Origin: Euprymna scolopes
Taxonomy: Eukaryota
Strand: one strand, 5' to 3'
NCBI GenBank assembly: GCA_053919585.1
Contig: CM132790.1
DNA: 64,000 nt
Below are positions 1 to 64,000 of the stretch, one piece after another. Under the pieces are notes generated by a model. That model saw nothing but the letters and a program-made list of their open reading frames with translations. It made no database searches and was not told where the DNA came from. How positions within the stretch are numbered: the stretch's first letter is position 1; each line of letters starts with the position of its first letter. Position numbers and translations under genes: made by a program.

Positions 1-13679: not shown

Positions 13680-15430
13680 GGCAATCAAATTCAACAAGAT
13701 TCCAACACCCTCGGCATTCTTCTTTTAGTGGTCTTGGAGATGCTCTATCTCCTCAGTCTTTCAATCTTCCTTGATTGTTCATGATCATTTTCTGTGGTAC
13801 CAACCTCATTTGATTCCACGATTTCTTTCATTGGGAGGGCTATTATTATAATTATTTGTATCCACTAGGAGTTTTCACACATGCTATCATCAAAGATTTC
13901 TCTCTGCCAACAACCATTGATTTTCCCTGAAGTCTAGGTGACAAGAAGTCTCCTCAGATTTTAGTACCCTCTACCTCTTTCGATAACCTTTGCAAATTAA
14001 TTTGCGTTATCGCGTTATCCGTTATAACCCTTTACAACTATTTGTAGTACCAGTGGATGCCAGCACTACAATTTTTTCGTGGCAGGAGGTTAGGGTTAGG
14101 GTTACAATTATACGGGTTCATTTTTCTTGATCACATGTAGTGTTCAACCATCTTTGTGTTTTACTCCTGTTCCAGCTTTTATATGGCCGGTTAGCGTTTG
14201 CAGCTTCTGTCGCATTCAAGGATTTCCCTTATTATTTCAGCAGTTTTGATTATTGTTATCCGTAGTATCGTTTCCGCCATTCCCCCCTGATCCCAATCTC
14301 TTCCATTCTTTTCCAAGTTCTTCAGAATTGTTCCCAGTGATCCGACTAGTGTTATCTTGACTTTCTTCATCTTTCATATCGCATTTAGTTCTCTTGTCAG
14401 TTCCGTGTATTTTTTTTTTTTACTTATCCGTATCCTTTATATTCACCATGCGGTCTGCTAGAATGGCAAAACCAACACTCTGGCACAGCGTTATCTTCTT
14501 CTAAACAAATTTGACATCCAGTTTTATCGCTTCAATGGGTGTATCTGTGTATACGTCCATAATCCATCGTATTTTGCGATTTTCTGTTTTCACGTACTGC
14601 TGACGATTTGTACTTGTACCATTTGTTTACATAGTTCCCAGTGTGCTACCTTCTCCACTTGATCGCGTTTATTCTTATATGCTTTTGTGGCTAGTTTGCC
14701 GCATTCACTTATTATGCTCATTCACTTATTATGTGGTTTATTTTGTGCTGCATTCACTTATGTGGTTTATTTTTCATCTCTTTGTCCACAGAGCCTGCAT
14801 TTGCTGTTTTCATTGTCTTGTCCACCTTTGTTTTGATATAGTTGGCTCTAATCCCGTTGTCGTGTGCGGCTGTTATTGGGAACTCTGTTTCGCTATTTAG
14901 GTGTCCTTTTCGTAGCCATGTCTAATATTTTCATATCTCATCTTTTGTCACCCTTATGAATCGTCCGTGTGGTTGTTTTTCTTCTCATTTTTATTTTATC
15001 GTCTTAGCTTTGTCTTTCTGTTCTTTGTCTTCTTCGCTTTTGCAGTGTCTCTTGCTGCCGTGATTAGCCTTACTGTGTTCTGCGTTATGTATTTTTCAAA
15101 TTGTTTTTTTTTTGTGTCATTCATATAATTTTCTGTAAAAAAGTGTTCATATTTTTATTATGTTCCTACTATATTATTATTATTGGCTCACAAGGAGCTT
15201 TTATACAGGTCGTAAATGATCTGTCACTGAAAACAGCCTGTGGGGTTCCCTGGAAGCTGGGTGACAACAAGTCTCCCCATTTGTCCAGTACTCTCTACTT
15301 CTTTTAATAACATTTGCAAGTGAATTTGAATTATCGCAGCAGCCGTTAGCATTGATTTCTAGCTAGCAGCGGCCATTGGTCTCCACTGGAATTTGAGTGG
15401 TAGTAAGGCTCCCCAAGGTAACAGTTCTTT
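13680..15430 (-). mobile_element. R4/Dong-type (RLE) non-LTR retrotransposon remnants, several 3' ends next to (TAA)n
   Basis: The minus strand of ~14150-14850 encodes a zinc knuckle (KCRLCG..H..SEC), IISECGKLATKAYKNKRDQVEKVAHWELCK and an RLE PD..D-like region. 3'-end motifs gtgacaa.aagtctcc occur at ~13938 and ~15261 beside (ATT)n. Confidence 0.8.
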
Positions 15431-15530
15431 TCGCACTTGTCCAGCAGAGGTCTGGTCAGTGCTCTCTCCTCGATCATTCCATCCTCCTTGACCCTTCTCG
15501 ATTATTTGGCATCGTTCTTTTGGGGGCAGT

Positions 15531-15531
15531 A

Positions 15532-15574
<43 letters not shown>

Positions 15575-16030
15575 CATACTTTTTCTTGTTCAAGTATTCT
15601 ACTTTCTTCTTTTCTTCCTTATTTTTCTTTTATTTCTCCACTTTTACTCTCTTTTTTCTACTACATATTTTATGTTTTTCTTTTGTTTTTTTCTCCTTTT
15701 TTATTTGTCGGTGTAGTATGTCTGTCCTTGCCACCTCTATTCCTTTACTTCATCTTTTTTTCTACTTCATCCGGATCATTCTTTTTTCTTTTTCTTCTTT
15801 CTTCTAAAACTCTTCTTCTTCTTCTTCTTCATCTTCTTCTTCTTCTTCTTCTTCTTCTTCTTCTGCAACTTATTATTCCTTTCTTTCTTATCTCTGCTCC
15901 TTTTCTTATTATTACTTCTACCTATTTCTCCTACTATTTCATAATCCATCAACTTCTATGCTGTTTTTACCACTCTCTTCTTTCGTCATCATTATCATTA
16001 TCTTCTTCGTCGTCTGCGTCTTTTCCTTTT
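15531..16030. repeat. (ATT)n and (CTT)n microsatellites in a pyrimidine-rich tract
   Basis: Directly visible. Confidence 0.9.
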
Positions 16031-16887
16031 TAACCTTAACTCGCGTCATCTAAATATAGCAATGAAAATCGATGCACAGTATGCCGACGAAAGACCAGTC
16101 TAAAAATCGTTATTTTCTCAACCGGTGAAGCTACGAGTGAAGCACCGCCATTATATCAGACCGGGCTCTATGCCAATAAGGTCAGGCCGTATCGTATTCC
16201 GTTGACACTTGTTAGTAGATCAATCGTCGTCCAAGGCCACTCACAAACATTGGAACATTATTCATTTGTACAATTTGGTGACGTTTTATAATCAGAAATT
16301 GATGTTTTCAGATCAGCCGAAATGCATAATTATTGCGTCCCACATTTGTATGCCCACAGATGAGAGACAGGTAAATTGTGAAGAGGCAACACTTGATAGC
16401 GGTAATCTCTTTAAAGTGGAGATTATGTTAGGAATTCGAGATGTTATTCTAGTATTTTTACACGTAGGTGTGGTAATCAGGGTAGACATTTATATATGTA
16501 TAACGCTATTGCTTTTGAGTATTGTGAACAACATATGTGTCTACTATTTGAAAGAAGATGCATAATATTACTGACGATATGTGTGGTTACTATTTGAAAC
16601 AATATTATGCTAATTATTTAAAGCACTCGCTATCATATGCATACATTTAACATTCATCACATAACGCCTATTTAATATTAAATGCACTGTGTACTCTTAT
16701 CTTTTTATAATCATGGTCTTTTTAAGGCTTAAAAGGCAGCGGATGACCTCTGTAAGAATGGATGCCCGCGTAATTGTGAAGCAAGGATTGCTTAATCCTC
16801 AGCTAGACATCTTCTGGGTCAGCACTGCTTAGTTCCAGTGAAAAGAAGTGCAAGACGATTGAAAAAATGCCAAAATAAGCGGGGAGC

Positions 16888-16966
16888 ACATACAGAACCT
16901 GATATTCTCAAATAATCACTAATCTTGGTACTGACCAGAATTAATACCTCTTAACTTTGGTGATCT
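16888..16966 (-). pseudogene. 5S rRNA-derived fragment (3' two-thirds, degenerate)
   Basis: catacagaacctgatattctcaa...gtactgaccag...cttaactttggtgatc aligns by eye to the reverse complement of eukaryotic 5S (CCTACAGCACCCGGTATTCCCAG...GTACTAACC.GG...CTTAACTTCGGTGATC). Confidence 0.6.
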
Positions 16967-17556
16967 ATTTTTTTAACAAATATGTATGAGTTTAAGCGCC
17001 TCTGCAAAGGAAAACAAAGTTAAATATTAAATTGGGTTATAATTCAGCTTCCCTAAAAGGAGCAATTTGAATCGGGACAAAAAATTACAAAGAATATGCC
17101 CCAACTGACAAGTTTTAATATATATTACAATTTCAGCCTAGAACTGTTTCTTTGAAATATATATGAATATACATATAAAGCAACTTCTGTGTGTTTGTGT
17201 GTGTGTGTGGGGGGGGGGTGCTGTGTGTAAGTTCGTTCCATAAGGACTCCAAAACAGCTGGGTTTATTTCTGAAAAATTTTCACACAAATGTACTTTATG
17301 TGTCTAGGAGAGTCCTGCGGTAGGTTTTATATCAGAATGTCTTTGATAATTATCGAAAATCTAAAATCAAACAATCCGACTAAGGAAGGAGCAGTTCGAT
17401 TTTGATCAAAGTTAACACCCTTATACGATAACAATAAAAGTATTAGAAGTGTGAAACAGTCGTTGATCCTTATTCAATCTAGGACAATATCTGGTCTCCC
17501 TGCAAATACTTTGTTTATAATACTATCTCTGATAACTATACATATATCATTGTATA

Positions 17557-17607
<51 letters not shown>

Positions 17608-17690
17608 ATTATTATTATTATTATCATTATTTGGAACACTATGTTCTATTAATATTTAGATATTTAGATCAATATATCTTTTAAAATTTA

Positions 17691-18550
17691 CTAGGCTAGA
17701 TGCCCGGCGTTGCTCGGGTGTTTGGAGGTGTGTGTTGAGCAAAAAAAAAAGTGGTAGTAGGCAGGTAACTCCGAAACTGTACCGCGAAGGAGGAAAAGAA
17801 CGTGAAAAAAACGTTACGTCTTTGCCGTTGCATCCATCGCCAAGCCAAAAGGTTTTAATTAAGGCTAGTCAATCGAAAAGAAGGGATAATGTTGTTTTTT
17901 TAAATATCGGCGAAAAAAGTGACCCATCCTTGTAGAAAAGTGCCTAGTTAAGGGGGAAGGGATTAATGTTTTTAGTCAATTTTTTTTATATTTGTCGTCC
18001 GAAGGGTCTAGCTTCAACAACGATACCGATTTCGTTAAATCCGTCGCCTCTGTCGAAAATCTTAGACATACATACATACATACATACATACATACATTTA
18101 AACAGAGAGGCGAGATCTATATTATAGACTAGCCTTGGTACTCGGCGTTGCCCGGATGTTTGTAGGTGTGTGTTGAGTTAAAAAAAAAAAGTGGTAGTAG
18201 GTAGGCAGGCTCGAACCCTTACCGCGAAAAGGAAAAGAACTTGGAAAAACCCGAAAGTAACGAAGGTTTAAATTAAGACTAGTCAATCGAAAAGAGGGTA
18301 TGACTTTCGAAAATATCGGCGAAAAAAGCGCCCACTTCTTGTAGAAAAATGGCCAGTTGAGTGTGAAGGAATTATGTTTTTGGCCAATTTTTCGATATTT
18401 GTCGTTCGAAGGGTTGAACTTCAAAACCGATATCCTTCTCGTGAAATCCGTCGCCTCTGTCGAAAGTTTTAGGCGACATACATACATACATACACACATA
18501 CATACATACATACATGCATTTAAACAGAGAGGGGAACTTTATATTATAGA
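17691..18550 (-). mobile_element. Head-to-tail dimer of non-autonomous Helitrons (17691-18128 and 18129-18550)
   Basis: On the minus strand each copy has a TCTATAAT 5' end, (TATG)n, the hairpin CCGGGCAACGCCG(A/G)G and a CTAG 3' end. The junction reads CTAG|TC. Confidence 0.85.
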
Positions 18551-19186
18551 TGATTTATAATTGAGTGTATGTTTCATCTTAATGATACATTAAAAATCGA
18601 ACTTGTAAGAAATGTTAGATTCTACTGTTAATTATTTATATCTATATTTTTTATTACTTCTTACAACACTTTTGTTTTCTATTTGGAACAATGGGTAGGT
18701 TTGCCCGAGGAATAATTAAGACTCTAAATAAGAAAACCAAAAGGATAGATATAGTCAACTTGTATTATAATTTACCTAATAGCTTGAATGCAGCAATATA
18801 TAAATTTATCAACGTGTCCATGCATTACAGCTCTTCAGTTCAGTCAAATCAATAACTACATGAAGTCGAAATTCAAGCGTCTAGATAAAAGTCGGCGTTT
18901 TTAATCCAATGGTCAACGTTTAGCTTCTGCTAAAATAAACGAAATAACAATGATAAAGATTGTCAAATGTTGAAATCTTTATTTGTTCACGCAAAGAGTT
19001 ATTAGCCAGTAGAAGTTGGCGACTAGTATGTTCAACCCAAGAAAATAGCATATTTATTCATCGTCGTATTACCGGCTTTTAATACTGTTAGACAAACAAC
19101 TACTTGAATCCGGAATTGAAACTACACAGTTTAGACGACAGCCGGTGTTTCTAGCTCCTTAGCTATACTATCTATCTATCTATCTA

Positions 19187-19248
<62 letters not shown>

Positions 19249-19992
19249 CTAGCAAAAGTACCCGCCGTTGACTGGGTTCGAAAACAGCCTACAGAAAATG
19301 GACTGATTTATGAAAGTATGATAGGTTATGAAAAGGAAGGGTTGTAAAGAGATAGCTTCGAATTTGGGGGTATCAAAACCAAAGCAAAATATGATCAAAG
19401 TAAAAATAAAATAAATAAACCCCATAATTTATTATACCATACCTGTTCACACTGAAACACTTATCACAATATTTTGTGGATCTATATTAAAAAAACTTGT
19501 TAAACTTTGTGACATATTTCCATTCTATGGAGATCAGGTGCGAACGAACACCCCGTAATTTTTTAATACCATATTGCTTCAAACTGAAACATAATTATCA
19601 AAGTATACTTACATAGATAGATATGAAAAGTCTTTATTAAAGTGTGTGCCTATTTACATTCCATGGAGACCAGGCGTGAACACAGACCCCACAATTTTAG
19701 TATAGCATCCCTATTTAAGTTAAAACATACTTATCAAAGTATGCTTATGTACATCTATATCAAAAACACTTGTAAATGTTTTTTTTTTAAATTTTTTAAT
19801 GTTTTATTTCCATACTTTGTGAACCAGGCGCGAACGCAGACCCCACAATTTTAATGAACCACCGTTCTGCCGGATCAAACATACCCATTCCTGTGTCTCG
19901 ATACATCTTCTATCATTGTATGTAATCAGTTTTTTTTAAATAGTCAACCATATAGGAGCCTATTCGTGACCAGACACACACACATTTAGCTT

Positions 19993-20000
<8 letters not shown>
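19249..20000 (-). mobile_element. Non-autonomous Helitron with internal ~128-bp tandem repeats, inserted in (TA)n
   Basis: CTAG plus hairpin cccg.cgttg.ctggg at 19249-19276. The unit ...ttccat..tggaga.cagg.g.gaac..a.accc...aatttt recurs at ~19520, 19660 and 19810. (CA)n lies at the far end. Confidence 0.75.
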
Positions 20001-20071
<71 letters not shown>

Positions 20072-20125
20072 TTTAGAATATCATCAGATCAATAAGGAAA
20101 GAAGAAGATGAAATGGAGAGAAAAC

Positions 20126-20173
20126 CTCTTTATGCGATGGACTTTCAAAGCTAAATGCTTCTCATCAGAAGAG
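20126..20173 (-). ncRNA. Hammerhead ribozyme-like motif (type I, stem III decayed)
   Basis: Minus strand: CTCTT-CTGATGA-GAAGC attta GCTTT-GAAA-gtccatcgca-TA-AAGAG. Stem I is a perfect 5 bp and stem II is 5 bp. Confidence 0.65.
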
Positions 20174-21239
20174 AAGAGAGGCCTGCATTATACAAAGTAT
20201 AAAATATAAATAAAATAAAATCTAAATTATATATACATAACAATATAAATATAGATATATGTCTATGCATAAACACAAATGTCAAACTTTTAGTTTAAAG
20301 TTTGCGTTATGTCTCTCTGTGTTTTATCTCTTAAACAATTAACTATGACGCATTCTTTTCATTCTTAAGTATATTTTCCGCTTGTATATCTTACTCTCAT
20401 TCGGCTTATGCACGATCATCGTTGGGAATGAAAATTAAGGAATATACGATATAAATGTTCGGGTTCGTGTAAAAGTAGTACATCTGTCTTCATAAAACTG
20501 GAGCAACAACCGTTCTAACCTGTAAAATTTAACATCAAAATTTTGTTTTAATTTACTTTTACTTTACTCTTATTTCAAACAATTAAATGACTTTTTGGGG
20601 AGGGGTTGGGGGAATGATTAGAATTACTTTTTTTTCACTTTTTGGAACTTTTACTTACAATTCATTTTATCTAACTTTTTTCTTTGTTAAATGCATTTAA
20701 CGTTAGGTTTGTTCTATTTTTTATCGTACACATGTACAATATTACGCTGAAGCAGTACCGGTTCGTATACCAAATCGTACATGAAGCATTTTATTGCCTT
20801 ATTTCTATTACTAGATGCCATGTTTTTCTAGTTTCTATTTTTCCATATGCGTTGAAGCCAAATAATTTGTTGTATTGTTTCTCCGCTCGGATAAGCTCGG
20901 ATAAACTCGGCATCAACCATGGTATTAATATGTTATTTCATAATACCCAATCGCCCCATTCTCAGTGTTATTTTTTTTATATCAGAAGCGTACAATTAAG
21001 GTATGCTTGCTTTAAAATATGGCTGTAAAATACGAGAGACAGATAACCCTCGCTATGTAATGTCACAAAATAAATACAAATGTCGTTCTTTCTTTATATC
21101 TCAATATACAACTTTATTAAAACAAGTTTACTTATTATCTCCATATATAATAGAATGGTTGCAGAAATTCCCCTCTGGACCAAAGTATCCTCGGTTTGCA
21201 ACAATGAAATACGCCATTGAACGGGCCCCGTTTTGAGAG

Positions 21240-21448
21240 TAGAGAAGAGATGATGTGGAACACAACAGTGGAGATGAAAAGTATTCTAAGAGAAGACTTC
21301 CATAGTTTTTTTCAGAAGTGTCAGGACCGGCGGGCTAAGTGTATGCAAGCATAATGGCCTACTTGAAAGGGATTAAGGTCTAAACCCCGTCAGGTATGTG
21401 AAATATTTTTCTGGCCTAAGGTCGGATACTTTTTAGACAAGCCTCGTA
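21240..21448 (+). mobile_element. Mariner 3' end
   Basis: EDFHSFFQKCQDRRAKCMQA C-terminus, then TIR ggtcggatactttttagacaagcctcg followed by TA. Confidence 0.75.
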
Positions 21449-22183
21449 CACCTAGGCTAATAGCCACTATCTTATGTAGCTTTTGACATCTATTTCAGAC
21501 ACATTCAGTCGTGATAATAAAAATACTACATTGCAACCTTTGAGCAACACCATCACATTCGCATTATCTTTAGAGAAAGGAATTCCTAGTTTTCTCTTTA
21601 TATATTTAGTCCTACCACTGCTACCAGTTGTCACCGGCACGGATTCTACAACTTCCACAGGTGCTGTGATTACATAGTCCGTAAGTGCCTAATGCATACA
21701 TACACCTAACATAATATTTTCAATTTCTAATTCACAAATTATAAAAGCTCTCTCGACAAAGTCCGCCCATTCCGATTGGATGAGCTCTGAAAATTCTCAT
21801 ATTTCGGATTACAGTTCTTCGCGTTATAAACGAACGCTTACTAAATTTAAATATGGCGTCACTATGAGACCTATTTGTTCGCCCGGTGTAAAGTTCATTT
21901 GCTACATAGGTCATTACAGTAATTTACATTTGTAAAATCAAGACAGAGAAAAATCATTTAACGAGCGTTAACCAACCTGTTTATTTGCTTTCTTTTACAA
22001 AGTTTACATCACGCTGTCCACTATAAGAATCTCCTTCGTCAGAGAAAATCATTTAACGAGCGTTAACTAATCTGTTCATTTAATGCTTAGGTCATCAAGT
22101 CATGTGTGTTTGCGTAGTTGCTTTATAGCTGTCGGAGTGCTGTTCCCTATTATTCTGTGTGTAATGGGGTTACTCTTCTCCCA

Positions 22184-22237
<54 letters not shown>

Positions 22238-22937
22238 CTGAGCATATTTCATTTCGCTAATGGTTCTTACTATACTTCGTGCATTGCTCGGCTGCATCCG
22301 GTAACTGCCGGTCGAGCCGAGACCATAATTGACGGAAAATACCGATGATCCGGGTCAAATTCTGCAAGCGTACCAAAAACAATATATGTGGGGTGTTGAT
22401 TGTACAGATCGTCCAATAAAAAGGTGTTTCTTCGTTATTGTAATGAAATTCGACAGTAGAAAAGTTAATTTTTCATTAAAAACTTAATTACTACTACTTA
22501 CATTTTTGTCAATTTCAACAATAAACAATGTTATCTACCTAATTGTCATGTTACAGTTAGTTAAGTCTTCCATCATTCAACGAAAAAATGATTTCAACTA
22601 TGTTTTTGTCACGTGAACTATGCCGTAAGTACAAGTGAAATAGCTAAAAATTTCTAATTTCTTCGAAAACTATTTTCTTTAATTTATACCTCTTCGTTTT
22701 TCGTGAGTGTTGGATATTTTCATTACTGCGACATGGCAATTAATTAGATTCTATGAGATTTTCCAATGCGTGCTCACACACTAAAATTAAACCTTCATGT
22801 TTTCCCCTCTGTCAACCATAAGGAAGAACGGGTATCGAACGTGCATTGAATGACTTATTGTGTAATTTATAAGAACATAAATATAAGAAACATACATTTT
22901 GCCTTTTCGTTTTTCTTTGTTTTTTATTTCACAAAAC

Positions 22938-22971
22938 AGAGCCATAGCAACGCGTGGCCGTGTACAGCTAG
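22938..22971 (+). mobile_element. Helitron 3' terminus
   Basis: Hairpin GCCAT-AGCAACGC-GTGGC, then 9 nt, then CTAG. Confidence 0.55.
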
Positions 22972-25964
22972 GTATATATAATATGTTACTTTACTTTTTA
23001 AAACGATTTCTAGAATAACATGCAAGCTAACTATCGATTAGAAGAATATGCCGACTATTGTTTACTATTTAGAACAAGATGTGTCTTAAGATTAATACTT
23101 TGTAAGTAAACTACTAAAACACTATACTATTTTATACAACTTCTGTGTACAATATCTAGAATAGGATCAAGAGGTAGTTAACCCTGGGGTTGAATGTGCT
23201 TATTAGTCAAGTAATAATGCAGTAAGGTCTATGGAAATTTTGCAGATAGTGTAATAACATGGAACAAAGTGAGTTGTAAACTTGAGAATCCTCTATCCTT
23301 GAAACTCAAGTTTTATCAATATTTGAAATATTGCATACATACAACTTCCAGCTATCCCTCTTTCTGTACCAAATGGTATGTGAAGCATTTTGTCGTTAGC
23401 GTTCATTAATGTTTGTTTAATTTTCATGTGTTTTGTATTCGGATAAATCGTTCACTCAACCTATTTTCCTTGCTCACCTCTTATATTCTTCCTGTATTCT
23501 TCGATTATAAACACAGCATGTGCCAAGGTAATCACCTGTAATTTCTTAAGATAAGCATTTTTTTCTGAAAGATTCGATATTCTATACGATAGTGTAAGGT
23601 GAATTTATACATGTTTGTGTAATCTATTAATTTTAAACGTCTTTCTTTAATGTTGTGTACCGTGGGAATTGAGTAAAATACTGAAGAATAGTGTTGAGTA
23701 ATAAACACATTAATTAAGGAATCAGAATATAGTTCTAATATGATTAATGATTGTATCTTTAAGAGGCGATAATAGCAAAAATTGGCATAAAACGTTCGCC
23801 TTATTTCTTTGAGTTGGTGCTAATTAACTGGCTGGTGGCACTTCAATAAAACGCGATGCAGATACAGAGGAAGTAGGCGATAGGGATATGCGGTAAAATG
23901 AAAGAGAAAGGAGATATAAAATCTGATAAACTTGTAGCCATGTTTGTTGTGTTCTTTTATAAATGACAGAAACGTTTTGTTTTTATTACCGTCTAGTATA
24001 TTTGTTTATTTATTGTGTGTTCATTTTGTTTTATTGTTGTTGATGATAGAAAAAAAATATATAATAAAATGTCAGTTAATCTTAATGAGAGCAAATAATG
24101 TGATTAATGACAAAATATACGGTATAAGTTTATTCCCATGGATGAAAATGATAAATTCTCATCTGTAAATTCATTGAGAGCAACGACATGGGCCACCTCA
24201 AGGTTACATGAAACTTTTGGGGGAAGTATAGTAAGTATTATCAGCAAAATATTTTAATGATGTAATGTCGCAGGAACAAACAAACAAAAAGAAATAGGAA
24301 AGAAAAAAAATCCAACTCGGTATTTTTTTTTTAAGTGCAAATGAAATGCATTTATTCGTGGTTCTTCCAAAACAACACATTTCATTATTTTTCCAAAGTC
24401 TTTTCGCACACACATGTGCTTTTTAAAAGTCTTTTTTCTCCGTCACCTGGTGTTGGCGCTAGCCAGCGTTTTCTCACTTTCATATTTACGCGTCTATCTT
24501 CCCCAGTTCGCAACTTGCTATTCCTCTCGAGCACGTAGCGTATTTTGTCTCTTTCTTTTGTGACGCAAGCTCGCGCTCACTTGTTAATTTAACGGCTACT
24601 GCTGCTAATATTTCCGCGAGCCCGCTATCCTTCTTCTGCTGCTGATATTTTCACGCGTGTCCATACGCATTATAATTCAATTAGGAAACAATGTTAAACC
24701 ATTATTAACCGGAGAAAGGAATATTTATAAGTTCTGGAAACTTCTAAGATGTGTCTTTTTTGTACATGTAGTGAAAAGTCATAGTTGTTTTTAATAATGT
24801 TTTTATAATGGTTGCAGTTGCTATCTATGCTCTATGTCATACATTAATAGTCAATAATCAAGGTTTGTTTGTGATAGACGTCGAAGGAATGAAGTTGCAA
24901 AAACGCACTCACAGATTATTTTTGAACAAAGGCTGTAATGTCGGGTATGTTTTTAATAACGATCTTTTATCGTTTCGTTGTACTTTTAAAATTTCGCCAG
25001 AACAAATTGTCTAGCAGCGTTTAAGGTTAGATCACTCATAAACATTAGCAGAGAGATAGTAAATGGAAATCGGATCAGGATTGACGTCATCAGAGAAAGA
25101 AGTGATTATTGAATCATGGATGAGTTAGATGCTGGAAGCGAAGTCGGACACCCGAATCAATATGATCTCGTCGAATGGAAAAGGGATTTCTCTTTATCTT
25201 CTTCCTCCTTGCTTTATTGTGTATCTCAAATAAATAGTAAAATATCACGCGAGTAAGCATATATGAGTTGGCTATTAGTTTACTTCTCCTTGGCCAGAGG
25301 AAACTTGCTTTGTCCGAGTTTTCAACTTCTATTTAGCGATACCAAGATGGGCGATCAAAACGAATTCTATCACGAACAAGCGGCAAGGCCGTGACGTCTT
25401 CCATAGAGAGCGACTACAACAAATATAAAATATTATTAAACAACTATGACTACTTAAGACAATATGCATGTTTGCTATTTAGAAAACTATGTGTCCTTAA
25501 AACTGTATGTCTACTATTTGAAACAATATATTGCTTGCTATGTTAAACAATGGATGTGTTAACTAATGTAAACACTATTTAAGTTCATTACTTTAAACAA
25601 TAAGTTGAAACAATTTGAATGTTTACTATTGAACATATATATACGAGGAGCGTAATGCCTCATATTTTTCACGCCACCCGAATGGAGCAGAAGGGGTTGC
25701 AAATTACATGGTTACGATTACTGAAATTATGCATTCGTGACCTAAAAGTTTCATCACTCTGTTGCAGATATTGGCAGTGTGAAATTCTAAGAAGCAGCTC
25801 CTGCCAGTGACGTGCGTCAGAAGCAGAGATTTGAATTCTTGAAAAAGTGAATTGAGAATTGACACTGTAGAAAAATACATTCTGGAGCGAAAAAAATGGT
25901 CGCTTGTCTTAATGGTACTAAATCTGTCTTCGTAGCTCTTAAACAATTTATTTATTTTTTTTTT

Positions 25965-26050
25965 TAACCTTCAACTTTCAGGAAAATGTCACTTTTAGGA
26001 TTGAATTTTCCAAGTACTCAAACTACTGCACCATAGGTCCTTGAGGACAA
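25965..26050 (-). mobile_element. tRNA-like head of the 53405-53765 family
   Basis: ccttcaac..tcagga.aat...acttt...ttttccaagtactcaaa..actgc.cca aligns to 53690-53765. Confidence 0.65.
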
Positions 26051-26152
26051 TTCTAGTAGGAATTTTAGGAGCCTTAAACCTATTTTTATTTCTAGTTGTA
26101 AATATCACTATTTATTACTTATTATTATTACTATATAAATATATATATATAC

Positions 26153-26191
<39 letters not shown>

Positions 26192-26825
26192 GTTTTATAT
26201 ATTACTCTAAATATTATCTATTATTTATAATTAACGGTTCCCATATCGTATTAAATTCTATACTAGGTCTACTTAGTAATTGAAAAATGCAGGTTTAGCA
26301 TTTAAAAAATGTTTAGTTATTAAACAACTGTCCAGTTTCTATCCTATGTCTTAGGATTTTAGTGGAAAGTACTTAGACCAATTTGTAGCTCTAGTGTCCA
26401 CTCGACTTAAATACCTTCGACTAACCTGACAAGCAGCAAAATCTAACTCCTTCCCTGTTGCGATCACTAGATGCCAAAAAGCCTCCTCCTCTAATATTTT
26501 CTTACGTAAAATGATATATTTTAACCTGCCTTCCAAGTTATTGTTTCCTCGATTATACTAACATGTAAAAATTGTAAAAGAATGCAAGCAGACATCTCGC
26601 TTCTCAACTCTTTTTAATGTGCGTCTTAGACATGGTCTGAAATAATAACCCTTATGTCAAAATAGTAAGATGCCTCGTTTGTAGTGAATAAGATTTAAAA
26701 AGAGAATTATTTAGAAACAATATGCCTGGTTAAGATTTAAAACGCCGTGTTTTCTTACTATTTAAAGGAAACTTATCAGAGCAATAAGTATTTTTAAACG
26801 ATGTATACCTTTACTATCAAATACA

Positions 26826-26870
<45 letters not shown>

Positions 26871-26872
<2 letters not shown>

Positions 26873-27065
26873 AAACACTCTGAGGTCGACTGTGTGCTTT
26901 GTCTTGTGACAGCCATTGCACCGATATAGATTAGCAGTTGTATTAAAAAGTGTAGTTGGTTCTACACAAAGCTTCCACCCCTATACCTATACAAAAATCA
27001 TTTGCGTGGTTTTCCAAAAAATCATTTGTTGTGGCACGGCTCATATGTCGAAATCGGTGGGGGAA

Positions 27066-27124
<59 letters not shown>

Positions 27125-27302
27125 CGACATATGAGCCGTGCCACAACAACTAATTTTTTAGAAAACCACGCAAATGATTTTTGTATAGGTATAGTGGTGA
27201 AGGCTTTGTCTAGAACTAACTACACTTTTTAATACAACTGCTAATCGATATCGGTGCAATGGCTGTCACAAGACAAAGCACACAGTTGACCTCAGAGGGT
27301 TT

Positions 27303-27304
<2 letters not shown>
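26871..27304. repeat. 184-bp inverted repeat pair separated and flanked by (TA)n
   Basis: 26871-27054 is the reverse complement of 27121-27304, roughly 90% identical by eye. Confidence 0.95.
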
Positions 27305-27344
<40 letters not shown>

Positions 27345-27345
<1 letters not shown>

Positions 27346-27410
27346 TAGCATGGGCGCCCGGCGTTGCCCGGGTGTTTGGAGGTGTGTGTGGAGCCGAAAA
27401 AGAAGAAAAT
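27345..27410 (-). mobile_element. Truncated Helitron 3' end
   Basis: ctag..cccggcgttgcccgggtgtttggaggtgtg. Confidence 0.75.
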
Positions 27411-27620
27411 ATACATATATATAAAAATAAATAGATAGATAGATAGATAGATAGATAGATTATATATAGAGATAGATAGATTATACATTGATAGATTATA
27501 CATAGATATATTATATATAGAGAGAGTGTATATATAAGCACCTTGCCTTTCCCCCTCGCTCATCCTTCTCTCTCTTTCTCTCTCTTTTCTCTCTCTTTCT
27601 CTCTTTCTCTTTAATATATA

Positions 27621-27810
27621 TTCAACAGTATTTCTCGCGATTAACGGTGGCCGAATTGATTGAATCCTTGCCAATGGAGTCAAAGATGTTTTCTGTGGCC
27701 GGGTTCGGATCTATCGACCGGAATTAATCGTAACACCCTGCACTGATGATTCCCAAAAAGATGAAACACTAGTTTCTGTAAGTATTTAATAATTATTATT
27801 GTAAATAATT
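27621..27810 (+). mobile_element. tRNA-headed SINE-like element with HHR motif, family A copy 1
   Basis: A box tggccgaattg (27648) and B box gggttcggatc (27701). HHR at 27738-27781: CTGCA-CTGATGA..GAAA-CACTAGTT-TC-TGTAA. Confidence 0.7.
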
Positions 27811-27960
27811 ATGTCAGCCCCTTTAAGAAACTCCTTTCTTGTTGTTGAGCACTTTCAATTGAAATAAAATCAGTCAATTTAACTCGTATGCGCAGATCAT
27901 TATATGATGATTAAATCACTCTGACAGACGTTAAAAATATTTAAAATTAAATGTTTAAAT

Positions 27961-28150
27961 TTCAACAGTATTTCACGCGGTTAACAGTGGAGGAATGAAT
28001 TGGATTCTTGCTAACGAAGTCAGAAATGGTTTGTGTTGCCGGGTTCGGAACTATCGACCGGTGTTAATCATGAAAGTCAGCACTGATGATTTCTGAAAGG
28101 ATGAAACACTGGTATCTGTGGGTATTTTATAATTATTCTAGTAAATAATG
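27961..28150 (+). mobile_element. tRNA-headed SINE-like element with HHR motif, family A copy 2
   Basis: Direct repeat of 27621-27810 at offset 340. HHR: GCA-CTGATGA-tTTCT gaa AGGAt-GAAA-CACTGGTA-TC-TGT. Confidence 0.7.
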
Positions 28151-28289
28151 TTCCCTATCTTAGGTCAAGCATATTGGGAAGTCATATACAAATTACCATT
28201 AGCGTATAAAGCGATGCTCTTTGAGTAAACAAATTGAGTTTAGGTATTTGGACAATGTCAAAACATTGTTAATTCACTGCCCGCATACA

Positions 28290-28477
28290 GCACCGTATAG
28301 CGCAACAGTAAGAAGCACAGACTGTCGTTTGGGCGATCGGGATTCGATTCTTGCTTGAGGTAGTTGCTGGTCTAGCTGCACTGATGAGCTGTGAAACAGC
28401 GAAATAGTACTGCTTGTGGATGACTTAGTATACATATATTCGAACCAAATGTATGATTATTATTCAAAGTCCTCTGC

Positions 28478-28480
<3 letters not shown>
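28290..28480 (+). mobile_element. tRNA(Asp-like)-headed SINE-like element with HHR, family B
   Basis: A box tagcgcaacag, anticodon-like ctgtc, B box ggattcgattc. HHR at 28376-28419: CTGCA-CTGATGA-GCTGT gaa ACAGC-GAAA-TAGTACTG-ct-TGTGG. Ends in (TA)n. Confidence 0.8.
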
Positions 28481-28550
<70 letters not shown>

Positions 28551-28968
28551 TTCAGAATAATTTTTATTTAACAATTAGTTGGTATGGAAGCCTGTTATTA
28601 TAAGATTTACAAAATATTACTGGCGGTAATATTCTATAAGTTATCCCATCTAAATGAGAATTGCTCGATATGCAATATAGAGCAAATAAATTAGTCAATA
28701 ATCAAGTCAATAGTTTCATCTATCAATCCATCTTAAATTAGTCAATAATCAAATCAATAGTTCCATCTATATCCAAAAGAATATCAAATCTATGATCTGA
28801 CAAAAAAAGCCTTTGACCAGATATCGACATTCTACAACAATGCTTTAAGAAATTCGGGATATAAAGAACGCATAAACTATAACAAAAAACACCCTTTAGC
28901 GAGAAAACTACATTCAGTAATTACCCATAATATGACAATAAAAACTAGCAACAACAAAACAAGCCAAA

Positions 28969-30024
28969 ATGTTCCTAACAAATTTCCCCACTAAGTACAC
29001 AGCCCCCTACACAATCCCAAACCAAAAACAATTTAATAAGAATAGAAAAGTAAGACGTAAAAAAGCTATTTGGTTCAATCCTCCTTTCAGCTCCAATGTA
29101 AAAACTAACATTCCGAAGGAATTCTTCAGAGTAGTGGAAAAATTCTTTAAATACCCTCATAAGTATAGTACCATATTAAAGAAAAACTCCATAAAAATGT
29201 CATACTCCACAATGCCTAATCTAGCACAGATAATAATTTCGACAAATAACAGGAAAATTAAACAAGCACTGGATATATCAATTGACTCAATACCTAGTAA
29301 CAAATGTAACTGCCAAAATAAAAATGAATGCCCTCTTCATAACGATTGCATACACAAAGACGTGGTATACGCCTGCACAGTCACGCAATTACCAAAACAT
29401 GCAAATAACCAATCAAATGAGGAAAACAATGAATATAGTCGAAACATTCAGAATGCAAGCATACATAGGGAAACATATGTTGAGGGCTCAAATAATAACA
29501 ACATAAACAATAACAGCCAGGCTAACGTACCCAATAATATAATTCCCAGTGAAGACCAGAATAGGATTATCCAGCACCCGAGCTATGAATCTCCAGGCCC
29601 CCTCTTAACCCAGCCCCCCAATATAAGACTCAATAGCAATGTGACTGATGAACAAATAAACAATAATAAAACAAGGAAAACATTCACGTATATAGGTGCA
29701 TCATCAAACTTAATAAAAATAAGAATCTCAAACCACCTACATTCCTTCAGAAATGAAAGATCTCAAAACAATGATAATAATAGTAAATCCTTTACTAAAT
29801 TAATCAATAACCTAGAGGACAAGAAAATGCCCTATTCAATTAAATGGAGCATACTGAATAAATCTAGATCATATGCCCCGGGGGACAAATTTTGCAATCT
29901 TTGTATTTACGAAGCAGTTAATATCATCACCTTCAACAAACCCATAATAAATACCAAGAATGAACTAGTGTCCAGATGTAAACACAAGAAAAAATTTAAA
30001 TGCAGCCATCTTAAAATAAAATAA
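28969..30024 (+). CDS. PLE (Naiad-like) ORF C-terminal part: linker, CxCx5Cx5C zinc finger and GIY-YIG endonuclease (truncated, probably a pseudogene)
   Basis: AIWFNPPFSSNVKTNI..FF, IKMSYSTMPNL, CNCQNKNECPLHNDC, VVY...YIG..KIRISNH..SF, IKWSIL, CNLCIYE, NTKNELVSRCKHKKKF. Confidence 0.9.
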   Translation: MFLTNFPTKYTAPYTIPNQKQFNKNRKVRRKKAIWFNPPFSSNVKTNIPKEFFRVVEKFFKYPHKYSTILKKNSIKMSYSTMPNLAQIIISTNNRKIKQALDISIDSIPSNKCNCQNKNECPLHNDCIHKDVVYACTVTQLPKHANNQSNEENNEYSRNIQNASIHRETYVEGSNNNNINNNSQANVPNNIIPSEDQNRIIQHPSYESPGPLLTQPPNIRLNSNVTDEQINNNKTRKTFTYIGASSNLIKIRISNHLHSFRNERSQNNDNNSKSFTKLINNLEDKKMPYSIKWSILNKSRSYAPGDKFCNLCIYEAVNIITFNKPIINTKNELVSRCKHKKKFKCSHLKIK

Positions 30025-30685
30025 CATACAATCTCTGTATAAATGTAAATTGGTAAAAACATAATACTAAATACACTTCAGTTTTGACTAACATTTTCTA
30101 AAGTTAGGTTCTTAATCACCTCTTCTAACCCATATAATAACTTTCTCTTATTGTTGATGTACATGTTAAGAAATGACTTACTATAAGCACATTAACGTAC
30201 TACACTTTAATTTCTTACACCTAATTTGCACTCTGAGATCTTGTTAGAATAGTATTTCCAAAAACATGTAGCTTCCCAATTAAAGAATTTATAATTTTGT
30301 CCCTATCTACTAACCAGAAAAGGAGTAAACATTCCCCATTGCAAAGTAATTTCCAGATCCGCACATATAAACAAGAAAGAATATGTGTCATCTCTGTTGG
30401 TACTAAAATAATTAAATTCTATAGCCATGGTTACACAACCCTACTCTTCTAATCTTCTTAAAGTTAATTAGCAATGTAGGGGCTAAAAATTGGTTTTCTT
30501 TTTTTATGATAATCGTAGTTATGTTACCTACACTGATTATCATTGTAATTAATAGTATGACTATTGGTATACTTTCTTTGTGTCTAAATATATACATTTG
30601 TATATATGAGTGTATATGTGGGTATATATGGGTGTGTATGTATGAATATATTGTGTAAGTGTGCACATTTGTGTGTATGTGTACG

Positions 30686-30727
<42 letters not shown>

Positions 30728-31868
30728 TGCATGTATGTGTACATGTGTATATATATATGTATTCATATGTTTATATATAAGTATGTGTGTGTGCATACAA
30801 GTGTAGAAACTATATTAAATAGTATAATGTTATGAATATTACTGATCTTTAGACACTTTTCAATAAGTTATTATTATTACTTTATTATTTTTGTTGTAAT
30901 TTATTTAACATTGAACTATTACCGTAAGGATTATAAAATAAAGATAAAACGTTCTATTAATACGCTTATCCTTGGTTTTACGATTCACTTATAAACATTA
31001 GTATATTCTAAACCTTTATTTCAATCCTCCCTTTTAAAGGAAACTATAAATGCGTATAAAATTAACAAGATTAGCACCTTATGAATAATATATATAATTT
31101 GAGTTGACTGAACAAATTTGATTTAAACTGAGAAAGAAATTTATTATGAAACTAGTATAGATTTTGAAAAAACGCATAATTCCATTTGCGTTTTGGCCTC
31201 TTCTTTTTATTTTTATTTTTATTCTTATATCTATGTTTCTGCTTGTTCCCCGTTCCTTCCCTGGCTCTGTCTCTATATCCAGTACACAACCTGACCTCAA
31301 TTAAACGACTGGTCAAACTTTTTTATGGGTCTTTGAACTTTATTTAAAGAGATATATATTCTGCTATGTATATATATATATATATATATATGTGTATGTG
31401 TGTGTTTGTGTGTGTGTTTGTGTGTGTCTGTGTTTGTGTGTATATATATAGATACATATGCACATGTATTCACCCCACTTCTTACTTTTCACCACTACTT
31501 CCTCTCTACAACTAACACCTCACCCCACTAATAATAATATAGACTTCTAATGATAAGGCTTCCACCAGACTTTGAATTATTTTCGCTGGGCCCACAAACA
31601 AATTTATACAAGAACTTGCCCGATTCGCATATCAAATCAGCTATGCAGATTACCTAATATGTAACTTGGATCTTATTACAGAACTGCTGTAAAGAACGTC
31701 CACCATGGATTTTACCACGCAATCTGGATCTACAATTTTCATATCCTTTCTTCAAATGCTCTTGCTACAGGATTTCTGATCAATTTATTATTTTTACTTT
31801 GACTTTCCATATCTCACTGACTTTAGCAAATAGGGTACATACCTTTATAAATATTTGCTAATATTTTC

Positions 31869-31916
31869 TCTCCTCTGATGAGATGGTAGACATCGAAACC
31901 CTATAGGTTAAGGAGA
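31869..31916 (+). ncRNA. Type I hammerhead ribozyme in the PLE 3' region (pLTR)
   Basis: TCTCCT-CTGATGA-GATG gtaga CATC-GAAA-CCCTATAGGT-TA-AGGAGA. Stem I is 6 bp, stem II 4 bp, and stem III is near-palindromic with one mismatch. Confidence 0.85.
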
Positions 31917-32025
31917 TTAATTTTCTAAAGTATCCTTTGTCTTGCTTAGAATAATAAAACTTCTTTGATATGAAACTCAACCATTTCATTTCAATAAGGG
32001 TTTTTTGAAATTCATTGAATCACAA

Positions 32026-32079
<54 letters not shown>

Positions 32080-32410
32080 GATACAGTCTTTCATGATAAA
32101 TAACTGATGATCCCGAAATAACATTTGGACTATTGAATTAATAAAAGCAAATTGATTTAATGATTGCAGGAAATGAATTGACGCATAGGAAAAATAATTT
32201 TCTAACGAGGAAGTAAAGAATTGTTATTTATTATTTTTATTTTTATATATTTTTGAAAGGTTAAAAGACTTCCATATATATATATATATATACTCACTAC
32301 CTTGCTCTCCTGTTTGAGTAAATATTGAAAATAGATGCGCTGAATTTTATGTAAATACATAAAATAATATATATATATATATATATTAAACAATAACGTT
32401 AACAGTGTCT

Positions 32411-32486
<76 letters not shown>

Positions 32487-32519
32487 CACTGTGTAACTTT
32501 TTAAATTTTATCAGTCTAT

Positions 32520-32900
32520 TCATGCTGAGTATGGGGCATCCTACATGATGCTAACCATTCATCTGCTTACTCAGATATTCTAAGCGAGAGTTTTTTTTCC
32601 AAGTCTCTTAATTCACCGGGTATATTTGCTACGTAGTTTATAAATTCTTTTTCATGGGTCCAGTCGCTTTTCTTATTACTGAAATGATAGAGATTCCCGT
32701 TTTTTTGTTTGTTTTTTTTTGTTTTTTTCATGTCATTCACAAGACTTTGATATTTCGTTATCTTTTCCCTCTCATTTCTATCAAGCCCAGCACAATTGGG
32801 GACAATTACTTTTACTAATGTTGCTTCCTTCTCCTTTTTGTCAGGTTTTATTGCTCCATTTTCTGATTTCACACAGGCTATCATCAAAAAATTATTTTTG
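32520..32900 (-). mobile_element. R4/Dong-type LINE RLE-domain remnant
   Basis: IKPD..KEKEATLVKVIVP....DRNEREKITKYQSLVNDMK resembles the RLE motif PD..D..P..EK..KY..L. Confidence 0.7.
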
Positions 32901-33016
32901 ATAGAAACTGTGATGGTCCATGAACCTGAATTGTTTACCTTTTATGCACATAATAATATTTAAGAATAAAAAAATAAAAATACGTCCCATAAGAAAATAA
33001 GGGACGACTTGTTCTC

Positions 33017-33078
<62 letters not shown>

Positions 33079-33149
33079 TAAAAATAAATCTTATACCTCT
33101 TAAAAAATGATAAGGTGTCGAAAAAAATAAATAATAAATAACAGCGTTT

Positions 33150-33415
33150 CACCCAAGCTGATTACCACTTCTTCAACTACCTTGAAAACCATGTTTGTGG
33201 GAAATCCTTCACCAAGCAAACAGACGTGCGCTAAGCACTCAAGGACTTGCGTACAACCCCCCCGAGTTCTACCGCAAGGATTTTGGACAGCAGGGGACAC
33301 GTTGGCAGAAGGTGCTGAATGCCAATGGCGCTTACTTCAAAGACTAAATATAGGAATTTACTGGAGGGTTTTGAACTTAAATAAATTCATTTTTTATATC
33401 TTTCTGTACTTTTAA
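33150..33415 (+). mobile_element. Mariner transposase C-terminal remnant
   Basis: ADYHFFNYLENHVCGKSF...PEFYRK...RWQKVLNANGAYFKD*. Confidence 0.85.
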
Positions 33416-33429
33416 CAGAATCTAAGACA

Positions 33430-33885
33430 TTGGATCATTTTCTTTAAAAAAAATGAAAAATTCAAATAATCTTTATTTGTGAAAAGTAATGCTTTTTAAA
33501 TGCTGCCCATTTTCAGCTTCGCATATTTGTGCCCTTTCCAAAACATTATTCTTTCCAGATTACAGAATCTCTGGATTGCGATTTAACTCCTTTATTTCAT
33601 TCCTGATGTTTTCCTTCAATTCTCCCAGGATTTAGGATTTGTTAACATAGATTATTTCTTTAAAATATCCCAACAAGAAAAAAAACTGGACTAGTCGGGT
33701 CTGGGGGAACGTGGTGGCAATTTGAGATTGCCATTTACACCTTGCGTACGTTGTTCAAAGCTGTACTTATCCATAATTAATTTCCATCATATTATCTGTA
33801 AAATATTTGAAATAGAGAAAAAAATAACTATTAATGGTAAAATGACAAAGATTTTCAACTCTTGACATTTGGACACTCTGTATAA
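33430..33885 (-). mobile_element. Tc1/mariner-superfamily remnant (PPRSPD..FFL.GY.K type)
   Basis: Minus strand, frameshifted: PPRSP, FFLLGYFKEIIYVNK..LGELKENIRNEI..VLERAQICEAENGQHL. TIR-like tacagagtgtcc at ~33870-33882. Confidence 0.75.
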
Positions 33886-34399
33886 GATGCACATTCTCTG
33901 AAGCGTTTTCTTTTTCTCTTTAAAAACGTGCAGCATATTTTGGTTACCTTGTATATATATAATATAAAATTGATAATACTTACAATGCATATACTAACTT
34001 ATTAAGTCAGAAAAGCTTTATGCGGATGAGTGGAGCAAATAATATAGGAAAAAAAAGGATGGCAGTTGAAAATTAAATAAGGCATTATTAAATCATCAAA
34101 TCAATAAGCAAAATCCCTCTTTAGGCCATTGAATGCCATAACCTAATACTTTTAACCAAAAGAGAAGAAAATAGCCAGGTTTATATATACAAAAACTGGT
34201 ATATGGACGTTAACTTCGAAATAAAATAAATACATATGTATAGAGTAAATAAAAGAAAAAGGAAAAACAAAATAGATGGGGAAATATCCAAAATTATAAG
34301 AAAGATATATAGCATACAAAAAATATGGGAAGATAAAAAGTATAAAATAATAATAAAAAAATATTAATGATGTGATACTGAAGAAATAAAGATGTCATA

Positions 34400-34503
34400 A
34401 AAATGTACGGGTTCGAGCCTGCCTTCGTACTACCACATTTTTTTTCCTTTTTTAGTTCAACAGACACATCCAAACACCCGGGCAACGCCGGGCTGAAATG
34501 CTA

Positions 34504-34504
<1 letters not shown>
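34400..34504 (+). mobile_element. Helitron 3' end carrying a tRNA T-arm fragment
   Basis: gggttcgagcctgcc..taccacatttttt, then cccgggcaacgccggg, then CTAG|T. Confidence 0.75.
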
Positions 34505-34569
<65 letters not shown>

Positions 34570-34696
34570 TTCATATTCAACATATTCATATTGCTCTGTC
34601 TAAACATATTCATATTGCTCTGTCTAAACATTGAGCACTCTTTGGTAAACACATTGTGCTTTTTTTGTTTTTGTTTAAATAACTAAACAATACTAC

Positions 34697-34739
<43 letters not shown>

Positions 34740-35527
34740 TTTAATCACATAAATTAATACAAGAAGATATCATTTTATGCGTAAATTGGCAGTATTTACT
34801 TCACGATGATGAAACGCGGAATACTCTGTGTAGCTTAATTGCCATATATATTTTAATAACTTACTATATATATATATATATACACTTGTCTACCCGTTGG
34901 CCCTTAGAGAGTAAGATGAAAAATATCCAAAATAAAAAGTGCTTTTGATATTATATTGTCTTTTATTCTCTTTAGAAAACATTTTTAAGTGATCAGTTAA
35001 AAAATTAAAATCAGACAGCTTCCAGAGCAGTACTGCAAGCACTAATTCAAATTCCCTACTAAAGGCACTGCTAAACCAATTTGCTACCTTCCCTCTCCTT
35101 GTAGAGAAATATTTTAAGTAAGGTCTGAAAAAATTAATCGTTAGAATCCACAGGAGCGCTACTAAAAGCAGTAAATNNNNNNNNNNNNNNNNNNNNNNNN
35201 NNNNNNNNNNNNNNNNNNNNNNNNNNNNNNNNNNNNNNNNNNNNNNNNNNNNNNNNNNNNNNNNNNNNNNNNNNNNNNNNNNNNNNNNNNNNNNNNNNNN
35301 NNNNNNNNNNNNNGTTTTTTTTACCCAATCGAGTAAAATTATATTTATTTGTAAGGAAAACACGTTAAAATAAATTAAAATGAAATAAATATTGTTGACG
35401 ATGTGTATGCTTTCAATAGCCACAGTGGCTTTTAATATCGGACTTGAAACAGGGCGGCCATGAAATAGGTAAGCAGATGAATTTTTTGATGGGTGGTTTA
35501 AACGCCCAAGAAAACAAGCTGGTCTGT

Positions 35528-35576
<49 letters not shown>

Positions 35577-35579
<3 letters not shown>

Positions 35580-35876
35580 CTCTAAAAATATATTTTCTTA
35601 TTATATATCAATCCTTATATGAGAAGCTCAATGAGATTACAGAAAACNNNNNNNNNNNNNNNNNNNNNNNNNNNNNNNNNNNNNNNNNNNNNNNNNNNNN
35701 NNNNNNNNNNNNNNNNNNNNNNNNNNNNNNNNNNNNNNNNNNNNNNNNNNNNNNNNNNNNNNNNNNNNNNNNNNNNNNNNNNNNNNNNNNNNNNNNNNNN
35801 NNNNNGTTTTCTGTAATCACATTGAGCTTCTCATATAAGGATTGATATATAATAAGAAAAAATATTTTTAGAGAAA
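35577..35876. repeat. 71-bp inverted repeats flanking an assembly gap, within (TA)n
   Basis: 35577-35647 is the reverse complement of 35806-35876 with about two mismatches. Confidence 0.85.
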
Positions 35877-35894
35877 TATATATATATATATACA

Positions 35895-35954
<60 letters not shown>

Positions 35955-35958
<4 letters not shown>

Positions 35959-36359
35959 TGTACCTGGTGTTGCCCGATATTAAACGTCACATTAAATTCC
36001 TTTTAAAAAATGAAGAAATCAGAAATATACTAAAACATGTTCATGCGAATATTGTTTTTTCTAAACGATTCACTTCTTGTAAGTAAAAGGAAAATACTCC
36101 GGCTGAGATCGAAACCAAAACCTATAGACAGTAAGTCAATTACGATAACCATTGAATAGACTTGTCAAGATCTTTAAAACGTGTTTTCAAACCTAGTAAA
36201 ACAATTGGCAAGCAGATAAAAAGCTGATGAGCCTCAAGTATCAATTTGAAGAATTTAAACGCCTTCGCAGCACTTTTTTCGGATTTCACATGTCCCTATA
36301 TACCAAATTTCACATCTATAGATCAAAAATTCGTTGCGTATATAGGTTGAGAAGTGTCC
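35955..36359 (-). mobile_element. Helitron remnant with an internal tRNA-like segment (~36098-36160)
   Basis: Degenerate hairpin cctggtgttgcccga; ctccggctgagatcgaaacc...ataaccattga is an antisense tRNA-like stretch; Lep1-like taccaaatttca motif. Confidence 0.55.
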
Positions 36360-36545
36360 NNNNNNNNNNNNNNNNNNNNNNNNNNNNNNNNNNNNNNNNN
36401 NNNNNNNNNNNNNNNNNNNNNNNNNNNNNNNNNNNNNNNNNNNNNNNNNNNNNNNNNNNNNNNNNNNNNNNNNNNNNNNNNNNNNNNNNNNNGCTTCTAC
36501 GTAAACACCCTTGTTACGGGAAACAGCTGTGATACAGTTAAATAT

Positions 36546-36661
36546 ATATACGGCATTACACATTGACACCGGTTTTCATCGAATAACCTAAGTTAAGCAA
36601 CAATGAGCCTGGTCAGTACAAGATGGGTAATCATTTAGAAACATTAAGCGCTGTATGCCTT
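36546..36661 (+). pseudogene. 5S rRNA pseudogene or 5S-derived SINE head
   Basis: tacggcattacacattgacaccggttttcatcgaataacctaagttaagcaac...gagcctggtcagtac..gatgggt...gcgctgtatgcctt is collinear with full-length invertebrate 5S. Confidence 0.85.
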
Positions 36662-39600
36662 GCGCCGGGAAGTAGAAATTTCCAGATAAGTTTCTGAAGC
36701 ACGTGTAGAACGATTGAGAGATGCATTATCAGTTTTTATTTAGATATGCATATATGAGATGCATATAAACAATTCATTTCTTCGTATTTCAGACAAGTTA
36801 GCTGTTGTGTGAATCTCATTCGTTGAAATCGATGGGNNNNNNNNNNNNNNNNNNNNNNNNNNNNNNNNNNNNNNNNNNNNNNNNNNNNNNNNNNNNNNNN
36901 NNNNNNNNNNNNNNNNNNNNNNNNNNNNNNNNNNNNNNNNNNNNNNNNNNNNNNNNNNNNNNNNNNNNNNNNNNNAAAAGGCTATGCAGAGGTGGAGAGA
37001 GAGTAACCGGAGAGAGATTGGGATTAAAAAGGAGGAAAAAAGTGGCGGAGTTTATGGTAGACAGTACGACATATGTGGCATTGGGCTGTGGGCATATTTT
37101 AATTTATTTCCGGCGCAGACCGGAAGCTTTCTGATTCAACTCCATTTCTTTGAAAAGTAAGATATTTTATTATAATTATTTTAATCTTGTTCAATTCAAT
37201 TTCTTCACAATTACATTTCTTCTACGTTTATTTTTCTATGTGATAATTCATTTTATTTTTGGTTTTTGTCTTCATTTCTTCCGTTTCTCATCTTGTCCAC
37301 GCCTTTCTTCCCCCCCCCACCTCGTCTCTTCTTCCCGTTAAAATAAATACTATCAACAACTTTTCTTTTTACCTATGATAATCAATATTTATTTCTTGAC
37401 ATTGCCAAATGCCCGCTTTCCCCCAATCGATAAACAAATTAATTTTTGTTAGTCGTAATCTCATAAATGATTTCACGATTCTAATATGTGTCTCGACGAA
37501 AATAGACTAACATCTAAAGGAGGGAGACTTCAAAAGAACCGGTCGAGAAACTAACTGGCAAAGTCACGTTCAAGGTAGCCATTATCATGAGAAAACCATA
37601 GCAGTAAGACGAAATCAATAATGTATATATATATATATATATATATGTGGCTGTGTATGTGTGTGTGTGTGTGTGTATACTACCCGTGACCCGTTGGGTC
37701 AGTATGTTAGATTAGCTATGGAATTAATGTATGAGCGTGATACTTCTGATGTAAAGAAAATAGTTTTTGTGACATAACAGAAACATTTCTATGAAAGTAT
37801 ATTAAAATGAAAAAAAATATATAGATAGATTTCTATGAGTCATTCTGTTTATAATTGATTACTTTTGAAAAGAAAAAAATTTACATCTATTGAATTATAA
37901 GTGGATTGCCATACTTATAGGTAAATGTGCACTGAACAGATACCGTAATACTTCAAGTTAAATTCAAATTTTGATATATCTTTTTTAAATGAAATTGTTA
38001 GTTGAAAGTACAGAATAGTTAAAAAACACTCTATGTTAAGAATGGCTTTATAAATAGAAAATGAAAATAAAACGTAACTTTTTTCATTTATTTTAAACAA
38101 ACATTCATGACTCATTGGACCAAATATTTAATTTATGTGAATAATAAGGTCAATAAAACTAATTAAGACAATGTGGAAATGAACGATGTAATAAAAAAGC
38201 AGAAAGTATTAACAATTGTTTATTTGGATAATTAAAACACAAAAAAAACAATTGAGACGCTGAAAACGTACACAGTAAAACAATACGTTTTATTGTGTTG
38301 ATTATTTATTAGTAAAAAAAAATTTTAGGGTTATTTATTTATGTTGGTAGTGTAGAAGAAAATGTATGAATGTTTATAAGAAAGGTATATTAAAAAATGG
38401 AGAATTGTTTTTAAAAAAGAGGAAGAACGTTGTAAAATGCTCTTATAGTTGTCAACGGGTCAAAGTTGATTTATTTGTAAGAAAATTGCGACAATATAGT
38501 TGTAATACAGAATAGTTGCAAAACATCCCTACCCTTCCCATGTTAAATAATAATTTCTAAATAATAACGTTAATATTTCAGTCTGCAGGTCAAATTCTGC
38601 AAAAGTAGCAATTTGTGTTTATTTGTTTACGCTGTTATGGGTTTATGTTTATGTACACATGCGCAACCGGAAGTCGGAAACCGGATGTGTGGTTACAACA
38701 CTCATTACAAGGTCATTTGAATTTTATGATTATATAGTTATATATTCTTTAATTTTATTATTAAAATTTAAATTTGTCACAATGATGTACCCCCTTTAGA
38801 GGGAGCTGGGGGCTTCTACATTAATGAACCTTGTGCCTAACCTGGCCTGCACTGATGTGGAGGCAAACACACACACATTTTAGTGCGGACACATTTTTCT
38901 TAAAGGTTAAAACTCTCGGCACACGAAGATTGGCAGGTGTTAATGATTCCAGTTCACAATAAAAGTTAAACTATGTTGACATTATAATTTGATAAACCAA
39001 GACATTACGTAAAACGCATATTTCTTTCTCTCTCTCTCTCTCTCGTTCTCTCTTTCTTTCTCTATTTCTCTCATTCACTCCCTTTCTCTCTCTTTCAATG
39101 AAGAAAGAGAGAATTGAAATATAATTTAATTGTTTTAAACAGTTGAAGCTTGCACCCCTTACGCGCGGGATATAGTAGTTTGGTGTGCACGCAATGGGTC
39201 GACTAAATATGCTTCATACTTTTTAACTGTTAAATAAATTATATATTTTTTTATAAAAATGCATTTGTTCGCTATTTTTGTACAAGTGTTCGATTTCAGC
39301 CTGCAGTTCCTCCTATTAATGCGACGACGGAAAGCTACCTGTAACGACGCAATGAACACATGAGAAGCGACCTATGCCAGATAGTTATAGCGGATGATAT
39401 ATCGACCCGTTTTTGTTGATGTTTCCAACATGTGCCTATCGTTTAGATACCGTTGGATATTGTGTCTAACTCTCGGCGAGCTGGTATCATTACCAGGACG
39501 TTCCTCAACCAAGTAACCCTTCCGGGAAGGCGATAGTACCATACTTCAACGTGTTAAATATTATTTATTTAGACTGATCGAAATATAACTAATAATCTGG

Positions 39601-40182
39601 TCATTTTAAATATTGAATTTCATCGTGGTATTACTTATTTTAGCTATGCCTATAAAATTATAACTTAATCTTTGCATACAGACCTTCCATGCCTTATAAA
39701 TAGCAATAGATATATTTCCATATTGTGCGCACATATATGTATGTGTCTGTATACGCGCTGCTAATGTACATATACGCATATGTATGTGTGTATACGTTTA
39801 GATGAATGTTCTAATCTATATTTTTATACTTCCCCACCCCTCCTTTATTTTAACTTGTTTTGACACTTTCCCCTCCTCCCCTCCTTCATAGACAACTACA
39901 TTATGTTTCATCTTCCTCCCACTTCTTGTTGACGCTGTAATCCACACTGACCTTTTCTATATCTTCTGTTCTCGCTTTTCTTTTCTTTGATTTTTTTCTT
40001 TCTTTTTTTTTTCTTCTCTTGCCGGCTATTCCATTTTTCTTTCAATGTCTAGAGTCTAAAATGTCACTAAACCTCCACATCTTCCTTCTGAATTTAACGT
40101 TTTTATTTTATTTTTTTAAATATCTCTTCTATTCTTTCAGTTAATAATGAGACTCCTTCACGGGAACACAAGCTTCATTACG

Positions 40183-40242
40183 TCGACTGAAGAAGATTTG
40201 TGGTCCGGGCCGACCACTTGTCTGAAACATTAGCATGTTCGG
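40183..40242 (+). ncRNA. Hammerhead ribozyme-like motif with extended stem II
   Basis: TCGA-CTGAAGA-AGA ttt GTGGTC cgggcc GACCAC ttg TCT-GAAA-CAT tagc ATG-T-TCGG, followed by AATAAA. Confidence 0.7.
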
Positions 40243-40779
40243 TATAGCGACTGTGTAATATTTGTCTATATGAATAAAAATATTATATTTTGCTCTTTTT
40301 ATTGAGCACTCTTAATAACCTTGTTTTAATTCACGAGTTTTCNNNNNNNNNNNNNNNNNNNNNNNNNNNNNNNNNNNNNNNNNNNNNNNNNNNNNNNNNN
40401 NNNNNNNNNNNNNNNNNNNNNNNNNNNNNNNNNNNNNNNNNNNNNNNNNNNNNNNNNNNNNNNNNNNNNNNNNNNNNNNNNNNNNNNNNNNNNATACACT
40501 GCGTATCAAATTATTACCGAGTTTACATTTTTTTTAATATTTAAGGAACGAGTGAATAAAAATCCATGAAACTTTGAGAAAGTGCACTGAACAGATTTAG
40601 CTACTCCAGTCAGAAAATAAAAGTATTTAAAGTAGTATTAGCGAAATTATGGCAGAAGATAGGAATATCTGTTGATTTCAGCGTGTCAAGTTATTAACGA
40701 GGTTGAGAAAAAACACAATATACTCATAAATTGTTTACTTTTTACTTAAATAATTTTAAAACATTAAATGAACTAGGAA

Positions 40780-41215
40780 AAATGCTAAGAACGCAATAGC
40801 AATTTCTACGTTGACATAATTAGTAGGGGTATGCGATCCTTTTTTATGGATGACTTGTAAAGCTGTTGGTCCACAGAATTAGTCAAATTTGTGATTTCGT
40901 CAACAGTTATTCATCGCTATACCTCTTGGAGAGCATTCCACAACTCATCTTTGCTCTCTTCATGACACCCCAAAGGTTCTCAATTGAGTTCAAATTTGGT
41001 GAATTCGCAGGCCACTATTCCGTAGCTCAGAGAACCCCAGTTGTTTGCTTTTGTTTGCTGCATGCGAGGGAGCATTATACTGCATAAAAATAATGGTTCT
41101 TCTGAACGTCAACCTTTGCTTCTTCAGCCATGGTTCAAAGTGCTCCTTCGGAAAAGCTATCTAAGCATTTGACGTCATTTTTACGCCTTCTGGAACTCTT
41201 CATTGGCCACATTTA
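40780..41215 (-). mobile_element. Tc1-like transposase remnant
   Basis: EHFEPWLKKQRLTFRRTIIFMQYNAPSHAA and WPANSPNLNSIENLWGVMKR. Confidence 0.85.
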
Positions 41216-41355
41216 CATTACGCGGGACAGTACGAAAAATTCGCAGTACGCGCATCTCAGCATTGCCAACGTTTCCGAAGCTTTTGATATGAAACTACTG
41301 GTAAGTTTCTGAAACTGGTAAAAAAATGTTATCTCGTTAATAATTTGTACACGCA

Positions 41356-41430
<75 letters not shown>

Positions 41431-41431
<1 letters not shown>

Positions 41432-42160
41432 TAGCTGGACGCCTGGCGTTGTGGCTCTGTCGTACAATACGCTTAAACATGATATTTTAATTTATGTAGA
41501 TTGCGAATGTATGTATTGAATATTATATATTACGAGGAATAATTTGCCTGATGGACTAATTCTCAAAAAAAAATAATAAAGTAAAAATGTAATAATGATC
41601 ATGTCGTTCATTAAATTCTGTCTGTGTTTGTTTACAATATAACGTCAGTTGATATTTGGGCTTGACGGTGAATGCACTGGAAAAGTCACTTTTGCTTAAT
41701 GTTTAGTTTTAAAATATGCAAATGATGAAATGATTTGCAGTGATCTTAAATGGTCCTCTTCTTTTATCGTAAATTTAATTAGTTAGTAAAAAAATGAAAA
41801 TTAAATAGAAGGTTCGCCCGAACTTGAACAGAGTATCATTTGATCCGTAATCGAATGCTCTATCACTGAGCTATATCTCCAGATGATAATAAATTTGTTT
41901 TCTTTTTTTTTTAAGAAATGATTTGCTAAGATTTTATTATTTCACTTGACCGGTGCAACATAAAATATTCTCTTGCAAAAATTATTCTTTCTTATGTATG
42001 AGAGAAGGAGTATTTTTAAGATCGGATGAATTTCTGTCACAATATATCTAAAAACACTGCCAGACATCTAATTTACTTTTGTGTGAACTTTGCAAAAGAT
42101 ACGCTCAGCAGTTTCGGAATCTATGAGGAAGAAACTGACATACACACACATACACACATA
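41431..42160 (-). mobile_element. Non-autonomous Helitron containing a tRNA pseudogene
   Basis: ctagctggacgcctggcgttg terminus after (TA)n; Lep1-like cagtttcgga..gacatacacacac at the other end. Confidence 0.7.
41809..41880 (-). pseudogene. tRNA-Cys-like pseudogene
   Basis: Minus strand gatatagctcagtgatagagcattcgattacggatcaaatgatactctgttcaagttcggg versus tRNA-Cys GTATAGCTCAGTGGTAGAGCATTCGACTGCAGATCGAGAGGTCCCCGGTTCAAATCCGGG. The anticodon is mutated. Confidence 0.7.
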
Positions 42161-42209
<49 letters not shown>

Positions 42210-42463
42210 GATTTATGCATATACATGTATTTGAATATGAGATGATATATAACTATTTCCAAAACAAAACAACGCCGCAGTTCACACAAGCCATTAAAGT
42301 CACAGTCCGGAAGTCCAAGACTCAAGTTGTATTGATACACGCCTTAAGAAAAAGTAGGTACATTCTACAGTCGGATTTTGGGTCGGTTTGCTGGATTTGT
42401 GTTATATAATAAACTTTCTTGTGTATGCTATCACACAGTTCCCGCTTAAACTATTAATAAATA

Positions 42464-43078
42464 CTAGTGGGGCCTGTGGAAATTCCACTGGGGACTCATT
42501 CATATGTAATATATTGATGTTGGCATTCTGTAGATGTTCAGTGTAAATGGAGACGCCCTGATATTATTGTAGCTTTTTTGTTAAAACTGCAAAGGTATTG
42601 ATCTAAGCTAGCCCAAACGCCCGGCAAAACCCGGTTGTAAAGTACGCTTAAATATGATATTTTAATTCTTGCAGATTCCATGTATATTATTATAAAGTTA
42701 ATGTTCTATCCAGTTTTATATATTATAAAGTTGCGATTTCAAAAATAAAAAAATATATCCATATAACTTTGATGCATTAGCTTGAATCGAAACTGAAATA
42801 AAAACTTATGAAAAAAATATATGCATATATATATATATATAACTTGAGTTCCTTCAGCCATAATCGAAACCGAAACCAAAACTTAAGAAGAATTCTTGAT
42901 AAAATTATTTATAAAAATAGATGACTTTAGTGCCATCAGCTATAATCGAAATCAAAACTTATGAAGAATTCTTAGTAAAATTAATTATGACAAGAAATGG
43001 AAGTACATAACATTTAAACGACCCGGATGTAAGCGTGACACAGAAAATAACAAACACGCTATCGTATTAATATATAGA
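42464..43078 (-). mobile_element. Chimeric Helitron with two successive 3' termini (CTAG at 42608 and 42464)
   Basis: Hairpins cccggcaaaacccgg and ctgtggaaattccac.g. The 5' end aaacacgctatcgtattaatatataga is shared with the 44923-45495 copy. Confidence 0.75.
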
Positions 43079-44922
43079 AAAAAATACACTTTCTTTATTT
43101 GATAGCCACCCCTGAGGATGGATCTGAATATCTGAAATTACTAGGAATCAAAACAAGTATAGCATGCACATCGATTATCTACAGCTCGAAATTAGAAAAC
43201 CAATAAGGAATTTAGTAAAGGTCAAAAAAGATATGCTGGCAGCAATTATATGTAATGTTTAATTAAATATGCTTTAAAGGAAAAATAATGCTTCGTCAAT
43301 TGCATTGTATGGCTTTCTAACGTCTCAATTTAATGATTTAAACTTCCAATATAAACAATGTTTTATAAAATAAGAACACTATTTCTTATTTACGTGGCGC
43401 TGGCGCGTTCTTGGGTAGTGAAACTTTCATACTGTATTTGTTTTCATGCTAGACGAGTTGAAAACGTCAAAGAAGTAAAAAACAAAAGGTATTTTTTCTG
43501 TATTTTTATTTTTTATTCGAAATTATACGGAAGAATATAATGTATATAAAGAAAATTAATTAAGCTCACTTGCATTTTTAACGGCTTGTTATTTGTAATA
43601 ATTCAAATTTCTAATATGAACAATATTTTCTAAAACAAGAACACTACGTCTTATTCGTACACCCATATGTATCTTATTTTTTCATGTATACATATGTCAT
43701 ACATCATATAGTATGTTTACATTTGTAACATTTCGACAATGTTCAATACGTGAATAGAGTCATATAGTAAGTTCTGCAATTATTCTATGGCAATTAAGCT
43801 ATACAAAAGCATCCGCGTTTCATCCCTGGAGAGAATCGTCAGATTAAGATCATGGAATTCTTGTTACTGATTGTTTAGTCTAACTAGCTTACCACTTAGA
43901 GTCGTTGTTATTCCCTCCCCTTGGTTAATATTTTCATTAGCTAATAGCTGACTCAAACAAAGGTCCGGCTTCATTTTTTTATTTTGCATGGCCAGGCTGC
44001 GCCCGTTTTTTTTTTTTTGTTGTTTTTTAATGTGTCGCGTTAATATGTGACCTTATTTTAACACGTGTGTGATTGGAATAGCTTCTTTTCCATTTATTTT
44101 GTTAATCATTACTATTTGAGTTTATTCTATTTTCTTTCATTTTTTTAGCTTGTGAGATATGTAAAGTTTATTCTGTGTATACAGTTGTTTGCTATTTCAC
44201 TTCTACAGTTTAGTAGTATATTATGATCTTTCAAGCTTTTAATTTAAAACATTTCGTTTAAACATAATATACATGGTCGTCTTATGATTTACATGTACAA
44301 GCCCATCGTAATATTTTCCACGCAATAATTGGTGAGGATCAGCTTTCTTGCTAGGGCTGCTTTGAGTCAGCGTTATATTTTGTTTTTGCTTTTTTGTCTT
44401 TGTCTTTTGTTATGTTTTTTTTTGGGGGGTGTAATTAAATGTTCGTTTATACCTGGGGTTAAAATTTAGGGACATCATACCCACGTATATTTCTTTTTAT
44501 TCGAGCTTCCTTTGGCAAGTATTGTCACTTGAGAGACAGTAATTTTAATTGTGCAGTTATTTTGTTGTAGACAAATTGTTCACGTTATACACTTACACTT
44601 ACAGTGGTCATATTTTTGCTCTTCTTATTTTTAGTGCTGCTATAATTTTTCACGCATTTTGTTATCATTTTTCTACTCGTTCAGCATTTTATGATTGCAG
44701 GCTTTGATTACCATTTCCAAGTTTACGTCGGAACTGTAGGACAGTGTTCAATAATTTTAGTTAATATCTTCTGCACGAATCAGTTACATTAAAGTCTTTT
44801 TCGATTAGATTTAAACTTGACTAGCAATGTCTAAATCTCATCAAAAACATTTCCTTGTAACTAATATATCAGAAAAGAGTGAAATAGAATTATTTCAAAA
44901 TGTATATGTTAATAATTATTTA

Positions 44923-45495
44923 CTAGCGGGACCTGTGGAAATTCCACAGCGGCATCTTTTATATATAATAAATTGCTGCATGGCATTCTGTGAGTGTTCA
45001 GCATGAATGAAGACACCATCATATTATTCTAGCTCTTTCGTTAAAACTGTAAAAATATTTATCCAAGCAAGTCTATATATTAATACAGTAGCGTGTACAA
45101 CAATAAAAAAGGATAGAACAATAAATAAAGAGGTAGGTTGTTTATTTCCCCTATTTAATAATGTAAAAATGACAGTTAAAAAACAATATAAATTAGTGAT
45201 TTTTAAAAAATAAAAATGGCCAAGAAAATTTTTGTTATCGTCTTTTACTACGTATTAACTTAAAATTAATTATTTCTTAACAACTTTTTCATTTACCAGA
45301 AAGATAAAACACTAAATTTTATAGAATTTAAAACAAATATAGAGGTGGGGACACGCTAATCGAATACTGCCTGGAGGGTTCGTTAATGCTTATTCCAGAA
45401 TTAATGTGTATTCCGGAATTAAATCTTAACCAATGAAATTTGCCGGAAAGCGTGACACACAAAAGAACACAAACGCTATCGTATTAATATATAAA
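44923..45495 (-). mobile_element. Non-autonomous Helitron
   Basis: ctagcgggacctgtggaaattccacagcgg terminus; agcgtgacaca...acgctatcgtattaatata at the other end. Confidence 0.75.
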
Positions 45496-45889
45496 TATTT
45501 CAGTAGTTATGATAATGATCATAATATACGGAAAATTATGGCAATTAAAAAGGAATGCTAGATTAGGTACTGATAACAACCATTATTTAGATGAATCAGT
45601 CAATTGTTCTTATATTAAGTATTGAATCTTGCTTTTCCCCTTTTTTATCTTCTGTCAGTCACAATGATAACATGATATCAAAAAATTAAAAACTATATCT
45701 GGTTTAAAAAAAAAAGATGGATAACACCCATTTAACCATTCTGAAAGCAGCAACCTTTTAGTTTCGTAATTATTGTTTCTAAGAACTTACAATTGGCCGA
45801 TGGATTTAATTAAAAATTTAATCATACCATGTTAAAAATTATACCCCCTGCGGTTCTCTGATAATTCAATTATTGTTATAATGTGTGTA

Positions 45890-46440
45890 AACTTACTTCC
45901 AACCAGATCCAAAAATTCCAAACTTTAGAGTGCAGAGCTACCCCCTTTTTTCCTACCAAAACATGGGGACTTTAACACCTGACGGAGGTCGGAGGTTACA
46001 TCGACCGAAACATTGTGCAGACAACACTCAAGAGGAGAACAACTATCCGATTAATCTAAATAATACAAACATTCATACCTCAACTCAAAAATTCAGAACC
46101 GTAGTAACTATTTCTTAAGATACTTAGATAATAACAATATTTAGGATCAAATTATTTTTTAATTAGTAAAAATACCCACAGATGTGAATATATATTATTT
46201 TATTTTTATATTTTGGGATCCTTTGTGATGAGGCTTCAGAATTTGTGTATTCATTCTTTTTTGCGAACTGTTATCCTCATCTTCATAGCCAACTCATCAT
46301 TCAGCCTACCTTAACCACCTGGAGAAGGATAGAGGATGAGTTGGCCGAAACGTGGTGAAACAACAAAAACTATTGAAAATGAGGATAAAAAGGAATCAAA
46401 TACCAAGGATATTACAACGAATATTATTTTATCTAAATGG
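45890..46440 (+). mobile_element. Two decayed copies of the minimal-HHR element (family of 53405-53765)
   Basis: CAC-CTGACGG-aGGTCGG aggttaca TCGACC-GAAACATT-GTG (45976-46017) and CAC-CTGGAGA..GGCC-GAAACGTG-GTG (46316-46357), each followed by the A-rich tail. Confidence 0.75.
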
Positions 46441-49400
46441 AAAAGGTCGATTAGGAATGCGTGTAAGGATTTGCATTCAATACGAATCAAGTTCGAAAAA
46501 AGCGAAATGTTAATATTATATTAAATGAAAATTTTAGACTATTTTAATCATTTGAGTTTGGAGGAAAGATAATAANNNNNNNNNNNNNNNNNNNNNNNNN
46601 NNNNNNNNNNNNNNNNNNNNNNNNNNNNNNNNNNNNNNNNNNNNNNNNNNNNNNNNNNNNNNNNNNNNNNNNNNNNNNNNNNNNNNNNNNNNNNNNNNNN
46701 NNNNNNNNNNNNNNNNNNNNNNNNNNNNNNNNNNNNNNNNNNNNNNNNNNNNNNNNNNNNNNNNNNNNNNNNNNNNNNNNNNNNNNNNNNNNNNNNNNNN
46801 NNNNNNNNNNNNNNNNNNNNNNNNNNNNNNNNNNNNNNNNNNNNNNNNNNNNNNNNNNNNNNNNNNNNNNNNNNNNNNNNNNNNNNNNNNNNNNNNNNNN
46901 NNNNNNNNNNNNNNNNNNNNNNNNNNNNNNNNNNNNNNNNNNNNNNNNTTAATACTTTACAGTATTTAAAATATCGGCTTCATAAATCTTATGATATAAT
47001 TAGTTGGAATGGTAGAAATCATTGCTAAGAAATTAAATTAAAATAAATCAAATTAGATTATTTTGTGGATAATTTATTTTCAAAAAGGGGTCGTTATTAT
47101 TTAATTATGAACTAATGTTTATTGAGGAACGCCAGCACATGTACACAACTTAGCTTTAGTTATATACAAAAGCTTTATAGTGACACGCAGCTGATAAGAT
47201 TAGGGGGTGCTGCCCATAGTACCATTTTCTGTCTTAATAGATGAAAACCCCTTCGAGATCTAGTGGGCGATGTTCTTTTCATGACAAGTGCTCAAAAGAG
47301 CTTGAATCTGTAAGCCGCCGGTAAACATTCATAACGAAACTCATCTAGCTACAACCACTGTGAATAATTTCCTTTCCTTTCTATCTCTCTCTCTCTCTTT
47401 CTTTCTCTCTCTCTCTCTCTCTCAGTGTACCGTCTAAACTATCTAAAACATGGTCGTTGTCAAGTCCAATGTAAACAAATTCTTATTGAGCCTTCTTCTT
47501 AATCGAATTTTATACAATTTCCACCATCATTATCAATCATCATGGTGTTGTTTCCCCAATCAACACCCATTAGCCCTTATCCTTTAGTGGACTTTGAGCC
47601 TTGAAAATGGTTACACTTTAGTGAGACAAAACTGACAAAGCGATAAAGAAGAAAATTGCACAGGATCCCTCAGGTGCAATTTACAAATTCAATAGCTAAT
47701 ATAATTGCTATGTGCGCGCCTAATCCTCGTTCCCTCTGATAGCTTTTCCAGCTTCACAAGGCCATCAAATGGACATTCACCAGATTATCTTATTTGATTG
47801 ATTTTAAAATCGAGATTATAGGAAAAAATAAATGAAAAAGGTGGGAATTTAGAACATCAAGTAGAAATAAAGAAAACGTCTATGATGTGTAAATAAAGAT
47901 ATGACAGTCATTAGCAAGAAGGAGATAAAAGAAGATTAACAAACGAACAACGTGTGAAAAATTGTGAAAAAAAAGAAACGAAGTTGAACAGCAATTAAAG
48001 AAAGGGGAAAAGGTGATAAAGAAAATATGAAAGCCAATAATAAGCAAGGAGAGAAGACGAGAAAGAGGATATGAAGGTAAATGATAAATGAAGAAAGGAA
48101 AATAGAAAGCGAAAAAGAAGAAATAAAGGTGCATGACAAAGAAATAGCGCAAAAAGGTGGAAAAAAAAGAAATGAAGGTGAATAATAAACGAGGAAAAGG
48201 AAAAGTTGAAAAAAAAGAAATGAATAAATGAAGAAAAGGAAAAAGGTGAAAAAGAATACATGAAGGTTACTAACAATCAAAGAAAAGGAAAAGGTAAAAA
48301 AAGAAAATAAAAATAAATTATAAATAAAAGAAAAAAGATGTAAAAGAGGAAATGCAGGTGAATATTAAAGAAAGAGAATAAGAAAGATGAGGCCAAAACA
48401 GAAGAAATATATGCTAAGCAAGCCAATCAAAAATAAAAATTCCTATTACTACGCATAGTGCATGTATACTAGTACTATCCGTTCTATTGTGGGTTTGTCG
48501 ACGACTAAACTAGTATTCTATCAGTCGAGCCTTGGCTTGTTGATAAAATGACAGACAACAACAGTAAAACCAAGAGCTATAAAAGAGTGGAAGAGTTCTT
48601 AGGATACAACGAACATTCACACTCGTAGAGAGTTCAAAGTGGGGCCTAGTATGACTGTCTGTTTTCCTTTCTCATTTATTTTTTACATCCGATAAGCATG
48701 TTTTTTTTTTACAAAGAAGGGAAAGTGTTGTTTAGTGAGTCTGCTGCTGTTTTTGAGTCGGTTGTATTTTGAGATTTTCAGCCCTCTCATTGTACCCATA
48801 AGCATACCATCAATCTCAGTAATCTTTATCCTCGAGTTGCTTTTATTTATGATAACTTATGACTAATCAGTAAAAAGAAAAAGGTCATCTATGGCTTCAG
48901 TGACAAATGTTTACGCATAAAATATATATTAATATAAAAAATAAGATGCAACAAAATCACGTTAACACACCAGCCATTGTTAGCATCTTCGATATTAAGT
49001 GACGATGACCTTGGACTGTTTCTAATGTGCCTTATTTTTGTCAAAACTTCTGTGAAAAAAAAATACAGCCTTGAAGATGGATTTAGCTAGCACTTCAACA
49101 TAACCTATTGATTGGTTATGGGTCACATTTTAATAAAAGCGGTCGTTCGTGTCTCCACCTTATAAACAGCTCGAAATGACGAATTATTTATAACACGGAG
49201 GTCGAGAATTTCAATCAACTTCGCTGCATCTCAATTTTTAATATTCACGACTACAGTATACTAAACCTCTTGTTGTTCGGTGTTTTTATGTATATCATAA
49301 GGAGTTCTTTATCATTTTTAAGGAGAGGGAGGAAATAGCGTTTTTTCTTTTTTATGTTAGTCACGTCTGAAACCATGTTGATAAGGTCCGGAACATTTTT

Positions 49401-50999
49401 AATTAGGAAGGAAAAACGAACTACAGAAAGACTCAGTGAGGGAATTCCATAATAAAATTAACGGAATTTCCTATCAACACGGCATTGAACATTGACAAAC
49501 CATAGCTGAAACGTTCTTTCAACTGATAAAAATTCAATTCTCTGTCTTTCTCAATTATTCTTTCTGTCTTGACAGCTACAAAAACATAACTACAAACACA
49601 AGAATGAAATCGAGTGCCTAACTTATTTTGTAGATGCGTATTGACAACTGGACTTAAAAACTAATAGTTTCTTCCTCCGAACTGTTAGATTTTTAAATTC
49701 CTACCCGAGTTCCTGTTTCCTTGACTGTCCCAAAATACAGAAGTTCAATGGTAGTGTGAACAGACATCTCACTGCTCAAGTCCCTCGATAGTATTCCTGT
49801 ACTTTTTGTCCCAATTAGTAGTCTCTTAAGTTCAAGGGGCACTGTGCCTTGTTTGAGCTGTATCAACAATACGAAAAAACTTCAGATCCAATTTTCACGT
49901 CGAATAGAAATATGGGCACATTTTCTTATGGATATATTAACAACTAACAAATAAAAAAGAATGCTACCTATAAAAAGAATGCTACCTATAAAAAAAAAGA
50001 ATACCTATAAAGAGTTTGGCTACAAACACAAGTTCTTTAAACTGAAAATCAAGTGTTCAACATGTAAAACAGTCCACACGCTTTTTCACAGTCATCCTTC
50101 TTTATATTTTAAACCACAGGGTAGGCATGGCATAATAGATACAGATGTTTACTATAGTAGCACTAAGCCATGTTTAAATATAGTTTAAAACTTATTTATA
50201 AAATAAATAACCCTCATATGTGTAGAACCAGTCATTTGAGACTTTCGTGTGCAGCATAGGCGATTCATTGTCATTTCGTTCGGGAGAGGCGGGTGTAAAC
50301 GATTGAAATTATTAAGAAAAAATTTTTAATCGAATCATCTGGAGTAAAGTTTAAAACTTAGCAGAATAATAGCATAGGTTATGACGTTGTTTTAGTTACA
50401 GACGAACATCCACATAATCTCCATTATAATAAGTAGTGAATATTTTTGAATGTGTGTGAAATTATATTCACATTACCATAGTGTCCAATTTTTTGACATC
50501 AATGGATTAAATACATTATTGGGAAGATTCTAAAATATTCAGTTCTCCGCAAGGCCTGCTATTATCGCATCTGTATTTATTGCGATTTGTGCTGCAATCA
50601 AACGATTTCTGCAGGTGATATTTAATGTTGGTTAACTTCTGTGAAATATCACATTTTCGTTTCAATCACGCCTTCTAATTGAAACATCGTTTTGATAAAA
50701 CAATATCGGTATAATTTGGCTTCCTTTTCCTATCCACCGGGTTGTTAATATGGCTTGCTGGGACAGAAAATAGTATGAATTGTGTAATTAACACACACAT
50801 AGAAATAGCATGAGGGCTGAAGGGGCAATGACGGAGAAGGAGAAGGAGGAGGAGGAGGAGGAGGAGAAAAAAGAAGAAGAAGAAGAATAGTAACATAACA
50901 ATAAAAGAAAAACATAAACAACAACAAGCCGACGAACCTATGCTTTTGAGATATATTTTTAAGTTCATCAACATCGCCATCATCGTTATCATCATCAAC

Positions 51000-51142
51000 A
51001 TATTGTATGAATCCAAAGATTCTGTTATTGGCATTGGTTTCCCCGATATTTTTTTAGTCAGAATCATTTCTAAGGGGATATTGGTTACTTACGAGATGAA
51101 CCACGAGAAAGTTGCCAACGTCCGAAGTGAAAGTTTTGTGTT
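51000..51142 (-). mobile_element. SINE body (family of 54800/61410)
   Basis: gttgccaacgtcc.aagtgaaagt and tagtcagaa.c.ttctaa match the reverse complement of 54865-54990. Confidence 0.65.
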
Positions 51143-51339
51143 NNNNNNNNNNNNNNNNNNNNNNNNNNNNNNNNNNNNNNNNNNNNNNNNNNNNNNNNNN
51201 NNNNNNNNNNNNNNNNNNNNNNNNNNNNNNNNNNNNNNNNNNNNNNNNNNNNNNNNNNNNNNNNNNNNNNNNNNNNGAACTTGGGGCACCCAGGTTTTCA
51301 GTCCGTGTCGTTATAAAATATTGCATTAAAAAAATCTAC

Positions 51340-52517
51340 TTTTCTTCTTAGTGACATACAATATGGTTTCCGTTCTGCTAGATCTACAGCAGATGTGCTT
51401 ACAGTTATACCTCATAGGATTAGCAAATCTTTCGGCGGAGGCAACCTTTCTAGGGCAATTACTCTTGACATATCTAAGGCCTTTGATAGGGTATGGAATA
51501 AAGGTTTACTTCACAAGGTCTCTAGCTATAGTATAGCTGGAAATGTCTTCTCAATTATTAAATCATTTGTTTCTGATAGGTTAATATGAGTAGTAGTTGA
51601 TGGGCAAAAATCAGGAGCTCACAGTATTAATGCTGGAGTCTCTCAGGGGTCCATCCTGGGCCCAACTCTTTTTCTGATCTCCATTAGTGATCTTCCAAAT
51701 CACATCCTTACATCATTTGTAGACATGTATGCTGGTGACACTACCATCTATGGTAGCACATCTAAGACAGTAAACGACCAAGTTCTCTCCGATTCTCTCT
51801 CCTCTGATCTTGAGCACGTGGTACAATGGGGAAAGGGGTGGCTGGTTACTTTTAATGCATCTAAAACCAAGCTTTTCTCTTTACATCATCAACATTCTGA
51901 TCCCCATCTCACTGCTGATGCTATCCTCTATCTATATAAGAGCTAGGTACGCCCAAGGATGGAACACTGTTGACACATCTGGGGAGGAGCTGCTGGAAAG
52001 GACTTGTCCTGCCTTGATAGAGTTCAAAATAGATTTCGTAGATTCGTAAGAGATGTGTTTTTCTCTTCCCTGCAACCTCTATCTCACAGAAGAGATGTTG
52101 CGAGTTTGTCTCTGCTGTATCGTTATTTTCAAGGAAAGTGTTCGACTGAGCTTCAGTCTATGGTTCCTCCCTCGGCAAACTTTCACAAGAAACACACGTC
52201 TAGATGAAAACACTATCAATAATTCCCCCCACTCTTTATCTGTGCCTAAACCTAAACGTAGATTCCATGAACAAAGCTTCTTTCTTAGAACTGCACGCCT
52301 GTAGAATTGTCTTCCATTTTCCTGCTTTCCAGCTGACTACAATATGGTTGTGTTCAAGTCTAACGTAAACAAGTTCTTGATGTACCGTTTCACTTGTTAA
52401 CAAATTTACCGAATTTCCTTTACTAACGATTACTAAATTGTCCAATTTTTACTGTACACTCTTTAACCCTTATCCTCGCGTGGCCTTGATAAGTGGTGAT
52501 GCCTATGTAAAAAAAAA
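51340..52517 (+). mobile_element. Decayed CR1/L2-group LINE, RT to poly(A)
   Basis: AITLDISKAFDRVWNKGLLHK, GVSQGSILGPTLFL, YAGDTTIY, WLVTFNASKT, LSHRRDVASLSLLYRYF, SFFLRTARL, then a 3' UTR ending in an A tract. Confidence 0.92.
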
Positions 52518-52921
52518 GAGTCACATCCTATCAAGGTCAAATACTACACGAAGATAAGTGCTAATAAAAGCAATGAATTGTCACTTGAATGATGAAGAAT
52601 GTCATGAGAGGATTGAAAATTATAAATAGAACGAACAATAGCTGATTACCCACGAAAACGGAATACACGCATATTTATCGGTATTAGATTTGAAAACGAC
52701 CATGTTGAAACTTGCAGGAACGCAGTTCTGTAGTAATGCATTCTGCAGATAGAAAGTGAACTTTTATTTGATGTTAGGTACACAAGAGATGAAAAGAAAG
52801 TTCTTTACATTGGTGGTAATAAGATGGGCTCTTGTGAATGGCTTACAAGTAGGAAGCAAGAAAGACTAGCAAAAAATTAATTAACAACAAAATATTTTAA
52901 TATCAGAAATACGTAATCGTA

Positions 52922-53180
52922 CGAGGTGCCTTCAATAAGTTTCCAGACTTTTTTCTTTTCGTATGTGCACTTTTATTGATAGTACACACATTAAACTCTA
53001 GTCCGCTTCGAAGTAATCTCCGCCGGTTGCAGTGCACTTGTTGTACAGTTCCAACAACTTCTCTTGTGTTAACGTGCCAATGACCCACCTCACAGCCTCT
53101 TTCATCTCCTCAATTGTGTCATAATGACAGATCTAAGATTTTCCTTTAGCTTAGGGAATAACCAAAAGTCACAGGGGTAA
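52922..53180 (-). mobile_element. Mariner 3' end, same family as 5640-6525
   Basis: TA followed by TIR cgaggtgccttcaataagtttccagactttt; antisense KLLELYNKCTATGGDYFE. Confidence 0.85.
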
Positions 53181-53280
53181 ATCTAAAGAAGGCCGAGGAG
53201 CACAGTGCTTGAAAAAAAGTCGAAATATACGTTGATGACAATAGTCAAAATATATAAATAATCGTTGGTATTGACATGAA

Positions 53281-53400
53281 GGTGGCAGTAGCTAAGTGGT
53301 TAACGACACGGATTAAAACCTGGATGTGCCAAGTTCGATCCACAGAAACACTTTCATCGAGCTCACGGGTAATTTACTAAAAATGAAATAAATAAAATAA
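53281..53400 (+). mobile_element. tRNA-derived SINE (gttaacgacac family)
   Basis: tagctaagtggttaacgacac...aagttcgatcc..gaaacactttca. Confidence 0.75.
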
Positions 53401-53404
53401 TCAT

Positions 53405-53765
53405 TGACGTTTCTGAAATTTTTAGATGAGGATTGGTTATTCGTATTATTTGGATCCATCGAAATACTGTTCTCATTTTGAGTGTGATTTTCACAACGTT
53501 TCGGTCGATGTAACCTCCTACCTTCTTCAGGTGTATCTTGTCGAACTCGGAAATGTTTCTGTCGAAATCGGGAATTTATATGGAATTTAGAGCGAAACCC
53601 TTTATTTATTTCATAAGGGTAGTATGCTCTTGTTCCGTCAGCCATATAATTCGCAATTGTATTTTTCGGTTGCCCACACTAAGGATTGGACCTTCAACCA
53701 TCAGGAGAATATGACTTTTTCTAAGTGATTTTTCCAAGTACTCAAATCACTGCGCCACGGATCCT
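53405..53765 (-). mobile_element. tRNA-like head + body + minimal HHR + tail (family C)
   Basis: Minus strand: gatccgtggcgcagtg (A box) ... ggtccaatcc (B-box-like) ... CAC-CTGAAGA-aGGTaGG aggttaca TCGACC-GAAACGTT-GTG (53533-53492). Confidence 0.75.
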
Positions 53766-53949
53766 GAGTGTGGGTGACCGAAAAATANNNNNNNNNNNNN
53801 NNNNNNNNNNNNNNNNNNNNNNNNNNNNNNNNNNNNNNNNNNNNNNNNNNNNNNNNNNNNNNNNNNNNNNNNNNNNNNNNNNNNNNNNNNNNNNNNNNNN
53901 NNNNNNNNNNNNNNNTGTATATAGTTTTAAATAAAATACTAGGCGGAAG

Positions 53950-54620
53950 TTTCTCGAGAGCTCTTTTTCGGCTATCATCTCGTCAGGAGTAAATCGATAG
54001 CAATCTAAATAATATTGTAACGAAAATAAAGAGTTCTATTGGGGAACTTATTAATGTGCCAACGTACGGGGACATTAATTAAATTTATTTACGTTTAAAA
54101 ACGATTAAAAATATTGGCACAACGAGGGAGAAAAAAAAAGCGGGAGAAAAAAATTCAAAGTTCCCCAAAGAGAAACAATGCGTTTGATGTTTCTTTTTGC
54201 CGGCACAAAGAAGGTTGGCGCACCGCGATAGAGACGGCCTCCAAAATCTTTAAATGGTTTTTGGAGTCCGCTCTATGTAGCACCTCGAACCAATCTATTT
54301 TATATCTATCGGCACAGCACGAGTTGTACAACCAAATGCTGGCCAATAGCAGAGTCCCAGGCTGCAGAAGGAGGGAGACCACCAAACCCCATCCTCCCTT
54401 GTCTGATCTTCGATGGAACATGCTGGTTTATACGAGTCAAAAGGTGCTAGGATGTTCGCCCAACATAACCAGCATCGCACTGGCATCTAAACTGATATAC
54501 AATATTACTATTTTGGATGTAAGGCAAACTATCCTTGCGGAAAGACGGAAAAGCAGGTCTCGTAGTATATACCAAACGCAAGGTCACCGAATTGAAGCAT
54601 CAAATAAAACCAATGGTACA
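53950..54620 (-). mobile_element. Penelope/Poseidon-type PLE remnant: GIY-YIG domain plus downstream HHR-like motif
   Basis: KDSLPYIQNSNIVYQFRCQCDAGYVGRTS*HLLTRINQHVP...FEVLHRADSKNHLKILEAVSIAVRQPSLCRQKE. HHR-like CTC-CTGACGA..GAAA(AA)GAGCTC-TC-GAG at 53989-53953. Confidence 0.85.
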
Positions 54621-54799
54621 GACTTCATTATGTCGCGGTAATGAACATATACAACAATTTTCGGTCAAATAACAAAAAATATTTTAACTTTAAAAAATAA
54701 TAAATTATTACAAATGATTTTAATAACAATATTCATCATAAACACTTATTTCTCAAATCAACAAAAATGAGTCTATTCCTCTTTTTATTGCTCAAGAGT

Positions 54800-54990
54800 C
54801 CACGGTGATAAAGTTGTTAACGACACAGGCTGACGATCTGTGTGTTTCAAGTTCGTTCGACTGAAATCACTTTCATTTAGGATGTTGGCAAACTTCACGA
54901 GATCCCTCCTGTAAGTACTGGATGTCTTTTTAGAACGACTTCTGACTAGAAAACCGATAGCAATAATAGAATTTTAGGATTCGTACAATC
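54800..54990 (+). mobile_element. tRNA-derived SINE (gttaacgacac family)
   Basis: gttaacgacacaggctgac...aagttcgttcgactgaaa.cactttca.ttag.a.gttggcaa. Confidence 0.75.
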
Positions 54991-56176
54991 TGATGATCTT
55001 TTTACGGCAAACAACCCCTTTTTCTTGTTTAATGATGAAAGATATTTTTCTTATTTGAAAAATTATATATTGTGCCAAATAAATTGAAACCAAAATGTTA
55101 CTTTATTAATAATCGTGAAGGATTGCAGTTCATGCGTTTCGTGACGGTTTTAGCCTAGTCGCTAAGTGTTACAAGTCTTCACATGTTAGGCATTCTAAAC
55201 TGTGTGTTTATAACAATTTTGTGTGTTAGTATTATATTTTTTTATGGAAATCGATCCCAGCAAGGCATGAAGTCACTTGAAAAAAGAAATTTCTTTAAAA
55301 AAAAAAATACTATTCAGCGATAAGTGTTGGATAGATTTTGGCCCCCCCAAAATAACAATTCTTCCCTGCTTTCTTAAAAACATCGCTCATTGAATGTGAG
55401 GTCTAGAGGACAAAATACAGGAAGTGAGAAATACGAGGCTTCCGAAAATAAACACTAAATCCAGTTCCTACTCTCCGGACACAAGCTCGACTTTCTATTC
55501 TATCATTTAACCTAAATTTACTGCCCAAGACGGCATTTTCTGTGAGCCACAAGTACTTTTATCTCGGTGTACTGTAATAAGTCTCGCTCTGTATTTCTTA
55601 TATTTATTTCAAAATACAAGTTATTATTTTAAGCAATTGTGGTGTGTTTTAGTTTCTTTTTTCTTTTTAATTATAAAAGAATATCTTTTTGCTCTCTTAC
55701 TTAACGTCATCTTTTTCAACCAATGATAGAGTAACACTAAAAAAAACGCTCGTGTTTTAAGGAAAAAAACACATTGATAATAAATAAATTATATTCACTC
55801 ATTTTAATCGTTGCTAAATACAGAAAGTAGCCGGTTTAGTGTCCACTGATGAAAAATGTTTCCAGTTTTTTTTTTTTTTTTTTTTTTTTTTTCTTTAGTA
55901 GTGACTATTAATATAATAAATAAGAATATTCGTAAACTGTTTTTAATTAATGGGCTTATTTACTTTTATGAATGTATTGCATTTGGTTTCTCATGTATAA
56001 AATTCACCATGTCTGTCTGTATATTTTTCGCCATTTTTGTTAAATTGTATCTTTTCCGAGACAACAGGTTGCAGAAGGTGCGAGGCTGCTAAAATGATTG
56101 TATTTTTTTTTTTGTGGACAGTTTTTAATGGATCTTGGCAAGCATAAGTCGAATTAAAATGCTTCTCTACGCATGC

Positions 56177-56234
<58 letters not shown>

Positions 56235-56510
56235 TCGTTGGTTAGTTGTTTTTGTTTTACGGCATATCAACCCTTTCCAGGTTACTTAATGCCGAATCCG
56301 GTGATTTTGAAGAAATTTTTTTAATAGAATATATTTGTTTTTAGCAAGTCGGTTTCTATTTAACCCATATTTGGGACCCTAACAGGTACTACCACTCCGG
56401 GTCAGAGTGGACCTGGGAGCAATGGCAATTAAAGGGTGGCTCCACACTCCCCAAAGCCCGCAAGCTGGGGCCTCACCATCGGATATAATTTAAGGTCATA
56501 TCCAGGACCA
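56235..56510 (-). mobile_element. Dispersed SINE-like repeat flanked by (TG)n
   Basis: GC-richer block (ccactccgggtcagagtggacctgggagcaatggcaat) with a minus-strand tail gttgatatgccgtaaaac(aaac)n. I recognise it as a common repeat type but cannot name the family. Confidence 0.55.
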
Positions 56511-56583
56511 GTGTGTGTGTGTGTGGTATATGGTTAGAATGTGTGTGGCATATGGTTCGAATATATGCGTGTAAATGGTTAGA

Positions 56584-56646
<63 letters not shown>

Positions 56647-56647
<1 letters not shown>

Positions 56648-57417
56648 TAGCATTTCGGCCCGACGTTGCAGGGGTATTTGGAGGTGTATGCTAAGCAAAA
56701 AAAAACGGTCAATCTTTTAACTTTGACCCCTATTATGACCCCTTAATATTTATTGTTTTGGACTCAAATCAAGTTATTAAGTTAGACCCATGTAAAAGGA
56801 ACTAATATCTAAAATTTCAAGTGTTTAGACCCAAAATTGCCGGAGGAGTTTGCTAGAGTTCTCAAAGGTCAAATCGTTGAACTTTGACACCTTAACAGGG
56901 AAATTTCTGGCCGAAACCCGATCACATCGATTTTCCCAAATCTCAGTACACAGTATATCAAATTTCGAGTCTGTAGTCTAAAAATTGACTGAGTTATTGC
57001 GCAGGGAAATGTACACAGACACACACACAGACACACAAACAGACACGTTCACTTTTATAAATATACTAGGATTTAAGCCCGGCGTTGCCCGGGTATTTGG
57101 AGGTGTATGCTGAGCAAAAAAAAGACGGTCAATTTTTTTAAATTTGACCCCTATTATGATCCCTTAAAATTTATTGTTTAGGGGTCAAATAAAGTTATTA
57201 AGTTAGATCCATGTCCAAGGAACCTATATCTAAAATTTCACGTGTTTAGACCAAAAATTGTAGAAGGAGTTTGGTAGAGTTCTCAAATGTCAAATCGTTA
57301 AACTTTAACCCTTAATCGCCAAATTTCTGTCCGAAAACGAATCACATCGATTTCCCCAAATCTCAGTACCCTGTGCATCAAATGTCGAATCTGTAAGCTA
57401 AAAAGTGACAGAGTTAT
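56647..57417 (-). mobile_element. Tandem dimer of the 1803-2212 Helitron family (56647-57065; 57066 to the gap)
   Basis: Two CTAG+hairpin termini 419 bp apart, with collinear bodies. Confidence 0.88.
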
Positions 57418-57567
57418 NNNNNNNNNNNNNNNNNNNNNNNNNNNNNNNNNNNNNNNNNNNNNNNNNNNNNNNNNNNNNNNNNNNNNNNNNNNNNNNNNNN
57501 NNNNNNNNNNNNNNNNNNNNNNNNNNNNNNNNNNNNNNNNNNNNNNNNNNNNNNNNNNNNNNNNNNN

Positions 57568-57659
57568 CTGTCGTTTGAGCGATCGTGTTTCGATCCTGGC
57601 TTGTACTTACTTGTTTAGCCGCACTGATGAGCTGCGAAACAGTACTGAATATGGATGAC

Positions 57660-57660
<1 letters not shown>
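57568..57660 (+). mobile_element. Second copy of family B HHR-SINE (5' part lost in the gap)
   Basis: ctgtcgtttgagcgatcgtgtttcgatcc...CCGCA-CTGATGA-gctgc-GAAA-CAGTACTG..tggatgact, then (AT)n. Confidence 0.8.
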
Positions 57661-57720
<60 letters not shown>

Positions 57721-57949
57721 CCATTTGTACATTAATGTTAATTTATTTTTAGTTATTTTCATCCAATTGACGATAGCTCACGCGGTAATGTCTCACGCTG
57801 GAACTCTACAAATGTTGGTTTTGGTGTCAATACTAGTTAATGGCACCCAGGACATATGTTATCTCATTATTTTTTAAATTACGATTATATGTTGGGCACA
57901 ACAATATAATCATTAGAGAAAAAACTTTATAAGCATATATACAAAACCT

Positions 57950-58752
57950 GACGCAACATAGTGCATAAAACTTGGACTTAAGGGGCAACATAGTGAATAA
58001 CACTTGGACTTAAGGGTATACATAGTGCATAACAGTTGTGCTTAAGAGGCTACATAGTGCATAACACTTCGGCTTAAGAGGCCACATAGTGCATAACATT
58101 TGGGCTAAACGGGCTACATAGTGCATAACACTTTGGCTTAAGGGGCTACAAAGTGCATAACACTTGGGCTAAAGGGGCTACATAGTGCATAACACTTGGG
58201 CTTAAGGTGCTACATAGTGCATAACACTTTGGCATAACACTTTGGCTTAAGAGGTAACATAGTGCATAACACTTGGGTTTTAATGGGTTACATAGTGCAT
58301 AACACTTGGGCTTAAGAGGCTACATAGTGCAAAACACTTGGGCTTAAGGGCTACATAGTGCATAACACTTTGGCTTAAGGAGCTACAAAGTGCATAACAC
58401 TTGGACTTAAGGGGCTACATAGTGCATAACACTTGGGCTAAAGGGGCTACATAGTGCATAACACTTGGGCTTAAGGTGCTACATAGTGCATAACACTTTG
58501 GGTTAAGGGGCTACATAGTGCATAACACTTGGGCTTAAGGGGCTACATAGTGCATAACACTTGGGCTTAAGGGGCTACATAGTGCATAATACTTGGGCTT
58601 AACACGCTGCATAGTGCATAACACTTCGGCTTAAGATGCACACCACTTGGGCTTAAGGGGCTACACAGTGAATAACACTTGGACTTAAGGGGCTACATAG
58701 TGCATAAAACTTTGGCTTGAGCGGCTACTTAGTGCATAATACTTGGGCTTTA
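57950..58752. repeat. 30-bp minisatellite (~27 units)
   Basis: Unit approximately ggggctacatagtgcataacacttgggcttaa. Confidence 0.97.
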
Positions 58753-59059
58753 ATTTATTAAAAGCAGGAATGAGAAAATCCTGAATGTTAAACGCCAATT
58801 TCTAAGTACATAGTGTCCCTGCAATGAACACTATGTACGAAGTTTTTTAACAAGACGTCTTTTCACATTACACTTTAACTTTGGCGTTTTAGTACCGACA
58901 GGAAAGAAGGGGGCCGATAAGGAATTTTAAAGTCTAGCAGTTTGATTGATGAAGCTATCAGAGTAGAAAACTTTTCGCTGTCTAGGGACCTCTATAGTGA
59001 AGTTGTGGTATTTTGCTTGTTTTTGGGTTAGTGGAGGGTATTTATGTCAAGGAGATTCA

Positions 59060-59262
59060 ATGGCTACGAGTTCATTGAAATACATTTCATTAAAATACCT
59101 GTAAAACAGTTATAGGCATGCAACATTACGTCGATTAGATTGGAGTTTGGTTGATAGTGTGAACTCTATTAAGTTGGAGACTCTTTTCTTGAACCCTGTC
59201 TGAGAGCGAGAGACTAGTAGCAGATGCATCAGCCCAGATGTGACAACAATATTTCATGCATG
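59060..59262 (-). mobile_element. CR1/L2-group LINE fragment
   Basis: Antisense PCMKYCCHIWADASATSLSL..RVQEK; homologous to ~4140-4285. Confidence 0.8.
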
Positions 59263-59601
59263 GTCAAAATTATGGCTTTTTTATGGTCAAAATTATAGCT
59301 TTTTATGGTCAAAATTATGGCTTTTATTGTCAAAATTATAGCTTTTTATGGTCAATAGTATGGCTTTTTTATGGTCAAAATTATTGCTTTTTATGGTCAA
59401 AATTATTGCTTTTTATGGTCAAAATTATGGCTTTTTTATGGTCAAAATTATGGCTTTTTTATGGTCAAAATTATAGCTTTTTATGGTAAAAATTATGGCT
59501 TTATGGTCAAAATTATGGCTTTTTTATGGTCAAAATTATGGCTTTTTTATGGTCTAAATTATAACTTTTTATGGTCAAAATTATGGCTTTTATGGTCAAA
59601 A
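59259..59601. repeat. 21-22-bp minisatellite (~16 units)
   Basis: Unit atggtcaaaattat(g/a)gctttt(tt). Confidence 0.97.
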
Positions 59602-59802
59602 TGCTGAATAAGTGTCTTGTCGAATCAAAATAACAATTAAATTGAAGATTATTATTCTTAATGAGTATTTTTGTTTCAAATCAGAAACTAAAAGTAAAAA
59701 TGTTTTAATTTTACCAAACATTTGAGTGCCTTTGAAAACTATGGAAACAATTAAAAATAGAGCATAAAGAATGATTGATTTCTGCATTTGTGTTTTGTTT
59801 TT

Positions 59803-60750
59803 GTTTTTTTACACAGTAATCACCACTTATCAAGGAAGCCACTCAGGGATAAGGGTTATTGCAAGTACATTACGTTAGTGTTGAGATTTGATCAAGTATT
59901 TACTTAAGGGGGCGGTTCATTAGGAATTTGTTAACGTTGGACTTGAAGACATCCAAGTTGTAGTCCGATGGGAAGCAGGCAGACGGAACAGAGTTCCACA
60001 GGCGTGCAGTTCTAAGAAAGAAGCTTTGTTCATGGAATCCACGTTTGATTTAGGCACAGATATAGAGTGGGGGAAATTTTTCACAGTGGATTCAGCTAGA
60101 CGGGTGTTTTTCGTGAAAGATTGGCGAGGGGGGACCAGAGATTGGAGTTCAGACGAGCACCTGCCATGGAAATAACGATAAAACAAGGATAGGCTCGCAA
60201 CGTCTCTTCTGTGGGAGAGAGGTTGCAGGGTAGAGAAAAGGGCATCCTCACTAAGCCACGAAGTCTATTTTGTACACTGTCAAAGCAGGATAGGCTGTTT
60301 TTAGCAGCTCCTGCCCAGATATAGCAACCGTATTCCATACTTGGACGTACTTGGCTTTTATATAGATAGAGAATTGCATCAGTAGTGAGATATCTTCTGG
60401 GGCGGTAGAAGGATCCCACCATCTTTCCAGCGACCTTGGCAACAGACTTGATGTACGTGTTCCATTTCAGATCAGGAGTAATGGTCAAGCCAAGAAGCTT
60501 GTCAAAACACGGGGCCTCGCCCAGATGAGAGCCATCCATCACAATTGATGCCAGATGGGGATCAGAGCGTTGATGATGTAAGGATAGGAGTTTGGTTTTG
60601 GATGCATTAAAGGTGACCAGCCACTTCTTCCCCCACTGAACCACGCGCTTGAGATCAGAGGAGAGAGAATCAGAGAGAGCTTTGTCATTTACAGCCTTTG
60701 ATGTGTTGCCGTAGATGGTCGTGTCATCAGCATAGATGTCAACGAATGCT
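59803..60750 (-). mobile_element. 5'-truncated CR1/L2-group LINE, same subfamily as 51340-52517
   Basis: YADDTTIY, WLVTFNASKTKLL, LLGLTITPDLKWNTYI, YKSQVRPSMEY, and a shared 3' UTR (cccttatcc..gtggc..cttgataagtggtgat) plus A tail. Confidence 0.92.
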
Positions 60751-61409
60751 ATGAAGACAGCACGCGTAACGACTCATTTCCCCGTCCATCGTTCTACTTT
60801 GTGTTTAAAACATTTGAACAACCTTGCGTTTTGACTCAACTTAGTCGGGAACTTTGGTAAATTGTCGATTCTGCCAACACCTGAAACACAAGAAAAACTA
60901 AAAAATAGCAGGTAGTTATTGAAACATCGGTATGTAAATATAATAAAAATAGAAGTTTATGTTGCTATGTGATACTATAAGGATATATAGGATAGGTGAC
61001 AAAAAAGGAAGTAGGTTTAAGAAGATAGGCAAAAGAAACTTGACATGAGATTGTCGGTTATGGTGAGACAAATGACGGGATCGAACAATGAATAGCGATA
61101 TATTTAGTTTTATGATATTGGGGAGTGGCTATGAGTAAACGACAATAGAAACGATTGATTGTGACAAAGTTGGACTTTACGATAGTTTCCGGTTGGGAGT
61201 GTTTTATGACAGTAGTGAGTTAGACTTTTTACGACAGTACTTTTAACGACTGCAGTCAGCGATGGTCCGGTTGACGACAGTCAGAGTTGAGTTGGACAGC
61301 CAGAAGTATGGAAGAATATATCGATATAGCTATAAGACAAAATGATGGATAAAATCCATGGCACACAGCGTTTGGCAGTCGAGCAAGGTAGCACGTGATG
61401 TCAGAGCTG

Positions 61410-61606
61410 TTTGTTGAGAATCATTGATGACGATTTTGTTGGTATTCATTTCCCCAGTAAATTTCTATTAAGAATTCTTACGGGAGGGGCCGCACATAGG
61501 TTGCCAACGTTCTTAAGTGAAAGTGTTTCAGCGGAACGAACTGGATTCGAAATTAGTACACCCAGATTGTCAGTCTGTGTCGTTAACCACTGAGCCAACG
61601 TCATCT
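61410..61606 (-). mobile_element. tRNA-derived SINE (gttaacgacac family)
   Basis: Minus strand tggctcagtggttaacgacacagactgac...tttcgaatccagttcgttccgctgaaacactttcacttaagaacgttggcaac. Confidence 0.8.
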
Positions 61607-62744
61607 GTCTGTTGCTGCTATGAAGAAAGGTAGATTGAGAAATTTGACTGGAGCTAATTCTTCGGCAGAAAACTTTCAAAGTTACTTTTATACCTTAAAA
61701 TTGGGTCGAATGTAAATAATTTTTCTTAGTCTTTTTTATTCATAACCGACTTTAGACTTGCTAAGTCTGTTTATCAATCTGTCTTTCCTGGGCTGACCGA
61801 CAGCCTACTTGTGACGTGTCTAATTTTCGTTGGTCTGTCACGTTTAATCTGTAGATATCATTTTTATCGATGAACAGGCTAAGAAATGAACACATCTTAC
61901 GAATATCAAATCTGATTTAGGTGAAAACTCCCAATGAAAATACATAAGGTAATACCGGCTCCATGACATATTGATTGATATAATGCAGTGCAAATAATAA
62001 AGGGATAGCTTAATTTATGAAAAGCAGGAATGAGAAAAGGCCTGGATATTAAACGCCAATTTCTAATTACGATGACGTCATAGTTCAATAAATATGGTTT
62101 ATTATAATTGCTTGCACAAGCGAATGACAGAGAGGGAGTGAGCTTCGCCGCCTTCCCACTCACACGCTTTTCTAACGATGGAGATGTCATATTAATTATT
62201 CACTTTGAGTGTGACTTGATTTAATTAAATGCTTTCTTTAGAATTCTGTATTCTGTAAACGTTCTGTCTCTTCGATTTGTCATCTTTTCCCGCCCGGCAT
62301 TAGCCATTTCGTTTATTAAATATTTCATCAAAGTACGTTCCAATCGTATAGTTCACAATAAAAAGGGACAACTGACTCCTTTCTGTCTCAATGTATCTCT
62401 CGACAAAGTCTACTGACTGCTTTGATAAGATGTAGGAATTTCTTGTCAAGTTTATTTTGAGCATTTGATGAGACGGATGTGTGTAGACCAAATTCAGCAT
62501 GTGTTAAGATATTTGTATGTGTAAGTCCACGCCTAAATAAATTCTCTCCAAAGCAAATTAACTTATGAATTTTAAAACACGCCTGTTAGGTGTAAAAGGT
62601 CAAAATGTTGGCTTAGTCAAATATATTTCAATGCAAAGCGGGTAAAAGTGAGTGAAAACCCGTTAGGAAAGTTTTGTGAAATTTTAACAATAGGTGAAAG
62701 GCATCAATCAATATTTCTGAAATTTCAGATTTTTGTGGTATCTT

Positions 62745-64000
62745 AGGGAGCATAATATGAATACAACGAAGATTGGAAATTTTAAAGGTTTTTAAGAGGG
62801 CATAATATGAATACAACTAAAATTGGAAAATTCAAACGGACTTTAGGGGGCATAATATGAATACAACTAAAATTGGAAAATTCAAAGGGACATTAGGGGG
62901 CATAATATGAATACAACTAAAATTAGAAAATTCAAAGGGACATTAGGGGGCATAATATGAATACAACTAAAATTGGAAAATTCAAACGGACTTTAGGGGG
63001 CATAATATGAATACAACTAAAATTGGAAAATTCAAAGGGACATTAGAGGGCATAATATGAATACAAATTCAAAGGGACATTAGGGGGCATAATATGAATA
63101 CAACTAAAATTGGAAAATTCAAACGGACTTTAGGGGGCATAATATGAATACAACTAAAATTGGAAAATTCAAAGGGACATTAGGGGGCATAATATGAATA
63201 CAAATTCAAAGGGACATTAGGGGGCATAATATGAATACAACTAAAATTGGAAAATTCAAAGGGACTTTAAGGTGCATAATATGATTACAACTAAAATTGG
63301 AAAATTCAAAGGGACATTAGGGGGCATAATATGAATACAAATTCAAAGGGACATTAGGGGGCATAATATGAATACAACTAAAATTGGAAAATTCAAACGG
63401 ACATTAGGGGGCATAATATGAATACAACTAAAATTGGAAAATTCAAAGGGACATTAGGGGGCATAATATGAATACAACTAAAATTGGAAAATTCAAACGG
63501 ACTTTAGGGGGCATAATATGAATACAACTAAAATTGAAAAATCAAAGGGACATTAGAGGGGAATAATATGAATACAAATTCAAAGGGACATTAGGGGGCA
63601 TAATATGAATACAACTAAAATTGGAAAATTCAAACGGACTTTAGGGGGCATAATATGAATACAACTAAAATTGGAAAATTCAAAGGGACATTAGGGGGCA
63701 TAATATGAATACAAATTCAAAGGGACATTAGGGGGCATAATATGAATACAACTAAAATTGGAAAATTCAAACCGACTTTAGGGGTCATAATATGAATACA
63801 AATAAAATTGGAAAATTCAAAGGGACATTAGGGGGCATAATATGAATACAAGTAAAATTGGAAAATTCAAACGGACTTTAAGGTGCATAATATGATTACA
63901 ACTAAAATTGGAAAATTCAAAGGGACTTACGGGGCATAATATGAATACAACTAAAATTGGAAAATTCAAACGGACTTAAGGGGGCATAATATGAATACAA
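62745..64000. repeat. 50-bp satellite array with a 37-bp deletion variant, running off the window
   Basis: Unit cataatatgaatacaactaaaattggaaaattcaaa(gggacat/cggactt)taggggg at 62801, 62851, 62901 and onward. Confidence 0.98.

What the first reader, a model, noticed from the sequence alone, without database searches (positions are those of the whole stretch)
28290..28480. tRNA(Asp-like) Pol III head fused to a hammerhead ribozyme: a SINE/retrozyme hybrid (family B, second copy at 57568)
Seen: A and B boxes, then about 25 nt later an HHR core CTGATGA...GAAA with a perfect 5-bp stem II, a 5-bp stem I (two G-U pairs) and palindromic stem III (AGTACT), ending in (TA)n. A second copy at 57568-57660 has different lesions. 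Together they give the consensus CCGCA-CTGATGA-GCTGT gaa ACAGC-GAAA-CAGTACTG-(UH)-TG(C/T)GG. Known: minimal type I HHRs with palindromic stem III occur in PLEs and animal non-LTR retrozymes and can cleave as dimers; Schistosoma Sm-alpha repeats are Pol III-related HHR elements. Inference: a non-autonomous self-cleaving Pol III element mobilised by the TA-associated PLE machinery next to it. Both copies here lack the canonical UH triplet, so they are probably inactive.
Basis: partly seen in the sequence, partly recalled or inferred. Interest (0 to 1): 0.85.

Follow-up and report, generated by a model that had tools for sequence, protein, structure and literature searches.

The report
Dead copy of hammerhead-ribozyme SINE-like retroelement
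This is a mutated, inactive copy of a short non-coding jumping element, present in thousands of copies in a large mollusc genome, that joins a tRNA-derived piece to a small self-cutting hammerhead RNA motif and inserts into (TA)n repeats; the design is already known from blood flukes and animal "retrozymes", so it is a new example and not a new kind.

Summary
At 28376-28419 there is a hammerhead (HHR) core with a perfect 5-bp stem II, a 5-bp stem I and the palindrome AGTACT. A-box-like and B-box-like motifs lie upstream. A second, differently damaged copy lies at 57568-57659.

The element is larger than reported. It is a 279-nt unit (28147-28424), so the tRNA-like piece is internal to the DNA copy and not at its head.

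Genome-wide there are thousands of copies (1,731-4,752 first-look candidates). Their majority sequence carries a complete type I HHR with a GUA cleavage triplet, and 36 of 75 sampled instances are intact. Both window copies are dead.

Copies are 5'-truncated, or exactly one unit long, or carry a partial upstream unit joined by exactly 3 nt. They sit in (TA)n at both ends (p=1.6e-9). Most multi-unit copies stop at or before a point 15 nt upstream of the A box. That fits a Pol III start but does not prove one.

The modelled 1.5-unit RNA folds into an intramolecular double hammerhead. Poly(A) RNA-seq shows only passive, mostly related-family transcripts and no cleavage ends. No Penelope-like (PLE) partner was identified.

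This scan has already found sister families elsewhere in this genome. Verdict: new member of the Schistosoma Sm-alpha / non-LTR retrozyme kind.

The parts
28147..28424 (+). One full unit (u1-u279) of the family-B element, 92% identical to the genome-wide majority
   Evidence: Alignment to the majority of 30 loci and BLAST of 59 loci
28284..28285 (+). Position matching u137/138, where the longest non-array copies elsewhere begin; candidate RNA 5' end, 15 nt upstream of the A box
   Evidence: 5'-end census of 59 loci; inferred, not shown for this copy
28298..28308 (+). A-box-like motif (u153-163)
   Evidence: 2 mismatches to TRGCNNAGTGG in the majority; spacing to the B box is 43 nt
28317..28333 (+). 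Anticodon-arm-like hairpin with GTC in register for tRNA positions 34-36; only 3 of 5 stem pairs are left in this copy
   Evidence: In the majority a 5-bp stem and 7-nt loop sit at the exact tRNA register; 0 of 20,000 shuffles reproduce boxes plus arm
28341..28351 (+). B-box-like motif (u196-206)
   Evidence: 2 mismatches to GGTTCGANNCC; some other copies carry a perfect GGTTCGATCC
28376..28419 (+). Type I hammerhead motif. Core, stem I and stem II are intact. C15.2>T at 28405, U16.1>C at 28413 and A17>T at 28414 destroy helix III and the cleavage site
   Evidence: Descriptor scan; per-copy scoring; alignment
28420..28424 (+). Last 5 nt of the unit (ATGAC). In other copies (TA)n or the 3-nt joint TAT follows directly
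28425..28479 (+). Unique 55-nt spacer between the element and (TA)n; origin unknown
   Evidence: No match in the window or in 59 loci
28480..28549 (.). (TA)35 microsatellite, the family's usual insertion site
   Evidence: (TA)n enrichment at 5' junctions, p=1.6e-9
57568..57659 (+). Second family-B copy (u177-279), cut off by an N gap. An 8-nt deletion removes the stem II 3' strand, U16.1>A; followed by (TA)n
27621..28146 (+). Two units of a different HHR family ('A') that directly abut the 5' end of the B copy; context only

Best explanation
The stretch is a decayed copy of a 279-nt non-autonomous retroelement. In tandem the unit is 282 nt, including a 3-nt TAT joint. The family has thousands of copies in this 5.9-Gb mollusc genome.

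Each unit has three parts: a 136-nt body, a tRNA-derived module (A box, anticodon-like arm with GTC, B box) and, 24 nt further on, a type I hammerhead. The hammerhead's helix III is only 2 bp, closed by the palindromic loop AGUACU.

Shown:
- The family majority has a complete HHR with a GUA site.
- Copies are 5'-truncated like products of target-primed reverse transcription.
- They lie inside (TA)n microsatellites.
- Many carry a partial upstream unit joined through exactly 3 nt.
- Every sampled copy keeps the 10 nt beyond the cleavage site at its 3' end, so the copied RNA was not cut at its 3' ribozyme.

Inferred:
- RNA polymerase III starts about 15 nt upstream of the A box of an upstream unit and reads through the joint into the next unit. 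That would give a roughly 425-nt '1.5-mer' RNA with a 142-nt terminal direct repeat, each repeat carrying promoter and ribozyme.
- The two ribozymes pair through their palindromes into a double hammerhead.
- A Penelope-like reverse transcriptase/GIY-YIG endonuclease that prefers (TA)n copies the RNA. It would be primed by TA microhomology and often finish at the internal TAT.

The two window copies cannot cleave. One has lost U16.1, A17 and C15.2; the other has lost the stem II 3' strand and U16.1.
For: Copy number and co-occurrence:
- 3,117, 4,752 and 1,731 first-look candidates with three different queries. All 40 scored hits in each search cover the query.

Unit, joint and architecture:
-.
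- All 40 scored hits of a joint-spanning query include the TAT joint.

HHR:
- Majority CCGCA-CUGAUGA-GCUGU-GAA-ACAGC-GAAA-C-AGUACU-G-UA|UGUGG.
- The GUA triplet is kept in 90-99% of instances per position, and 36 of 75 instances are fully intact.
- The descriptor gives 0 hits in 100 shuffled windows.
- Stem I variants are CpG transitions that keep pairing.

Dimer:
- The two-strand minimum-energy fold is a double hammerhead with a 10-bp helix III, while the monomer misfolds.
- The 424-nt modelled RNA folds without constraint into an intramolecular double hammerhead.

tRNA derivation:
- Boxes 43 nt apart, with the anticodon arm in register; 0 of 20,000 shuffles reproduce this.
- Relaxed ARAGORN calls tRNA-Asp(GTC) in 7 copies, against 0 calls in 190 kb of shuffled sequence.

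Target:
- (TA)3 or more at 14 of 39 non-boundary 5' junctions, against a 4.8% background, p=1.6e-9.

5' ends:
- 22 of 25 copies that run past the joint stop at or before u137, and 3 end at u137/138. P=1.5e-4 under the truncation rate seen inside the last unit.

Precedent:
- Schistosoma SINE-like elements have a Pol III promoter at the 3' end of the cleaved unit and need tandems (PMC6765202). They are tRNA-Gln-derived (PMC2770079).
- PLE and metazoan HHRs with a short palindromic helix III act as dimers (PMC4209133).
- (TA)n is a preferred target of some PLE clades (PMC8557442).
Against: - Rfam does not recognise either module at its thresholds: Hammerhead_3 at 20.7 bits against 48.5, and no tRNA hit at E<=10.
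- The energy gain on dimerisation is no larger than in shuffles: -9.2 against -8.0 +/- 3.2.
- The 5'-end 'cap' can also be fitted by a roughly three-fold higher truncation rate beyond the joint. Two of the three ends at u138 abut (TA)n, where ATA microhomology could fix the junction.
- The absence of TTTT in the unit is not significant (P=0.22).
- Only 1 of 59 copies (L037) starts at the ribozyme cleavage site, so cut RNA was rarely the template.
- Poly(A) RNA-seq shows reads on both strands, mostly 90-95% alike and running on into unlike sequence or (TA)n. No read ends pile up at the cleavage sites or at u138.
- No autonomous partner was found.
- Copy divergence is uniform, about 4% outside CpG. 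Nothing suggests selection on individual copies.
Confidence: 0.6

Rival explanations
1. Classical retrozyme route. Multimeric transcripts are cut by the hammerheads, the 282-nt monomer is ligated into a circle, and reverse transcription primed at the UAUAAU site runs around the circle once or a little more. The tRNA-like piece has no promoter role.
For: - 20 of 59 copies are exactly one unit long, 13 of them with (TA)n on both sides.
- Upstream partial units are joined by a constant 3 nt.
- The 3' ends always include the sequence beyond the cleavage site, as expected for a religated or uncut template.
- Unit size and 44% GC fit metazoan non-LTR retrozymes (PMC7229834).
- A higher stop rate in a second round would also explain the rarity of long copies.
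Against: - No circular or unit-length RNA was seen, but only poly(A) libraries could be laid.
- A circle does not predict that copies end around u137/138.
- It does not explain why a tRNA-geometry module is kept next to the ribozyme across several diverged families.
Confidence: 0.25
2. The tRNA-like segment is only a fossil of the element's origin. Transcripts arise by read-through from host genes or from an unrecognised promoter, and the pile of 5' ends in the tRNA-like region reflects reverse-transcriptase stops at structure.
For: - The majority fails Rfam tRNA and default ARAGORN.
- Both boxes have 2 mismatches, including G53.
- RNA-seq reads look like passive read-through on both strands.
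- 12 of 24 upstream 5' ends fall at u159-195, inside the tRNA-like fold and not at a predicted start.
Against: - Box spacing and the anticodon-arm register are far beyond chance.
- Related families seen in reads keep A-box-like D-arm variants while the sequence between differs (tables 5c and 7).
- Schistosoma offers a precedent (PMC6765202).
Confidence: 0.25
3. An ordinary LINE-dependent tRNA-SINE whose (TA)n is its own 3' tail; the hammerhead-like motif is incidental.
For: 5' truncation and a simple-repeat 3' end are also typical of LINE-mobilised SINEs.
Against: - (TA)n also flanks the 5' side of copies truncated at arbitrary positions, so it is the target and not a tail.
- The tRNA-like part is not at the 5' end of the copy.
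- The HHR descriptor is met in full by the majority and never in shuffles.
- Partial tandems with a fixed joint are a PLE/retrozyme trait (PMC8557442, PMC7229834).
- The element has no similarity to the Ceph-SINE RTE-like domain quoted in PMC5786205.
Confidence: 0.04

Closest known systems
Schistosoma Sm-alpha / Sj-alpha SINE-like retroposons (Ferbeyre 1998 and Laha 2000, as summarised in PMC6765202 and PMC2770079)
   Same: Short non-coding, high-copy element that combines a tRNA-derived Pol III-type promoter with a hammerhead. The promoter sits just upstream of the ribozyme, so a solitary cleaved unit loses it and tandems of two or more are needed.
   Different: Different phylum (Mollusca, not Platyhelminthes) and a different tRNA-like source (Asp-like GTC loop, not Gln). 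No sequence relation was tested. Here insertion is into (TA)n, and the ribozyme has a 6-nt palindromic loop III that predicts obligate dimer action. Pol III transcription and cleavage are not shown here.
Metazoan non-LTR retrozymes (Cervera and de la Pena 2020, PMC7229834; vertebrate survey, bioRxiv 10.64898/2026.07.22.740005)
   Same: About 300-nt AT-rich units with a type I HHR, found as monomers and short tandems. They are non-autonomous and proposed to depend on PLEs. Dimeric HHR action is reported in amphibian examples.
   Different: Those papers describe no tRNA-like or Pol III module. Circular RNA, their defining intermediate, could not be tested here.
Hammerheads of Penelope-like elements in their pseudo-LTRs (Cervera and de la Pena 2014, PMC4209133; Craig et al. 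2021, PMC8557442)
   Same: Short helix III with a palindromic loop, G10.1-C11.1 pair, ribozyme inside a terminal direct repeat, partial tandems, 5' truncation, (TA)n target preference of some clades.
   Different: No ORF. The whole element is 279-425 nt. No sequence was shown to be shared with any autonomous PLE.
Cassandra / TRIMp3 (Helenus, Ajax) non-autonomous LTR elements with small-RNA-gene promoters in their LTRs (PMC10886601)
   Same: A Pol III-type small-RNA-derived promoter carried in the terminal repeat of a non-autonomous retroelement.
   Different: Those are LTR-type elements with PBS/PPT and no ribozyme. The resemblance is one of design only.

Membership tests
Hammerhead ribozyme, type I | Conserved core C3 U4 G5 A6 N7 G8 A9 ... 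G12 A13 A14 | tested here: met
   Present in the window copy (28381-28387, 28401-28403) and in the majority; intact in 53 of 75 instances
Hammerhead ribozyme, type I | Helices I and II flanking the core, G10.1-C11.1 | tested here: met
   5 bp each. 74 of 75 instances keep at least 4 pairs in helix I and 75 of 75 in helix II. 0 descriptor hits in 100 shuffled windows
Hammerhead ribozyme, type I | A15.1-U16.1 pair and H17 cleavage site | tested here: met
   Met by the family majority (GUA). Not met by either window copy: U16.1>C with A17>U, and U16.1>A
Hammerhead ribozyme, type I | Rfam gathering score | tested here: not met
   Hammerhead_3 scores 14.9 bits (window) and 20.7 bits (near-majority copy L033) against 48.5. 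Short-helix-III variants are known to escape standard descriptors (PMC4209133)
Hammerhead ribozyme, type I | Self-cleavage | not testable with these tools
   No pile of read ends at the cleavage sites in poly(A) RNA-seq, which is not a fair test
tRNA-derived SINE | A and B boxes with tRNA-like spacing | tested here: met
   u153 and u196, 2 mismatches each, 43 nt apart; 0.44% of shuffles match this; with the anticodon arm in register, 0 of 20,000
tRNA-derived SINE | Recognisable tRNA fold | tested here: not met
   No RF00005 match at E<=10. ARAGORN only at a relaxed threshold, in 7 copies, with a misplaced T arm
tRNA-derived SINE | Promoter module at the 5' end of the element | tested here: not met
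   The module is at u137-228 of a 279-nt unit. It could be the RNA head only in tandem transcripts
Non-LTR retrozyme | Short tandem or monomeric repeats of about 170-400 nt with a type I HHR, low GC | tested here: met
   282-nt period, fixed TAT joint, 44% GC
Non-LTR retrozyme | Abundant unit-length circular RNA | tested here: inconclusive
   Only poly(A)/oligo-dT libraries were laid; no back-joints at the unit joint were reported
PLE-dependent non-autonomous element | Insertion bias for (TA)n, partial tandems (pseudo-LTR), 5' truncation | tested here: met
PLE-dependent non-autonomous element | Sequence shared with an autonomous PLE of the same genome | not tested
The neighbouring ORF has no Pfam RT or GIY-YIG match

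The most novel reading that the evidence does not exclude
The functional element is not the 279-nt unit but a roughly 425-nt '1.5-mer'. Its 142-nt terminal direct repeat would carry both a tRNA-derived Pol III promoter and a dimer-only hammerhead. This would be a Penelope-type counterpart of Cassandra/TRIMp3 elements. The upstream repeat would start transcription, and the two repeats would pair within one RNA into a double hammerhead that can release a circularisable 282-nt monomer. That would give a direct genomic read-out (5' ends at u137/138) that the tRNA-like module really is the promoter. Earlier follow-ups in this genome left that point open.
Probability: 0.3. Interest if true: 0.55.

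Novelty: new member of a known kind. Interest (0 to 1): 0.33.

Why it matters
It extends the Schistosoma Sm-alpha design (tRNA-type promoter next to a hammerhead, dependent on tandem copies) to a mollusc. It also ties that design to traits of Penelope-like elements: (TA)n targeting, pseudo-LTR-like partial tandems and a dimer-only ribozyme.

If the 5'-end cap at u137/138 holds in a full census, it offers a cheap way to test how animal retrozymes are transcribed, which the retrozyme papers read here do not address. The particular copies in this window are dead and have no function of their own.

Tried and rejected
- **Rfam.** Nothing at gathering thresholds on the window. Only sub-threshold Hammerhead_3 matches on the region, the second copy, 20 loci and a near-majority copy. 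The microRNA 'hits' are (TA)n/(TG)n artefacts.
- **ARAGORN.** Nothing at default settings on the window or on the majority.
- **RF00005 search of the genome to fetch a real tRNA-Asp.** The source tRNA, more copies and a PLE partner could therefore not be pursued.
- **RNA-seq.** Element words are held by RNA runs of studies P5 and P8. The laid reads are mostly 90-95% alike and 77-93% of them continue into unlike sequence, so they come from related families or embedded fragments. They lie on both strands and give no ends at the cleavage sites. This shows no autonomous expression and is no test of circles.
- **Dimer energy gain against shuffles.** Not significant.
- **Absence of TTTT as a Pol III read-through signature.** Not significant.
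- **Selection on the HHR within copies.** Divergence is uniform.
- **Compensatory covariation inside the family.** None; only one-sided CpG transitions. Between families A and B, stem II and the loop III palindrome differ while pairing is mostly kept. That rests on two decayed A units only.
- **Identity with Ceph-SINEs or MetaSINEs.** Rejected; those are tRNA-headed with RTE-like bodies (PMC5786205, PMC4824008).
- **Neighbouring ORF as a PLE endonuclease.** Not confirmed by Pfam; there is only a feature-based lead.
- **The 55-nt spacer after the window copy.** No match anywhere.

Full report
**What is there.** The window lies on a chromosome-scale contig of a 5.9-Gb, 925-contig genome. RNA-run labels and earlier notes of this scan call it a mollusc; the species is not given.

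The reported stretch contains, in order:
- an A-box-like motif (28298-28308);
- a hairpin with GTC where a tRNA anticodon would be (28317-28333);
- a B-box-like motif (28341-28351);
- 24 nt later, a hammerhead-like motif (28376-28419) with an intact CUGAUGA/GAA core, a perfect 5-bp stem II with a GAA loop, a 5-bp stem I with two wobble pairs, and the palindrome AGTACT.

A structure descriptor that omits the cleavage triplet finds this site and two others in the window (31870-31915 on +, 20126-20173 on -). It finds none in 100 shuffled windows. The second copy at 57568-57659 is real and differently damaged.

**True extent.** A search of the window's own genome gave 3,117 first-look candidates. 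All 40 scored hits were 86-89% identical and also shared sequence upstream of the reported start.

Alignment of 30 loci, and then of 59, defines a 279-nt unit: u1 starts AATGC and u279 ends GGATGAC. In the window this is 28147-28424, at 92% identity to the majority. The tRNA-like module occupies about u137-228 and the hammerhead u231-274. The 'head' is therefore internal to the DNA copy, preceded by a 136-nt conserved body.

In this copy a unique 55-nt spacer separates the element from (TA)35. In nearly all other copies (TA)n follows GGATGAC directly.

**The ribozyme in the family.** The majority reads CCGCA-CUGAUGA-GCUGU-GAA-ACAGC-GAAA-C-AGUACU-G-UA|UGUGG. That is a complete type I hammerhead: G10.1-C11.1, A15.1-U16.1, C15.2-G16.2 and a GUA site.
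- Over 70 instances, G16.2 is kept in 96%, U16.1 in 90% and A17 in 99%.
- 36 of 75 instances pass a full descriptor.
- The only common stem changes are CpG transitions in stem I that keep pairing. There is no compensatory covariation inside the family.
- Divergence is uniform along the unit, about 4% outside CpG and 14% at CpG. The copies decay neutrally and are not very young.

Rfam does not reach threshold on any copy: 20.7 bits for Hammerhead_3 on a near-majority copy, against 48.5. Variants with a minimal helix III are known to escape standard models (PMC4209133).

**Dimer prediction.**
- As a monomer the motif prefers a non-hammerhead fold (-12.5 against -8.2 kcal/mol).
- Two strands fold into a double hammerhead. 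The 10-nt palindrome ACAGUACUGU forms helix III and each core is completed by the other strand's cleavage site.
- The energy gain is not larger than in shuffles. The support comes from the shape of the fold, not from the energy.

This is the behaviour described for metazoan and PLE hammerheads with short palindromic helix III (PMC4209133, PMC6765202, PMC7229834).

**The tRNA-like module.**
- It fails the Rfam tRNA model (no hit at E<=10 in a 321-nt search) and default ARAGORN.
- At a relaxed threshold ARAGORN calls tRNA-Asp(GTC) in 7 copies, against none in 190 kb of block-shuffled sequence. The T arm is misplaced in those calls.
- Its geometry is tRNA-like. The A box is at u153 and the B box at u196, each with 2 mismatches, 43 nt apart. 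A 5-bp/7-nt hairpin carries U33, GTC and R37 in exact register.
- Boxes with that spacing occur in 0.44% of shuffles. Boxes plus arm occur in 0 of 20,000.
- Related families glimpsed in RNA reads keep A-box-like D-arm variants (tables 5c and 7).

I read it as tRNA-derived. 'Asp-like' rests on the anticodon position alone, and the source tRNA could not be fetched.

**How copies are built.** Of 59 loci:
- 15 are truncated inside the unit at scattered positions.
- 20 are one unit long, 13 of them with (TA)n on both sides.
- 24 continue upstream through a constant 3-nt joint (TAT) into a partial copy of the same unit. One of these (L046) and one of the 20 unit-length entries (L034) are in fact arrays of 2.33 and 2 units.
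- A joint-spanning query gave 1,731 candidates, and all 40 scored hits cover the joint.

5' junctions at arbitrary element positions abut (TA)3 or more in 14 of 39 cases, against 4.8% of background 12-mers (p=1.6e-9). So (TA)n is the insertion target, not a tail.

Every sampled 3' end retains the 10 nt beyond the cleavage site. The reverse-transcribed RNA was therefore uncut, or religated, at its 3' ribozyme. Only one copy (L037) begins at the cleavage site.

**A possible transcription start.** Of the 25 copies that pass the joint, 22 end at or before u137. Three end at u137/138 (L009, L011, L045), which is 15 nt upstream of the A box. That is where a type 2 Pol III promoter would start.
- With the truncation rate seen inside the last unit (survival 0.48 per roughly 140 nt), so few long copies have P=1.5e-4.
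- Three ends in one 3-nt window have P=0.014.

Caveats:
- A three-fold higher stop rate beyond the joint fits about as well.
- Two of the three ends abut (TA)n, where ATA microhomology could set the junction.
- Half of the upstream ends lie at u159-195, inside the module.
- The unit has no TTTT on the sense strand, which Pol III read-through needs, but 22% of shuffles also lack it.

The modelled RNA from u138 through the joint to u279 (424 nt) folds, without constraint, into an intramolecular double hammerhead.

This arrangement matches what is described for Schistosoma SINE-like elements: promoter just upstream of the ribozyme, tandem needed for propagation (PMC6765202, PMC2770079).

**Expression.**
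- Element words are held by RNA-seq contigs in two independent studies, and at small shares in two more.
- Three raw-read poly(A)/cDNA runs and one contig set were laid on a natural 2.3-unit array. Most reads were 90-95% alike, and 77-93% of the raw reads (5% of the contig set) ran on into unlike sequence or (TA)n.
- Reads lay on both strands in the unstranded run.
- Depth peaked on the B-box-to-hammerhead part that several families share.
- Nothing piled up at the cleavage sites or at u138.

This shows passive transcription of relatives and embedded fragments. It says nothing about circles or Pol III products, which poly(A) libraries deplete.

**Partner.** The PLE link is an inference from (TA)n targeting, pseudo-LTR-like partial tandems, 5' truncation and the ribozyme type (PMC8557442, PMC4209133, bioRxiv 10.64898/2026.07.22.740005).
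- The ORF next door (28969-30024) has no Pfam RT or GIY-YIG match.
- It only resembles mollusc and cnidarian GIY-YIG clusters by language-model features.
- No RT was seen in the window.

**Comparison and verdict.** The closest known things are Sm-alpha/Sj-alpha, metazoan non-LTR retrozymes and PLE pseudo-LTR hammerheads.
- The element shares the design of the first.
- It shares the size, tandem habit and proposed helper of the second.
- It shares the ribozyme type and target of the third.
- It is not a Ceph-SINE or MetaSINE (PMC5786205, PMC4824008).
- Cephalopod genome papers in the library only count Rfam Hammerhead_1 hits (PMC6962438).

Earlier follow-ups of this scan described sister families of 284, 321-322, 337 and 492 nt elsewhere in this genome and reached the same class. 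The scan has therefore found this kind before on other DNA.

This report adds, for this family: the correct unit, the intact majority ribozyme, the fixed 3-nt joint, statistics for the (TA)n target, the 5'-end distribution bearing on promoter use, and the intramolecular double-hammerhead fold.

It is a new member of a known kind, and the window's two copies are relics.

**Method note.** A majority-rule string of this short non-coding repeat was used inside scripts as a coordinate system only.

Noticed in passing
G000 contig C11, about 1.68-2.16 Mb (loci L061-L090): A very large head-to-tail array of tRNA genes with a 144-bp period. It is almost all tRNA-Thr (TGT/AGT) with interspersed tRNA-Lys (TTT) and an occasional Ser(ACT)-like variant, scoring 64-80 bits. 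The genome gave 506,012 first-look tRNA candidates.
   Followed up: partly
window 31870-31915 (+): Another hammerhead-like motif (stem I CUCCU/AGGAG, palindrome CCUAUAGG) about 115 nt before a (TA)n run and 1.85 kb after the 351-aa ORF. It is unrelated in sequence to family B beyond the core.
   Followed up: partly
window 20126-20173 (-): A third match to the relaxed hammerhead descriptor (CUGAUGA, 5-bp stems I and II, GAAA) without a recognisable helix III. It may be a decayed ribozyme or a chance match.
   Followed up: no
window 18790-19200 (-): Decayed relatives (61-69% identical) of the tRNA-like plus hammerhead module of family B, with a mutated core.
   Followed up: partly
window 27621-28146 (+): Two units of another family ('A', about 340-nt period) with their own B-box-like motif and a hammerhead-like core with palindrome ACUAGU/ACUGGU. 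The family-B copy starts about 30 nt after the second unit's ribozyme, so the three elements are piled head to tail.
   Followed up: partly
window 28969-30024 (+): A 351-aa Asn-rich ORF with no Pfam match. By language-model features it is closest to mollusc and cnidarian clusters, some annotated GIY-YIG (0.94-0.96). No reverse transcriptase was seen nearby.
   Followed up: partly
window 28425-28479: A unique 55-nt spacer between the end of the element and its (TA)35. PLE insertions are reported to carry 30-40-bp 'tails' (PMC8557442), but nothing here shows that this is one.
   Followed up: partly
L040:1771-1791 and L005:1356-1377: In two copies a roughly 21-nt inverted duplicate of unit positions 6-41 abuts the 5' end of the element. 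These are small snap-back or inverted-copy scars of the sort described at PLE 5' ends.
   Followed up: no
L024:1470-1760: One copy sits in the (TA)n centre of a 28-nt perfect inverted repeat, so the microsatellite target was the loop of a palindromic sequence.
   Followed up: no
L017:2707-2826 (-): A 5S rRNA match above Rfam's gathering score (45.1 bits against 38) about 1 kb from a family-B copy.
   Followed up: no
L046:1458-1500, run X39 (organism C): About 1,200 reads of a related species share one fixed flank on each side of a 43-nt hammerhead fragment with a mutated core. This is a single, well-expressed host transcript that carries a fossil of the module.
   Followed up: no
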